IMG/VR virus record: IMGVR_UViG_3300028864_000016
Span: 124,001-188,000 of that record
Reading direction: 5' to 3' (one strand)
DNA length: 64,000 nucleotides
Positions 1-64,000 of this stretch are shown in pieces. The translations under genes were made by a program, and so were the position numbers. Position 1 is the stretch's first letter. Each line of letters opens with the position of its first letter. The notes beneath the pieces were generated by a model. The model was not told the DNA's origin. It ran no database searches and worked only from the letters and a program-made list of their open reading frames with translations.

Positions 1-174
1 TCTTTTTGAGTAATTGATTTTAAATTTGTAATATTCATATTCATTCTCTCCTTTAATATTTTTATATTATTTTAATTTATTGCATCATTTTAAAAGTATG
101 ATTTTAACTGAGTATTGGGAAATCGAGGCTAGTGATAGCCTCATTCTTAAATCTAGTTTTTTGGTATTTTCTGA

Positions 175-684
175 TTATTTTGTTCCAGAACTTCCAAATC
201 CCTTTTCATTTCTTTCACTTTCATCTAGTTCATCTACAACAATTACTTCATCAGTTGATATATAACCTATAACCATTTGTGCTAACTTTGTTTTAGCAGG
301 GATGTCAACTTCATAATCTTCTTGATTATAGACTATGATTCCTATATCTCCTCTATAATTGGAATCTAAAGTTCCTAATTGTACTCTTAAATATGGTGAG
401 CATTCTGTATAAGTAGGTGGCATTTCAGTAGGAGGATACATAGTACCAAAACATCCACTACATCCTTTTAATGTAATCCCACTTCTAGGTCTTATAGTTG
501 CTTCTTGATTAGTTTCTAATTGTACTGATATTCCTGTAGGTATTACAATTGTTTGATTGGGTTGTATTGTCGCTTCATTTAAGGTAAATAAATCAAAACC
601 AGCATCGCCTACTTTACCTTTGCATGGAATTATTGCATTTTCATTTAATTTTTTAAATTTTATCATTATATATCTCTCCTTCAA
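175..684 (-). CDS. dut: Trimeric dUTPase with an insertion between motifs II and III
   Basis: Motifs GDAGFDL, IRPRSG, GTLDSNYRG, KLAQMV, RNEKGFGSSG. Confidence 0.95.
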   Translation of the reverse strand: MKERYIMIKFKKLNENAIIPCKGKVGDAGFDLFTLNEATIQPNQTIVIPTGISVQLETNQEATIRPRSGITLKGCSGCFGTMYPPTEMPPTYTECSPYLRVQLGTLDSNYRGDIGIIVYNQEDYEVDIPAKTKLAQMVIGYISTDEVIVVDELDESERNEKGFGSSGTK

Positions 685-999
685 ATTCTTATTATTTTAT
701 ATTTTTAATTTATTTCGTTTTAGCAACTGCACTTGTGAATAAGTGTGTCGGTCAAGTTGATAATTATCTTAAATCATCTAAAGCATTTTCAATAACGTAT
801 AATTTATCATCAATAGTATTTGATAAGTCTTGTATTTGTTCTATTAATTTTTGTGATTCTTCTAAATCAACATAGTCACCATTTAGAATATTTGACAAGC
901 TATTTATCTTATCATCTAATTCGCTAATTAATTTTGTTCTCATTTTAATATCTCCTTTATAATTTATTTAACAGTTGATAAATTGTAGTATTTAACAAC

Positions 1000-1218
1000 T
1001 TATCTCACATCAAATTCAATCATCATTTCATGTATAATAGCTAATCTATGTGATGTACTTTCCCAATCATCAGTTATACAAAAATGATATTTGATTGCAT
1101 TTAATTGTTCTTTTATTAATTCTTTTTGTTCTTTAGACAAGTTCAAATTTTCTCTAAACTCTTTAATAGAACAACCTTTATATTTACTTTTTAATTCTTT
1201 TAACTCATCTGTATCCAA
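1000..1218 (-). CDS. Hypothetical protein
   Basis: 72-aa ORF with AGGAGG RBS, co-oriented. Confidence 0.6.
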   Translation of the reverse strand: MDTDELKELKSKYKGCSIKEFRENLNLSKEQKELIKEQLNAIKYHFCITDDWESTSHRLAIIHEMMIEFDVR

Positions 1219-1297
1219 TAAACTACCTCCTTTAACTTGGTATAAAATATCTGTTTTAATAACTCTGTAAGTGTCTTATATCCTTATTCTTAAATTA

Positions 1298-1939
1298 CTA
1301 TTTCTTGATATAATATAGCAATAATCCACCTAATACATTAGATATTGTTACTATCACTAATGATATAATTACATTTATAATATTTAAATTCATTCCACTA
1401 CAAAATCCTAAAGTATAATAAGTCATATCTGCAATACTGTGATTAAATCCACATATTACAAACACAGTGATAAAGAATCCACTTATTAAATGATTACTAT
1501 ACATTTTGTAATTAGCTACTGCACAACATACAAGAAAATTACATACAATACCACCAATGATTAATTGTATTGGATTAAGTGCTAATTTAGTATTTACTAT
1601 TTGTTCTACATTTGGATGTAATACTTGAAATAATGCTATAGTCGTTATTACTGATCCTATTAAATTTCCAATCCAAGTTTTAGTTAATGTTTTAATATAT
1701 TCTTTAATTGATATATTACTTTTTGAAAAATATTGTTGTGTATATGTATCTGTTTTTAAACTTAATACTTGTCCAGTAAATAAATCGAATCCAAAAATCA
1801 TAACTAAACTTAAACCTAAATAGAACATAATACTTGCTATAAATGGACTATTTGTCTTTTGTAATGTTATTAAGTAAGCAAATGTACCTAATGATATAGA
1901 AACACCTGCCATTATAGAATTTTTATACTTACTTATCAT
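1298..1939 (-). CDS. Formate/nitrite transporter (FNT, FocA-like) family channel
   Basis: Six hydrophobic segments; DLFTG, WIGNLIG, GIVCNFLVC, GFNHSIADM (conserved His), NVLGG FNT signatures. Confidence 0.9.
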   Translation of the reverse strand: MISKYKNSIMAGVSISLGTFAYLITLQKTNSPFIASIMFYLGLSLVMIFGFDLFTGQVLSLKTDTYTQQYFSKSNISIKEYIKTLTKTWIGNLIGSVITTIALFQVLHPNVEQIVNTKLALNPIQLIIGGIVCNFLVCCAVANYKMYSNHLISGFFITVFVICGFNHSIADMTYYTLGFCSGMNLNIINVIISLVIVTISNVLGGLLLYYIKK

Positions 1940-2426
1940 ATATAACTACTTCACCTTTCTTTAATGATTTTTGAACATCAATTATTCTTTGATTATAACT
2001 ACCTCGATATTTTAATTTTAAATCTTTTTGTTCTAACTCAAATTGACCATCTACTAGAACATCTATATATTTTAATATTTCTAATTTATCATCTTTAATT
2101 ATCAGATTCTCAAATAAACATCCTGTCCATGTCCAAATAGTAACAGTTGTTTCCGATTTAATTCTTTTTACTAAATTTAATATCACTCTACTATCTTGAT
2201 GCATGATTTCTCCACCTAATAAATTAGCATGCTTAATTTGTTTATGTTGTAAGTATCCTATAAACTTGTCTTCTATTTGTTTAGTCCAATCATACCCATA
2301 ATTAAAATCTTGAGCAATTTCATTAAAACAACCATTGCACTTAAAATTACAACCTGAAACAAATAACGTACTTCCTATTTGAGGAGAATTAGCAACATCA
2401 AATTTTTTTATCTCTGCATATTTCAA
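1929..2426 (-). CDS. nrdG: Anaerobic RNR activase (radical SAM)
   Basis: SGCNFKCNGC CxxxCxxC motif, LLGGE, DVLVDG, YRGSYNQR; adjacent to nrdD. Confidence 0.95.
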   Translation of the reverse strand: MKYAEIKKFDVANSPQIGSTLFVSGCNFKCNGCFNEIAQDFNYGYDWTKQIEDKFIGYLQHKQIKHANLLGGEIMHQDSRVILNLVKRIKSETTVTIWTWTGCLFENLIIKDDKLEILKYIDVLVDGQFELEQKDLKLKYRGSYNQRIIDVQKSLKKGEVVIYDK

Positions 2427-2445
2427 AATCTAAACCTCCTTTGAA

Positions 2446-2463
2446 GGGAGAAATACATCTCCC
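2446..2463 (-). terminator. GC-rich hairpin between nrdD and nrdG (weak terminator or mRNA stabiliser)
   Basis: GGGAGA-6nt-TCTCCC inverted repeat, poor U-tract. Confidence 0.4.
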
Positions 2464-2468
2464 CAATA

Positions 2469-4598
2469 TTATAGATGAATAACTCTTTCTTTAATTTCTT
2501 GTGTACGTCCTTTTGACCATAAGTTAGTACCTATATATCCACACGTTCTTCGCATTACTTGAAGTTCTGTTTCATCATCATTACCACAATTAGGACAATA
2601 CCATTTAAAGTTTTCATCATTTTTCATTTCACCTTTATATCCACATTTATAGCAAACATCTGGTTTGGTATTTATTTCAGCGTATTGAACATTATGATAC
2701 ATGAAATTAATTATTTGCTCAATTGCTTCTATATTTTTTGTCATATCTGGAACTTCTATATAGCTTATACATCCTCCAGAACTTATTGCATGAAACTGAG
2801 ATTCAAATTTTAACTTAGCAAATGCGTCTATTTCTTCTTTTACATTTACATGATAACTATTTGTATAATATAATTTATCAGTTATATTATTAATCTCTCC
2901 AAACTTTTGTTTATCTAACCTGCAAAATCTATAAACTGTATTTTCCGCTGGACTTCCATACAATCCAAAACCTATTCCAGTTTCTTTCTTCCAATCGTCA
3001 CATGCCTTTCTCATTCTTAGCATAATTTCTCTTGCTAGTTTTTCACCTTCTTCAGTAGTATGACTTACTCCTAGCATTGCATAAACCATTTCATATAAAC
3101 CTATATATCCTAATGATATAGTTGAATAACCATTATGTAATAACTTGTCTATCTTTTCACCTTTGTCCAATCTTGCTAATGCCCCATGTTGCCATAATAT
3201 AGGTGCTACATCTGATAAAGTTCCTTCTAATAACTCATGTCTAACCATTAATGCTTCCTTACATAATTGTAATCTCTCATCAAATATTCTCCACATTAAA
3301 TCAATATCTTTATGTGCTAATATTCCTATCCTTGATAAATTTAATGAAATAACGCCTTGATTAAATCTGCCATACCATTTGTAATTGCCATTTTCATCTT
3401 TCCATGGACTTAAATGCGATCTACAACCCATTGGTGGGAATGTATTTCCTTCATAATTTTGTCTTAATATTTTAGCTGATTGATAATCTGGAACTAATCT
3501 TTTAGCGTTACATTTTGCACAAAGCTTAGTTATATAATCATATTTACCACCTTCTAGACAATTATGAGTATCAAGTAAATAAACTAATTTAGGAAAAGCT
3601 TCACCTATTTCTTGCCCTTTATAGTTTTTCATACCTTCTAATCTTTGTTTAATCATTTCTTCACAAATCATAGCTTGTTCTTCTTCAAATTCAGAGCCTT
3701 CTTCAATTTCTAGATATATTGTAGCAAAAGGCGATTGCCCATTAGTTCCTGAGATTGTAGATAGTTGATATCTAATTGTTTGAACTCCACTTTTTAGTTC
3801 TTTTAATTTTATATCTTTTGCTAATATAATAGCAGTTTCTTCATTGAAATTCATATTTTTATAATGTTCCAATGCTTTATCATAAGCAACTCTTAAATAA
3901 GGGGCTAAATGTCTAATGGTTATGCTTTGCCCTCCATATTGACTGCTGGATACTTGTGCCATAATTTGAGTTGCTACAGTACATGCAGTTTCAAAAGATT
4001 TAGGGGTTTCAACTAATTTTTCATTGATAACTGTTCCATTAGTAAACATATCTTCTAAATTAATTAGGTCACAATTATGCATAGATTGCAATGTATAGTC
4101 CATATCATGCCAATGAATATCTCCACTTACATGAGCTTGAACTATTCTAGTTGGAATAAGTTTTCTTTTAGATAGATCCTTAGATACTTCTCCAGCTATT
4201 AAATCTCTTTGCGTTGAAACAACATATCCATTTTTATTTGAATTTTCTCTCATGACATCTTCATTTGTTGTATCTAATAATTTCAAAATACTTTCATCCG
4301 TTGTATTTATTTCTCTTTTGTATTCTTGTATAACTCTATATCCTTCATAAGATTTAGCAGTTTGAACATGTCCTAATTTAATTAATGTGTCATAAATATA
4401 ATCTTCAATCATATGTACTGTTGGAATTTTATCATCCATAGAAAATACTTTTTTACATTCATATGCTATTTTATCTGCAATAGATTCTTCTACTATTCCA
4501 CTGCCATATTTCATTGCTTTCAAAATAGCATTTCTAATCCTTTGTGTATCAAAGTCTACCTTTGTTCCGTCACGCTTTATAATTTGCATTAAATCCAC
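2469..4598 (-). CDS. nrdD: Class III anaerobic ribonucleotide reductase with N-terminal ATP cone
   Basis: IIKRDG ATP cone, HWHD, HNC, MGCRS, CxxC..CxxC Zn site, RRTCGYIG glycyl-radical loop. Confidence 0.97.
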   Translation of the reverse strand: MDLMQIIKRDGTKVDFDTQRIRNAILKAMKYGSGIVEESIADKIAYECKKVFSMDDKIPTVHMIEDYIYDTLIKLGHVQTAKSYEGYRVIQEYKREINTTDESILKLLDTTNEDVMRENSNKNGYVVSTQRDLIAGEVSKDLSKRKLIPTRIVQAHVSGDIHWHDMDYTLQSMHNCDLINLEDMFTNGTVINEKLVETPKSFETACTVATQIMAQVSSSQYGGQSITIRHLAPYLRVAYDKALEHYKNMNFNEETAIILAKDIKLKELKSGVQTIRYQLSTISGTNGQSPFATIYLEIEEGSEFEEEQAMICEEMIKQRLEGMKNYKGQEIGEAFPKLVYLLDTHNCLEGGKYDYITKLCAKCNAKRLVPDYQSAKILRQNYEGNTFPPMGCRSHLSPWKDENGNYKWYGRFNQGVISLNLSRIGILAHKDIDLMWRIFDERLQLCKEALMVRHELLEGTLSDVAPILWQHGALARLDKGEKIDKLLHNGYSTISLGYIGLYEMVYAMLGVSHTTEEGEKLAREIMLRMRKACDDWKKETGIGFGLYGSPAENTVYRFCRLDKQKFGEINNITDKLYYTNSYHVNVKEEIDAFAKLKFESQFHAISSGGCISYIEVPDMTKNIEAIEQIINFMYHNVQYAEINTKPDVCYKCGYKGEMKNDENFKWYCPNCGNDDETELQVMRRTCGYIGTNLWSKGRTQEIKERVIHL

Positions 4599-4651
4599 TC
4601 TCTTTCACTTTATATATTTTGTTATATATACTATTTTCATAGTTATAATCT

Positions 4652-4843
4652 TTAAGTAAATAACCAAATTGCATTTTTACATTTATCACAAACAATACCT
4701 ACAACATCATGTTGTTCCCAAAACTCAAACCCTTCTATAGTTACATATTGTCCCTCATCATCAGTAATTCTAGTAGATTGCCCTGTTTCTTTATCTGTAG
4801 TGTTAAATTCTTCTTCATTTCCACAATCACATATTAATTTCAT
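4652..4843 (-). CDS. Small Cys-rich hypothetical protein
   Basis: CDCG and CDKC pairs. Confidence 0.55.
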   Translation of the reverse strand: MKLICDCGNEEEFNTTDKETGQSTRITDDEGQYVTIEGFEFWEQHDVVGIVCDKCKNAIWLFT

Positions 4844-5178
4844 TACAGCATCTCCATTTCTCTAATTTCATAACGATGTAATATATCCCACTCAATATTA
4901 ACCCAAATATCAAATTGCCATGCTTCATCATGTTTATATTTTTCGAAGTTTCTTACTCTGCATTTATCTATAGAAAATCTATTATCATGTTTATTGCATT
5001 CTATTAAATCATCAATACATAGTTGTTTACACTTATCTAAATCTGAACTTACTGCAAAAGTTTCAAATCCTCCACAATCTTCACACCCAGTATCTCTTTG
5101 ACATAAATACACTTTCATTTCAATCTCTCCTTTCTTACTCATTAAATATATTTTGTCATTTCCCAATAAAATCAGCAT
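4843..5178 (-). CDS. Hypothetical protein (true start probably the later MKVY Met)
   Basis: ORF; AAAGGAG RBS precedes the internal ATG. Confidence 0.55.
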   Translation of the reverse strand: MLILLGNDKIYLMSKKGEIEMKVYLCQRDTGCEDCGGFETFAVSSDLDKCKQLCIDDLIECNKHDNRFSIDKCRVRNFEKYKHDEAWQFDIWVNIEWDILHRYEIREMEML

Positions 5179-5244
5179 TTTACGACATTATTCAACCTCT
5201 GTAAGCTAGTAATAGCCCCATTATTGAAAATCAATTTTTTAATT

Positions 5245-5637
5245 TTATAGTAAAATCCATTCTTTGCTATCAATCATAGGTAAAGATAAACATGTGATAT
5301 TAGGCTCACTATATAAATCAAAATATAATTCTTCACCTTCAACCCAATATGTACAATCTTTAAGTTTAGCTTTGTTGCCTTTACTCATATGCTCACGTGC
5401 AGTTACCCAATCAACATATAAGTCATCGTTTTTTAGTTCAATACAATAATTATAAACATCTTGAAGCCATTGTATTAATTGTGGTAAATTATTAAATGTT
5501 ATAGATTCTCTTATAAAAACATTGGGATCAGCTATGTATACTATTGGCTGATTTATTTTTATTACATCTAAAAGTCTTTCTATTCCACAATCTAATTCAA
5601 TACCTTGTATTGGTGAATTTTCAGAAATATTATTCAC
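5245..5637 (-). CDS. Hypothetical protein
   Basis: 130-aa co-oriented ORF with GGAG RBS. Confidence 0.6.
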   Translation of the reverse strand: MNNISENSPIQGIELDCGIERLLDVIKINQPIVYIADPNVFIRESITFNNLPQLIQWLQDVYNYCIELKNDDLYVDWVTAREHMSKGNKAKLKDCTYWVEGEELYFDLYSEPNITCLSLPMIDSKEWILL

Positions 5638-5660
5638 TTTAATGCACTCCTTTATATTTT

Positions 5661-5698
5661 ATTAATTTATTTAAGTCTACATAAATCTATTCTTTTAA
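5661..5698 (-). repeat. Copy of the ~38-bp dispersed intergenic element
   Basis: attaatttatttaagtctacataaatctattcttttaa; 33/38 identical to the copy at 29693-29730. Confidence 0.8.
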
Positions 5699-5941
5699 AT
5701 TATAATTCACTTAAATTATACATTGGAACTAAAACTTCTTTATTATTTATGTATACGTACATTGCTTGATATCCTTCTCTAGAAACTCTAACTACTTGAC
5801 CAGATGGGTTGTGCCTAACGAATTGTGTTTGTCCATTTATCATAACTTATTCACTCCCTTTCTATATTGTTATTTTATACCAAATAATTTCAAAAGTCAA
5901 TTCTTATTTTTATTAATTTATTTAATTTTATATTGTTTCTT

Positions 5942-7456
5942 TTATATGACATTTTTTAAATTTTCATTATGCAATCCTTTTAATTTATTTGCTATATCAT
6001 ATTTTATATATTCTTCTGGGGTTAAGTATTCTATGTATTTGAAATGATGTCCTTTATGATAATTTCTTTCTTCTCGACAAACTCTAGATATTCCCCCATT
6101 ATTCATTATCACTCCAAAATCTTTTAAGCTTTTATTTGCACATTCAGTAGCAGATATGTATACTTGTTTTGTTTCCAAACAAATTACAGCTTTTGAATTG
6201 ATTAATTTATTGATTTCTGTAGCTTTTTTATATTTGTTAATATTAGCTTTTTCAGAGTCATAATTACACCAATTAAGCCTGTTACCCATTTTTAAGTATT
6301 TTTGTGCAGTAGAACCACTAATATTCATAGTTTTTCCTAAATCTGTAGCGAATTCAAAATTATATGTATTCCATATGTCGCAAGCTTCTTTAACTCTGTT
6401 AGAACAAGCAAATTCGTGGCATTTTAACCAATCAATAGCATTTAAATTTATTTGACTAGCTAAATTACTTTTTAATATATTATTTTTTATCCAATCTAAA
6501 TTACTTAATCTACAGTCTATAATAATATAGTTTTCTTCCTTGATATCATTTTGCAAAGCTAATTCTTTCTTAAATCTATCATTTTCTTGTTCATCTTCTA
6601 ACGTTCTACCGTTTTTCATTGTATAAAAAGATTTTTCATAATGTTGCTCTCCATTTGCTTCTATGATATATTTCTCATTATTATATTTAAAATAAAAATC
6701 ATATCTTTTAGAGTTTGACCATTTTGCCTTATATTCTGGTTTAAAAGTAAGATTTAATTGTTGCAATAAACTAAAAATAAATTTATTTGGATATGATAAT
6801 CCATCATTGCAACACCCTAATTTTTTACTATAAAAATGGTCTATTTTTCTTAATTTTTCACATCCACAATATATACATTTAAATAATATTTTTGAATGTG
6901 ACTGTGATTTGTATTTATATGCGTCTTCTTTATTAGACAACCATTGAATCATCCAAGGATCTGTTGTTGCAATATCATTTATACCTTTCATTATTGCACT
7001 ATGACCAAAACAGACAGCACAATTTTGTCCAGCTTTAAAATTACTTTCAAGCCTAATGCCAATATAGCCACATATAGGACATTTATATTCATAGGCTCTT
7101 ACATTTGTACCATTGCTAAGTTTTTGTCTTGTACACTTTATAATTTTAACTCCATTAACAGTCTCATTTAGCTTATAAAAATATTCATTAGTTCTTAATT
7201 TTAAAATATGAGAAAGTCCACATTTCTGAAAATCACCAGTTCTTATGAAATATTTTTCATCATTATAATATAGTTCTAATTGTTGTTTTTTAGAATTATA
7301 ATCAAATATAGTTATATATCCCTCTATATCATCATAAATGAATTTAACTTTATACCCTTTAGAATTCTTCCAATCTGTTACTTGCTTTTTTGAATTTGCT
7401 CCAATTCCTTGTTTGCATGGCAATTCTTCTAAAAATACTTTCCTAATAGTTATCAC
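5942..7456 (-). CDS. Free-standing homing-type endonuclease: zinc ribbons, PD-(D/E)xK/Vsr-like nuclease, NUMOD1-like C-terminus
   Basis: CPICG/CAVC/CIYCG zinc ribbons; RYDFY..IEANGEQHY..DRFKK nuclease; VICLETKQVYISATEC..ISRVCR tail. Confidence 0.7.
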   Translation of the reverse strand: MITIRKVFLEELPCKQGIGANSKKQVTDWKNSKGYKVKFIYDDIEGYITIFDYNSKKQQLELYYNDEKYFIRTGDFQKCGLSHILKLRTNEYFYKLNETVNGVKIIKCTRQKLSNGTNVRAYEYKCPICGYIGIRLESNFKAGQNCAVCFGHSAIMKGINDIATTDPWMIQWLSNKEDAYKYKSQSHSKILFKCIYCGCEKLRKIDHFYSKKLGCCNDGLSYPNKFIFSLLQQLNLTFKPEYKAKWSNSKRYDFYFKYNNEKYIIEANGEQHYEKSFYTMKNGRTLEDEQENDRFKKELALQNDIKEENYIIIDCRLSNLDWIKNNILKSNLASQINLNAIDWLKCHEFACSNRVKEACDIWNTYNFEFATDLGKTMNISGSTAQKYLKMGNRLNWCNYDSEKANINKYKKATEINKLINSKAVICLETKQVYISATECANKSLKDFGVIMNNGGISRVCREERNYHKGHHFKYIEYLTPEEYIKYDIANKLKGLHNENLKNVI

Positions 7457-8051
7457 TCCTTTTGATTAATAATTTTCCAACAACCTTTCTAACACCTAAT
7501 TTATTTATACGTTTTTCATATTGATAATCTGTCTCATAACTTAATCTTTGAATAAATACATCTACTTTTATGTTTCCATTTGATAATGTTTTTATATAAT
7601 TTGGATTTCCTCTGTCTGTTGCAATATATTCTATCCCGTTAATAATTAATTTGCTTCCAAATGGGATATCTTTTGGAACAGCAACCTGTCCTTCTTTTAC
7701 AGGTATTCCACTAGCAGTAATAAACTTATTGTTTCCACACTCATTATAAGTTGCTCCATAATAAGATATTATAAAAGTTTTCTCTTCCCATTCAGGTTCA
7801 TTTTTCTGTTGTTCTTTTAGTAATATTTTAGCTTTTTCATCTTTCTTTTTACCAAGTTCAATTCTATCTTTTTCAAATTGTTCTTGAATCGGATTAATTC
7901 CTAATCCAAATCTATCTTTATGTACCATTATATCTACATTAGCTTCTTCTTTAATATTATTCGCTAATGGTGTCATAGTGGCTGTTGGTATCGTAAATAG
8001 TAAACTACTTGATAATAATACCATAGACAGACACATTGTCCTATTTCGCAT
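7443..8051 (-). CDS. Secreted 3D-domain cell-wall protein (Sps/YorM-like putative lytic transglycosylase)
   Basis: N-terminal signal-like segment; TASG, VAVPKDIPFGS, ATDRG, VDVF. Confidence 0.85.
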   Translation of the reverse strand: MRNRTMCLSMVLLSSSLLFTIPTATMTPLANNIKEEANVDIMVHKDRFGLGINPIQEQFEKDRIELGKKKDEKAKILLKEQQKNEPEWEEKTFIISYYGATYNECGNNKFITASGIPVKEGQVAVPKDIPFGSKLIINGIEYIATDRGNPNYIKTLSNGNIKVDVFIQRLSYETDYQYEKRINKLGVRKVVGKLLIKRSDNY

Positions 8052-8086
8052 CTAATCAACTCACTTTCTCTTCTATATATGTTTTT

Positions 8087-8983
8087 TTATATACTCATTA
8101 ATTCTGTAAATTCTATAACTTTTCCAGTTTCATTTGCTATTTCAACTATATTGGTAGCAAGTTCTTGAACTGCTGAATTTGTTTGTTCCATGCATGCACT
8201 CATTGAAACACATCCATCATTTATACCTTCTATACGAGATATTCTAAGTACATTGCTTTCTTTTAATTTTTTACTATTTTCTTTCCCCGTTTCAGTTTTT
8301 TCAAGAATAACGTTAGCCATAACTTGTAATTCTTTTATAATTTGACTTATCATTATACTAGAATCTTTAGTTTCTTGTGCGAGTTTTTTAACTTCATTTG
8401 CAACAACTCCAAATCCTTTACCTGCTTCACCTGCTCTTGCAGATTCAATATTGGCATTTAATGATAATAAATTGGTTTGATTAGCTATGTCTTTAATCAC
8501 ATCTGTTATTTTATCAATGTCTTTCATTTTAACATGTAATTCATTTGCATTATTATTGATATCAGCTATAGCATCGTGAAATATTGCCATAACTCCACTA
8601 TTGTCTTTAGCACTTTCATAAGCAAGATTAACTTCTGAAGAAATATTAACTATATTCGCTGTTACTTCTTCTACCGTTGCACTTATTTCCTCCACTGAAC
8701 CTGCTTGACCTGTTATATTATTACTAATTATAGACATCTCTTTTAATAATTTTTCATTTGATTCGGATGTTGACTTCTTATATTCTTCGAATGTTTTATC
8801 TTTTTCAATTAATGTTATATGTAGTTCTTCATTTTGTAATTCCAGTTCTTTGATTTTACTATCTTTCTTTAATTCAAGTTCTTCTAGTTTATCATTCGTT
8901 TCCTTTTCTAAAGTTATTCTTAGTTCATTTAACCCTTTTTCATTTTTAAATAATTTTTTCATCATATTAATACACTCCCTCAT
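8087..8983 (-). CDS. Cytoplasmic methyl-accepting chemotaxis protein (signalling domain only)
   Basis: [37 protein letters not shown] hairpin tip; EEISATVEE and EQTNSAVQE methylation-like helices; no TM segment. Confidence 0.93.
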
Positions 8984-9100
8984 TAATTTATTACTTGTTG
9001 GCTTTCAATACTTTGTCAACGCTAAATTGTCAGGAACTTGTATTATGTTTAGTTTTATGTCATTAATACTTTTATCACCTCTGTTTATATTAATTTATTA

Positions 9101-9460
9101 TTAATCTTTTATATACCCACAATCACAACCATATTTATATACAGTTTCATATACTTCTCTACCTTGCATTTCTCCTCTTGGCTCGTCCCGCTTATCAATT
9201 ACAATTAATTCATCTCCACATTTGGGACATCTACTTAACTTTTCTGCAAATTCTTCTATTTCTCTTGTTAGTTCAACTATAAATTTTTTGGGATTATTAT
9301 TAACATCGTCTATTAATTCTTTTATCATCTGAATTGTTTCTCCTACTTCATAACAATCTCTATTTATTATTTGTATTAATTCATATTTATCCATAATATC
9401 CACTCCCACTCCTCTCTTATTCATCTTTAATTTCGATTTCTTTATTTCTATCAAACACAT
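9101..9460 (-). CDS. Hypothetical protein with zinc ribbon
   Basis: CPKCG and CDCG. Confidence 0.6.
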   Translation of the reverse strand: MCLIEIKKSKLKMNKRGVGVDIMDKYELIQIINRDCYEVGETIQMIKELIDDVNNNPKKFIVELTREIEEFAEKLSRCPKCGDELIVIDKRDEPRGEMQGREVYETVYKYGCDCGYIKD

Positions 9461-9662
9461 AGTGAGTATGTTCGTTTATTGTTATTTTACTTTGAAAATA
9501 AAATTTATTATTACAATTACCATTCATACATCTAGCTACAAACTCAGTATATTTAGTTCCATCTATTTCTACTAATTTATAATCATCTGTTAATTGATAT
9601 TTAGATTCTTTACATTCAGGGCAATATAATCTATTGTCCTTCAAAATTGCTTTTAATATCAT
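9417..9662 (-). CDS. Small zinc-ribbon hypothetical protein
   Basis: CPEC and CMNGNC. Confidence 0.55.
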   Translation of the reverse strand: MILKAILKDNRLYCPECKESKYQLTDDYKLVEIDGTKYTEFVARCMNGNCNNKFYFQSKITINEHTHYVFDRNKEIEIKDE

Positions 9663-9677
9663 CTTAATCCGCTTCCT

Positions 9678-10004
9678 TTATTCATATTCTTTATATGTAT
9701 TAATAAATAAGGTATTTAAATTATGTATTTCATCTTCATCTATAGATATATTATTATTTATATATCCTAATTTGTTTTTGTCTATTACTTGATAAACTAT
9801 AATACTATTATTATTCACAGCGGTTTCATCATATACTTCATCTGAAATAATAGATTTAAATATTAATTTGTTATTTTGTTTTTCTAATACGCAATATCTT
9901 AATTTACTAGAATTAGTTCCTTTTTCTAATATACAATAGATACTATCTTTTGAAGCGGTTATTTCTTGGATACTCATCTGCTTTCCATGATATATCACAT
10001 GCAT
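9678..10004 (-). CDS. Hypothetical protein
   Basis: 108-aa ORF overlapping the sigma-factor stop. Confidence 0.6.
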   Translation of the reverse strand: MHVIYHGKQMSIQEITASKDSIYCILEKGTNSSKLRYCVLEKQNNKLIFKSIISDEVYDETAVNNNSIIVYQVIDKNKLGYINNNISIDEDEIHNLNTLFINTYKEYE

Positions 10005-10594
10005 AATGATACCTCATCTTTTAGTTCTATTTGTAACTTCTTTTTAATTTGTTTTATTCTATAGCGAATGCATTCTCTAGTTTTATCATACATCCTTCCT
10101 ATTTCAGCGTAATTTAATCCTTTCATAAAGTGTAAATTAATCATATCTTGTTCTTGACTAGAAAAAGTTTTTAACACTTCTGATATTTTTTGATTAGTAA
10201 TATTTAATAATGCAGATTCTTCACAATTACAATTATCATCTTTAATTGTTTCAATCATTTGTAAGTCATCAGATTCATCAACTATACTATATATACTGCA
10301 AGTTTCAATATCTCCACCACGTTTTTGTCGTTTATCTCTTTTATATGTATCAAATATAATGTCTTTAATTACTTTTTTCGCATAAGGTACGAATGACATA
10401 TTCTGTGAAATGTCGTAATAATTATAAGCTTTAATTAACCCAATATATGCTATTTGAATCAAATCATCTTTTTCATAATGTGAACACCATTTAATTACAT
10501 CTTTTGTATGTGTCATTTTATCAAATTCTTTTACTACTTCATCTAATGTCATTTCTTTATTTATACCGTTTTTACATCTTATTAATTTTTTCAT
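9995..10594 (-). CDS. Sigma-70 family sigma factor (sporulation/SigH-like, regions 2 and 4)
   Basis: DDLIQIAYIGLIKAYNYYD..SFVPYA region 2; LNYAEIGRMYDKTRECIRYR region 4 HTH. Confidence 0.9.
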   Translation of the reverse strand: MKKLIRCKNGINKEMTLDEVVKEFDKMTHTKDVIKWCSHYEKDDLIQIAYIGLIKAYNYYDISQNMSFVPYAKKVIKDIIFDTYKRDKRQKRGGDIETCSIYSIVDESDDLQMIETIKDDNCNCEESALLNITNQKISEVLKTFSSQEQDMINLHFMKGLNYAEIGRMYDKTRECIRYRIKQIKKKLQIELKDEVSLCM

Positions 10595-10632
10595 TATTTA
10601 CTCTCCTTTTTTTATTTTAATTTGTTAATGTA

Positions 10633-10661
10633 ATAGTACTATATAATGGATATGTTGTCAA
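10633..10661 (-). promoter_or_regulatory. Sigma-A type promoter for the sigma-MCP-3D operon
   Basis: TTGACA-17nt-TACTAT, flanked on both sides by the repeated AYAAATTAA box. Confidence 0.85.
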
Positions 10662-10683
10662 TGTTTATTTATATTAATTTATT

Positions 10684-10950
10684 TTATTCTTCGTTATAAT
10701 CATATCTAACTTTATCAATTTCATAAACATCTTTATATTCAAATCTATATAAGTTATCATTCTGTATTAATTCTTCAAAATCAATAATTTCAATTCCATC
10801 TTGGTCAACTTTTTCTTTTAAAATCTCAAGAATTACATCTTCTAATAACTCTTTGTCCTCAATAATGCCTTCTTTAATTGTTATAATTGTATCTCCATTT
10901 AATTGAATATCTCCAATCCAGTATATAAACCTTACTATGTAATCAATCAT
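10684..10950 (-). CDS. Acidic hypothetical protein
   Basis: 88-aa ORF. Confidence 0.55.
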   Translation of the reverse strand: MIDYIVRFIYWIGDIQLNGDTIITIKEGIIEDKELLEDVILEILKEKVDQDGIEIIDFEELIQNDNLYRFEYKDVYEIDKVRYDYNEE

Positions 10951-11144
10951 TATTTATCATCTCCTTCTTTTGAATTACTTTTTATGTTTTCATAAATTGA
11001 TATACTTAAGAATAAAGCAACTATACTATCTATTCCGTTTGGATTTGCATTTCCATATGAGATCAACTCTGCAAATTGCCAACATATTGCTATTATCACA
11101 TATAAAAATATAAGACTTATTAAATAATCTAATCTTTTCCTCAT
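10950..11144 (-). CDS. Small two-TM membrane protein
   Basis: Two hydrophobic helices. Confidence 0.55.
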   Translation of the reverse strand: MRKRLDYLISLIFLYVIIAICWQFAELISYGNANPNGIDSIVALFLSISIYENIKSNSKEGDDK

Positions 11145-11243
11145 TATTATCTCTCCTTATATCTATTAATTTATTAAAACCTTATAAAATTTCTCCTTTA
11201 TTTAGATTTTGGATAATTTAAATTCATTTCACATTCAACTCCC

Positions 11244-11837
11244 TTATTTTAAATCTATATTTACATCTTTTATAATACTGTCTTTTGGTATATGGAATAT
11301 ATAATCTGTTTCTTTATCATTAATTTCACCCATAGAACCTTTAAATAAAAATTTGCCTATATTATTTAATTCGTAAGTATTTTTTTCGTGAGTAACTTCC
11401 ATTATGTTTTGATTATCTTCATAAAATCCTATGTGGTTCATATTCATATCTTTGGATTGAATTCTTATAATATTATTACCATCTTTATAAGCATATCTAA
11501 TGTTATATGTATCAGATTTTTCACTATTTACACTACCAAAGAATAAAAAGTAATTTCCATTAAGTTGTTCCTTTAATCCAGTATAATCATTCAAAGCTAC
11601 TAATTCAGTTTTAGTTGTATAGGTTTCTTTGGTTGAATAGTTGCAAACAATATATGTTACAATACATAATATTAAAGATATTACAAACAATCCTACTGCC
11701 ATCATTATAATGGTAATTATTGTTTCAGCTACATCGTTTATTTCTAAAAGGCTTCTTAAAGTCTTATTAAATATTAAAAGTAATCCTATTAATATTCCAA
11801 TTCCAATTGCTATAGTCCAAAAGTTATTTATTATCAT
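11244..11837 (-). CDS. Membrane protein, two N-terminal TM helices plus soluble domain
   Basis: Hydrophobic residues 5-65; GNYFLFFGSV motif. Confidence 0.7.
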   Translation of the reverse strand: MIINNFWTIAIGIGILIGLLLIFNKTLRSLLEINDVAETIITIIMMAVGLFVISLILCIVTYIVCNYSTKETYTTKTELVALNDYTGLKEQLNGNYFLFFGSVNSEKSDTYNIRYAYKDGNNIIRIQSKDMNMNHIGFYEDNQNIMEVTHEKNTYELNNIGKFLFKGSMGEINDKETDYIFHIPKDSIIKDVNIDLK

Positions 11838-11967
11838 TTTTAATCATTCCTTTCATTTCTATTAATTTATTAATATTATGTTAAAATGCGAATTTGAAAA
11901 GGTTATTATCCTATAATTATTCGCATTAGTAATATATAATCCCGTAAATTTTAACAATTTTAAAAGA

Positions 11968-12180
11968 TTACGAATTACATTGTTCGTGTTTTGTTATTCT
12001 AAAACATTCAAAATTATTACAAGCCATACCATCACAAGCATCGACTTCTGAATTATCTATATCACAAAGACCTTCTCCTGCAAATTTACCTTCTATGTTT
12101 TCATATTCATCTCTATAGTGCAAACAAAAATCACAAATTGAACCAATATCTTTACATTCCTGTGAACAAAATTTAGCCAT
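11968..12180 (-). CDS. Small Cys-rich hypothetical protein
   Basis: Eight Cys in 70 aa. Confidence 0.55.
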   Translation of the reverse strand: MAKFCSQECKDIGSICDFCLHYRDEYENIEGKFAGEGLCDIDNSEVDACDGMACNNFECFRITKHEQCNS

Positions 12181-12195
12181 TTAATTTATACCTTC

Positions 12196-12906
12196 CTATA
12201 ATTCTATTTTCAAAATTTCATAGCTTGTTCCAATTAAATTTAGTCCATTGATTAGATTGCTGAGAAATTCTCCATTTGAATAATCTTCTTTTTCAAAGTC
12301 ATCAACTATTTGAACACCATTTGCAAAAGTCTTAATATTATTCTTATGCTTTTCATATGTAAATATATCATTCTTTTTAACTCCATGTTCCATATTTGTT
12401 TCTTTAAATACTATTTCTATTTTCACAACTTCATTCCTCCTAAATAATTCTAACGCTTTTTCTAATTCATTTTTGGTAAATCCATAATAGTCATTACATT
12501 GAACTAATCTATATTCCAAGTCTTCCACATCATTATCATCATCTAAAATTACATAATTTATATCCATATTAGAAAACATATATAGCCACATTTCTATTTC
12601 TTCACCTCTAGTTTTTCTATCTAATATAGGTGTACATGAGAAGAATCTATTTTCCAACCCATATAATTTTAAATTGTTACAAATATCTTTTATGCCATTA
12701 TCAGTATTTCTCCATGATGAACTTATAACTATGTATGCATTAGTTTTGTCTATTAATTCTTTTAAATTTTTCATACAAATTGGATCAAAATTAAATTGAG
12801 CATTCCAGCTATCACATTCAAAACATTTAACTTGATAATCTTGAAATCTCCATGTATTAAGAACTCCATCAATATCTAAAAATATTATATTTGTTTTATT
12901 TTGCAT
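12196..12906 (-). CDS. HAD-superfamily phosphatase (Swiss-army-knife RNA-repair-like) with fused C-terminal ORF
   Basis: IIFLDIDGVLN, ISSSWR, RGEEI, YVILDDD. Confidence 0.85.
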   Translation of the reverse strand: MQNKTNIIFLDIDGVLNTWRFQDYQVKCFECDSWNAQFNFDPICMKNLKELIDKTNAYIVISSSWRNTDNGIKDICNNLKLYGLENRFFSCTPILDRKTRGEEIEMWLYMFSNMDINYVILDDDNDVEDLEYRLVQCNDYYGFTKNELEKALELFRRNEVVKIEIVFKETNMEHGVKKNDIFTYEKHKNNIKTFANGVQIVDDFEKEDYSNGEFLSNLINGLNLIGTSYEILKIEL

Positions 12907-13383
12907 AGTATCACCTACTTTCCTAGAATTATATTTAATTCTTCTTGAGTTAGTTTATCTTCACTTATATCATATGTGACATTTTCTTTTCCATATTGTT
13001 TTTGATAATTTATATAATTACTACCAAAGCCGATCTCACTCTGATTAGCCATCTTAAATTGTCCATTTACATAAATTTTATATACTTTATTATCTCTCAT
13101 TCTTTTCACCTCTTAATTTTTCAATTATCTTATTATTAAATTCTTCATTTTGCATTTTTATAGTTGATACATTACTATTTTCATTATGTAATAATTCTTG
13201 TGGAATGCCACATTTTTCTATTATTAAATTATTGACTTCATTAAACATATTTTCAAACATAGTATTAAAATTAATATTTGTAAATATTATAAAAACCTTC
13301 TTTCTATTAATTTGTTCAAAACCTATTAAAACAAGCTGTTTAACAACTCTCACGACTTCTACAATTACCTAGAATAGCCATTC

Positions 13384-13827
13384 TTAATTTTGTAAAAGTT
13401 CTGGATTCTGATAAATATTACCTAAAACTTTAAAATCTTGTCCTAATTCCCCAACTAAATCAGATAAACTTAAATAAAAACTATTTTCGTAATCATCTAT
13501 AAATATAGCAAATTCACATGTATAATAAATAACTGGTACTTTTATTGCTTCTACTTTTCCATTACCTATATTAAGGTTGAATTCTAATATATAACCTTCG
13601 TAAACTTCTTGTTCATTCTTATCATCTAACCCTGTATATTCTAAAAGTTCAACTTCTCCTTCAAAGAACTGAACTTCGTCAGTTAATTCAATTCCATCTA
13701 TGTATTTCCCATTAGGTATTATTACAGTAACTACTAATGGATTAAAATTAATTGACTTGACTTTAAATATACCAGTTCCATGTATAGGATTATTTATATA
13801 AGCTTTATATTTATATTCTCTACTCAT
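13384..13827 (-). CDS. YopX-family phage protein
   Basis: REYKYKAY, LLEYTGLDDKNEQEVYEGYI, VLGNIYQNPELL. Confidence 0.85.
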   Translation of the reverse strand: MSREYKYKAYINNPIHGTGIFKVKSINFNPLVVTVIIPNGKYIDGIELTDEVQFFEGEVELLEYTGLDDKNEQEVYEGYILEFNLNIGNGKVEAIKVPVIYYTCEFAIFIDDYENSFYLSLSDLVGELGQDFKVLGNIYQNPELLQN

Positions 13828-14330
13828 TATTCCTCAAACTCCTTTTTCATTTTTATATATTCAGCATATCTTTTTTCTTTCAATTTCCTTTCTTCATCTT
13901 TGACTTTCCATTTTTCAATATCTAATAATTTTTTTACATAGTTTTTATCTACCATATTATTATCTAATAATTCTTTTCTGAAATAACTATCATTAACTAA
14001 TTTTTTATCCATTTGTTCTTTGGTTAATGCAGTTACGCTAACATCATCATCGAAATATGCGTTCAATATTAAAGCATTTCCTTCTTCTGTTGCTATAATT
14101 GAATTTTCTAAATCACAACCATGACCTATATTACAACATTTAATAGTTTGTCCTATTAATTCATCACCATATTTGACTAAGTTAAAATCTTTATATGTAG
14201 TTTGAATGAATCCAAATTTTTCTTTAAGTAAATCATATATCTCTTTATCTATGTATTCTTTAATTTGTGGTAGTATATTTTGGTCTTGATATATTAATGC
14301 AAATTGTCCATTATCTAATGTTATAACCAT
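13827..14330 (-). CDS. Hypothetical protein
   Basis: 167-aa ORF, translationally coupled. Confidence 0.65.
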   Translation of the reverse strand: MVITLDNGQFALIYQDQNILPQIKEYIDKEIYDLLKEKFGFIQTTYKDFNLVKYGDELIGQTIKCCNIGHGCDLENSIIATEEGNALILNAYFDDDVSVTALTKEQMDKKLVNDSYFRKELLDNNMVDKNYVKKLLDIEKWKVKDEERKLKEKRYAEYIKMKKEFEE

Positions 14331-14711
14331 TTAATCATCACTCTCCTCTGATTTATTCCAGCTAATAGCTATTCCCATCATGCCTTTTTCAATCTTAAAT
14401 CCCTCTTTTTCTAGTTTGCTTTGATTATCTCGTATGCAATCATATAATTTAATATCTATTATATTATTTAGATAAAATGAAGTTTTCCCCAATCCAGCTT
14501 CTTCATTAATTTTATCTAATATTAATTGTGGTATTCCACAAGTTTTTTGATACATCTGTTCTGCTAAATTCATTTTTGTTATCTCAAAACATTTGTCTAT
14601 TTTATATTCCTTATATCCTTCTTCTAACATTTTAAGTTCAAATTCTTCTACTTCTGTTTTGTAATGCTTTTTTCTTAATGCAAAGAGTCTATCTAAATAT
14701 ACATCATTCAT
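14331..14711 (-). CDS. Hypothetical protein
   Basis: 126-aa ORF; shares CGIPQ motif with ORF 13090-13353. Confidence 0.6.
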   Translation of the reverse strand: MNDVYLDRLFALRKKHYKTEVEEFELKMLEEGYKEYKIDKCFEITKMNLAEQMYQKTCGIPQLILDKINEEAGLGKTSFYLNNIIDIKLYDCIRDNQSKLEKEGFKIEKGMMGIAISWNKSEESDD

Positions 14712-15008
14712 TATTTGTAATTCCTTTCTTTATTATATTAATTTATTATAATGCTTTAAAATCCAAGTTTTAAATACACTATAGTTTTTTAATTCCTAAT
14801 TCATTATCTTCTCTTATAAATTCAGCTTTACCACCTAATAATACTGCTCCTATATCTTGTTTGTTCGCTAACAAATTACTTATAGTATTTTCTATTCTGT
14901 TAATAACTACATTCTTTTCTTCATCATTAGTAAATCCAAAATTTAAACTTAAATTAAAGCCTATTATCTTATTATCCTCCATTTATAATCACTTCCTTTC
15001 ATAAACAT

Positions 15009-15037
15009 ATCTTACCATAGATTTCTAATTAATTCAA
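15009..15037 (-). promoter_or_regulatory. Sigma-A type promoter
   Basis: TTGAAT-17-TAAGAT with upstream AATAAATTAATAGAAA box. Confidence 0.6.
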
Positions 15038-15089
15038 TATGTTTCTATTAATTTATTAATTATCATAAGTTATCGCCTTTAAACGAGTG

Positions 15090-16352
15090 CTATTCCTCAA
15101 CTCCTAACTCTTTTCTTAATAAATTTCTAAATTTTTCAAATAAATCCCAAAATCTAATAACATCTTCAGTATACTTTGTTGTAGTACTAAAACTTTCATA
15201 AGGACACTCTATATTATTATCATAACAAACGTCATAAAATTCTCTACAAAGATATTCTTCAGATATATCATCCTCAAATTCTGCTAATGCATCCCATAGA
15301 TTTCTAGCTCGTTTTTTAGTTAAACTACCATCTCTTCTCCATTCTAAAATAGTTTCATTCCAATCTTTTATTGTAGCTTCAAAATCTATTATTTCATCTT
15401 TGTCCTTTGTAAGCTTATTTAAGATATATCCTTTGTTAAATCTCAATATATTATTCTTATGATTATCTGACCTGTCCCAATAATGCTGATAACAACCATA
15501 TTCAGTAACAGCTTTAAATAATCCAGTTCTACAATTAATTATAAATAAGTTATCTCCAATTCTATATTCTTGGTTATGATATTCTTTTCTTTTAGGATTC
15601 ATATATAACTTTTTCTTTTTGATTTTCTTTAATTGTTTTTTATCTTTGTCATTTAAATCAAATAAACTAAAACTAGCTTCATTATTATAATCAGAATCAT
15701 TTAATATTACCCACCACATATTATTAATATTGTGATAAACTTTACCTCTTTGCAAATAACCATCTCTTGTTCTAAAGTATTTAATTTCTCCATTATGTAT
15801 AATCTTATTGTCTCTATCTTTGTTATTATAACTTTCACAAGTAGTTCCATCTAAATCTGATAATTTAAAATTCATATCTTTAATGTCAGGATACCAATGT
15901 GCTTCAACAAATCTTGCCTTAATTTTATCTTTTGGTGTTATATAATTGTCTTTTGTTTCATCTTTAAAACCTAATTCTATTAATTTATTTTGTAACATCT
16001 TAATATACTTAATAAATTCTAACTTAGTTATATATGGCATCTTATCTAATCTATCAAAATCATATTGTCCTCTTTCAGTATCATAGAAAAATTTAATTTC
16101 AAATCCAGCAGGATATCTATGAGATTTAAAAGCTAGTTTATTCCTAACTCCTTCAAAATGATCTTTAGCAATACTTGAATATCTTTCTAATACTTCTTTA
16201 TCTGATCCTGTTGCAAATCCATATTCTTTCAATGTATCTAATAATATTCCTAATACTTTATAATGACTTTCATCGTTCCTTGAATCACTTCTATTGTAAA
16301 AGTATAAACTTGTGTTATAATCGCTTAATTTAAAACTATGTTTATTATTCAT
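15090..16352 (-). CDS. Large hypothetical phage protein
   Basis: 420-aa ORF, no motif recognised with certainty. Confidence 0.75.
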   Translation of the reverse strand: MNNKHSFKLSDYNTSLYFYNRSDSRNDESHYKVLGILLDTLKEYGFATGSDKEVLERYSSIAKDHFEGVRNKLAFKSHRYPAGFEIKFFYDTERGQYDFDRLDKMPYITKLEFIKYIKMLQNKLIELGFKDETKDNYITPKDKIKARFVEAHWYPDIKDMNFKLSDLDGTTCESYNNKDRDNKIIHNGEIKYFRTRDGYLQRGKVYHNINNMWWVILNDSDYNNEASFSLFDLNDKDKKQLKKIKKKKLYMNPKRKEYHNQEYRIGDNLFIINCRTGLFKAVTEYGCYQHYWDRSDNHKNNILRFNKGYILNKLTKDKDEIIDFEATIKDWNETILEWRRDGSLTKKRARNLWDALAEFEDDISEEYLCREFYDVCYDNNIECPYESFSTTTKYTEDVIRFWDLFEKFRNLLRKELGVEE

Positions 16353-16888
16353 ATTATTTTCCCTCCATTATAAATATTAACATTATCATTCCACGTAAAT
16401 ACATCTATAATTTTACTCTCACCATTACTAAATTTAACTCTCATTTGATTGAATTTAAAATCATAACCTTCATAAATTTCAATAGGTAAACCATACATTG
16501 TATTAGGATAATCTTTAAATTTAGTATTATCAATAGTAGGTATTTTCTCCAATAATACTTTTAAGGCAAATGTACCTATTTCTATTTTATTGGCTACTGG
16601 TGGTAATTGATTTAACTTTTCTGCCAATTTATCTAAATCATCTAATGTTATTGGTTTTGACATTGAAGTACAACTAGCAAACTTATCTTTTCCTGTAAGA
16701 ATTGCTTTTGATAATATATCTTTTATTTGTGATTCAGTTAATTCTTCAGATTCAGTATTAAAATAATAGTTAGGTTTATAACCTTTAAAGAAAGAATTAG
16801 TATATTCTTCATCATCGTCTAAAATATATTTATAAGCTTCTATTCTATCTTCTTTAGTTAATGCAATCTTATTTAAATCTTTATTCAT
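16349..16888 (-). CDS. Hypothetical protein
   Basis: 179-aa ORF. Confidence 0.65.
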   Translation of the reverse strand: MNKDLNKIALTKEDRIEAYKYILDDDEEYTNSFFKGYKPNYYFNTESEELTESQIKDILSKAILTGKDKFASCTSMSKPITLDDLDKLAEKLNQLPPVANKIEIGTFALKVLLEKIPTIDNTKFKDYPNTMYGLPIEIYEGYDFKFNQMRVKFSNGESKIIDVFTWNDNVNIYNGGKII

Positions 16889-16890
16889 TA

Positions 16891-17226
16891 TTATTTATCC
16901 TCCAACTTATGCCCACAGAATGGACAGTATTCAATTTTTATACCTTCACTTATTGGTGCTATAATTAATTCATTGTTATCTAATGTTATCATTTTTCTAA
17001 AGTAAGTTACGTCCAAATAATTATTCCATTTCATACTAATAGAAAATTCATTATTCTCATCAGCACAACCATAACAACCTTCACAATTACGATTATAATC
17101 TTTACTTCTTATCATGTCACATAAGTTATCCTCTGCATATGTAGTTCTAAATTGCAACTTCTTTTCTGTTTCCATTATTTCACAAAATTCACACATTATT
17201 TTACCAACTCCTTTATTTATTTGCAT
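16891..17226 (-). CDS. Cys-rich hypothetical protein
   Basis: CEFC, CEGCYGC, IEYCPFCG. Confidence 0.65.
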   Translation of the reverse strand: MQINKGVGKIMCEFCEIMETEKKLQFRTTYAEDNLCDMIRSKDYNRNCEGCYGCADENNEFSISMKWNNYLDVTYFRKMITLDNNELIIAPISEGIKIEYCPFCGHKLEDK

Positions 17227-17683
17227 TTTCTAAGTAAATTTAAATGACATAAATTCTTATAAGAATTATCATAACCAATTTTATTTTCTAAAGTTTCGGT
17301 TAATATTGATGTGCAACTATCTTCTTTCATTAATTCGCTCATGTATTTATTGATTATTTGATCAAGTAGATATTCGCCACAATTCTTATCTTCTTTCTTT
17401 TTAGACCTCAGCCATTCACAAGATAACTTTATCAAATCATTGTCTTCTTCTGAAATAGTAAAACCCATATTTATTCATCTCCTTCTATCAAATCTAATTC
17501 ATTATGATTAACTAACTCAAACCATCCACTACTATCAGCTATCATAACATCCCCACTAGGTGAAGTATTTTTGACTTGTGGAAAGTAATTTTTAATAGTT
17601 ACCATTTCGTCATCATATTTTACTTTTAATCCAATTTTAATATCTGACTTTTTCATATAATCATCTCCTTTTCAAATTGTCAT

Positions 17684-17947
17684 TTATGCTTTATAAAGTT
17701 TTAATCTTTGTGTCTGAGTCATTTTTAATAAATTATTAGCACATTTTAAAAATAATTCTTTATCTTCTTCTAATTTATATATTTCTCCAATACAATATTC
17801 GATATTGCTATTTTTCAAGTTCCCATTATCTAAAACAATATGTAATATTCCACCCACAGGATATTTCGCATATATTTTACGTTTTAATTGCAATGTTTCT
17901 TCATATAGCTGATGTTTTTCTTTTTGTTCTAAAATGTAATCTTCCAT
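17684..17947 (-). CDS. Hypothetical phage protein
   Basis: GGILHIVLDNGNL motif, RBS. Confidence 0.6.
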   Translation of the reverse strand: MEDYILEQKEKHQLYEETLQLKRKIYAKYPVGGILHIVLDNGNLKNSNIEYCIGEIYKLEEDKELFLKCANNLLKMTQTQRLKLYKA

Positions 17948-17981
17948 GTTAATTCGCTCCTTTTAATTTATATTTAATTCT

Positions 17982-18018
17982 ATTAATTTGTTAACTTCCA
18001 ATAAATTCATGTTTTTAA
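17982..18018 (-). repeat. Copy of the dispersed intergenic element
   Basis: attaatttgttaacttccaataaattcatgtttttaa; shares the ttaacttccaataaa core with the copy at 34125-34162. Confidence 0.8.
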
Positions 18019-18025
18019 GTGGTTA

Positions 18026-18406
18026 TTATTTTAACTCTTTAATAATATTATTATATAACTTTCTTTCCTTTTCACTCATATATGATTGAGCTATGTTAAA
18101 TAATTCTTTTATTAATGTATTTTTATCTTTTAAGTTTTCTTTCTTTTGCTTTAAACATTCTTGCATGAAATCATTAGCTTCTTTGCTATTTAAAAAATAA
18201 TTATTCTCATCAACATTACACTCTACTTTATCTATTTGATTTTTCCATAAACCATCTAATTGTTTTATGGAAAATACGTATGAATTTCTAGTCTTTATAT
18301 ATCGTGGTTTACTATTTATTTTATATTTTAGGTGCCAGTGATAATCACAAACTTCATGTATAAAATCTCCAATTTGTAATTGTTCTATTTCTGATTTATT
18401 CATCAT
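18026..18406 (-). CDS. Hypothetical protein
   Basis: 126-aa ORF with GGAGG RBS. Confidence 0.6.
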   Translation of the reverse strand: MMNKSEIEQLQIGDFIHEVCDYHWHLKYKINSKPRYIKTRNSYVFSIKQLDGLWKNQIDKVECNVDENNYFLNSKEANDFMQECLKQKKENLKDKNTLIKELFNIAQSYMSEKERKLYNNIIKELK

Positions 18407-18487
18407 AATTCTTTTCCTCCTTTAAATAAAAATTAGATACAAGATTTACTAACTTAAGTTAATTTATCCTGTATCTATATACTACTC

Positions 18488-19054
18488 TTATTCTGTTTTA
18501 AAGTCAACTATTTCTTTTAATTTGTTTCTAAGATAATAATAGAAAGTGTTATAAATATATTTTCCACTATGTTCTTTATCTGTAAAAAAGAATGGACAAT
18601 TATATTGTTCTTGAAACGAATGTAATGAACCAACAAAGGATTCTTTAGGAAAATCAGTTTTATATTTGCCATCACATATATTTGAGTAATTACTATCTTC
18701 TATTAATAACCTCAATACACCATTACTACGTTCGAACTCCCTTTTAAATCTTTCTCTTCCCTGTGTAAAATTACCACTAATTTCTTCAGCATTAGCTTTT
18801 CTTTCAATAGATATTTCGTCATTGAAGTATATGTTATCTAATATGCCTAAAGATTCATTTTTAAGTATCATAAATGAATAATCGCCATAATCCAATTTAT
18901 ATTCCATATAACCTATTTTATTTGATTTTAACCACATCTTAATATGAGAGTTAACACGTTCACGTGTATCTATTAATATAACAATACTATTTATAATTTG
19001 TTTTATTTGTTTATCAGTGTATTTTTCCATATATAACCTCCAGCACTTTTGCAT
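18488..19054 (-). CDS. ERCC4/XPF-like nuclease (possible junction resolvase)
   Basis: ILIDTRE, GDY, IERKAN, LLIE. Confidence 0.85.
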   Translation of the reverse strand: MQKCWRLYMEKYTDKQIKQIINSIVILIDTRERVNSHIKMWLKSNKIGYMEYKLDYGDYSFMILKNESLGILDNIYFNDEISIERKANAEEISGNFTQGRERFKREFERSNGVLRLLIEDSNYSNICDGKYKTDFPKESFVGSLHSFQEQYNCPFFFTDKEHSGKYIYNTFYYYLRNKLKEIVDFKTE

Positions 19055-19713
19055 TGTTTTCGTATATTTCTAGCAATATTCCCTCTATGTACACCCGTAT
19101 CTCTTTCTGCATCCATTATACTATTAAAGTCATTTACTAGATTGTATTCAAAATCATATTGATATACTTTTATTCTTTTATGCTTATTTTCTTCTTCTAA
19201 GTTATCTTCTTTTAATACTATACTAATATTTTCACGATTATATATTGTACTTTTTCTGTTGGTTTTTATATCTTTATCTATCTCGTATAGTTCTGGATTT
19301 TGTTTTAGTTTATCATAATTGGGTAAAGATTTAATATATTTTATATAATTAGAAAATATCAATAAATAATCTTCTACTGTATAACCTTTCTCTCCATAAC
19401 TTTTATATTGAACATGATTTTTATTATAACACCTTCCAATCATATTTATCCATCTCCAATATAGTAAATGCTTAGTTCCGTTATCTATATCCATAATAGC
19501 TATTCCATATATACTCTTTTTAGTATATATATCTATTATATTAGTTTGATTATGTATACTTCTAGTAGTAATTCTTCTTGTATATCCACTTTCAAATTTT
19601 ATAATTCTTCCACGGACATCATCTTCTACATATCCAATTATCTCAAATGTTTTTCCATCTTTGTTAATATACTTTTCTCCAATAGTCTTATTTATTTTAC
19701 TTCCCTTTTTCAT
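19003..19713 (-). CDS. HNH-variant homing endonuclease with NUMOD1 DNA-binding tail
   Basis: WINMIGRCY, EIDKDI..YNRENISIV..N, VYQYD..AERDTGVHRGNI..KSAGGYIWK. Confidence 0.75.
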   Translation of the reverse strand: MKKGSKINKTIGEKYINKDGKTFEIIGYVEDDVRGRIIKFESGYTRRITTRSIHNQTNIIDIYTKKSIYGIAIMDIDNGTKHLLYWRWINMIGRCYNKNHVQYKSYGEKGYTVEDYLLIFSNYIKYIKSLPNYDKLKQNPELYEIDKDIKTNRKSTIYNRENISIVLKEDNLEEENKHKRIKVYQYDFEYNLVNDFNSIMDAERDTGVHRGNIARNIRKQCKSAGGYIWKNTLINK

Positions 19714-19736
19714 TTAAATCTCCTTTATATACTCTA

Positions 19737-22700
19737 TTAAAGTTCATCTAATACTTCCTCCATGTTTGGTATAACCGAATAATTAGTTATATGCCACTCG
19801 ATTTTATTTTCATCAACTTCAAATAATGGTTTTACATTACCCTTTTTATCAGTCTTTTCTCCAACTTTTTTCCACCCAAACTTCTTTTCCATAGAATGAA
19901 TATAAATTACATCATTAACATTTAATTCACCATCATTATTCCACAACTTCTTATTAATTTTACATTTACATGTAGCCCCATTATTTAAGCAGTATGTATT
20001 TACTATAGGAGTATATTTAGTATTAATATCTGTAATTAAAGCATATCTTTTTTCGATTTTTCCATTTTTATAATCTATATAACCTAAGATTTCATTTTGA
20101 AAAGCAAGTTTTTCTTTAAAACTGATATCTGTATTAGGTATATTGACTACTTGATCTACTAATAACTTATAAGTATCCACTTCTTTAAATACTTTCTCCG
20201 TTTCTTTATTTGCATACTTTCTAATTAAATTTATATTTTCATCGCTTAATTTGCTTTTACTAAACTGTTTTTTACTATATAACTTATTATATAAATTAAC
20301 TATAGTTAATAACTTTTGTGATTTGCCAAAACAATCAAAATAATCTAATTTAATAAGTATTTCTAATTGACGTGAGTTACAAGATGTATTTTCTTTAATA
20401 TCTAATAATAAATCTAAAAAACTATTATATTTATTATTTTGAGATAATTCATATACTTCATCTGCCACCTTATTATTAAGATTTTTAATTGAGCCTACTC
20501 CTTTATATATACTATTTGTTTCCTTTGACATAAAATAACTAGCTTTTGCATAACCAAACTTAGGTGATGATATACTTATTCCCTTACTATTAGCATATTT
20601 AATTATACTAATAGTCTTCTCTTCTTTATCTTTGTTAATATTTAATGCTGTAGTTATAAATTCTAATGGATGATAATATCTTAGGTATCCAGCGATATAT
20701 CCAATATATGTATATGGTACAGCATGATTTTCACTAAAAAGATAATCCGATGCATCAGTTATTACCTGTATAAAGCTTACAATTAATTTCTTAGATTCTT
20801 CTTCATCTACATTATATTTTTCTTTCATAGTTTTAACGAAACCACTTGTAATTTTAGGAATAAACTTTTCTGTACCTGTTTTTTTTGCAAATCCACGCCT
20901 TACAATATCAGCCTCACCCATTGTATACCCACAAAATTCATGTAAGAAATTCATAATTTGCTCCTGATAAACCAAGTACCCCATTGTTGGGGCTAGAAAT
21001 TTGTTCAATGCTTCATGTCCATTATCTCTAAATTCACCATTAGATAATGCATTACGATAACTTGCACCAGCTGGTCTAATAGCACCATTTCCCATTGAAA
21101 CTAAATCCACATATCTAAAATTTGGATTAACTTGTTTAATTTTATTTAATGTTTTTTCACTTAATAGTGTTTTTATAAAAGCACCTGCACTATCTGATTC
21201 CCATTGAAATATCAAAGTATTATCTTTAGCCATTGATTGCCACACATCTTCTTCATCTGGTGTGTTTTCAGGAGTTAATCTTTCTATATTAGATAATTCG
21301 CAAGTTTCATTTATTATTTGAACATTATCTAACCCTAATAAATCTAACTTAACAAAATTTTGTGTATCTATTGATTTCATGCTTATCATTGATACAGGAT
21401 GTGAACAAGTTGATATACTACATAATCCCATAGAACTATCTAAAGGTATAGGGCTACAAATTTGCCCACATGGGTGTGTTCCTATAGAAACTATAGTTCC
21501 ATTGATTATATCAACATATTCAAACACTATTGGATATTCTTTTCTCATTTTAATTTCATCAGTTTCTATATTTTCACATATATAATTTGAAATTTTTAAA
21601 TAATCGTCCATGTACTCATGAACTTTTTTACTAGTACTATCTGTTAAAGTTCCATAACCTTCTACATCAATATCCATTTCTTTTTTTAATTCTTTAGGTA
21701 AATCTTTTTTATATAAAGCTCTACATACATCTCTAATACTACCCTTTAGAGCAACTGTGTTAAATGTTATTATATCAGCACAATATAAATCTTCTTTGCT
21801 ATATATATAATTTTTAACTAATTCTCTATGGTTTGGAGACCAGTCAGTATCAATATCTGCTAAACTTACTCTTTCAGTATTCATAAATCTTTCAAAATTC
21901 ATTTTATGTTTAATCGAATCTATTTCTGTTATCCCAATTAGATAAGCTATTTCACTTCCAGAACACGAACCTCTTGAATATCCAGCGAAAATGTTATTAC
22001 TCCTAGCCCATGTTTTAATATTTTCATCTAATAGCAAAAAGTCTACTGCTCCATTATGTATGTATGTTTCTAATTCATGTTCTATTCTTGGAATATATTC
22101 TGTTTTGTAGTTAGATAATTTATTTACTCCCTTTTCAACTATTCCCTCATTGATTTTTTGTTTTAATACATCTAAAGAATTATCATATAATTTAGGATAC
22201 TTGTATGACTTATCAACTTTAAATTCTTTAACTCTATCATACAATCTATTAGTATTTTCTAAGGCTTCATAAATTTCTTCTTCTGATAATATATTTTGCT
22301 TTTTGAATAATTCAACCAATTCATTGTATGATTTTAATGTTAAATCCCAACCATCTTCATTATCAAAAAAAATACCTTTTGATTTTTGTAATATTTCTCT
22401 ACCTTTTGCGTGTTTGTCATTTAATGCATGAGTATCAGTAGCTACAAGTAATGGAATATTATATTTTTTATGTAATTCACAAAGATATTTATTATAAGAA
22501 ATTTGGTCTTTTACTAAGTGGTGCTGAATCTCTAAATAACATCTGTTTGAGTTGTCAATTAAAAATTCAATAAATTTATCTTTTAATTCATCATTTCCTT
22601 TGCTTAATATTCCACCCAAACATGCTGTACTAATTAATATTTTACTACTTGTACTTATTAACTCTTCAAAGGTTATTCTTGGAGTATAATAAAAATGTCC

Positions 22701-23060
22701 ATCTTCTCTATTAAAAGCTTTTGAAACTAAGCTATTTAATTCTTCAAATGATTCATAATCAGTAGCATATAAACAAACATGATAATTATCTCTTATTTTT
22801 TCATCTAGAGATTCTGTAACATATGTTTCTATAGAATGAACATATTTAAAACCATTATCTTCACATTCACATTTCTTTTTATACCATTCAAACGTTGAAC
22901 CATGTTCTGTAAAACAAATTCCTTGTATTCCTAATGATTTATCACTTTTAATTTGTTTTATGTAATCTGAATATTTTGTTACTGAATCTATGTTTGTTAC
23001 ACCATTACTATACATTGTGTGACAGTGTGTTAATGTATATGTATTACTCATTTTATTCAC
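19737..23060 (-). CDS. dnaE: DNA polymerase III alpha subunit (C family, PHP domain)
   Basis: THCHTMYS PHP, FTEHG, RGSCSGS, LADIDTDW, GTHPCG, KLDLLGL, YLVYQEQ, FSENHA. Confidence 0.97.
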   Translation of the reverse strand: MNKMSNTYTLTHCHTMYSNGVTNIDSVTKYSDYIKQIKSDKSLGIQGICFTEHGSTFEWYKKKCECEDNGFKYVHSIETYVTESLDEKIRDNYHVCLYATDYESFEELNSLVSKAFNREDGHFYYTPRITFEELISTSSKILISTACLGGILSKGNDELKDKFIEFLIDNSNRCYLEIQHHLVKDQISYNKYLCELHKKYNIPLLVATDTHALNDKHAKGREILQKSKGIFFDNEDGWDLTLKSYNELVELFKKQNILSEEEIYEALENTNRLYDRVKEFKVDKSYKYPKLYDNSLDVLKQKINEGIVEKGVNKLSNYKTEYIPRIEHELETYIHNGAVDFLLLDENIKTWARSNNIFAGYSRGSCSGSEIAYLIGITEIDSIKHKMNFERFMNTERVSLADIDTDWSPNHRELVKNYIYSKEDLYCADIITFNTVALKGSIRDVCRALYKKDLPKELKKEMDIDVEGYGTLTDSTSKKVHEYMDDYLKISNYICENIETDEIKMRKEYPIVFEYVDIINGTIVSIGTHPCGQICSPIPLDSSMGLCSISTCSHPVSMISMKSIDTQNFVKLDLLGLDNVQIINETCELSNIERLTPENTPDEEDVWQSMAKDNTLIFQWESDSAGAFIKTLLSEKTLNKIKQVNPNFRYVDLVSMGNGAIRPAGASYRNALSNGEFRDNGHEALNKFLAPTMGYLVYQEQIMNFLHEFCGYTMGEADIVRRGFAKKTGTEKFIPKITSGFVKTMKEKYNVDEEESKKLIVSFIQVITDASDYLFSENHAVPYTYIGYIAGYLRYYHPLEFITTALNINKDKEEKTISIIKYANSKGISISSPKFGYAKASYFMSKETNSIYKGVGSIKNLNNKVADEVYELSQNNKYNSFLDLLLDIKENTSCNSRQLEILIKLDYFDCFGKSQKLLTIVNLYNKLYSKKQFSKSKLSDENINLIRKYANKETEKVFKEVDTYKLLVDQVVNIPNTDISFKEKLAFQNEILGYIDYKNGKIEKRYALITDINTKYTPIVNTYCLNNGATCKCKINKKLWNNDGELNVNDVIYIHSMEKKFGWKKVGEKTDKKGNVKPLFEVDENKIEWHITNYSVIPNMEEVLDEL

Positions 23061-23070
23061 CTCTTATTAT

Positions 23071-24711
23071 TTATTTTATTATCTCAAAATCAACAATTTC
23101 AATCTGACCTGTATTATTATATGTATCCATAGTGCATTTGCCTATGATATTTGCTTTTAATGACTCATTTAACAATTGTTCTTTTAATGCATTTGTTGGG
23201 AACTTTTTATTGAATTTAATTCCATTTACAAAAAACACTATTCTTGTTCTTTTAATATCACTTTCAACTATGTTTAATTCTACATTTTCAAAAGCTATTA
23301 AAGGGGCATCTATCTTATTTCCAAACTCATTTTCTAATAATGCTAACTCATTTACTATGTATTCATCTATTTCTGATTCATCTAATATAAAATCTACTAG
23401 ATACTCTTTACTATCTACAACTTCTTTATCTTTATATAAAACATTTAAATATTCTTTTAATTTGTTTAAATTATCTTTTTTTAATTGATAACCACCCGCT
23501 TGAGCATGACCTTGTGAGAATATAACTAAATTACTATTAAGAATATCTAATCTTGTATCAGTTGAAATACTATCTATTCCTCTAAAACTTCCTCCAATAA
23601 TATCCTTTTCTCCATCAACATTTCTATATAACAATGTAGGGAGTTTGTATTTATCTTCAATTTTTTGTGCTACTAATCCAGTATGTGATTGATTTAATGT
23701 CTTTCCTACATCTAATATAATACACTTATCTTCTTCAGCAATATTAATTTTAGGTTCTATCTTTTTCAAAGCTGATTTAACTGCATTGTCCTGTTTAGCT
23801 TTAACATTTTTACACATCTTCGCTACTTCTAAACAAAAATCATAATCGTCTGATACAAAAGCTTGATACATTTTCATTTTCTCTTCTTGTGTTCCACTTC
23901 TAATTGTTCCATTTAATTTAGGAGCTATTACCCATCCGATTTTATCGATATTATATTTACCTTCTAAGTCATATTCATTTACTTCCATTAATGCTTTGAT
24001 AAATAGGTTATTTATTTCTTTAGTACCTTCATATACGAAATATCTAGTTTCTAACTCATGCAAGTCCATCATATCAGCAACATTACCTAATGCAACTAAA
24101 TCTTTATATTTACTTGACTTATCTTCAAATAGATAATCATCTAAAGCTTTTATAAATTTATAAGCAACTCCAGCCCCAGCTAGATTCTTATTTGCCACAT
24201 TTTTAGATAATTGATTATTTATTACTATTGCATCTTTACTATATCCACCATCTGAGTGATGATGATCTATAATAAGTACATCTATTCCTCTGTATTTCAA
24301 TTCCTTATGTTGTTTGTAATCATTGCTCGATGCGTCCGTTAATACTACAAGATTAACATTGTCTTCAATAATAATATCTTCTGATAAACCATGTTGTTTG
24401 TTCGTATGTATTTTTAATTCTATATCAGCATTAGGAAATGATTCTTTTATTCTGTTGAAAAATATAGCAAAGCTTGTCATTCCATCAACATCACAATCCC
24501 CTATTGTTACTATTTTGCTATTATTATTTAAATGTTTTAATAGTAACTCAATTCCTTCTTGCATATTATCATAATTATTATAATCTTCTATAACTAACTT
24601 ATCTAAATTAAATAAGTCCTTAGTTATACCCCTATTTTCTAAAACTGTTTCTACAGGTGTAAAAGTGTAATTATTACCTATTAATTTATATTTCATATAA
24701 TCATCCCTCAT
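23071..24711 (-). CDS. recJ: RecJ-like ssDNA exonuclease (DHH)
   Basis: GDCDVDG, IIDHH, ALGNVAD, APKLNG, GHAQAGG. Confidence 0.93.
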   Translation of the reverse strand: MRDDYMKYKLIGNNYTFTPVETVLENRGITKDLFNLDKLVIEDYNNYDNMQEGIELLLKHLNNNSKIVTIGDCDVDGMTSFAIFFNRIKESFPNADIELKIHTNKQHGLSEDIIIEDNVNLVVLTDASSNDYKQHKELKYRGIDVLIIDHHHSDGGYSKDAIVINNQLSKNVANKNLAGAGVAYKFIKALDDYLFEDKSSKYKDLVALGNVADMMDLHELETRYFVYEGTKEINNLFIKALMEVNEYDLEGKYNIDKIGWVIAPKLNGTIRSGTQEEKMKMYQAFVSDDYDFCLEVAKMCKNVKAKQDNAVKSALKKIEPKINIAEEDKCIILDVGKTLNQSHTGLVAQKIEDKYKLPTLLYRNVDGEKDIIGGSFRGIDSISTDTRLDILNSNLVIFSQGHAQAGGYQLKKDNLNKLKEYLNVLYKDKEVVDSKEYLVDFILDESEIDEYIVNELALLENEFGNKIDAPLIAFENVELNIVESDIKRTRIVFFVNGIKFNKKFPTNALKEQLLNESLKANIIGKCTMDTYNNTGQIEIVDFEIIK

Positions 24712-25741
24712 ATTTAAATTTACAATTATTATATAATTGCATAAAAACTTCTTTTCCTTTATCGCTTGGGCTTTGTTTTTTCTCTAATAAATCCAAGTTA
24801 TCATATATATAATAAACATTGCATAACCCTTTAAATTTCTTACATTCTATAAATATTTCTTCTAAAGTAATATCCTTATCAAAAGTTAGCACTATGTCTT
24901 TTCCTAATTTAAGTAATTTATTTAATTGTATTGGGCTAATACTATGTTTGCTAACTGCTAAACAATTATTAATTTCCATACTGTCTAATTGCATAACAAA
25001 CTTTTCAGCTTCTCCAACGAAAACTTCATCAGCAGATAATATATCAAAGTAATTCTCATACAATCCATATAAATAATACTCGCCATGATATGGATAATAG
25101 TAATAGTATTTTGGTATACCTCTAATTTTGAAATTTTCTTCTAATGTTCTACCTTTAAATGTTAACAGTTTTCCATCATCGTTTCTAATAGGGAAAACAA
25201 CTCTATTATCTAATATATCATAAGATACTCCAAACTTATTTTGAGTTAATTCGTTTATTCCATCATCTGAAAATAATTTACATTCATTTCTTATAAATCT
25301 TTCAATAAAGGTTTCGTTTAATATTGATTCTTCATAGTATAAATTTGATTGTTTTTTACTTATACTTCTTTTAAATTGTTTTAAGAAGTCATAACTAGAA
25401 CTTCTTTCTTGTTTTGTATCTATCCCATCGTATTTTAAGTTGCATATTTTACATACATAACTTATTGCTTGATTAAATTTACATCCTTGTAGGTACTCTA
25501 TTAGTGAAAATATATCTTTATATTCCTGTTTATTGTATTCATTATTTGTATGTATTACAGAAGATAATGATTTATTTAATTTAACTTGAAGGCTTGTAGG
25601 ATTATCACCATCTGGAGGTCTAGTTGATTGAACTCTTTTGTTAGGAATTGTTTTTATTCTATTACATCCTAAATCTTCAAGTATTTTTTCTATTTGAGTT
25701 GGATTATCTCTTAAAAATTCTTTAATTTCGTCCTTATTCAA
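24701..25741 (-). CDS. Phage DNA primase (TOPRIM)
   Basis: VVFPIRNDDGKLLTFKGR, VGEAEKFVM, LTFDKD; sits between helicase and recJ. Confidence 0.88.
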   Translation of the reverse strand: MNKDEIKEFLRDNPTQIEKILEDLGCNRIKTIPNKRVQSTRPPDGDNPTSLQVKLNKSLSSVIHTNNEYNKQEYKDIFSLIEYLQGCKFNQAISYVCKICNLKYDGIDTKQERSSSYDFLKQFKRSISKKQSNLYYEESILNETFIERFIRNECKLFSDDGINELTQNKFGVSYDILDNRVVFPIRNDDGKLLTFKGRTLEENFKIRGIPKYYYYYPYHGEYYLYGLYENYFDILSADEVFVGEAEKFVMQLDSMEINNCLAVSKHSISPIQLNKLLKLGKDIVLTFDKDITLEEIFIECKKFKGLCNVYYIYDNLDLLEKKQSPSDKGKEVFMQLYNNCKFKYEG

Positions 25742-25757
25742 TCAACTTTACTCCTTT

Positions 25758-27140
25758 CTAATATGGTACTGAATCTCCCGAAAACGGAATTTTAGCTTGT
25801 TCTACTCTACATTGATCCCCATATAACATTAAATTTAAATATTGGTCATCCTCCATAATAGCTCCATTTCTACTAAATCCAACTCTTAATTTTAGATTTC
25901 CAGCATCTTTACCGTCGGCAACAAATTCTTCTTTTGTTTTTCTCATTACATATGATAGAGTAGAACAGTTTCTTTCAATCTTAGAACTATCTGCAACTTT
26001 CATTCCTGTTCTATCTGATTGACAAGCACCTAATACTGCTAAATCTAAAGAACCTGCAATATCATTTTTAAGCCAATCTGTAAGCCTACCTAGTTTTTGA
26101 TATTCTTTATCTCCATCAGAACCATCATTAGCTTTTACATAGTCATATACTAAAAATTCAATACCATGTTTTAGTTTTAAACTTTTAATATTCATAAACA
26201 TCTCTGCTATTTCTGTAACTGGCTTATATATATGTGTATATGGCAATGTCTTAATAAATGCTAATTTTTCTTTAACCAATTGTTCTTCTTTTAATGATAA
26301 TTCTCCTGTCTTAACCCTTCTATTTTCTATGCCTGTTAAATACGAAACTAATCTTATCATATGATTTTCGGTAGACATTTCTCTGTCTATGTATAAAGAT
26401 GGAACACCATTAATTGCTAAATTCCATGCCTCATTTGATAATATTTGAGACTTTGCTGTTTTAGCAGGTGCTGATATCATATTCAATTCTGTTTTTTCAT
26501 ATGTTGCATAATTATTAAGTGCTTCAAATTTACTTGGAAATCCAAAGAATCCACTTCCTCTTTTAGAAACAATATTCTCCCATATCTTATCTACCTGTTC
26601 CCCTAGTGTTAATACTTCTTTATTACATATATATATTTGAGAAAAATCTGCAACTTCTTGTTGTAATTTAAAATTAGTAACATTAATATCTTCTTTACTT
26701 TCTATAATATCATTTGATAACATATGTAATTTAATATAACTATCTCTTTTAAAGGATGCAGTTATTACCTTGTTAGTTAACATTTCATATTCTTCAATTG
26801 TAGAACGAGCAATCATTTTTAAATCTTCTAAATAATCTGGTATGCTATGTATATTACTTTTTTCTTCAAAAGACTGTTTATGATATTTACTATTTTCTAT
26901 CTCATTTAATAATAAAAACGTATCTATTTCTATTATACCTTTTGCATATAAAGTGCTTATTATATAGTAAATGCAACCTAATTCTCTATTATAAAACATA
27001 TCTGGTTTAATATAGTCGGATTTTAATATATATTCGGGGTGAACTAATATTGAACCTATTAACCCAGTCTCAGCAATAGTATCTTTAGGTAGTTCTATTT
27101 TATGCTTTTCTTCAAAGTTTTTTACGTCTTTTGCTTTCAA
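25758..27140 (-). CDS. DnaB-like replicative helicase
   Basis: ETGLIGSILVHP N-domain, APAKTAKS Walker A, YIDREMS, VYDYVK, ACQSDR, DSSKIER. Confidence 0.9.
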   Translation of the reverse strand: MKAKDVKNFEEKHKIELPKDTIAETGLIGSILVHPEYILKSDYIKPDMFYNRELGCIYYIISTLYAKGIIEIDTFLLLNEIENSKYHKQSFEEKSNIHSIPDYLEDLKMIARSTIEEYEMLTNKVITASFKRDSYIKLHMLSNDIIESKEDINVTNFKLQQEVADFSQIYICNKEVLTLGEQVDKIWENIVSKRGSGFFGFPSKFEALNNYATYEKTELNMISAPAKTAKSQILSNEAWNLAINGVPSLYIDREMSTENHMIRLVSYLTGIENRRVKTGELSLKEEQLVKEKLAFIKTLPYTHIYKPVTEIAEMFMNIKSLKLKHGIEFLVYDYVKANDGSDGDKEYQKLGRLTDWLKNDIAGSLDLAVLGACQSDRTGMKVADSSKIERNCSTLSYVMRKTKEEFVADGKDAGNLKLRVGFSRNGAIMEDDQYLNLMLYGDQCRVEQAKIPFSGDSVPY

Positions 27141-27154
27141 TTCCTATTCACCAC

Positions 27155-27601
27155 CTATATTAAATCTGTCCATTTTTTTGTTGTAGGTTTATAACTAAAT
27201 TTAATTTCATTTATATTTAATTTATCATCTAAATCTTTTTTTACTTCTTTATACTTTATTGATATCTCTTTATTTTTAAATTCTGTTTTTAGTCTTCCTT
27301 CATTACAATAACTTGCTAATCCAAAAGGATTATTTATAGACTTATTATTTTTATGTATATAATTTAATACAAATAAAACATATCTTGCTGGATTATTCTT
27401 TTCATGAATTAATTGTTTAATTACTTTTCTTAGAATTTGCAAAGTGCAAGATGGCATATTGTTTAAATAATATTCTTCTATTTGTTGTTTTATTGTTTTT
27501 TCTTCTAAACAATCTTTATGATAATAACAATTTCCTTCTTTTACCGCTTCTTCTTTTGATACTTCATTATCATGTTTACAATAACTATATCTGCATTTCA
27601 A
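27155..27601 (-). CDS. Conserved-position replication accessory protein (zinc finger; possible helicase loader)
   Basis: CRYSYC..HKDC; position matches SPbeta yorH. Confidence 0.55.
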   Translation of the reverse strand: MKCRYSYCKHDNEVSKEEAVKEGNCYYHKDCLEEKTIKQQIEEYYLNNMPSCTLQILRKVIKQLIHEKNNPARYVLFVLNYIHKNNKSINNPFGLASYCNEGRLKTEFKNKEISIKYKEVKKDLDDKLNINEIKFSYKPTTKKWTDLI

Positions 27602-27624
27602 TTTTAAAATCCTCCTTTACAAGG

Positions 27625-27647
27625 AAAGCCCACATTAAGTGAGCTTT
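27625..27647 (-). terminator. Hairpin downstream of the AAA ATPase gene
   Basis: AAAGCTCAC-TTAAT-GTGGGCTTT on the minus strand. Confidence 0.55.
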
Positions 27648-27655
27648 TAAATTTA

Positions 27656-28660
27656 TTATAGTGATTCAAGTGCCAATAATACTTCCTCAGCTACTTTTTT
27701 ACTTGTTATACTATTAGGATTTGGATCATCTCCATTTTTACTCTTTACAGTAGTTGATACTTCTTGTCTCTTTCCACTATTAGCTAATTCTTTGCATTTT
27801 TCTAATATTTCTGATTTTAATTCATCTAATGTTTTTTCAGGAATTTTTGATTCTTCTTGAATTACTTCTTTTTCTTTGATGTCATCAACTTTAGCTTTTT
27901 CAATTTTTTTGCTAGGTTTAGGTTTAACATCTTCATTTAGCCCTTCGTTAGCCCATCTAATAATTCTCTTTCCATGGTCTTCTGTTAATTTAACAGCATT
28001 ATCATTTTCGAATATATGAGTATTATCCTTCATAGGTTCGGCAGTATTTGTTTTTTGGTCTATCATAAATGTTGCAGTAAATTCGTATTCAAAACCTTCC
28101 CTTTGTTTTGCTCCAACACCTACTTTTTCTACTTTTGTATTCTTTCCACCTTTACCACTATCTTCTTGAGTCATTACATATTGGTCTTTCCCTCTCATTG
28201 TGCAAATCATATGTACTTCACTTGTAGCTATTTTTTGAATAAACTTTTCATGTCTAGGAGTTACTTTACCCCAATCTTGATACTTACCACCTAACTTAGA
28301 TTGTATCTCAAGACATCCTCCTTTACCTTCCCATTCTGCTGATGATGAATCTACAATTACTATATCGTAACCTTCATCCATAGCATAATCAATTGCATCA
28401 ATAAACAATTCAGGTTCATAATTAGGTTCAAGGTCAATTATGTCATAATTAAATTCATTAGCGTAATATCTTCCTCTTTTACCTTCTGTATTAAGCAATA
28501 TTATTCTTGCTTTTTTACCTGTTCTTATTTCAATTTCTTCTGCCATACCAGTTGCTAATCTTAAAGAACTATAAGTTTTTCCTCCACCTGATGGTGCCAT
28601 TAAAGCTATCTTTGCATATATATTTTCTCTCTTTGCTTGGTTTATAACGAATTTTGCCAT
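27656..28660 (-). CDS. AAA_24/Sak4-like ATPase (ssDNA annealing or replication accessory)
   Basis: APSGGGKTYSS Walker A, LNTE, IVDSSSAEWEGKGG, CTMRGK, QREGFEYEF. Confidence 0.88.
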   Translation of the reverse strand: MAKFVINQAKRENIYAKIALMAPSGGGKTYSSLRLATGMAEEIEIRTGKKARIILLNTEGKRGRYYANEFNYDIIDLEPNYEPELFIDAIDYAMDEGYDIVIVDSSSAEWEGKGGCLEIQSKLGGKYQDWGKVTPRHEKFIQKIATSEVHMICTMRGKDQYVMTQEDSGKGGKNTKVEKVGVGAKQREGFEYEFTATFMIDQKTNTAEPMKDNTHIFENDNAVKLTEDHGKRIIRWANEGLNEDVKPKPSKKIEKAKVDDIKEKEVIQEESKIPEKTLDELKSEILEKCKELANSGKRQEVSTTVKSKNGDDPNPNSITSKKVAEEVLLALESL

Positions 28661-28751
28661 TATTAATCAATCTCCTTTAAATTTAAATTATTTTATTGTA
28701 CATCCCAAATTAGGGATTTTATCTTTTGTGTAATATTTATGTTAATTTATT

Positions 28752-29576
28752 TTAATAAGGCATATCTTCTTCAACTATATCTTTTTTATCACTAACATCT
28801 GTATTCTTTTTAAATTCAGCTAAGGCTAAAGCTTCAGTAATATCATTTCTGTCATATTTTTCTCTAGTTGTTTTTGCTGGGTCTACATCTACTATTTCAA
28901 TAAATTCATCATATCCAGTAATATTTTTACCACCACTTTTAATTACTTTTCCTTTAAGTGTTTTTCTTTCAGTTACTTCACCTTTATCTTCATATATAGG
29001 ATTTCTAACAACTCTCATTGTTATTTTCATCAAATCTCCTAATTTAACATTTTCTATAAAATAATCTTTAACATCTGCATCGTTTAGTTTTGCTTCTAAT
29101 TCAACCATAGCACCTTTATAATTAGCCACTCCAAGTTTAACTGTTGAACCTTCAGGTTTTTCACTTACGACTACACTTTGAACTAATTCATTAACTTCTG
29201 TAAATTCAGGTGAATCAAAATCAATTACATCACTTTTTTTATAAATATCTCCTATAAGGTAATCTATTTTCTTTCTATATGTATTTACATCTACTCTACA
29301 ATTAATATAAACACTTTCACCATCTTTAAAATTTGCTTTTATTTTATCAAGTGCATCTTGTTCATTTAATTCTTCTACTTCTCCATTTGGATCAATTTTT
29401 ACTTTTGTATTTAATGTTGAGTTTTTCCAATCACCAACTTGTACAAATAACGAATTGTCTTTGGCTGTTTGTAGTCCAAATGATAAGCTTCTTTTTGAAT
29501 CATTTGTGTAAGGTTCTTTGTTGCTTAATCCCCAAATTTTTCCTTCTAATCTTAAATATCCTTTAGTTTGTTCCAT
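28752..29576 (-). CDS. Probable single-stranded DNA-binding protein
   Basis: Beta-rich body, acidic aromatic tail DIVEEDMPY, first gene of the replication operon. Confidence 0.6.
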   Translation of the reverse strand: MEQTKGYLRLEGKIWGLSNKEPYTNDSKRSLSFGLQTAKDNSLFVQVGDWKNSTLNTKVKIDPNGEVEELNEQDALDKIKANFKDGESVYINCRVDVNTYRKKIDYLIGDIYKKSDVIDFDSPEFTEVNELVQSVVVSEKPEGSTVKLGVANYKGAMVELEAKLNDADVKDYFIENVKLGDLMKITMRVVRNPIYEDKGEVTERKTLKGKVIKSGGKNITGYDEFIEIVDVDPAKTTREKYDRNDITEALALAEFKKNTDVSDKKDIVEEDMPY

Positions 29577-29692
29577 AATATTTCTCTCCTTCTGCGTTGG
29601 TCGCTACCCTTTATATTTTTGTTAATTTATTCATAATACGCATTTTAACTTCTCGAGTTAAACTTAATGCAATTTTATACTTTTTATTTTCT

Positions 29693-29730
29693 ATTAATTT
29701 GTTAAAGTCCACATAAAATTATTCTTTTAA
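29693..29730 (-). repeat. Copy of the dispersed intergenic element
   Basis: attaatttgttaaagtccacataaaattattcttttaa. Confidence 0.8.
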
Positions 29731-29739
29731 TTAAATTTG

Positions 29740-29804
29740 TGTATATTATGCAAAAATAATTGTATATTCAAACTGTTTTATTCACTAATATTGCATAATA
29801 TACA
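29740..29804. repeat. Perfect 14-bp inverted repeat with 37-nt spacer upstream of the replication operon
   Basis: tgtatattatgcaa (29740-29753) and ttgcataatataca (29791-29804). Confidence 0.85.
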
Positions 29805-30455
29805 TGGTTAATTATTTATAAAAGCATCTAATAACTTTTTCTTAAATTCATATTAAACTCTTGACCTATTAATATAATCATCTGCATTCGTTTCTACTGG
29901 AAATACTGATTGTACACCTTTTAGTAATTTAATTGCATTAATGATTTTTTCAGTGTACTCTTCACTAACATCTTTTTCAAAAACTACTGTTAATCCTTTT
30001 GAATCCATTATCTCACCTCATTTATGTATTAATCCCAATAACTAATTTCTGTTTTTATTACTTCAATTAAATCATCAATGGTTTCAATCTTTTCATCATA
30101 ATCAGCAAAAGCAAAGAACTCATCTACTAATAACGGATTTGATTCATTTTCATTTAATAATTTAATTAGTTGTAATAATTCTATTATCTTTGGTTGTTTT
30201 ACATCTGCTTGTTCAAATTTTGGCAATTTCATTGTAATTCACCACCTTTACTAATTATATTTAATTTTCACATTGTTCTGAAAATAATTTCATATTCCAT
30301 TTATCATTTATTGGCATATAAACTGTTTTAGGCTCTTCTGTTATTTTCATATTCTTTTTTATAAGATTGCTTTCTCCTGTGTTCTTATCAACAAGATATA
30401 AATCAAAACTACTTGTATCTATATTATTTCTAATCATTTTACTAACCTCTAATAT

Positions 30456-30734
30456 TTAAATTTCAATAGCTTTAAATTCATCATTATATAATCTAAATAT
30501 GAATTCCATCCATTTACAATCTTTAGTATCTTTATCTTTGTTATATACTTCCTTTAGTGATTCAATTGATAATTTCCTATCATCCGATGACATAAATTTC
30601 ATTGCTAGAACAAATCCGCTTGCAAAACCTATACGATTATAATTTGCTAAATCTTTTTGATATGCCGACTCTTGATTAATTTCATTAAATATTTTACTAC
30701 TTTCTTTTTGTTTATAAAAATCTTCGATATCCAT
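30456..30734 (-). CDS. Hypothetical protein
   Basis: 92-aa ORF with RBS. Confidence 0.55.
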   Translation of the reverse strand: MDIEDFYKQKESSKIFNEINQESAYQKDLANYNRIGFASGFVLAMKFMSSDDRKLSIESLKEVYNKDKDTKDCKWMEFIFRLYNDEFKAIEI

Positions 30735-31047
30735 TTCTTACACTCCTTTATTTTATTAATTTATTGCTAAACATTTATAATTTTATAATTGTTCTATTTC
30801 TTTATCAATATCTTTTATCCATCTTTCTAGAAATACTACTTGTCCTTTTGCTTTTGACTCTATATTATCATCAAATGCTCCTGCTAATAACAACATAGTC
30901 TTATCTTCTGTTTGCTTCTTGCATTGTTTCAACATCTTTTCAACATAAGCTTTTCTAACTGATAATTCATCTTCTTTTGATAATTTAGCCATATTAAGTT
31001 GTTCACTTTCCATTTATTTTACCTCACTTTATTTAATTAAGCATTTA

Positions 31048-31147
31048 ATATGCTTTATTGGATAGGCTAAACATCGTCAGCTCTACTTTCTAAAAGATTT
31101 ATAACTTTGGGACTTTTCGAGTAGGTTATCTATCCAATAAAACATAT
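31048..31147 (-). ncRNA. Candidate structured RNA (18-bp closing stem) in a long untranslated region
   Basis: 31048-31065 pairs with 31130-31147 (one G-U on the minus strand); inner CUACU/AGUAG and AAAAG/CUUUU helices; strand not certain. Confidence 0.4.
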
Positions 31148-31360
31148 TCTGTTAATTTGTTGTTACTACTTTCTTAGTTTACCATGTTTTTCTTATCTTG
31201 TAAATACCTTATTTCTATTAATTTATTGAGTTAACATAAAACATACTTTTTAACAGGTTTTCTGACTTCTACAACCTAGTGTTTGATCCATTCTTGAAAT
31301 CTGTTAACTTGATAATTATTAGTATTTTCATTAATTTATTATAATTTATCTTTTTTATGT

Positions 31361-31390
31361 AAGTGGTAAGTTTGTTACTTCTTACCACTT
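31361..31390. promoter_or_regulatory. Perfect 10-bp inverted repeat at the predicted transcription start (operator-like)
   Basis: aagtggtaag-10nt-cttaccactt just downstream of a -10 box. Confidence 0.6.
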
Positions 31391-31394
31391 CTTT

Positions 31395-31423
31395 ATTGTA
31401 CTACCTAGAATTTACTTTGTCAA
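31395..31423 (-). promoter_or_regulatory. Sigma-A type promoter
   Basis: TTGACA-17-TACAAT with upstream AATAAATTAAC box. Confidence 0.85.
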
Positions 31424-31438
31424 CATATTTATGTTAAT

Positions 31439-31831
31439 TTATTTCTTATTAGTTTTATAAAAATCTTCATAAGATGCAATATCTATTTCTTTATGATATT
31501 CAATATATTTGCTTGTGTCGGTATTATTATTTATTCTTATAATTTTAGCATCTCCAACAACTATAATGCCATTGTTATTCTGATCTACAAATCTTAATCC
31601 ATCTGATTGACTTTCAGATTCTACATAAACATTCTTTAATATCCAACAATCCATAATAGTTCCACCAGATTCATTAAGTATTACATAGTCAGCCTTATTA
31701 GTAGTAAAGTAACCACCTTTTAATGCATTTCTATTCTCCCAACTAGCAAAACAACCAGTTAAGCTAAAACACATTACTCCTGTAACCATAATTAAACCTA
31801 TTTTCTTTTTAATATTTTTCATGTTATTCAC
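31439..31831 (-). CDS. Lipoprotein
   Basis: Basic N-terminus, hydrophobic stretch, lipobox SLTGC. Confidence 0.75.
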   Translation of the reverse strand: MNNMKNIKKKIGLIMVTGVMCFSLTGCFASWENRNALKGGYFTTNKADYVILNESGGTIMDCWILKNVYVESESQSDGLRFVDQNNNGIIVVGDAKIIRINNNTDTSKYIEYHKEIDIASYEDFYKTNKK

Positions 31832-31877
31832 TCCTTGTTTTATGTATTTATATTAATTTGTTTCTTGGTACATTCTT

Positions 31878-31906
31878 ATATTAACACATACATTTTCCAA
31901 TTGCAA
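31878..31906 (-). promoter_or_regulatory. Sigma-A type promoter for the lipoprotein gene
   Basis: TTGCAA-17-TAATAT. Confidence 0.6.
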
Positions 31907-31937
31907 TACTTTTTTATAAGTAATTCTGTTAATTTAT

Positions 31938-33038
31938 TTAATCATCAAATATAAATCTACTAAACAATACTCCAATACTACATATAATAGTAAAAACAAT
32001 CATAACTCCTGTTGCAAAGCCACTAGTTTCAATATTAATATAGTTAAAATCTGCAAATTGTTTTCTTTCAAACTTTTGCTCTATCAAATTACCAGTATCA
32101 TTTATAGTTGTAGCAAAATTATTAATATCACATTTATCTAACATATAATCTCTTACCTCTGATTTTAATATTTCCACTTCTGACCAACTAAAAGGATAAC
32201 ACCAAGTTACCTTATCATCTCTAATTCCAAAAGTAATTACAAAATCATTCTTATTGCCACCTTGCCAATAATCTTGTAATGCAAAGCCATAGTCCTCAGA
32301 CACATCACCTAAATTTACAAATATAATATTTACTTGCTTATAAGATTTAACTTTGTCTTTATTATTAGGATTATTTGTATCATTTAGTTTTGAATTGACT
32401 TCATTTAATAAATCAATTGATTGTTGTTTGTTCGGAATGTCTCCAATAACTCTATTAATGTTATATTCACTATTAACTTCTTTAGGATAGTTTGGCAAAT
32501 TAGGATAGTCTTTTATATTTATTTCTTTATGTTTATAAATACTATAACTAGCCTGTACTTTATTTTCATATGTATGAATTGAAGCAGTTGGCTTATTAAT
32601 TGGATAATATTCATTTAGTTCTTGTGTTGAATTAACAAAACTATCATTTAACTGCCTTCCATTTGGAATTTGTGATACACTAAATTCTCCATTATCGCTA
32701 GTTTTAATATAGTTTTCTGCATCATGATGCTCCCAATACCCTTCATGATGAATTGTTTTTGTATGGGATTTACCTTTACTATCAGTTTCAGTAACAGTTT
32801 CGTCCCAAGGTTTATGATATTCATCCCATTCTTCTGTATGCTTATTTGATGTTATTTGTCCAGACCATGCTTCTGAACAATCAGTTTGTGACTTGTAATC
32901 AATAAAGGCGACTAACGAATTAATCACTAATATAGCAAGAATTGATAAAGGTATTACAAACCATTTTATATCTAATAAAAATTTACTTATAAGTGCAATT
33001 ATCCCTACAACAACTGCACATATTATAATAGTAGTCAT
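31938..33038 (-). CDS. Membrane protein with probable TPM-like extracytoplasmic domain
   Basis: Two N-terminal and one C-terminal TM helices; VNIIFV..ALQDYWQGGNKNDFVITFG. Confidence 0.6.
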   Translation of the reverse strand: MTTIIICAVVVGIIALISKFLLDIKWFVIPLSILAILVINSLVAFIDYKSQTDCSEAWSGQITSNKHTEEWDEYHKPWDETVTETDSKGKSHTKTIHHEGYWEHHDAENYIKTSDNGEFSVSQIPNGRQLNDSFVNSTQELNEYYPINKPTASIHTYENKVQASYSIYKHKEINIKDYPNLPNYPKEVNSEYNINRVIGDIPNKQQSIDLLNEVNSKLNDTNNPNNKDKVKSYKQVNIIFVNLGDVSEDYGFALQDYWQGGNKNDFVITFGIRDDKVTWCYPFSWSEVEILKSEVRDYMLDKCDINNFATTINDTGNLIEQKFERKQFADFNYINIETSGFATGVMIVFTIICSIGVLFSRFIFDD

Positions 33039-33596
33039 CTATTTATTCTCCTTTCCTGTGAGGTTAATTTCTTCATCCTTTCCATTTTTAAAAGCTTTAT
33101 CTGTTTTATCTGAAGTAACTACATAATCTTTTGCATCTATATCTTTTCTTCCTGTTATCATAGTCATAACTGGCTTCTGTTGAATATATGTATTATATTC
33201 TCTTATTATATCTGCAATTTGTTTTTGGTTATTATCAAATGTCTTCCTATTAGCTGAAATTTCTCTTTGAATTCCTGTATATACTTTAGTATCTAATTGA
33301 GGATTTTGTTCTTTAATTGCTTTAAACAATAAATTTTGGTCTTGATTTCTTCCCTCAATTAATCCAGTATAAACATCTTTAAATTGTTGTGCTTGTATAT
33401 CTGTTACTTGTGTCATTTCTTTTAATGATTTCCACATTGAATCATAATTACTTTGATTTGATACATATTGAGCCTTTATTCTTTCCTCCAATGATACTGC
33501 TGTATTTCTATGACTCCATAATACTCCTCCTGAAATTAATGCAATTAAAAAAATTGTTCCCAATGTCATTCCAAAACCTATTAATACTTTTTTCAC
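33039..33596 (-). CDS. LemA-like membrane-anchored coiled-coil protein
   Basis: N-terminal TM then RNTAVSLEERIKAQ..NQSNY, helical body ending YNTYIQQKP. Confidence 0.6.
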   Translation of the reverse strand: MKKVLIGFGMTLGTIFLIALISGGVLWSHRNTAVSLEERIKAQYVSNQSNYDSMWKSLKEMTQVTDIQAQQFKDVYTGLIEGRNQDQNLLFKAIKEQNPQLDTKVYTGIQREISANRKTFDNNQKQIADIIREYNTYIQQKPVMTMITGRKDIDAKDYVVTSDKTDKAFKNGKDEEINLTGKENK

Positions 33597-34124
33597 TTTA
33601 ATATTCCTTCTTTCAATTTATATTTTAAGTTATAATATATATCCCACATTAACTTGAATTTTACTATTTGTGTTTATCTGTTTAAAATACTCTCTAGTTA
33701 ATTCTTGTTTAATATAATCTTTTGTGCTTAATGATGATTTTATTTTAATATGTATTGGCAGATTGTTTTCTATACATATTGCATCAATAAGTGTATCACC
33801 ATTAATTCTCTTTTCCATTGCCATTCCTGTAATTTTAAATTGTAATTCATTCATAATATTAATTCTCCTTTTATATTTATTTATATTAATTTATTTGTTA
33901 TTCAACTTTAAATTGTTTATTACAGTCATCATATGTAAATTTAATTACTTTTCTAACAATATTATTTTTATCATTTAAATCTACACAATATACATTAACA
34001 ATATCATAATCAACAACAACATATCTCACTTTAAAGTCTGTTTTCGGTTTGTATAATATAATTCCTTTTCTCATTGACATATAATCCATAGTACAATCTC
34101 TCCTTTTTTATTATTTATCTTTAC

Positions 34125-34162
34125 ATTAATTTGTTTAACTTCCAATAAAAGACATCTTTTAA
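34125..34162 (-). repeat. Copy of the dispersed intergenic element
   Basis: attaatttgtttaacttccaataaaagacatcttttaa. Confidence 0.8.
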
Positions 34163-34217
34163 AGGCTTATGTACAGGTTACAGACTAGCTATATACCCAT
34201 TCCTAAATTTAATTTTT

Positions 34218-35948
34218 TTACTTTACTATGTATTTCTTAAATAATTCTTTAAATATGTAATATAAACAATTAACTACAATACTGTTCCCTGCTTCTTTGT
34301 ATAACGCTGAATCTGAAATTCCTAATTCTTTTGCTCTATCAAAACATTCATCTCTAAATCCCATCAGTCTCCAACATTCTTTGGGAGTAAGTTTTCTTAT
34401 TCTGATATTATCACCTTTTTCAATAATTCCAGTTCTTTGTGAGTGATTATCTGGAAAATTTCCATATCTAGTATCTAAGCATGTACACATTCCATCTTCT
34501 CTTTCTTTTAAAACTCCTCTGTTATTAACAAAAGGAATTTTATTTATTTCTTTTATTAAAATTTGTTTCGGTTGTTTATAATCTGTAGCCGTTAAAGAAC
34601 CCATAATGCCTTTATCTCCATATACTAAATCTCTTTCACCAAATCTAGTACAATTATCTCCTTTTGTTGTTCCTATTTGGTTTAATTCATTTCTGTCAAT
34701 ATCTTCTTTTCCGTTTAATTTAAATCTATCTTGAATTTCTTGTGATAAATAATATTTTTCGTCCACTTCATCTTCTAGAAAATCTTTTAATCTCAATCCA
34801 CTATCAAATCCTTCAGGAAAATTAAATAACCCATCATCTATATCATGTCTAACACAGATAACAAATATTCTTTCTCTGTTTTGTGCTATACCATAATCTT
34901 TCGCATTTAAACAAGTAGGTTGTCCATTATCTTTTTTAGGATAATAACATTTATAACCATAAGATTCTATTTCGCTTACTATATCATTAAAGTCATCTAT
35001 AAATTTCTTTTGAATTAATGCTTTAACATTTTCTATCATTATGTACTTCGGTTTTTTGGCTTTAATAACTTCGATGCCATATTTAACTAAACCACTTCTT
35101 GTCGGTGTCCCATCTTCATTAGTTAATCCTTTTTGTTGTCCAGCTCCAGATATATCAGTACAAGGAAATGAAAAATTAAACAAATCAAAATCTATCATAT
35201 TATCATAATCTAATTGACTTACATCTCCTAGGTTATTTAAAAGTATTGTGGCTTTATAAACTTTATATAATTTATCCTTCTTTAATCTAGGGATACTAGA
35301 TTTTTGTTTTATAAAATCCCAACCTACATTTCTACTCATTAACAGTTTTCTCATTTCATCTTCTGAAGGATATTCAAAATCTAAAGTATTAGTTTTATTT
35401 ATATGTATTCCTGCATAAGAAATTATTGCATCTATATCAATTTCAGACATTCCTACTATTTCCGTGGGTACTCCAAGTTCTTTTAAAGATTGATGTAGTG
35501 ATCCAATCCCAGCAAAACTATCAAAAAGCTTAATCTTATCCATTTTAAAATTATATTTTGTAAAATTATTTGTAAATTCTTTCATTGTTATATTACCACC
35601 TTCATTATTTATTTGTATTTTGGGTTCTGTTCCTCCACCACTACCTATTCCATGTAATGTAGGGCTTAATCCTTGGTCTGAATAAACTCTTCTTCTTGAT
35701 TCAAAACCCTTGCCATCTATCATACCTACTTGTATTAATTCATTCATTTCTATTATCACTCCTTGATTAAAACTACAAGTTAAAGTTTGTGCAATTTGAT
35801 GTCCAATTCTACCACGCCTAGTTTTACTATTAGGTTGTTCAAAATTAATTGCATCTCCATCAACTCCAATTGCATAACCTTGTTTTGTAGCTTCTCTTAC
35901 TCTAATATGGTCTTTATGTATTTCTATGAAGTTATCTATTGATATCAC
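34218..35948 (-). CDS. C5-cytosine DNA methyltransferase with ~120-aa N-terminal TRD-like extension
   Basis: FDSFAGIG (I), FSFPCTDIS (IV), IENVK (VI), QNRERIF (VIII), RKLTPKECWRLMGF (IX), YKEAGNSIVV (X). Confidence 0.95.
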   Translation of the reverse strand: MISIDNFIEIHKDHIRVREATKQGYAIGVDGDAINFEQPNSKTRRGRIGHQIAQTLTCSFNQGVIIEMNELIQVGMIDGKGFESRRRVYSDQGLSPTLHGIGSGGGTEPKIQINNEGGNITMKEFTNNFTKYNFKMDKIKLFDSFAGIGSLHQSLKELGVPTEIVGMSEIDIDAIISYAGIHINKTNTLDFEYPSEDEMRKLLMSRNVGWDFIKQKSSIPRLKKDKLYKVYKATILLNNLGDVSQLDYDNMIDFDLFNFSFPCTDISGAGQQKGLTNEDGTPTRSGLVKYGIEVIKAKKPKYIMIENVKALIQKKFIDDFNDIVSEIESYGYKCYYPKKDNGQPTCLNAKDYGIAQNRERIFVICVRHDIDDGLFNFPEGFDSGLRLKDFLEDEVDEKYYLSQEIQDRFKLNGKEDIDRNELNQIGTTKGDNCTRFGERDLVYGDKGIMGSLTATDYKQPKQILIKEINKIPFVNNRGVLKEREDGMCTCLDTRYGNFPDNHSQRTGIIEKGDNIRIRKLTPKECWRLMGFRDECFDRAKELGISDSALYKEAGNSIVVNCLYYIFKELFKKYIVK

Positions 35949-36048
35949 TTCCTTTTCATTTTATATAATTTATTAAAAAGCAGATAAAACTAATATTTTA
36001 ACTGCTTGTACAAGTCTGTAAACCCAGTCATAGAGCCATTCTTAAATT

Positions 36049-36822
36049 TTACTTTTTAGCATTTTTCACTAAATCATAGATATCTAGTCCATACTTTTTA
36101 CATGCTGGCTTCAATAAATCATTAATATTGTCTTTAACAGTTCCTTTTGATATTTCTCCATTTTTATTAAAGAAATCTTCAGCACTTTTAATTAATTCAT
36201 CTATAGTCATCCAATATTCTTCATTACATTCACAAATTGGTGCATTATATAACTTAATTAAATCAAGTGCAATTTCTAATCTACGTCTTGTTTCTCTAGT
36301 TATATCCCACTTATAATAATTCTGTAAGTAATATTCTTGTGCAATCCCTCCAAACTTTCTACTCATAGCTTTTAAATCACAAACCATAAATCTTATGTAT
36401 TTCATAGGCATATTTTGTCTAGCCCAATGTTCAGGATGGTGTTTATTATTTTTATAATGATGTTCCCATGCTTTATCAAACTTTCTCTTTATTTCTAAAT
36501 AAGAATTACTTAAACATGATTTACCATTGTTTAGAGCTTCATAATCCCAATTCTTTTCTAATTCAGCACAACTCATTCCGTAACAACAATTGCCATAAAA
36601 ATATTTAGCATAAGGAATAAATTCACAAGATAAGAATTTACTTAAATCATGTGTAAAAGCATGTATAAATAACTCTCTAGCTATTTTTCTATTGTTATTT
36701 CTCCAATAAGGTTCATTCCAATATTGTTTTGCTAAATTCATACATTCAATAAATACATTTTTCTTATGTTCTAGTACGTATTTTAAATATTTATAATACA
36801 TTTTATTTCTCCTCCAATTCAT
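36049..36822 (-). CDS. HD-fold putative phosphohydrolase (DUF5662-like)
   Basis: HKKNV, HDLSKF, AWEHHYKNNKHHPEHW. Confidence 0.75.
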   Translation of the reverse strand: MNWRRNKMYYKYLKYVLEHKKNVFIECMNLAKQYWNEPYWRNNNRKIARELFIHAFTHDLSKFLSCEFIPYAKYFYGNCCYGMSCAELEKNWDYEALNNGKSCLSNSYLEIKRKFDKAWEHHYKNNKHHPEHWARQNMPMKYIRFMVCDLKAMSRKFGGIAQEYYLQNYYKWDITRETRRRLEIALDLIKLYNAPICECNEEYWMTIDELIKSAEDFFNKNGEISKGTVKDNINDLLKPACKKYGLDIYDLVKNAKK

Positions 36823-37606
36823 ACATTTTATTTAAAATAGTTTGATAATGACAAGAACTTTCTAATGTAACTTTATTACTATTCATTGTTGATTGAATAA
36901 ACTCTTTTAAAGTAACCCATTTTGAATTTTTATTAGTAAAATTTGATATATCTATTTTACTTGGATCATTTGTTATATTCACAATTGCTCACATCCTTTT
37001 TAGTGTTTTATATTACTTTTGCAATTTAATAATTTCTAGCACTTTAGTTTTTGCGTCTATTTCAGAAAGTTGTGTATTATAATTAAATTGTTCGTCTTTC
37101 AAAACAAACAACATTTCAGCCCAGCTAAGTCCTCCACGGCTTGCTAACCTTTCTAATGTTTGTCCACAATGATTTATAATTGCCTGTTTTTCATGTGGTT
37201 TTATTATATCTAATTCAATATATTCTTTTGAATTTGTACCAAGTATCGGGAATTTATTCACCTTTTATTTCACTCCTTCTAAAATATTCCTTTTATAAAA
37301 ACTCTCCAGTAACCACATTAAATCCTATTTCTTTAGTTATGTTATAATTCGTTTTTAAACAATAGTCATCAAGACTTAGTTCCTCATCATCTAATGTCCA
37401 TTCCAATGTTCTAATTAACATTATACATGGAGCTAGAAAAAGACCTTTTTCTTCTTTACTGAATTCTGCATCATTTTTCAAACCTCCTACCAATTCTTTC
37501 ATACTTTTTAAATAATCACTTTTATATTTTTCAATTATTTCTTGAGATTTCATTTGCAATTCCTCCTATTTATTTTAATTTGTTAACTTACCATAAAAAC
37601 ATTATT

Positions 37607-37924
37607 CTATCGTGTTTTTAGTCTCATATTTAGACCAACTTTTTGTAATACATCTTGAACCTTATTTGAATTAAGCATTTGAGTCTTTTCTAATGATTCA
37701 CAGAAATCTTCAAATGTAGCCAACTTATCTAATGGATTCATTTCTGTTATATATTTTGGTTTAAATATATGTAATCCCTTATCTGATTTAACGATTATTT
37801 GTTGTTGTGTAAAATTTATAATTATGCCTTTCTTAATATAATAAGTATCTCTTGCGTCATTTTCATATGTAATTTTATAACTTTGTCCCTCTTTTATTCC
37901 ATATTCTTTATCTAAAAAATTCAT
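37607..37924 (-). CDS. Hypothetical protein
   Basis: 105-aa ORF; stop overlaps a repeat-element copy. Confidence 0.6.
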   Translation of the reverse strand: MNFLDKEYGIKEGQSYKITYENDARDTYYIKKGIIINFTQQQIIVKSDKGLHIFKPKYITEMNPLDKLATFEDFCESLEKTQMLNSNKVQDVLQKVGLNMRLKTR

Positions 37925-37990
37925 TTTGTCATTCTCCTTTATTATTTAATATTCTTTATAATTTGTTTAACTTCGATCAAATTCAAGACT

Positions 37991-38443
37991 TTAAAGTAAT
38001 TTATCCACTTCACATACTGGATTTTTCATATCTAAATCACTAATAGAATATACATATCCATTAAACGCTAAATGCTTATAATTAATACTATCTGCAACCA
38101 ATCTGCATTCTGAATAATCTCTTCCTAGAATTTTGCAACTATCAAAAACATCTCTCCAATGAATATTAACTAATTTCTTATTTTTATCTTCTATATAATC
38201 AATAAATCCCCCATATGCAATATCTAAAATATCTATACTACTATCAACTTTAGTTCCATCTTCTAATACTGCGAAAGTTCTATTCATTTGAGGATTACAA
38301 TAATAATATTTTATTTGTAACCATTTTGTATTTTCATTACCTATTCCTCCGCTTGTTAATCTATAATTATGAGGATATTTTTGTATAATCTTTTTTCTAT
38401 CTTTTAAAGCTTGTATTATTTCTTCGTAAGTCTTATATTCCAT
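37991..38443 (-). CDS. Hypothetical protein
   Basis: 150-aa ORF; stop overlaps a repeat-element copy. Confidence 0.65.
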   Translation of the reverse strand: MEYKTYEEIIQALKDRKKIIQKYPHNYRLTSGGIGNENTKWLQIKYYYCNPQMNRTFAVLEDGTKVDSSIDILDIAYGGFIDYIEDKNKKLVNIHWRDVFDSCKILGRDYSECRLVADSINYKHLAFNGYVYSISDLDMKNPVCEVDKLL

Positions 38444-38504
38444 ATTAATTCACTCCTTAATTTATTTTAATTTCTGCATAAAATTTCCATTTTAAGACAA
38501 TTTT

Positions 38505-39047
38505 CTATAATAAATTTGCTAAAATTTTAATTATATTTTTTAATTCTTTTATCTGATTATTTAATTTTGAATTTATTGCATTATCTATATCATTTTCTTC
38601 TTGCATTCTCATAATTTCTTTTTCTCTATTGGTCAATATATTATTTAGATCATCTTCTTTCTTAGCTTGTTCCATTGATTTATATTCTAATTCTGATATG
38701 TATGATTTTTGTTTATCTATATCATTTTCTAGTTTTTGTCTAAAATTACCTAATGATATATTTGCTAGTTTATATTCTTTATTTTCTTCTTCTAATGTAT
38801 CAATGTTATTTTTAGCATTAGTAAACCATTCATCTAATTGTCTTTTATCATCTTTTAATATCTCATTTTCTTTTTCAAGCCTAAAACATTCTAATTCATA
38901 ATCTGTTCCAGCAGGATATTGATTACCACATATTTTACTATCTGTACATTTTCCTTTTTTATTTTTAGGACATTTTTCGCTTTCTTGGTAACAGGTTTTA
39001 TTTTCCTTATCTATTGCATATTGTAATTGTTCTTCTGCATAATTCAT
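38505..39047 (-). CDS. Coiled-coil hypothetical protein with N-terminal Cys cluster
   Basis: CxxxSxKCxxxxxxxCxxxxxC then heptad-rich region. Confidence 0.65.
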   Translation of the reverse strand: MNYAEEQLQYAIDKENKTCYQESEKCPKNKKGKCTDSKICGNQYPAGTDYELECFRLEKENEILKDDKRQLDEWFTNAKNNIDTLEEENKEYKLANISLGNFRQKLENDIDKQKSYISELEYKSMEQAKKEDDLNNILTNREKEIMRMQEENDIDNAINSKLNNQIKELKNIIKILANLL

Positions 39048-39417
39048 AAATTTTACCTCTCTTTTTATTAATTTATTAAAATATATTATTCAAATTCCCA
39101 TCCATTTAAAATACAATTTTCCAACCCTTTTAATATGTATATAGCCCTATGTACTAATACCTCTTTAGCAAAAGCTTGACTCATAGGAATATCCCCTAAG
39201 TTGTTTTCTTGCTCATATTTTTGCTTCTCCCACATGATGTTTCTTCCATAATCTCTCGTATGTATTCTATTGATAATTTGCCATATGTATCCTTGGTCTT
39301 GTTTATATTTATCACAGAACTCTTCTATTCTCTCTTGAAGAAATTCTCCACTACACATTGTCATATCAACACCTCCATTTTTATTATTATTTATCTTAAT
39401 TTATTACCTTTAAGATT

Positions 39418-39446
39418 ATCTTACTACTTGTGCTAATTACTGTCAA
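39418..39446 (-). promoter_or_regulatory. Sigma-A type promoter
   Basis: TTGACA-17-TAAGAT with upstream AACAAATTAATGGAAA box. Confidence 0.85.
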
Positions 39447-40049
39447 CACTTATTTCCATTAATTTGTTTGTTTATATTTCATCCATATTATAGTCCTCTC
39501 TAATATAATCTATTAAATCATTAATAGTTTCCTTAATATGTTCATCATCTCTTAAAATAGGATGAATTTTAGCCATACATGAACCTTTTGCTCCTTCTGA
39601 TTTATATTTCTTATAGTTAAAATCTACCCACAACAAGGGCATTTTTGTTAGGTTTTTAGTTAATAATCTTTGTAATAGTTTCATTTATTTTTCACTCCAA
39701 TCTTTTAAAATTAAATTTTTATCTACTTGTCTATAAAATATTATTCGTTTAAAATTTTATTAATATATGGACTTTTGGTATGTTTAGTTCCATCTATTTT
39801 ATCAGCCACACATGAAAAAGCTTCAAATATTCCATCCCTATATCCCTGTACATATAACTTTTTATCATTTTCTAAAATTAATAGTTTGTCACAAACTTTT
39901 TCAAATTCATTTTCAAATTTGTGTAACAGTTCTTTTAATGATTCATTCTCATTCATTTTTTATTTCATCCTTTCTTAATTCATTTTCAGTTAAACCTAAA
40001 GTTTTATATGCTTGTACTATTTCTAATTTAGGGCAGTATGCCCTATAAC

Positions 40050-40430
40050 TTAAACATCCTTTTTCAATGGATAAATACTTGATAAAATAGACATATCTTT
40101 TTTTAATGCTTCAATAATAAAGTCATCACATTCTATAATACTTTTGAGAGATTCTTGATTCTCCAATTTTGACATATTTCTTTTATGTTTTTGTAAATCA
40201 GCTATTTTATGTTTTATACACACTGTACCATTATCTATTGCATTAAATAAATCTACATATATTCCATAAGGAATATAGACCAATGCTCCATTCGATTCAA
40301 ATGATTCAACAGTTAAACCACCATTTTTATACTTATTCATATCTTGAATACCAATATTAGGTCTTTTATCAATGGGTATAGATTTCATATCTATTAAATC
40401 TTCTTCATAATTTTCTTCACTATTCAACAC
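40050..40430 (-). CDS. Hypothetical protein
   Basis: 126-aa ORF. Confidence 0.6.
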   Translation of the reverse strand: MLNSEENYEEDLIDMKSIPIDKRPNIGIQDMNKYKNGGLTVESFESNGALVYIPYGIYVDLFNAIDNGTVCIKHKIADLQKHKRNMSKLENQESLKSIIECDDFIIEALKKDMSILSSIYPLKKDV

Positions 40431-41066
40431 TATATCACCTTCTCAATCTTATATTCACCTAAATATTTAAATCCTTTTCTTGCCATTAATGCATATTCGC
40501 CCTCTTTATCTGCTGATAAATCAAGTTCATATACAGATGAAATATAAGGTTCTATAGCTTTTGTTATAGCTTTTAAGTCAATAGTATCCGTCTTTATTTC
40601 AAATGATTCATTATTGATTCCAATATTTTTAAAACTTATCTTATACATCTAGTAACACCCCTTTAAATATATTATTTAATAGTGTTACCATAACATGAAA
40701 GATATATACTTATGACCAAATAAAAGTAATAATTTGTTTAAATATTGAACACACCAAAATAACAACCATCTAAAATTTTTGAAGTTTTATATGTAATAGA
40801 ACCATCCAACTCATAAATAACCTTTTCTATAGTTTCTTCACTTCCATCTATATTTACACAACTACCTTCTTTAAATTCTAAACTCCCTACTTCATGTTCA
40901 TAGAATTTCTCCCATTTATCTATTTTTAACATTGGAATAGGAATTCTAGAAATTTTGCTTGCCTCCTCATTAATAGAAGTATATTTTCCTAAAAACACTG
41001 CTTTCATAATATTAATCCCCTTTCATTATTTATTAACTCTTTGTAAAAGAAGTAATTGATTGACTT

Positions 41067-41345
41067 TTACATTTCCCAACTACCATATGCCCAGTATCCT
41101 AATTTTTGACCACAACACTTGCACTTAACACCATATTCAATACAATAATGTTCTTCATGATATTGTCCATAGTCTTCTAATTCTTTAGAATTACACTTGT
41201 GACATTTTAGTGGTGATCCATCGTTATCAATATAACCTTTCTTTATATCTCTCCATATGTAGTATCTATGTCTTATATCACTAGTTTTGTATTTAATTCT
41301 TTTAAATATATTAGGCTTTAATAATTTATCCCAATCACTTTTCAT
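41067..41345 (-). CDS. Zinc-ribbon hypothetical protein
   Basis: CHKC and CKCCG. Confidence 0.6.
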   Translation of the reverse strand: MKSDWDKLLKPNIFKRIKYKTSDIRHRYYIWRDIKKGYIDNDGSPLKCHKCNSKELEDYGQYHEEHYCIEYGVKCKCCGQKLGYWAYGSWEM

Positions 41346-41658
41346 ATAAACTCTTTCCTTCCCATAAATTTAATTCTTGAACATGATATCTAAGCCTTTT
41401 TAAATACTGCTCTACCATACTTCCGTCCATATCATCTAAAGTACAAATATACCTATTAACACTATTATGAAATTCTTCTTTATCTTCTTTGACAAGTTGC
41501 TTTAATTCTTCAATTCTATCTGTATTTATTTCTGATTTCTCACTAACTTCAATATACTTTTCTCCATCTTCTTCAGTAACTTTTAATTCAAAACCATTGC
41601 CACTATAGGAATAAGTATCTGTTAATTCTGCTAATTGACTTAATTTAACTTTAAACAT
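41335..41658 (-). CDS. Hypothetical protein
   Basis: 107-aa ORF, coupled. Confidence 0.6.
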   Translation of the reverse strand: MFKVKLSQLAELTDTYSYSGNGFELKVTEEDGEKYIEVSEKSEINTDRIEELKQLVKEDKEEFHNSVNRYICTLDDMDGSMVEQYLKRLRYHVQELNLWEGKSLYEK

Positions 41659-41925
41659 TATTTATTAACCTTCCTTCCCATCATTTCTAACTTACATTCA
41701 TCTTTTAAATATCTATTGCAACTTAATATCAATTCCACACTTTCATTTTTCCATTTTGAATGCTTACATGTAATATGATTATCTAAAGGACATGGATTAT
41801 TCCCAAATACAATGGTTACTGGCTTATTCTTTGGTTCTTTGAATATATAAATTGTATCATTATTTAATTCCATTATTACACCTCTTTAATTTATTATTAC
41901 AGTAAAATGACAATTCTATGGTCTT

Positions 41926-42366
41926 TTAATCTCTATATTCAATTTTCAAATTCTTTAATTCTATATGTTCACCACATTCTAATTCTTCTATAGTATCGTC
42001 ACCATACTGATTGTTTATAAACAAAGACCTATTACAATCACAAGAATAGTTTCCTTGCTCAAACATCCAGTGTGCCATTTCTTCTTCATATTCATAGCCA
42101 AAGTCATAATCTATAATGTATTCTTTTCCTTTATATTCAAAAGTACAAATTGCAACAGTTCTTTTATGACTCATGATACCATGTTTTTTATTTCTAGCTA
42201 GTCCCAAATGACTATACTTGTTTAATTTCTTTTCAAAACACTTTAATTCTTTTTCAGTATCAAAATAGTAATAACCTTCCTTAATTCCCAAATCCTTTTC
42301 AATTGAAGGTTCTACATCATTATTCCATGCCCCACCCCATATTTGTATCATATATTCTTCTTTCAT
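41926..42366 (-). CDS. Hypothetical phage protein
   Basis: GNYSCDCNR motif, GGAGG RBS. Confidence 0.7.
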   Translation of the reverse strand: MKEEYMIQIWGGAWNNDVEPSIEKDLGIKEGYYYFDTEKELKCFEKKLNKYSHLGLARNKKHGIMSHKRTVAICTFEYKGKEYIIDYDFGYEYEEEMAHWMFEQGNYSCDCNRSLFINNQYGDDTIEELECGEHIELKNLKIEYRD

Positions 42367-42550
42367 TTCTTCATCCTCCTTAATATCTAATATAACCTAC
42401 TACACCAGTTTCAATATTTCTAACTTTATAATCATCACAATCTTTACTTATGTATTCATATTTACTGCTATCTATTCTTTGTGACTGCAAGAATAGTTTA
42501 AATTGTTCTGACATTATTAATTTCTTCATAATTTCTCACCTCGATTATTT

Positions 42551-42979
42551 TTAATTTATTTCTATTCCTAATTCTTTAAAGTTTTTCTTAATTTTCCTTC
42601 TTACTACAAACCCTTTACTTCCATATGAAATTAAAACTATTCCTATAATAATTAAAAATACAAAAAACCAAGAAAACTCAATTTTTACTTCTTTAAAAAT
42701 TATTATATATGACATAAGCAACCATGGAAATTCTGTAAATACTCCGAAGATAAAAAATATCTGCCATCCATCATAGAAGTTATATTCTCTTTTTAAAATA
42801 TATTTATTATTTTCACTTGTAGAAAGGATATCATAGTTGATATTGTATTTTTCAGATTGTTTATTTATTAAATTAATATATTCAATTTGTAGTTTTGTAT
42901 TTATTTTGTCATCTATTCTGTCTTTAAGTTCTATATTTCTTATATCCTGTTCTTCTAGTAGATAATTATCTATTTTCAT
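42551..42979 (-). CDS. Two-TM membrane protein
   Basis: Two hydrophobic helices in the C-terminal half. Confidence 0.65.
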   Translation of the reverse strand: MKIDNYLLEEQDIRNIELKDRIDDKINTKLQIEYINLINKQSEKYNINYDILSTSENNKYILKREYNFYDGWQIFFIFGVFTEFPWLLMSYIIIFKEVKIEFSWFFVFLIIIGIVLISYGSKGFVVRRKIKKNFKELGIEIN

Positions 42980-44231
42980 TATATGCTATACCTCCACTCC
43001 ATCTAAAATCTTCATTTTACCTTGTTTAATTTATTATTCTATGATATCATTCGTCTTTTCAATTTTATTCTTAAATCCATTTTTATTCCAATAGTATATT
43101 ATTATACCTTCTTTGCCAATACCATAATCTTTATAGGTAACAATTTTATCTAATTGAACATCGTAATTATTTTCTTGTCCTTTTAATTCTTTTATTAAAT
43201 CTTCTAAACCACTTAAATTCATTTTTATCCTCCTAAATTAATTCTTTAACTTTTTCTTTAAATTCAGTTATTTCAATAATGTTAAAATGTTTATCAACTG
43301 CTGTTCCATCTTCATTATATATCTCTATATCCCAATTTGTAGTCACAGTAATGATTCGTCCATTATACTTCTCTAATTCTTTAAAACACCACATTACATC
43401 ATAATACTGAGTTATATCCTCGAGTAAATCATATTCTTCCCATTTAAAAATTTTAATACCAAATAATTTTTCTTCCATAATTATTCCTCCTCATTTTCTG
43501 CATATTGTTCATATTCAAAACTAGTTTCTATTGACATACTCTCGAATCCATAATTTTTTATTAAATAATCTCCAATATCATAAGTATCCTTGCCTAGCAC
43601 TTCTCTAGCTTCTTCACACATTTTTTCAAACTCTTTATATGTGTATTTCTTATTACTTACTACATAAGTAAAGCCATAATTATAATCGCTTGCGTCCTTA
43701 TCATACCAATAGTTTTTAACTTCATAAATGTATTTATCTTTCATAACTTTTTCCTCCAATTAATTATATTCCTCACAACTATCATCATCTTGAACTATTA
43801 TACCATCTTTTACACGCAATGAAGTTTATCTTCTTCGTCTACATGAGAGTTAGCACAGTCAAAACAGGTACATTCTTTATTTTTCATATTTTTTTATACC
43901 TCCTAAAGTCCCTATTAATGCCATTCCTGTTTTGTAATATTGCTTTAAAATGGCTCATTTAAAGCCTTTGTGTCTATTCTCTTTGCGGAAAATCTATTAC
44001 TTTTCCTTCTTTCTTAATTCCATTTACCTCATCATTAAATTCGTCTTCCATTCTTTCATCCATTTGTGATTCAGCTTGTTCACTGATATGATTATCTTCT
44101 AGCCATTGATTTAATTCTTCATGGATATAGAATCCTTCAATAATGTCATCAGTATTAGCTATTCTTTCCATGAAATCAGAGTATTCTTTGTATTGTAATT
44201 CAGTATATACTTTCTTCATTATAAAACCCTC

Positions 44232-44738
44232 CTATAATAACTCTTTAATAAACATATTATAATCACAACTATTAATTTCTAAACCTAATTTACTTATATA
44301 ATAATACAATTCTTTTTCTTTCTCAATAAATATATTCTTTAATGCAGGAACATAATTAGCTTTTTCTAATGCAAAATATAATTGTTGACTATCTAATTCA
44401 GCAAAAATATAATATTGTATATTGTATAACTTTGATAATCCTCTAAGTTCTTCAACTTTATATTTTGACAATGCAGTAACATCAATTATTTCATTTTTCT
44501 TATTAAGAATAACACAATGTCTAACTAAATAATGGTCTTTACCTCCAGTATAACAATATCCTATTTGATATTTTCCCTTTTGATAATCTTCTAATAATAT
44601 TTTAGCTAATATGTTTATACAGTTATTATAACATTTTCCTTTTTCAATTAAATCTTTTGATTTTAAATATAACTCATATGTCTTATCAACATTTAATTTA
44701 AAATTTTTTATCATTAGTTTTCTCCTTTCATGTTCCAA
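44232..44738 (-). CDS. Hypothetical protein with possible Cys-His-Asp (transglutaminase/papain-like) triad
   Basis: GKCYNN, RHCVIL, IIDVT. Confidence 0.5.
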   Translation of the reverse strand: MEHERRKLMIKNFKLNVDKTYELYLKSKDLIEKGKCYNNCINILAKILLEDYQKGKYQIGYCYTGGKDHYLVRHCVILNKKNEIIDVTALSKYKVEELRGLSKLYNIQYYIFAELDSQQLYFALEKANYVPALKNIFIEKEKELYYYISKLGLEINSCDYNMFIKELL

Positions 44739-45670
44739 GTAAAATTATTGATTTATAAGAATATTGCTATTACTAGCATAAATACTACAAATAAAATTCC
44801 TAATGTCATTGTAACATTAAAAGATGTTTCTTGTATTTTAAGTTCATTTTGAAGTAACATTATGTCTAATTTTCTCAGTTTATTCAAATTATCTCACCTC
44901 ACTTCAAACAAAAGATAGATATTATTTAAACTTGCAAGGAAGAAATTAATCTTCCTCTTTATTATCACACTCTTCACAAATACTATTAAAAGCTGAAGCT
45001 TCTTCTAAACTAATAACTTTTCCACAATCAGTGCAAATTGCATCTTCAGTCAAATCTATAGAATCAATTATTAGACAAGCATATACTTCATCCATAGTTT
45101 CATTATAATGATCTGCAACTTCTTCAACATCAGATTCATTTAGTTCCTCATTTTCTCTTAGTTCTAGTAATCTTTTAATATCTTCATCCCATATTCCTAT
45201 TATCATTTTAGTTTCCTCCTATTCAAATATAATTTCTTTTATCTTTTTATTTCCAATATGAGTAATCATTTCTACTGTATGAGTTTCATAGAATTCATCT
45301 AATGTCATCATTTCTTTATCAAATTCTTTGCAATATTCTGAAACCACTTCTAACTCTGTTGAAGCATATACTAATGTATAATCCTCAATATAACCATTTC
45401 TATAAACTAAATATAAATTCTTTTTCATAATTTCATTCCTCCTAATTATTTTTTAATACACATTCATCTTTACCAAATACCCAATAAAAATTACTTATCA
45501 CTGTTCCATTAGGGCTATTCTCTTTTACTTTTCCTGTAGTTCCATAGTTGTCTAATACCTCATATTCTTCTTCACAAAATATTATAACATCACCTTTTTT
45601 AAAATCTCTCTTTTCTGAATCCATTATGATTTCACCTCCAAATTTACGATAAACTATAGTTTTTAAAAGC

Positions 45671-46072
45671 TTATTTATTACCTTCGTTAATAATATTCAT
45701 TATACCCTCTAATTGGTTCACCGTAAATCTACCATTATTACAACTATAACGTTCAAAATACGTATTTCTAATGTTTCTATATAATCCCTCAGCTTTTTCT
45801 TCTTCAATTATTTCTTCTTTATTTAAATAAAGCTGATAATTATAACTACAATCTGTTTTATCTCTATAATTATCTTCTTTGCTAAATTGGTATTCATAGA
45901 TTTCATTCCATTTTACAGTTATATACTTTCTACCAATTTTTGTAACTTCTCCATCGTAGCACCATTCGTTAATATTTTTTAAACTCATATCTTTATTTTT
46001 TGAATAGTAACTTCCATCTATAATTTTGACTATAACCTTTTGATCTACTTTTAAATCTAATTTTCTTGCCAT
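45671..46072 (-). CDS. SH3/beta-barrel-like hypothetical phage protein
   Basis: LKVDQKV..GEVTKIGRKYITV. Confidence 0.6.
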   Translation of the reverse strand: MARKLDLKVDQKVIVKIIDGSYYSKNKDMSLKNINEWCYDGEVTKIGRKYITVKWNEIYEYQFSKEDNYRDKTDCSYNYQLYLNKEEIIEEEKAEGLYRNIRNTYFERYSCNNGRFTVNQLEGIMNIINEGNK

Positions 46073-46623
46073 TTATTCACCCCATTATACTCTTCAAGCA
46101 TCTTTCTAACTTTAGTAATTTCTTCTTGACTATGAACTGTTCCGCCAGTATTATAATCTAGATACCATTGCAATACTTCTTTCTTAGTTTTTAGATTGTT
46201 AACATTAAATCTTATTGTTTCTCTTCTTAGAGTAGGTAATATGTCCTCAAACTCATTCCGTAAGTATCCAAATACTCTAAGTTCATTAGCTAAGAATTTT
46301 CTGATAGTAGTTAGTCTTTGTAATCCATCAACGCAAACCATAGGCATTTCATATTTACCATTTATATAATCTTCGCATGTACCATCAATAAAATAAGGAC
46401 AGTTGAAATATATTGTTCTTGCAGTCTTACCACCTCTTAGAAAGAACTCCATATATGCTATTTGTTGTTCTTCGCTCCACACACAACCTCTTTGAAAGTC
46501 TGGATTTAATTCTAAGCCATAATCTTCAAAATAATCCTTTAACGCTGACTCTAAATAGTTTAAAGATATACTAACTTCATATTCTCCATCTGGTGTAAAT
46601 TTAGGGATATCATTGATTTTCAT
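46057..46623 (-). CDS. Stand-alone DUF262 (ParB/Srx-fold) protein
   Basis: LNPDFQRGCVW..QQ, CVDGLQRLTTI. Confidence 0.85.
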   Translation of the reverse strand: MKINDIPKFTPDGEYEVSISLNYLESALKDYFEDYGLELNPDFQRGCVWSEEQQIAYMEFFLRGGKTARTIYFNCPYFIDGTCEDYINGKYEMPMVCVDGLQRLTTIRKFLANELRVFGYLRNEFEDILPTLRRETIRFNVNNLKTKKEVLQWYLDYNTGGTVHSQEEITKVRKMLEEYNGVNKWQEN

Positions 46624-46696
46624 TTAATTCCACTCCATTTCATTATTAATATTATACTAAACATCTATGTATCTGTCATTCCTTAACCCTAAATTA

Positions 46697-46725
46697 AGTA
46701 TAAATCTTCCAGTCTAATAAGTCAA
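46697..46725 (-). promoter_or_regulatory. Sigma-A type promoter for the DUF262 operon
   Basis: TTGACT-17-TATACT with upstream ATAAATTAATAGAAA box. Confidence 0.85.
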
Positions 46726-46756
46726 TACTATTTCTATTAATTTATTTAAATAATAT

Positions 46757-46792
46757 AAAAAGTTTCTAACAAATTTATTCTCTGCTAGAAAC
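46757..46792 (-). terminator. Intrinsic terminator right after the TnpB element end
   Basis: GTTTCTAGCAGA..TTTGTTAGAAAC stem followed by TTTTT. Confidence 0.75.
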
Positions 46793-46960
46793 CGTTACCT
46801 ATGATTTATATAACTTCCTAAATCATTGTTTAATTCCTTATTCAACGTGTCCTATTTTGCATTATCACTAATACTACTTTAGTTTGATATGACACTCCAA
46901 AGGCTTAACTTCGGGCATAACGAACCCTACACCTCAGCATTATCGTTTTAGTGTGATTTA
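46772..46960 (-). ncRNA. TnpB omegaRNA (right-end RNA) scaffold plus predicted guide
   Basis: GTGTAGGGTTCGTTATGCCCGAAGTTAAGCCTTTGGAGTG..GGACACGTTGAATAAGGAA..GTAACGG, resembling clostridial IS607/IStron right ends; guide would start at 46791. Confidence 0.65.
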
Positions 46961-48100
46961 TGCTGAATATCTACTTAGATTTATACTTGCATTATAATCT
47001 CTATCTATAACACAACCACATTCCTCACAGATATAAACTCTATCAGATAGCTTTAGTTCCTTTTTTATATGACCACACCCACTACAAGTCTTTGATGATG
47101 GATACCATTTATCAGCTTCAACAAATTCAATCCCATTAAACTCGCATTTATACTGCATTTGTCTTTTAAATTCATATAAACATTGTTCTGCAATAGCTTT
47201 TGATAAATGTTTATTTTTCATCATACCTTTAATGTCAAGTGTTTCCATAACAACTCTTGATGGTTTGGTTTTCACTATCATATTTGTTGCTTGGTGTAAA
47301 TGATTATTTCTTATATTTGTTAATTTTCTATAGACTAATTTTATTTGTTTTTCCAACTTAATCATATTATTAGTCTTATTTAATTGGTAACAATTTTCAC
47401 TCTCTTTCTTAATTTTATTATTTTCATATTTTCGATTAACTTGTTTTTGTAATCTTTTTAATTTCTTTTCTGTTTTCTTAACTTTTTTAGTTTTATTAAT
47501 ATTTTTGAATGTCATTCCATTGGAGCATATTGCTAAATCTTTGATTCCAAGGTCTATTCCTATTGATAAATCTTTATTCAATCCAACCTTAGTTTCATTG
47601 TGTTCAAACCCAAATGTTAGATACCAATATTTTCCGTCAAAATAACACCTTGGATTATTATATTTGGGCAAATTGGGAATGTTATAATTAGTTTTATACT
47701 TAACTTTTCCTATTTTTTCTAAATTTACTTTGTTATCTTGAAATTTTATAGCATCATATCTAACATAAAATGATTGTTTTGAGTTTTTCTTAGTTTTAAA
47801 TTTAGGATAATTAGATAATCCTTTGAAAAAATTTTTATATGCCGTATTTAAATCTTCAAATGCTTGTGATGTGACTTGAGCACTCACTTCTTTTATCCAT
47901 TGATAATTTATATCTTTCTTTAAAACATTATTAAATTCTTTTCTGATTATAGTTTTTGATGGATTTTGTCCTTGTTTGTAAGCATCTTCCCATTTTGCTC
48001 TTCCCCAGTTATAAGTAAATCTTGCTATACCACATGATTTAAACATTAATGTTTCTTGTTCTTTTGTTGGTTTTAATCTTACTTTTATTGACTTTATCAT
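46958..48100 (-). CDS. tnpB: TnpB RNA-guided endonuclease (IS200/605/607 family), catalytic triad intact
   Basis: KVRLKPTKEQ HTH, GIDLG (D), VMETL (E), YPSSKTCSGCG, CEECG, DRDYNAS (D). Confidence 0.96.
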   Translation of the reverse strand: MIKSIKVRLKPTKEQETLMFKSCGIARFTYNWGRAKWEDAYKQGQNPSKTIIRKEFNNVLKKDINYQWIKEVSAQVTSQAFEDLNTAYKNFFKGLSNYPKFKTKKNSKQSFYVRYDAIKFQDNKVNLEKIGKVKYKTNYNIPNLPKYNNPRCYFDGKYWYLTFGFEHNETKVGLNKDLSIGIDLGIKDLAICSNGMTFKNINKTKKVKKTEKKLKRLQKQVNRKYENNKIKKESENCYQLNKTNNMIKLEKQIKLVYRKLTNIRNNHLHQATNMIVKTKPSRVVMETLDIKGMMKNKHLSKAIAEQCLYEFKRQMQYKCEFNGIEFVEADKWYPSSKTCSGCGHIKKELKLSDRVYICEECGCVIDRDYNASINLSRYSA

Positions 48101-48124
48101 ATTTTCACCTCTCTTTCTAAATTA

Positions 48125-48153
48125 ATAATATCATAGTGTTATCACCTTGTCAA
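48125..48153 (-). promoter_or_regulatory. Sigma-A promoter of tnpB with candidate RHH operator
   Basis: TTGACA-17-TATTAT with extended TG; GTGATAA half-sites in the spacer and, inverted, at 48185-48191. Confidence 0.8.
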
Positions 48154-48193
48154 CATTTTAATTATATGCTATTATATTCTTGAGGTGATAATA

Positions 48194-48346
48194 ATGACTA
48201 TTTCTAAAGATAATACTAGAACACAATTGACTATTTCTAAAGAATTAAAACAACAATTAGAACAAATTGCTAAGGAACAAAATAGAAGTTTTAATAATTT
48301 AGTTATTACTATATTACAATCATATATAATTAACACTCAAAAATAG
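48194..48346 (+). CDS. 50-aa ribbon-helix-helix (CopG/Arc-like) regulator, divergent from tnpB; missing from the ORF track
   Basis: MTISKDNTRTQLTISKELKQQLEQIAKEQNRSFNNLVITILQSYIINTQK; GAGGTG RBS; the only plus-strand gene I can support. Confidence 0.85.
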   Translation: MTISKDNTRTQLTISKELKQQLEQIAKEQNRSFNNLVITILQSYIINTQK

Positions 48347-48364
48347 GAGTAATATATTTACTCC
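48346..48364 (+). terminator. Hairpin after the RHH gene
   Basis: GGAGTAA-TATAT-TTACTCC. Confidence 0.55.
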
Positions 48365-48412
48365 TATAATTTATTATATCCTGTTCAAATTAGAATTTTA
48401 TAGTAATATGTA

Positions 48413-48437
48413 ATGGCTACAGATAAACTATAGCCAT
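48413..48437 (-). terminator. Hairpin after ORF 48448-48963
   Basis: ATGGCTA..TAGCCAT inverted repeat. Confidence 0.55.
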
Positions 48438-48447
48438 ATTCGTAATT

Positions 48448-48963
48448 TTACTTTATAATTGGCTTTCCACATTTTTCACATTTAAGACCATAACTATATT
48501 CTTCTGGGTCAAGTTCAAGTATATAATCTTCCCCTGTATTTTCTCCAAATTTGTGAATTTCTTCTTCACTTAAAGTCATACAATCTGAACAAATAATTTC
48601 TAATCTGCCTTTTTCTTGTTCATCTACTTCATATTTTTTATAAGCTTTCCATTTCTTTTCTTTTAATATCTTTTGGTTTTCTAATGGTATGTTTATAAAA
48701 TTCAAATAATTTTTATATAGTATAGAATCTTCGCCATAGTATTCTTCATATATTTTCACTATCTCATCTTGTGTTTTACCATCATAGTATTTGTGTATTC
48801 CTTCAGTAGTATTTAGTTCTTTATTTTCTTTTTCAGTATAACCACCAACACTTAAATCTCCTATGTTTTCAATGTCATATTCTATACATTTATTAAGCAT
48901 CAATTTAAAATAACTGTCTTTTCCTTCTTTTATTTCTTTTCCTGTTAATATCATATTATACAC
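48448..48963 (-). CDS. Hypothetical protein with C-terminal zinc motif
   Basis: CSDC and CEKCG. Confidence 0.65.
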   Translation of the reverse strand: MYNMILTGKEIKEGKDSYFKLMLNKCIEYDIENIGDLSVGGYTEKENKELNTTEGIHKYYDGKTQDEIVKIYEEYYGEDSILYKNYLNFINIPLENQKILKEKKWKAYKKYEVDEQEKGRLEIICSDCMTLSEEEIHKFGENTGEDYILELDPEEYSYGLKCEKCGKPIIK

Positions 48964-49034
48964 TTCCTTTTATTAATTTGTTTTTATATGTATAATTATA
49001 TATGTATTACTTTAAATAGTCAACGGCATTTTAA

Positions 49035-49763
49035 TTATTTTAATTCATTAATCGCTATGTCATAATATTCTTGTTCCTTTTCAAACCCTATGTAGTTTCT
49101 ATTTAATTCTTTACATGCAATAGCGGTAGTTCCACCGCCTATAAACGGATCAAGAATAATATCACACTCGTTTGAATTTAATTCTATTAATCCTTTTATG
49201 TATTCAATGGGTTTTTGAGTTGGATGTCTTTTATCTTTCCCTCTAGGTGGATTAAATTTTCTGTTCTTTGAATAATAATCTTTTTTATTTGGACATGTAT
49301 CTATGTCTAATAAATTTAATGCAGTTCCATTATCATATATTCTAACTATGTATTCTAAATTTTGACTAAATCTATTTCTATTAAGTATGCTCAATGGTTT
49401 TTCCCAAGTGAGGATTGTCCACTTTTTCTTATTAGTTAATGCCCAGTTTAGATAATAAGGTATTAACGTATCATTAGTAAATATGTAACAATTTAATTTA
49501 ATCATTATTCTTTTAAACTCATTCATCATATTATTTATTTCATTTCCTCCAAAAGAACTCATATCTTTCATCATAGGGCTATCAAAGTTGTACATAGAAC
49601 TATTAGCTATTTTTGATTTTCCTTCTGTACCATGTGTCTTTCCACCACCTTTATTGTGAAGATATGGAGGGTCTGTTATTACTAATTTAATACTTTTATC
49701 TGGAATAGCCCTTAATCCATCCTCAGAAAAGCAATCTACATTTTTTATGTAATTATAATCCAT
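49035..49763 (-). CDS. N6-adenine/N4-cytosine DNA methyltransferase (beta class)
   Basis: ITDPPY, HPTQKP, ILDPFIGGGTT, YIGFE. Confidence 0.93.
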   Translation of the reverse strand: MDYNYIKNVDCFSEDGLRAIPDKSIKLVITDPPYLHNKGGGKTHGTEGKSKIANSSMYNFDSPMMKDMSSFGGNEINNMMNEFKRIMIKLNCYIFTNDTLIPYYLNWALTNKKKWTILTWEKPLSILNRNRFSQNLEYIVRIYDNGTALNLLDIDTCPNKKDYYSKNRKFNPPRGKDKRHPTQKPIEYIKGLIELNSNECDIILDPFIGGGTTAIACKELNRNYIGFEKEQEYYDIAINELK

Positions 49764-50023
49764 ATGCTAATTTTCACCTTCTCTCAAGGTAAATTCTGCT
49801 TCAGCATTACATTCCTCATTAGAACACAAATACCTTTTAACTATTCCTTTTTCATTATCTATACTAATATCTTCTAAGTCGATATCATCCATCCACATCA
49901 TTTCAAAATCACAATAAGGACATTTCATTTTCAATCTTCCTTTCTTCTATTAATTTATTACGTTCAGATAAATCATTTATTTTATTATCTTTTTAATTTC
50001 AAAATCAATTGCTTGTGATAATA

Positions 50024-50806
50024 TTATTCCCAATAGTAGTATAGATGAGTACTATCTGCAATTCCTCTTTTTTCTTCTTTACTACTATTTATAGTAAAAT
50101 ACCCACAATTCGTATCGTATCCATATAAAAGTTCCCCTCCATCTATAACTAAAGCTATTTGATCATCCGTTAAGTTATGAGGATTTGATAAAACTTTATA
50201 CTTTTCACTTTGCCCTCTTTTAATTTTTTCAATGCAAGTGTAAGTTTCCAATTCTTTATCTGTTATAACATAATTAAATTCTGACACTCTAGCTTTTTCA
50301 CTTATTTTATAATAAATATCTTTATTTTTCTTTAAAATTTCCTTAAAATTATCCTCTTTATAATAGTCTATATTAACTAAATAGTACTTTATATCGTCCA
50401 ATATATTAGATATATAATTTAAAGATTCTATTTTAACTCTATCTATAGATTCACATAGTTTAGATTCGTCATCATTTTCAAGATTTAAATTTATTTGAAA
50501 AACTTTTTCACTTATTTCCCTAACATCATCCTCCATTTTTATAATAATATCAATATCGCAAATAACATAATCCAGATTCTTATATGATATATTTATATTA
50601 AATTTTGTTTTCATCTTTAAAGGAAAATTCCAGAATAATTTTAATACCCATTCTTTATCAGAATTCATTTCAAATTCTTTTCTTATTTTTGTCATATCAC
50701 ATATTGTTTCATTTATAAATTCCAAGCAGATATTCATGTATTTTTTAACTAGATTTTCATTTATCATTTTATATTTTCCTCCTTTCTCTTTACCATAAAA
50801 TAACAT
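50024..50806 (-). CDS. Hypothetical protein
   Basis: 260-aa ORF; C-terminal YKVLSNPHNL..IALVIDGG..GY motif. Confidence 0.7.
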   Translation of the reverse strand: MLFYGKEKGGKYKMINENLVKKYMNICLEFINETICDMTKIRKEFEMNSDKEWVLKLFWNFPLKMKTKFNINISYKNLDYVICDIDIIIKMEDDVREISEKVFQINLNLENDDESKLCESIDRVKIESLNYISNILDDIKYYLVNIDYYKEDNFKEILKKNKDIYYKISEKARVSEFNYVITDKELETYTCIEKIKRGQSEKYKVLSNPHNLTDDQIALVIDGGELLYGYDTNCGYFTINSSKEEKRGIADSTHLYYYWE

Positions 50807-50816
50807 TTTTACCTAC

Positions 50817-52013
50817 TTATTTAATACTTTCACTTATTCTTTTTTTAGCAATTTCAAAATAAGGTTCATCTTCTGTATTCATCATTTCTATATCAATCCA
50901 TTCTATATTATATCCTTCTCTATTTAATTCTTCACAACTTAGTCCATGAGTACCACTTCCAGCAGTTATATCTAATGACTTACCATCTATAGGTGTAACT
51001 AATTTAATAAGCCACTTGATTAATTTTTTAGGCTTGACTGTTATATGATTACAATAATCACCCTTTTCCTTTTTAGTTGGCTTTGCACAATATAGAAAAG
51101 GTGTATAATCATCAGAATCTATATTTAAGAAAAATCTACTTGCCCCACCTTCACTTGCTGGAATATCTTTTGGTTGTACCCTTCTCCCTCCGTTTCTCTC
51201 ATGTGAAATATCCCCACTTTTCCAATCCGTACCTGCAGGTTGACCTTTCTTAATTGCTCCACTTTTTAATAAACCGCTTTGATTATCTAATTCTTGTCCC
51301 ATACATGTATCAAATATAATATTAGCTGGAAATCTACCTTCATTATGTACACAATCTCTAGCTTGGGTTAATGGTGTACTTCCAGTTCCATATAAACTAT
51401 CTGCAGTTCCAAATCCTATTGACTTTGAATTCTCTGTAAAATTACATTTAGCTTTTACTAAATCTAAATCAGCTTGATTTTTATATTCAATTCTACAAGC
51501 ATCAATATTCATAGCTCCTACACCATATTCTTTTATATTATCTATGTATTTTCCTTGTAATGGCTTTTGAAAAACTGTTATAATTTCTTTAGCTGGTTTC
51601 AATCCACTTGTTTTCCATCCATTAAATTTCTCTGCTAGTTCAGTTTCATTAGCCTTATCAAATAATTTTCCTATATCTTGATTCTTAGGGAAGCCTGTAG
51701 AATAAACCCAATCTATTTCTTCAACTATTTTAAATCCAGCATCTTCAAACGCACATTTCATTCTATGGTTTGTTTTGTGATGCCCAAATATTAACACGTA
51801 TCCACCATGTTTAACGATTCTATGTAATCCTTCTGCTCTTTGTTTACACCATTCATAAAAATTACTATATGTATCCCATTTCTTACCCATGAATTTTAAA
51901 TCATATGGAAAATCAGATATACAATTGTCAAAATAATTATCTTCATATTGTTTCATTACTTCTAAATTATCACCATTTATTAATGTTCCGTTTCCTATTT
52001 TAATTTGTTTCAT
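50817..52013 (-). CDS. Second amino-methyltransferase (beta class) with long insertion and DFPY catalytic motif
   Basis: LINGDN, ISDFPYDL, HITVKP, LDITAGSGT. Confidence 0.85.
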   Translation of the reverse strand: MKQIKIGNGTLINGDNLEVMKQYEDNYFDNCISDFPYDLKFMGKKWDTYSNFYEWCKQRAEGLHRIVKHGGYVLIFGHHKTNHRMKCAFEDAGFKIVEEIDWVYSTGFPKNQDIGKLFDKANETELAEKFNGWKTSGLKPAKEIITVFQKPLQGKYIDNIKEYGVGAMNIDACRIEYKNQADLDLVKAKCNFTENSKSIGFGTADSLYGTGSTPLTQARDCVHNEGRFPANIIFDTCMGQELDNQSGLLKSGAIKKGQPAGTDWKSGDISHERNGGRRVQPKDIPASEGGASRFFLNIDSDDYTPFLYCAKPTKKEKGDYCNHITVKPKKLIKWLIKLVTPIDGKSLDITAGSGTHGLSCEELNREGYNIEWIDIEMMNTEDEPYFEIAKKRISESIK

Positions 52014-52380
52014 TTTACACCCCTTATTATTTTAATTTATTTGTCAAATTCTTCGATACTGTTTATAGTAATACAACCATCATTTATATCTGTTTTTAGT
52101 GTTTTAGAATCAACTAAAAACCATCCATCATTAAATAATTTTTCTAACTTTTCTTCAATACTTTCAATTAAGATTAAATTTTCTATATTGCCACAAGGAC
52201 ATATCTCGATACAATATTCCCTTTTGTCTTCTAGTTCACTTTCTATAAAAGTGCAATGTTTTTCATTGTTATAATCCAATTCAGGGCATTTTGTAATACA
52301 TTTATAATTTTTCATGAAATATATTCTCCTTTCTTTTTAATTTATTAATATTCTTGTAAAATCCATAATTTATTGGCTTT

Positions 52381-53112
52381 TTATGTACCACTTTTATAAT
52401 CTAAATAATCTTCCCAATCATCTTCTATGTATTCTAAATGGTCTAATACTTGTAATTCTCGTTCCTTATCATAATATTTATAATTAGGATACCAATCAAA
52501 GAAATCTTTATCATGTTTACTAGAATTACAAGTTGTACAAGCTGGTATCATATTTTCAAGAATATATCCTCCACCATTAACTACAGAAATAAAATGATCT
52601 TGTGCTAACTGTCTATTATTTTCTTTAAGTTCGTCTTCTTCAGTTTTACCACAATATGCACAACAATTATTAAAACAAGATTTTATGTATCTCCATTGTT
52701 CTCCTGTTAATGTAAATGGAAGCTTGTCCATTCGTTCTCTTCTTCTAGTTTGAAGTTCTATTTTCTTATCAGGATTATCTATAAAATATGTCCTAAAATA
52801 ATCTCTATAATATTCTATATTTTCCACCCTATATTTATCATTTCTATTTTTATATCTTTCTTTATGAGCTTGATAATATTCTCTACTGTTCTTTTCAAAC
52901 AATTCTTTGTAATGTTCTTTATTGTTTTCATAATATGTTCTATTTTGTATTTTTATTTTATCTTTCTTTTCTTGGTATCTTTTAATATTATATTCTTTCA
53001 TGCATTGTTTACAAGTTCTCGATAAGCCATCTTTACAATTTTTGTCTCTATCAAAATATTCAGATGTGGCTATAACTTCTTGTTTACATTTATTACATTC
53101 TTTTGTTTTCAA
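52381..53112 (-). CDS. HNH endonuclease with N-terminal zinc finger
   Basis: CNKC..CKQC; CAYCG, QDHFIS..GG, NMIPACTTCNSSK. Confidence 0.9.
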   Translation of the reverse strand: MKTKECNKCKQEVIATSEYFDRDKNCKDGLSRTCKQCMKEYNIKRYQEKKDKIKIQNRTYYENNKEHYKELFEKNSREYYQAHKERYKNRNDKYRVENIEYYRDYFRTYFIDNPDKKIELQTRRRERMDKLPFTLTGEQWRYIKSCFNNCCAYCGKTEEDELKENNRQLAQDHFISVVNGGGYILENMIPACTTCNSSKHDKDFFDWYPNYKYYDKERELQVLDHLEYIEDDWEDYLDYKSGT

Positions 53113-53177
53113 ATAACTCTTCCCTTCTTTTTATTAATTTATCAACATACTGTTAAAATCAACCTTCTACTTGGTTT

Positions 53178-53684
53178 TTATTTAAATAATTCATCTAATC
53201 TTGATTGTTCATCTATCCACTTATTTCCTTTATTTTTGTTTATGTTATCAATAGCATTTCTAAAAATCATTATATCATTACTAATCTGTTCTAATAATTT
53301 TTTAGGTGAATTATGATTCCACCCACTTTTTAGATTTTCAAATAATCGAGAATTACAATTTTCTTTAGCATTATGATATATTACAATATCTTCAACTTTT
53401 ATATAAACAAATATATGTCTATCTGATTCTTCTTCAAACCCATATGAAATATTACCCAAATTAATATTAAATCTTTCTCTACTAATATTATAATTCAATA
53501 AAGTATAATGATACTCAAGTGTTTCATATGTTGCATATGGAAATTCTATAGTTAGTAATTCTTTAAAATTTGACTTTTCGTTTATCATTTTCCCCAATGT
53601 TGTTAATTCGCTTATTATATTTTCTGGATTTTCTGGATTTTCTAAACTTTCTGTTTTGTTACTTTTATTTTTTCTAAAAAACAT
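53178..53684 (-). CDS. Hypothetical protein
   Basis: 168-aa ORF. Confidence 0.6.
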   Translation of the reverse strand: MFFRKNKSNKTESLENPENPENIISELTTLGKMINEKSNFKELLTIEFPYATYETLEYHYTLLNYNISRERFNINLGNISYGFEEESDRHIFVYIKVEDIVIYHNAKENCNSRLFENLKSGWNHNSPKKLLEQISNDIMIFRNAIDNINKNKGNKWIDEQSRLDELFK

Positions 53685-53739
53685 TTTAACCTCTCCTTAT
53701 ATTATATTAATTTATTAAACTCTTGCTAAAATTAACTTT

Positions 53740-54126
53740 TTATCTAGACTTATCCTCTATAGATATAACCTCAACATTATATTCATTACAAAATTCTTCT
53801 ATTAAAGTATCAGAATATATACAGGTATAATCAAACATATACCATTTAGATAATTCTTGATTTTTCCAATAGTCACTCAATAAAATTAAAGTTTGTTTTT
53901 CTTTATAATTCTCAACAATAACAGTTTTAATAATTTCTTCATCTTCATCTTTGAATGTTATTTCTGTTCCAACTGGTAAAACAGATTTCACACCTTTTTC
54001 TAGTCTGCCTATAGTTTGTTTTAATTCGTCTATCTCATGCTTGATTTCTATTCCATCGTTAATATTTTGTTTATATTCTCTTTTCTTTTCTTCTAATGCT
54101 TTTTGATATCTTTCTAAATCACTCAT
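53740..54126 (-). CDS. Hypothetical protein (N-terminal coiled coil)
   Basis: 128-aa ORF; stop overlaps a repeat-element copy. Confidence 0.6.
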   Translation of the reverse strand: MSDLERYQKALEEKKREYKQNINDGIEIKHEIDELKQTIGRLEKGVKSVLPVGTEITFKDEDEEIIKTVIVENYKEKQTLILLSDYWKNQELSKWYMFDYTCIYSDTLIEEFCNEYNVEVISIEDKSR

Positions 54127-54138
54127 ATGTTCTCTCCT

Positions 54139-54384
54139 TTAACAATTAATTAATACTTTTCCAGTACCTTTACAATTTATACATTGAAAATCCTCAATGG
54201 TTGGATTACGTCCCTCATGCTGAAAATAGTCTTTAGGATAATAATCCCAGATTCCAGTACCCTCGCATTCAAAACATGGAACAAATCCATAACCTTGCTT
54301 AATATTTTGTCTAGTTACTTTAACTTTCATGGGCGTTTCTCTATACCACCCTAAATATGCTATTACTTTCATATCAATTACCAC
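54139..54384 (-). CDS. DnaJ-type zinc-finger small protein
   Basis: CFECEGTG and CINCKGTG. Confidence 0.65.
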   Translation of the reverse strand: MVIDMKVIAYLGWYRETPMKVKVTRQNIKQGYGFVPCFECEGTGIWDYYPKDYFQHEGRNPTIEDFQCINCKGTGKVLINC

Positions 54385-55148
54385 TAATATCTATGTATGA
54401 AGCATAAATTCTTCCATCATCACCCCAGTAACAACCAACTTCTTTAACTCCATCTTCCTTTTGATAATGTTCTTGTAACCATTTATAGTGTTCTATCATA
54501 CTTCCAAAACTTATTGATTTTATATCTCTCACATTACTCACCATCCAACATTTCATTTATTGCTATTATTTGCTTTAAAACATTACCATATAAACTCTCA
54601 TTTTTATCATTGACATAATTTTTGTCTAGTTCATTTTCTATATCTAATAATATTATTTTCCTTCTATATATTGATGTTCCAAATCCTTGACCTTTTGTTT
54701 TATATCTTTCATAGTCAGCCTTTAATACTTCATCAATTGATTTAAAACTTTGTAATCCTACTATAATTGTACTTCTTAATCCATCTCTTAATTCTTTATT
54801 CATTTTAATCATTTCTCCTTCAAATTTAATTTATTTCTTTTAATTTATTATTTATTCCTTTCTGTAATATGTACTATCAAAAAGATAATTAATGGCACAC
54901 CTACAGAAAATATTATTGCTTGCATTATTCTTTCTCTAATGTCCATTTATCTTGCATATACAAAAATACTGGGCAAGGTCTATAAGTTCCATTAAGTTCT
55001 ATCATCAAATCTCCATATACTCCCTTAAAAAGTTTGAATTTATCATCACCAACTCTTTTAAATTTTCTATCTTTATTTGAAAAGTTGTTTAAAAACGCTA
55101 TTACTTGAAACATCGTACATTCCATTTGTTTTATTCCTCCATACATAA

Positions 55149-55673
55149 CTATTTACATAATTTTTCATATAGGTGTTTAGTTTCAAAATAATCATATAAA
55201 TCATTACTACTTTTAAAATTAACATCTCCTTTAAATCCCTTGAATTCAGTCTTATCAAGCTTTAGCCTATTAATAATATCCTTTATCTTATCTCCACGTT
55301 TAAACATATTTATCATTCTTGTATACCAAGGCGAATTAATAAACAATATTTTAACTTTTTTATCAATTCGACTATAGTCAAAACTCTTTACCCCAACAAC
55401 ATCAATTACATAGAAATCAGATACTTCTAAGTCCTGTACTGTTGTATAATATCTGTATCCGTTATAATTAGTTTTTGCCACAGCATCATTAAATTCTTTA
55501 TCTGCAATTTTGTCTGTTACAAATTTATGCCCTATTTCATCTTTACATCTAGGTTGTCTAGTTGTTCTACTATTAACTTGTTTCATATTAAACTGTCTAC
55601 AAATTTTGTTTATTATGTAAGTTTTCCCAGAACCAGATGCACCAACTACTAACCATAATATATTTTTACTCAT
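55149..55673 (-). CDS. gmk: Guanylate kinase-like protein
   Basis: GASGSGKT P-loop, SRTTRQPR, YNGYRY, VIDVVG. Confidence 0.85.
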   Translation of the reverse strand: MSKNILWLVVGASGSGKTYIINKICRQFNMKQVNSRTTRQPRCKDEIGHKFVTDKIADKEFNDAVAKTNYNGYRYYTTVQDLEVSDFYVIDVVGVKSFDYSRIDKKVKILFINSPWYTRMINMFKRGDKIKDIINRLKLDKTEFKGFKGDVNFKSSNDLYDYFETKHLYEKLCK

Positions 55674-55683
55674 TATCTATCAC

Positions 55684-56031
55684 CTACACAATTCCCAAAA
55701 TTTTTTCTACTAATGTTTTTCTTTCACCATCTATTTCATTTCTAACACTTCCATAATGGTTATATACATTTATTATTTTGTTCTCTTCTATATTAAACAC
55801 AAGTGTTAAATTCCCATAAGCCCTCTTTATAGTTGCAGAGTCTCTAAAGAACTCTTTCCCAACATTCCAATTTCTAATTAGTTTATGTATACATGTATCA
55901 ATACTTTCTTCACTGTTACTTTTAATCTTGCACCTATATTTACCTAATGCTCTTTCAGAAATATCTACTATTTCTATATTATTCTTTTTTATTTTTTGTT
56001 TTAATACAAACTTTTCAATTAATTTTATCAT
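55684..56031 (-). CDS. Hypothetical protein
   Basis: 115-aa ORF. Confidence 0.6.
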   Translation of the reverse strand: MIKLIEKFVLKQKIKKNNIEIVDISERALGKYRCKIKSNSEESIDTCIHKLIRNWNVGKEFFRDSATIKRAYGNLTLVFNIEENKIINVYNHYGSVRNEIDGERKTLVEKILGIV

Positions 56032-56181
56032 TTCTTTTTCCCTCTTTCTATTAATTTGTTACTTTATGAAAATTCAATTTTTTAACTCTCTCATACTCAC
56101 GCATACTCGTTCATGCTCTTGTTTTCAAGCCTAAATTTCAATTAAAATCAGTATTTTAAAATGAAAATGATTATCAGTTAT

Positions 56182-56559
56182 TTATATTCCTCTATTACTA
56201 ATATAGTCACACCATTTAATAAAAGCTTTTATAATAGGCTCTGTATTTGTACTATCTGCCCATCCACAAAAACCAATAAACCCATCTCTATTAAAAGAAA
56301 TACATTCTCTCCCTCCAAAATAACTTCCATCAACTTTTATATATGCATGATGCAATCCCTGTTTAGTGAATTTCTTATCTTTATAACCTAATTGTTTAAC
56401 CTTCATACCCATTTCTTTTGAATACTTTGTACCATTGTTTAAATATTTTTCTAGTTCTTGATCAATAAAATATATTAGTTTTTCTAATAATTCTATATTT
56501 ATATATGCATAACTTAAACCTTTGCTTTTAAAATATTCTCTTGCTTGGTCATTATTCAC
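56182..56559 (-). CDS. Hypothetical phage protein
   Basis: YFGGRECISFNRDGFIGFCGWAD motif. Confidence 0.7.
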   Translation of the reverse strand: MNNDQAREYFKSKGLSYAYINIELLEKLIYFIDQELEKYLNNGTKYSKEMGMKVKQLGYKDKKFTKQGLHHAYIKVDGSYFGGRECISFNRDGFIGFCGWADSTNTEPIIKAFIKWCDYISNRGI

Positions 56560-56706
56560 ACTCTCTTCAACTCCTTTAACATCTTATATTTTTTATTTAA
56601 TTTATTGTATACCCTGTTAATTGCTTCCTGTCTTATGTATTCTTGTCTTTCACTTTCTGGAATTTGACTTAAACATATTTTCATAAATCTTACCTCCTTA
56701 ATTATT

Positions 56707-56735
56707 ATCTTACAACTTTTCTTAATGCTTGTCTA
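56707..56735 (-). promoter_or_regulatory. Sigma-A type promoter
   Basis: TAGACA-17-TAAGAT with upstream AACAAATTAACAGAAA box. Confidence 0.7.
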
Positions 56736-56763
56736 TATTTATTTCTGTTAATTTGTTTAATTA

Positions 56764-57486
56764 TTAAAATCCACTATATTCTCCTCCTTGATTTAACATT
56801 ATTTCTAACTCATTTATAACTTCTTTTAAGGTCTTGTCCTTATCTGTTTCTTTTAATTCACGTTCTAGTTGCAGTTTTAGTCTATTTATTCTAGACTTAG
56901 GCAAATAATCACTAGGATTTTCAGTTTTATCTCTTATAAAAAATAACTCATTACTTGCTTCTATTTTTCTCGACTCCATTTCTTTATATGACTTTTCTAA
57001 TTTATCAATTCTCTTTTTTAATTTATTTATGTATTTTTCATCACATGTATTATAAAATTTAGTTACTTCTCTGCTTAAAGACCTTATCATAGAATTCTTT
57101 AGAATATCCATTTCTACTTTTAATTCTTGTTTCTTAGGCTTTTTTAGTAATGTTAAACACATATTATCTCTAGATTCATAACTACCATATACCCCTATTT
57201 CTTTAGGAATTTCATCTTTAACTTCCTCAAATAATTCTTTAGGCATAACATAATAGTTGTAATGACCTACAAAATTATGACCGTGTTCACTATGAAAATC
57301 AGACTTGCTTATTTTTATTTCATAGCACCTGAATATATCTTTAAAATCCATTGTCATATAATCAACTCTTTGACGACCGAACCACCCAATAGTCACTTCA
57401 AAACATCCTAAAGTCTTTCCTATAGTTTCTTTATATATAGCTTGTTCAATCTTTTCAGTTAATTCTGTTTTAGCTATTTCAATCAC
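56764..57486 (-). CDS. PD-(D/E)xK nuclease-like protein (MmcB-like)
   Basis: EV..RVDY..CYEIKISKSDF, NFVGHYNYYVMP. Confidence 0.7.
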   Translation of the reverse strand: MIEIAKTELTEKIEQAIYKETIGKTLGCFEVTIGWFGRQRVDYMTMDFKDIFRCYEIKISKSDFHSEHGHNFVGHYNYYVMPKELFEEVKDEIPKEIGVYGSYESRDNMCLTLLKKPKKQELKVEMDILKNSMIRSLSREVTKFYNTCDEKYINKLKKRIDKLEKSYKEMESRKIEASNELFFIRDKTENPSDYLPKSRINRLKLQLERELKETDKDKTLKEVINELEIMLNQGGEYSGF

Positions 57487-57556
57487 CTTCTTTACACTTT
57501 CTAATTAATAATAAATCCCCTTAAAGCACGTCTTTTAAAAAGTCATATTTTACCAA

Positions 57557-57895
57557 TTATATTTCTTCATTAAATACTAATTCAGTTATAGAATAACTAC
57601 CTTTAACTTTGTTCTCTTTATATATTAAAACATTCTGTTGGTATTCTCCTTCCTCTTGATATGGAGTCTCTTTAAAGTAACCTTGTCTAACCATATATCC
57701 ACTATCTTTATCCATATCTATTTCATAACCATATTTTAACCAATCTAAAGCAACTCTCTCAAATATAAATGTGTGATAATGTCCTTTTATATAACAACCC
57801 AAATAGGCATCATCTGAACTTGAAATTTTAATATTGTCATATATTTCTTTCTTTTTATCAGAATATTTGTCATAAACTTCTTCTTTAAAATTCAT
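57557..57895 (-). CDS. Hypothetical protein
   Basis: 112-aa ORF. Confidence 0.6.
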   Translation of the reverse strand: MNFKEEVYDKYSDKKKEIYDNIKISSSDDAYLGCYIKGHYHTFIFERVALDWLKYGYEIDMDKDSGYMVRQGYFKETPYQEEGEYQQNVLIYKENKVKGSYSITELVFNEEI

Positions 57896-57896
57896 T

Positions 57897-58208
57897 TTAT
57901 TTTTCCTCCTTAGTATTAGATTTTAAATTTCTTTCATCCAATATCTTTTTTATTTTATATTCTACATTTAACCTTTCAAAATCACTTAATATAAATCCCC
58001 ATAACTTCATAAGTTCATCATTACTCATATTCTCTAAATTTTCTTGTTTTAGAAAGTCTTCTAAACTAACTGCATTATTTGAAGATTCTATTGGCTCTAT
58101 CCTTTTTAAACAATAGGAGTCCATTTCATTAACCCCTAAGTTTTTACATGTGCCAGTTTCTCTATTGCTGTCACACTTCATATTCCAACACTTTAACCAT
58201 TCTGACAT
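57897..58208 (-). CDS. Hypothetical protein with N-terminal Cys cluster
   Basis: CWNMKC..C..C. Confidence 0.6.
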   Translation of the reverse strand: MSEWLKCWNMKCDSNRETGTCKNLGVNEMDSYCLKRIEPIESSNNAVSLEDFLKQENLENMSNDELMKLWGFILSDFERLNVEYKIKKILDERNLKSNTKEEK

Positions 58209-58649
58209 TCATTTTTGCCTCCTTTTAAAATATCACTTTTTAGTTTGACTTATTTAATTTATCTTTTAACGTTCTATTTTCATTTTCTAAACTCCATGTG
58301 ACAAGTTCTATTGAAGTTAACCATAATACTTGAGATATTAACATTATCCATATTCCTGTACCTAAATTAGTTCTTACTCCTACTAAATATGCTATTAAAA
58401 AACTTGGTATAAAACAAACAGAACCCAATATTGTACCAATTAATTGTTTTTTATCTCTAAATTTAAACATTACTTTTCATCTCCTTTACTTTCTTTTACA
58501 ATTTCGATTACTGCATAAGTACCTTTTTTATATTCTTGTGACAATTCATCGTTATGTATTTTGATTAACTTTTTCACAAATTCATCACTTAACATACTTA
58601 CATCTGCCATCTCCTTATGTAATTTATATTAATTTGTTTGTCTAAACTA

Positions 58650-58678
58650 ATATTAGCATAAACTACCAATCAATGCAA
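58650..58678 (-). promoter_or_regulatory. Sigma-A type promoter
   Basis: TTGCAT-17-TAATAT, repeat box both upstream and downstream. Confidence 0.7.
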
Positions 58679-58747
58679 TAGTAATTCTATTAATTTATTT
58701 AAATATTTTATAAAAATAAGGAAGTATTATTTTACTTCCTTGCTTGA

Positions 58748-59362
58748 TTAATTTTCTTTCAACTTAATTTCTTTTGGCTTCATTATAAATTCTAAATAAT
58801 GTTTCCTACAATATCCTTTAGCATAATATTTTCTGCCACATTCATTAATATTACAATGTTTTATTTTAACATCATTAGAATACAAAGGATCTCCATGATT
58901 ATACCATTTATTATAATGACTTCTACAGTAACCATTACCATAAGATTTTTCATTGCAACTACTTACTTTACAAATTGTTGGATATTTTATTCTTCTTTCA
59001 ATAAGTGTTATCTTCCCATGGTTTAAATACTGATGATAATGTCTTATGCAATATCCTTTAGCTAAAATTATATCATTGCACCCTTCTACTTTACAGATAG
59101 AAATATTGTCATTCCCTAATTCATTCTTTAATTCTAGATTTTTAAATCTTTGTTTATTATAATGATATTTACAAAGGGTTTTAGAGTAAACATTTTTATC
59201 ACAACCATCAATAGAACATCTACTATCTTTAATAATGGGGTTTACTTCTAATTCAGGAGTTAGTCTGCCATGATTCTTTATTTGCAAATAGTGCTTTCTA
59301 CAATATTCCTTTAAACCATATCGTTCTTTATTACAATTATCTGCCTTACATTTTTCTTTCAT
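58748..59362 (-). CDS. Basic protein made of five C-x4-C-x9/10-C-x2-H-Y zinc-finger-like repeats, no nuclease domain
   Basis: Five repeats read directly from the translation. Confidence 0.8.
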   Translation of the reverse strand: MKEKCKADNCNKERYGLKEYCRKHYLQIKNHGRLTPELEVNPIIKDSRCSIDGCDKNVYSKTLCKYHYNKQRFKNLELKNELGNDNISICKVEGCNDIILAKGYCIRHYHQYLNHGKITLIERRIKYPTICKVSSCNEKSYGNGYCRSHYNKWYNHGDPLYSNDVKIKHCNINECGRKYYAKGYCRKHYLEFIMKPKEIKLKEN

Positions 59363-59482
59363 AATATATTTTCACCTCACAGTAATAGTATTATCTATTA
59401 TTTAAGGTTTATACATTTTCGATTAACATGCAATAAAATATTCCCATAAATTGCAAATTTTAAAAGGTTTTTCAGAAAAGTT

Positions 59483-59507
59483 AAAAGGCTACAACTTAGT
59501 CATAACC
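59483..59507 (-). terminator. Intrinsic terminator
   Basis: GGTTATGAC-TAA-GTTGTAGCC-TTTT. Confidence 0.65.
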
Positions 59508-59822
59508 TCATTATTGTTTTTCTTATTTTTATCTAACTTCTAAAACTTTCCACAAATTTTTAATAAAAGACTCTCCTACATTACCACTTTCATATAAATA
59601 TCTTACTCTATTCCTATATTCTTCTTTTCCTTCATATGGGTTATTTATTATATCCGTAGCATTAGCATAAGCGATAGATTTTCTTCTTTTCCCATGTAAA
59701 TTTAATCCAAGCATATAAGAATCAATTTCTTTTTCAAAGGCTTCATAAGTGATCAAATTTTTTAAATTTTGCTTTAATTGGTCTATAAGTTCTTTATTTT
59801 CTAAATATCTTTCTTTTAACAT

Positions 59823-60689
59823 TTAAAGCCCTCTTTTATATTTCCATTGATTTTTTATTTTTTCTTGTTCATAAGCTTCTCTATTGTCTATTTCTCTCCA
59901 AGTGTCTTCATAATCATTACTACCATAAAAATTACAATCATTATATTCTTTTCTATACCAATCGATAAATGGACACATCACACCTGATTCAATGCAATCT
60001 AGTGAAAGGTCTCTAAAATTAGATACTCTTTTAAAAGCTTGATTGTTAATCATTAATATCCCATCAGTATCTTTTGACATTAAAATTTTATCATTGTCAA
60101 AAACTTTATTTAATTCAGTAATAATTTCTTTGTTATTATAATTATAATCATGTGATTCTTCTTCTAGTTCAGTTTCCACATCTAATATCAATTTAAAAAT
60201 ACCTTTTCCTATATGTTCAAATAATCTCAATCTATTATTGTTACTAAATTTTATTTTTCCACTTTCTAAATCCTCTAAATTGAAATCATCTTGGCATATA
60301 AATTCAATCCATCTATTTTCATTATTACAATGTACGTGTAAATCCTCAATATATTTTGGAGCAGAACACTCTATTATATCTTCAACTAGCCCACCATATT
60401 CATCTATTGATTTTATAAAACTATAAAAAGGAATTATTCTCATTTCTTTTGATGCTATTCGTTTTAATCTTTTATAGACTTCATATAACAATCTTATTTG
60501 ATTTATATAATTTTCAGTTTCTTCTCTTTGGATTTCAACTTCTTTTTTATACATTTTCTCAATAAGCTCATTCTTGTTAAGTTTTTTTATATCTTCTTCA
60601 GTTATATGATTTCTTAACAAATACCTAGTTATATCATAATTATCTTTTAAAATTACTGCTAGTTGTTCAAAATCTTTTATATTCATCAC
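59823..60689 (-). CDS. Hypothetical protein
   Basis: 288-aa ORF. Confidence 0.7.
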   Translation of the reverse strand: MMNIKDFEQLAVILKDNYDITRYLLRNHITEEDIKKLNKNELIEKMYKKEVEIQREETENYINQIRLLYEVYKRLKRIASKEMRIIPFYSFIKSIDEYGGLVEDIIECSAPKYIEDLHVHCNNENRWIEFICQDDFNLEDLESGKIKFSNNNRLRLFEHIGKGIFKLILDVETELEEESHDYNYNNKEIITELNKVFDNDKILMSKDTDGILMINNQAFKRVSNFRDLSLDCIESGVMCPFIDWYRKEYNDCNFYGSNDYEDTWREIDNREAYEQEKIKNQWKYKRGL

Positions 60690-60748
60690 TTCACCTCATT
60701 AGTTTTTATAATAAAATTATAACACATCCTAAATACCATTTCCTTATA

Positions 60749-61153
60749 TTAATTAACATAGACACAATATTTTACGATTTTATTTAATAAATTTTTCATA
60801 TATCCCATATCACATTTTTGTTCAACATGTTCTATATTACCCTCTAAAACCTTATCTCCAACGGTTAACCTAATGTCTCTTCTTTTAATTATTATCATTA
60901 GATTAAGCAATATTTTATATAATTCTTTTTCAGTATATAATATTAATTTTTCTTCTTTATAAGAATATCTACCGACATTAATTCTTTTATCTATAGAAAT
61001 TTCATAATTTTCGTCTATATTCATAACATATGCTATCGCAATACTTTCATCTTCAATTCCTAAGATCAACTTCCCTATTTCTTCTTCTTTAACGATAATG
61101 ACATTATCTTCTGATCCAAACCATTGTTCATAAACTTCTTTATAACTTTTCAC
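60749..61153 (-). CDS. Hypothetical protein
   Basis: 134-aa ORF. Confidence 0.6.
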   Translation of the reverse strand: MKSYKEVYEQWFGSEDNVIIVKEEEIGKLILGIEDESIAIAYVMNIDENYEISIDKRINVGRYSYKEEKLILYTEKELYKILLNLMIIIKRRDIRLTVGDKVLEGNIEHVEQKCDMGYMKNLLNKIVKYCVYVN

Positions 61154-61169
61154 CTATAACACTCCAATC

Positions 61170-61961
61170 TTATAACTTAATAGACTTAGCTCCAGTTTCA
61201 ATATTATATCCTTTATTTTCTAAATAATCATATGCATCACTAATTATTGTTTTAGATGAATTACATTTTAATGTACATATTTCTATATTAGAAAACTTAT
61301 TTCGTAAAGCATTAAAATATTTTATGGTTTCAGTGATATCCTCTTTGGTCATCATTTTTATTATAATACACTTATGAATTCCATTTACTATTTGAATTGA
61401 ATTATTATCAATATCATCCATTGATGTGACATTTAAAATAAATAATTCTGAACTAAATATTTTATCTTCTAATTTTTCTTTTTCTATAATTTCTTCAAAT
61501 AGATTTTTTCTTCTTGGAATAAATATTTCTATATTGCCATTGTCTATTTCTGTAATTCCTGCCAAATCATTTTTATTCATACTTTTTAATTCTGGACGTT
61601 GTTTAATCATTTTATTATAAATGTAATCAGGTAAAGACTCTCGTTTAAATACCTTATATTCATAACCATATTTTTTATCAAAGAAACAAATTGAATATTC
61701 TTGATTATTATCTTTATCAATTAAATAAACTCTATCGGTATTACTGTCTGATGTTTCTATAAGCCATTTATTTGAAATATTTTTTAATTTAAAATTATCT
61801 TTATTTAATAAATATTCTACCCTTTCCTTATGTCTATCAGTAACTATATTATTACTAGAAATATTAATCTCCATCACAAATTCACCCTTCCACATTTTTA
61901 TATATTTATTATTATACCAATTAATGTAAATAATATACAATAAGAGCTGATATAAAATCAA
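61170..61961 (-). CDS. Hypothetical protein (likely start at MEINISS)
   Basis: ORF; GGAAGGGTG RBS-like sequence before the internal ATG. Confidence 0.65.
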   Translation of the reverse strand: MILYQLLLYIIYINWYNNKYIKMWKGEFVMEINISSNNIVTDRHKERVEYLLNKDNFKLKNISNKWLIETSDSNTDRVYLIDKDNNQEYSICFFDKKYGYEYKVFKRESLPDYIYNKMIKQRPELKSMNKNDLAGITEIDNGNIEIFIPRRKNLFEEIIEKEKLEDKIFSSELFILNVTSMDDIDNNSIQIVNGIHKCIIIKMMTKEDITETIKYFNALRNKFSNIEICTLKCNSSKTIISDAYDYLENKGYNIETGAKSIKL

Positions 61962-61975
61962 CTCCTATAAACCAT

Positions 61976-62548
61976 TTATATTGCTTTAGTAACTTTTATA
62001 TCCATGGTCTCTTCAAAGCTTTTTACTAATAGAACTACCATAGATAGTTTCTTTTCTCCATATATTTTATCAATAACCTCTTTAAAATCATTATAAACTA
62101 ATCTATTGTTTTTACCATATCTATCTATTAATAAATCAAATATTCTATTCTTAGCTAATTCTGATAAAGATATTCTTGAAATATTATTATCTCTACAAAA
62201 TATCATAGTCTTATTATAAATCTTTTCTTTGGTTAAATTAGAATCTAAAATAGTTTCATTATTGTTGTTTAATTTATCAATAATATCTAAAAATGTTTTA
62301 TCAATAGGTAGCTGAATATTCTCAAAATCAATAATCATTTTTTCTCTATTTATATCAGTCCATTTAATTATATTTAGGTTATTTAACTTTACCCCATATC
62401 GTGATAATATAAATATTGCTTTATCTTCATTTGTGCAATCTAAGTTGTCTAGCATATTATAAAACTCATTTAAATTCTTGTAATCAACTTTTCTCACTCT
62501 TTCCATTGCTATTTTTTCAATATCTTCTTTATTCATTTTAATACACAT
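61976..62548 (-). CDS. Hypothetical protein
   Basis: 190-aa ORF. Confidence 0.65.
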   Translation of the reverse strand: MCIKMNKEDIEKIAMERVRKVDYKNLNEFYNMLDNLDCTNEDKAIFILSRYGVKLNNLNIIKWTDINREKMIIDFENIQLPIDKTFLDIIDKLNNNNETILDSNLTKEKIYNKTMIFCRDNNISRISLSELAKNRIFDLLIDRYGKNNRLVYNDFKEVIDKIYGEKKLSMVVLLVKSFEETMDIKVTKAI

Positions 62549-62616
62549 CCTTTTAATTTATTTCATACTTATCATTTCCATTATTATAGAAATTATTTAT
62601 TTAGTATGTATTTTAT

Positions 62617-63366
62617 TTATAATAAATTATAATATTTTTCCTCTGCTTCCTTTCTAACTCTTATCGCATCTTCTTTATCTAAATATGTGCCTAAATAAAT
62701 AACTTTTTTATTAGCAACAATTTTTGCCATCCATTTTCCATATTTTTTATTTAAATAAACACCTTTGTATCCACTTGTGTTTGTTTTTGGAGTTTTATTA
62801 TGTTTTGAATTTTTTACTTGTGTTGTTATTATAAGATTGTCTTTTCTATAATTAAGACAGTCTCTGTCTCTATGAGCAATTATATACCCTACTGGAACTT
62901 CCATATTTATCAAGAATCTTCTCAAAGAAATGAATTTTCTATCTATAACACAACTTACTTCAGTTTTTCCTGTTTTCTTTATGGATGCGAACCATTTATA
63001 TTGTTTTATCAAATTTACATCGTCTAAATCAATTATTACTCTTGCTGTTTCAATATTATTGCTACAAATTACTATTTCTGCATAGTCATTATATATAATC
63101 ATATCATTAGTACAAGAATTATCCGTCACAGTTCTTCTAGTCGTTCTTTTATCTGATTTCTCTTTTATATATTCAGCATGTTCATTTGTTTCTATTTTAA
63201 ATCCTTCACTTTTTAAATAGGTTAGAATATCATTTATTTTATTTGAATTAGTATATTCTTTTAATTTCTTATAAACCTCTTTATTGTTTAATATATCAGT
63301 CTTACTTATTTTACTTCCTAATTTTCTTACTAAATACCATTTTAATTCCGATTTCATATGTATCAA
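62617..63366 (-). CDS. HNH-AP2 homing endonuclease-like protein
   Basis: AHRDRDCLNYRKDNL..N HNH; TSGYKGV..KWMAKI..YLGTY..EDAIRVRKEAE AP2. Confidence 0.85.
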   Translation of the reverse strand: MIHMKSELKWYLVRKLGSKISKTDILNNKEVYKKLKEYTNSNKINDILTYLKSEGFKIETNEHAEYIKEKSDKRTTRRTVTDNSCTNDMIIYNDYAEIVICSNNIETARVIIDLDDVNLIKQYKWFASIKKTGKTEVSCVIDRKFISLRRFLINMEVPVGYIIAHRDRDCLNYRKDNLIITTQVKNSKHNKTPKTNTSGYKGVYLNKKYGKWMAKIVANKKVIYLGTYLDKEDAIRVRKEAEEKYYNLL

Positions 63367-63406
63367 CCTCTCTTTATTTTCTTAATTTGTTGAACTCTAT
63401 GATATT

Positions 63407-63435
63407 AGTATAATATTTATCTTTTACTTTGTCAA
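63407..63435 (-). promoter_or_regulatory. Sigma-A type promoter
   Basis: TTGACA-17-TATACT, repeat boxes at 63382 and 63445. Confidence 0.85.
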
Positions 63436-63457
63436 CATATTTCTATTAATTTATTTC

Positions 63458-63489
63458 AAAAAAAGAAAAGAAGACTAAAATAGCCTTCT
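63458..63489 (-). terminator. Intrinsic terminator
   Basis: AGAAGGCTA-TTT-TAGTCTTCT followed by a long U-tract. Confidence 0.8.
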
Positions 63490-63493
63490 CACA

Positions 63494-63964
63494 TTATATT
63501 GCTAACCTTCTGTGTTTATCATCTTGTAATTCTTTCATTAAGTCTATGTCTAGTTCATTAAAAGGTATTGATTTTACTAATTTACAAGTATAATATGTTC
63601 CATAATCACCATAAGTAATTGCTATATCTTTACTATATCTACTTTTATTTGGCTTTGTTTGAAATCCTTCATATATTTCTAACTTATTAGTATCTAAGTT
63701 AATTACATAACCCCATTCACAGTATAAAGAATCATGGATAAATTCTTTCCCCTCAATCATATATCTTAAATCATTTTTATATAAATCTAGTTTTCCTTGA
63801 GATTTTCTTAACAAACAGTACCAGTCACAAATACTCTTTTCTCCAATATCACCATTATAATATTTTTGACATTCTTTTATTTGCTCTAAAGTTGGTGTGC
63901 TTTCTTCATCTACCATTATCATTTTATTAAAAATATTATTTATTTCATCTATTGTGGTAGACAT
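63494..63964 (-). CDS. Hypothetical phage protein
   Basis: SLYCEWGYVINLDTNKLEIY motif. Confidence 0.7.
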   Translation of the reverse strand: MSTTIDEINNIFNKMIMVDEESTPTLEQIKECQKYYNGDIGEKSICDWYCLLRKSQGKLDLYKNDLRYMIEGKEFIHDSLYCEWGYVINLDTNKLEIYEGFQTKPNKSRYSKDIAITYGDYGTYYTCKLVKSIPFNELDIDLMKELQDDKHRRLAI

Positions 63965-64000
63965 TATAAATTTAATAATAGTCTCTCCTAATTCTCTAGG

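Follow-up and report, generated by a model that had tools for sequence, protein, structure and literature searches.

An apparently intact TnpB mobile element with its own small Arc-like repressor gene in a large peat-soil phage

Results

Organization of the locus

Analysis of the window, a 64,000-nt stretch of a 218,173-bp phage record (IMG/VR IMGVR_UViG_3300028864_000016; an estimated 88% of the phage genome), revealed a cassette of roughly 1.6 kb extending from position 46792 to about 48380–48392. Four modules are retained in it: a left-end tip, a gene for an Arc-like ribbon-helix-helix (RHH) protein, a bidirectional promoter/operator region, and tnpB with a RAGATH-18 omegaRNA that runs to the right end ...AACGG (Table 1). 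The cassette is intergenic, occurs once in the record and is followed immediately downstream by a terminator of the phage, which has a genome of ~218 kb with 26% GC and originates from peat. We regard it as a genuine, apparently intact TnpB mobile element with its own small repressor gene.

Table 1 Features of the TnpB element and its right flank, in window coordinates.
Feature	Position	Strand	Description
Flanking terminator-like hairpin	46761–46793	minus	13-pair stem and T-run; outside the element; overlaps the guide template
Predicted guide template	46772–46791	minus	20 nt directly 3' of the right end, TTTCTAGCAGAGAATAAATT
Right end, 3' part of omegaRNA scaffold	46792–46957	minus	Ends ...GGTAACGG (46799–46792), final base 46792
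tnpB	46958–48100	minus	380 aa; RNA-guided RuvC nuclease; intact D-E-D, two CxxC pairs
Bidirectional promoter/operator region	48101–48193		93 bp between arc and tnpB
arc-like ribbon-helix-helix gene	48194–48346	plus	50 aa; divergent from tnpB
arc hairpin	48343–48367		Perfect 10 bp; within the element, across the stop codon of arc
Probable left-end tip	48368–48392	minus	TAATTTGAACAGGATATAATAAATT; corresponds by homology to the family tip TAACTAACAGTTACAAATAAGTT

TnpB, omegaRNA and guide

The TnpB protein matched the Pfam profiles HTH_OrfB_IS605, OrfB_IS605 and Cas12f1-like_TNB as well as the NCBIfam profile guided_TnpB (302 bits), and exhibited the split RuvC domain with D-E-D, the zinc ribbon (TNB) and the N-terminal HTH/WED region of the family. 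Its motifs IDLG (182; span 182–184), METLD (285; 285–287) and DRDYN (366; 366–368), together with CxxC at 339 and 358, aligned with solved TnpB structures (8iaz, 248 bits; ISDra2 8exa, 124 bits), bearing out the intact catalytic triad of the preliminary description. Assignment to TldR/nuclease-dead TnpB was rejected, since the triad is intact.

The right end, earlier described as omegaRNA-like, contains a RAGATH-18 core at 46834–46903 on the minus strand (Rfam RF03064; 73.5 bits, E = 3e-14); the scaffold lies at the tnpB 3' end and the right end of the element, followed by the position of a flank-derived guide. The boundary at 46792, as placed in the preliminary description, proved exact in a family-wide alignment of right ends, where the consensus ...GCAACGG gives way to unrelated flanks, and homology between the phage and a related phage also stops at this base. 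The end is of the IS607 type: it closes in ...CGG and has GG as its crossover core, and close relatives have a tnpA that overlaps tnpB. According to published work, IS607 TnpB cuts the donor joint and has as its TAM the target of TnpA, and the scaffold terminates in CGG.

By analogy with TnpB biology, the 20 nt beyond the right end would act as the guide. This 20-mer is unique in the 218-kb genome, with no second site at up to 2 mismatches. Terminators had been placed on both sides of the cassette, and hairpins are indeed present at 46793–46761 (minus) and 48343–48367; the latter, however, lies within the element and is likely the arc terminator, and the former is the guide-templating flank. 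The flanking hairpin, found also in an element-free relative (contig L216), would stop the tnpB–omegaRNA transcript ~30 nt beyond the right end, and the terminator stem fold of the guide region could hinder targeting. Four RNA-labelled runs yielded just conserved pieces of relatives; two of the runs are probably DNA.

The Arc-like gene and its operator

The divergent RHH gene was recovered as first described. Its product scored 25.9 bits against Pfam RHH_5, 0.1 bit below the gathering threshold of 26.0; 339 homologues were found, many of them with PF07878, and the profile gave weak matches to RHH proteins in the PDB (E = 0.03 for the best, the antitoxin EndoAI, and 0.73). The 16-bp direct repeat within the gene (48195–48210 and 48228–48243; peptides TISKD and TISKE) is exact.

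The near-consensus tnpB promoter (minus strand; TTGACA at 48153–48148, 17 nt, TATTAT at 48130–48125) matches the consensus at 11 of 12 hexamer positions and has a TG extension. Besides this promoter, we found a second, likewise near-consensus and opposed one for arc (plus strand; TTGTCA-17-TATTAT at 48147–48175), and the two -35 hexamers overlap. The inverted sites of the preliminary description correspond to copies of GGTGATAA at 48139–48146 (minus) and 48184–48191 (plus), the second of which covers the arc ribosome-binding site; the motif occurs 6 times in the 64 kb versus 2.7 expected, and these two copies fall within 53 bp. An operator-like block, CATAGTGnTAnCACCTTGTCAAC (48132–48154), is conserved without change in 6 elements with different partner genes, and is shared with a Clostridium botulinum element. 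The locus exhibits the features of an Arc-like RHH repressor, namely a ribbon-helix-helix protein of ~50 aa, an in-element gene divergent from tnpB, and repeats over a bidirectional promoter. In IS605-family elements, Arc binds and represses the tnpB promoter, as revealed by ChIP-seq and reporter experiments with homologues (Moon, Zedaveinyte, Wiegand and Sternberg; bioRxiv 10.64898/2026.09.24.754181). By analogy with Moon et al. 2026, the phage Arc would bind within 48101–48193, and the RHH autoregulation suggested earlier would agree with these experiments.

Arc-bearing relatives at other sites share arc, tnpB and the omegaRNA with the phage element, but not the flanks, so the RHH gene belongs to the mobile unit. 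Comparison of the modules revealed that arc and its operator are 84–89% identical at the nucleotide level to the corresponding modules of elements whose TnpB-like nucleases are very different, whereas TnpB exhibited 68–73% identity with its nearest relatives. Phylogenetic incongruence was also observed between the proteins, Arc being 90–96% identical to those of other lineages and TnpB at most 73% identical to any. Since the arc–operator module is far closer across lineages than TnpB, the sequences suggest that the regulator travels as a cassette from one nuclease lineage to another. The possibility that an IS605-type arc module had been joined to an IS607-type TnpB in a chimera was rejected, because the C. 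botulinum element, which is of the IS607 type, has the same arc and operator.

Left end and insertion site

Candidates for the left boundary were 48379/48380, if GG is the crossover core, and ~48392 by homology, with a possible extension to ~48403. The left junction GAACAGG of the preliminary description is probably wrong: it aligns with TAACTAACAG, an internal left-end motif of relatives, one of which has a known true flank in a split histidine-kinase gene. The candidate empty site and TAM that follow from this junction are therefore doubtful. The GG at 48380–48381 aligns with the internal motif of relatives, and the homology-based flank reads ...AAATTC; the alternative boundary gives the flank CAGG, which holds a GG core. 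A left end GG/CATAAAAC fixed by L225 was rejected, because that stretch is internal IStron sequence. Judged from the sequence, the left flank may be non-canonical; by homology it lacks the GG/GAGG of relatives, and therefore TnpB may be unable to use the local donor joint as a substrate. The wider TnpB family exhibits a striking preference for insertion between the ribosome-binding site and the start codon: 61 of 78 relatives are inserted 2–23 nt (mostly 5–8 nt) upstream of a start codon, a placement that the phage element does not share.

Family membership

Searching the full 218,173-bp record revealed no Y1 transposase (PF01797) and no serine recombinase (PF00239), which upholds the description of the cassette as transposase-free. 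Because PF00239 has no match in the element or the 218-kb record, IS607-family membership is at most non-autonomous. Signs of IS607-family mobility, such as several copies or sites and empty sites, were found for the family as a whole but not for the phage element. In 21 relatives, a MerR-Resolvase tnpA overlaps tnpB, and those of the 21 that are chromosomal end in ...GCAACGG; RAGATH-18 was present in 14 of 14 relatives tested and in the C. botulinum element. The TnpB tree placed the phage element in a clade with IStron-type elements (99% support).

The C. botulinum element (strain BKT015925, plasmid p1, NC_015417.1, 13.0–15.0 kb), an IStron-type IS607-family element of the lineage studied by Zedaveinyte et al. 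(bioRxiv 10.1101/2023.11.20.567912), is collinear with the phage element from arc to the omegaRNA, with 73.5% nucleotide identity over 1.5 kb, and has the same order of left-end tip, reversed arc, bidirectional promoter with operator block, tnpB, RAGATH-18 and right end ...AACGG; the TnpBs are 68.6% identical, and the Arcs share 35 of 49 residues. Its ends are fixed by the histidine-kinase gene that it interrupts after ...GAGG, whereas the phage element is intergenic with a left flank that appears non-canonical. About 450 nt lie between its left end and arc, and they run collinear with the intron of the group I type in sister element L076 (85.8 bits). In the phage element, by contrast, only 46 nt separate arc from the left-end tip and no match to Intron_gpI was obtained in 46000–49000 at E ≤ 1, and identity as an IStron was rejected on these grounds. 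The autonomous IS607 elements of Clostridium carboxidivorans P7 (L087) and phage c-st (L026) have a TnpB of the same family (54–62% identity), RAGATH-18 and a similar left-end tip; chromosomal elements like that of C. carboxidivorans end in ...GCAACGG as the phage element does, whereas the c-st element ends in ...ATCGG. These autonomous elements contain tnpA and no arc, in contrast to the phage element, which contains arc and no tnpA.

Occurrence and neighbourhood

The element occupied the same insertion site in all contigs, from at least 10 samples. The search for empty-site alleles called for in the preliminary description yielded neither an empty allele nor an excision joint: the exact pattern of the proposed junction, with a gap of 0–8 nt, had no match in IMG/VR and JGI metagenome contigs, and no joint skipping the element was present in the Logan contigs of four peat DNA runs. 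The Logan result is not evidence of absence, because those contigs drop rare variants. Among neighbouring genes, a ParB/GmrSD_N-like gene had homologues in 32 viral contigs, none with a shared neighbourhood, and a synteny search found no relatives of a gene for 171 aa.

Discussion

The data point with good confidence to a non-autonomous IS607-family element that belongs with the C. botulinum IStrons and retains an Arc-like repressor after loss of tnpA and the group I intron. Its parts are intact, and its activity is predicted by analogy with relatives. The element is a further example rather than a new kind, because such elements were recently described: reports of Arc-like genes in TnpB elements date from 2023, and the repression of the tnpB promoter by Arc described in bioRxiv 10.64898/2026.09.24.754181 extends to elements with arc and tnpB alone. 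Those elements likewise contain a small in-element RHH gene divergent from tnpB and two opposed intergenic promoters whose -35 and -10 elements are covered by repeats in opposite orientation. The main models in that study are autonomous IS605 elements with a Y1 TnpA, whereas the phage element is of the IS607 type and phage-borne, and its protein is a putative member of their Arc clade.

Published work on relatives suggests how the element would operate. Arc dimers would occupy the conserved GTGnTAnCAC/GGTGATAA sites, which cover the -35 region common to both promoters as well as the ribosome-binding site of arc, and would thereby keep expression of the two genes low. Processing of the tnpB transcript would yield an omegaRNA with a guide of 16–20 nt of phage flank past 46792, and the TnpB–omegaRNA complex would then cleave any allele, element-free or excised, in which a suitable TAM precedes this flank; repair templated by a copy with the element would restore it or let it spread. 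Transposition to new sites would require a TnpA serine recombinase in trans, for example from an autonomous relative in the host.

It is possible, though rather unlikely, that the element is fixed and immobile, Arc silencing a nuclease that has no cleavable donor joint, so that the cassette is neutral baggage or is heading to decay or exaptation. A single copy at one site in every contig, the lack of a TnpA of either type in the record, the homology-based left flank where relatives have GAGG, and the atypical insertion site compared with the relatives near start codons are all consistent with such a relic. However, the reading frames, catalytic residues, omegaRNA core, both ends and both promoters are all intact, the left-end tip is retained despite the loss of the intron, and the alternative boundary supplies a flank with the GG core.

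The preliminary description proposed homing during co-infection or exclusion of competitors, which is an extrapolation of known TnpB biology. According to this proposal, TnpB–omegaRNA would cut element-free relatives that contain the guide flank, whereupon the element would be copied in or the competitor damaged. One hint of a target exists: contigs L216 and L220 represent a related phage, which shares a sample with the element-phage contig L194 and is ~20-fold deeper in run X11. At its homologous, element-free flank, AGAAG precedes a stretch that matches the predicted guide at 19 of 20 positions. Because of this match, TnpB could cut the rival or drive the element into it. RHH-bearing TnpB elements made up 18 of 66 viral loci versus 2 of 80 genome loci, although many of the viral loci are near-duplicates. 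The recombination proteins attributed to the phage were borne out only in part, by a single AAA_24/Sak4-like recombinase match; RecA, RecT, ERF and PDDEXK_1 were not found in the phage. Against the proposal, the abundant relative still lacks the element, its TAM position reads AG and not GG, and a shared host for the two phages is an assumption. Moreover, a synteny search showed L216 to have only the right flank in common with the element-phage, and since homology flanks the would-be break on one side only, copying in by recombination is not expected. We consider such a weapon or homing drive improbable for this element, and it is quite improbable that phage-borne Arc–TnpB cassettes serve competition between co-infecting phages, excluding or homing into a rival with Arc timing the nuclease.

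A toxin-antitoxin-like pair, in which the RHH protein binds and blocks TnpB directly, was proposed for archaeal RHH/MazE-TnpB (Altae-Tran et al., PNAS 2023, PMC10691335), which also has a small RHH gene adjoining tnpB, and RHH proteins are common as antitoxins, EndoAI being the best PDB match here; but the archaeal genes are co-directional and immobile with a rearranged catalytic site, whereas those of the phage element are divergent, form no operon, encode a canonical site and belong to a mobile family, and the published Arc data show action on DNA, so we rejected this reading as very improbable.

On its own, the non-autonomous IS607-family element described here is one well-preserved, phage-borne addition to a class already under experimental study, and the gain is modest. 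It nevertheless provides, from an uncultured peat phage, a compact natural unit in which repressor, operator, nuclease and guide RNA are cleanly delimited within ~1.6 kb. If a role in competition were true, the excess of Arc-bearing TnpB elements that viral contigs appear to show would be in keeping with it. The element-phage shares its samples with an element-free related phage that has a near-perfect protospacer, and this natural pair makes it possible to ask whether TnpB shapes competition between phages.

Components of the arc–tnpB element

The nuclease of the element scored 302 bits against NCBIfam guided_TnpB and aligned over its full length with TnpB proteins of solved structure (8iaz, 248 bits; ISDra2 TnpB 8exa, 124 bits). 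The intact RuvC D-E-D of the preliminary description was recovered in the motifs IDLG (182), METLD (285) and DRDYN (366). Two CxxC pairs are kept as well. What had been noticed as an omegaRNA-like right end is a match to RAGATH-18, which forms the core of the omegaRNA in this group of TnpBs and was located 3' of tnpB in 14 of 14 relatives tested, as well as in an element on a C. botulinum BKT015925 plasmid (NC_015417.1). The terminator hairpins reported on both sides were present as described.

Features of the arc–tnpB element, in window coordinates
Feature	Position	Strand	Description
omegaRNA core RAGATH-18	46834-46903	minus	Rfam, full-length, 73.5 bits (gathering score 44.9)
tnpB	46958-48100	minus	380 aa; Pfam HTH_OrfB_IS605, OrfB_IS605, Cas12f1-like_TNB
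tnpB–arc spacer			93 bp; two opposed promoter-like sites (scores 11/12 and 10/12), -35 hexamers overlapping
Conserved block CATAGTGnTAnCACCTTGTCAAC	48132-48154		Invariant across six elements with different nuclease genes
Second GGTGATAA site			Covers the ribosome-binding site of arc
arc-like RHH gene	48194-48346	plus	50 aa; best Pfam match RHH_5, 25.9 bits (cut-off 26.0)

The divergent 50-aa gene predicted as an RHH regulator was found as an ORF with a borderline RHH match; its product has 339 homologues in a large protein collection, many pre-annotated as PF07878, and a profile built from them matched RHH proteins in the PDB only weakly. The spacer contains the near-consensus promoter seen before together with an opposed one, and its two inverted GGTGATAA sites are among only six copies in 64 kb. 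The 16-bp direct repeat within arc was also confirmed: ACnATTTCTAAAGA occurs twice, 33 bp apart (48195-48243), encoding TISKD and TISKE, with the second copy beginning with TTG and the repeat conserved in DNA sequence throughout the family (alignment A2). The repeat might be a further site in DNA or RNA, or the trace of an ancient duplication of 11 codons. The RHH autoregulation suggested earlier is the model already published, since Moon et al. showed that Arc represses the tnpB promoter (bioRxiv October 2026, 10.64898/2026.09.24.754181); in that study, ChIP-seq, reporters and mutagenesis revealed Arc binding to oppositely oriented motifs over divergent promoters, and the set took in elements whose only genes are arc and tnpB. 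Zedaveinyte et al. also reported that IStrons, among other TnpB elements, carry an Arc-like RHH ORF (bioRxiv 10.1101/2023.11.20.567912). The RHH/MazE–TnpB toxin–antitoxin proposal for archaea (PMC10691335) involves a different arrangement.

Ends and insertion site

Alignments of right ends, comprising the post-tnpB regions of 18 relatives, the closest relative (L215), 21 autonomous relatives and copy pairs within single genomes, revealed in every case that similarity reaches a conserved ...GCAACGG and then ceases. The corresponding end here is ...GGTAACGG, with its last base at 46792. A 248-kb contig of a related phage (L216) is 89% identical over 46618-46792 and diverges exactly at 46792, so this boundary, already proposed as the start of the element, is independently supported and confirmed.

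The left end was less straightforward. The junction GAACAGG, previously placed in the flank, would supply the GG crossover core needed by IS607 transposases, but tip homology in relatives would place AACAG inside the element. Copies of relatives at different sites have GAGG followed by TAACTAACAGTTAC... in common, and the C. botulinum element has the flank ...AATGAGG followed by TAACTAACAG, a boundary set by a split histidine-kinase reading frame. Alignment of TAATTTGAACAGGATATAATAAATT of the phage element with this tip argues that AACAG is probably internal, with the left tip near 48392 and a flank ...TATAAAATTC that lacks GG; the chance that the earlier boundary is correct is about even. Because the boundary could lie at either place, both the left junction and the TAM are in doubt.

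Right-end flanks were surveyed in the RAGATH-18/...AACGG TnpB family (loci L010-L155; 78 distinct flanks). The start codon of an ORF of at least 60 aa lies within 25 nt past the right end in 61 of these 78 relatives (mode 7 nt), and left flanks end in a Shine-Dalgarno-like GAGG or GGGG; the family thus tends to insert between ribosome-binding site and start codon. The phage element is an exception, inserted elsewhere than between these two signals.

Family placement and probable exchange of modules

Comparison of 146 related loci revealed four arrangements upstream of tnpB: an overlapping ~208-aa gene with MerR and Resolvase domains, namely the IS607 serine transposase; a group I intron, defining an IStron (L076, 85.8 bits); a divergent RHH gene of 46-59 aa (Pfam RHH_3 or RHH_5); and nothing recognisable. 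RHH-bearing copies at unrelated sites have arc, tnpB and omegaRNA in common and differ in their flanks, and by this comparison arc is part of the mobile unit. In a maximum-likelihood TnpB tree, the element groups with L215, near L225, in a clade with 99% support whose remaining members are IStron-type. Scattering of the tnpA and RHH_3 labels over the tree suggests that upstream modules are often exchanged.

The C. botulinum element is collinear with that of the phage from arc to omegaRNA (73.5% nucleotide identity), with 68.6% identity between the TnpBs, 35 of 49 Arc residues identical, and the same operator block and RAGATH-18; the left end lies ~450 nt from arc, versus 46 nt in the phage. 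Its arc is annotated as a 49-aa 'hypothetical protein' (WP_013720776.1; 13449-13598) within an IStron-type element, and the sensor histidine-kinase gene split by the insertion is annotated as two separate CDSs. From the TnpB tree and this collinearity, the phage element is placed as a member of the IS607 family and IStron lineage in which tnpA and the intron have both been lost. Zedaveinyte et al. (bioRxiv 10.1101/2023.11.20.567912) showed for an IS607-family IStron of C. botulinum that TnpA requires a GG core, that the TAM of TnpB is identical to the target of TnpA, that the scaffold has ...CGG at its end, and that donor-joint cutting by TnpB favours retention and homing.

The arc–operator module (48104-48327) is 84-89% identical in nucleotides to modules beside divergent TnpB-like proteins of 494-510 aa and 81% identical to one beside an IS605-type TnpB in phage-like contigs, whereas no other TnpB exceeds 73% identity to that of the phage, which points to exchange of the regulator between nuclease lineages. 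The contigs with large partners (L198-L203, L208-L213; e.g. L200:342-1874, L209:361-1845) encode, divergently from these partners, Arc proteins 90-96% identical to that of the phage, with the same operator region. These partners matched the TnpB family model below threshold (70-87 bits; cut-off 100), and searches revealed no zinc-ribbon (TNB) domain, PDB relative by sequence or RAGATH-18; they may constitute an atypical TnpB lineage of large proteins controlled by the same regulator.

Contigs from two peat assemblies (L197:1-340, L214:1530-1878) match the phage element at 98.7% identity from its left flank through arc and tnpB but have, from the last tnpB codons onward, a different right end (74% identity), with a TsaE-like ATPase gene starting 7 nt downstream. 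This switch reflects either recombination of the phage copy with another family member or chimeric assembly. L215 adjoins a dUTPase gene and an NrdD gene split by an HNH endonuclease. An IS605-type arc–tnpB element (L204-L207; Clostridium sp. assembly, gut and other metagenomes; TnpB 368 aa) lacks RAGATH-18, has a left-end hairpin CCCAyGACTAAAGTCAyGGG, and sits in phage-like contigs, with a gene pair for an ERCC4 nuclease and DNA polymerase III alpha on one side and small ORFs on the other; in L204, both direct-repeat copies carry an identical T-to-A change. Phage replication modules are a recurrent location of Arc–TnpB elements.

Phage context and possible homing

The phage record (IMG/VR, 218,173 bp, window at bases 124001-188000; estimated completeness 88%, GC 25.8%) has near-identical contigs in at least 14 peat metagenome runs, and the element site is identical in every contig seen. 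Searches of the whole record revealed neither a Y1 nor a serine transposase, nor another copy of the element, extending the earlier observation that the window lacks tnpA and leaving no trans-acting tnpA in the record. Neighbouring genes (45671-46623 and 49035-49763) encode a ParB/GmrSD_N-like protein (188 aa), a phage ProQ-C-like protein (133 aa) and an N6/N4 DNA methyltransferase, with a second methyltransferase gene farther away. A ~40-nt motif adjoining the right flank (46719-46761) occurs ~10 times in the phage genome (G000 67879-67917, 182676-182716, 155200-155255, 187431-187469, 33294-33323, 129894-129925 and others); because promoter-like hexamers adjoin the T-run of a terminator hairpin within it, the motif probably represents a terminator–promoter module repeated in intergenic regions of the phage.

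With the parts, their order, intactness and conservation observed, the probable working of the element can be inferred from the literature. Arc dimers would occupy CATAGTGnTAnCACCTTGTCAAC as well as the GGTGATAA site that covers the ribosome-binding site of arc, throttling both promoters. The tnpB transcript would yield the omegaRNA, with phage flank from 46791 downward as guide, and a flanking terminator stem (46761-46793) would end it ~30 nt into the guide. Elsewhere in the phage genome, nothing closely matches the predicted guide. If an element-free allele were cut and recombination followed, the element would be retained or spread; transposition would need TnpA in trans. The preliminary description credited the phage with its own recombination proteins; among the recombination genes looked for, an AAA_24/Sak4-like match (28010-28615, ~18 kb away) was the only one found, and searches for RecA, RecT, ERF and PDDEXK_1 yielded nothing. 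Empty-site alleles, then proposed as a check, and excision joints were not found in viral contigs, metagenome contigs and assembled contigs of four runs, and RNA-labelled runs yielded just conserved stretches of relatives.

A related phage lacking the element (L216, L220) was present in the same sample as the phage contig L194, ~20-fold deeper in sequencing run X11. In its homologous intergenic terminator (L216:3528-3720, L220:3482-3663), AGAAG directly precedes a stretch that matches the predicted guide at 19/20 positions; the TAM position is not GG. This site offers a hint on the co-infection idea. Since homology to the element's site covers one side only, cutting there would damage the rival without converting it. 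Homing in the phage is a tentative idea extrapolated from TnpB biology. The element itself is a real, new phage-borne member of a known, recently characterised kind.
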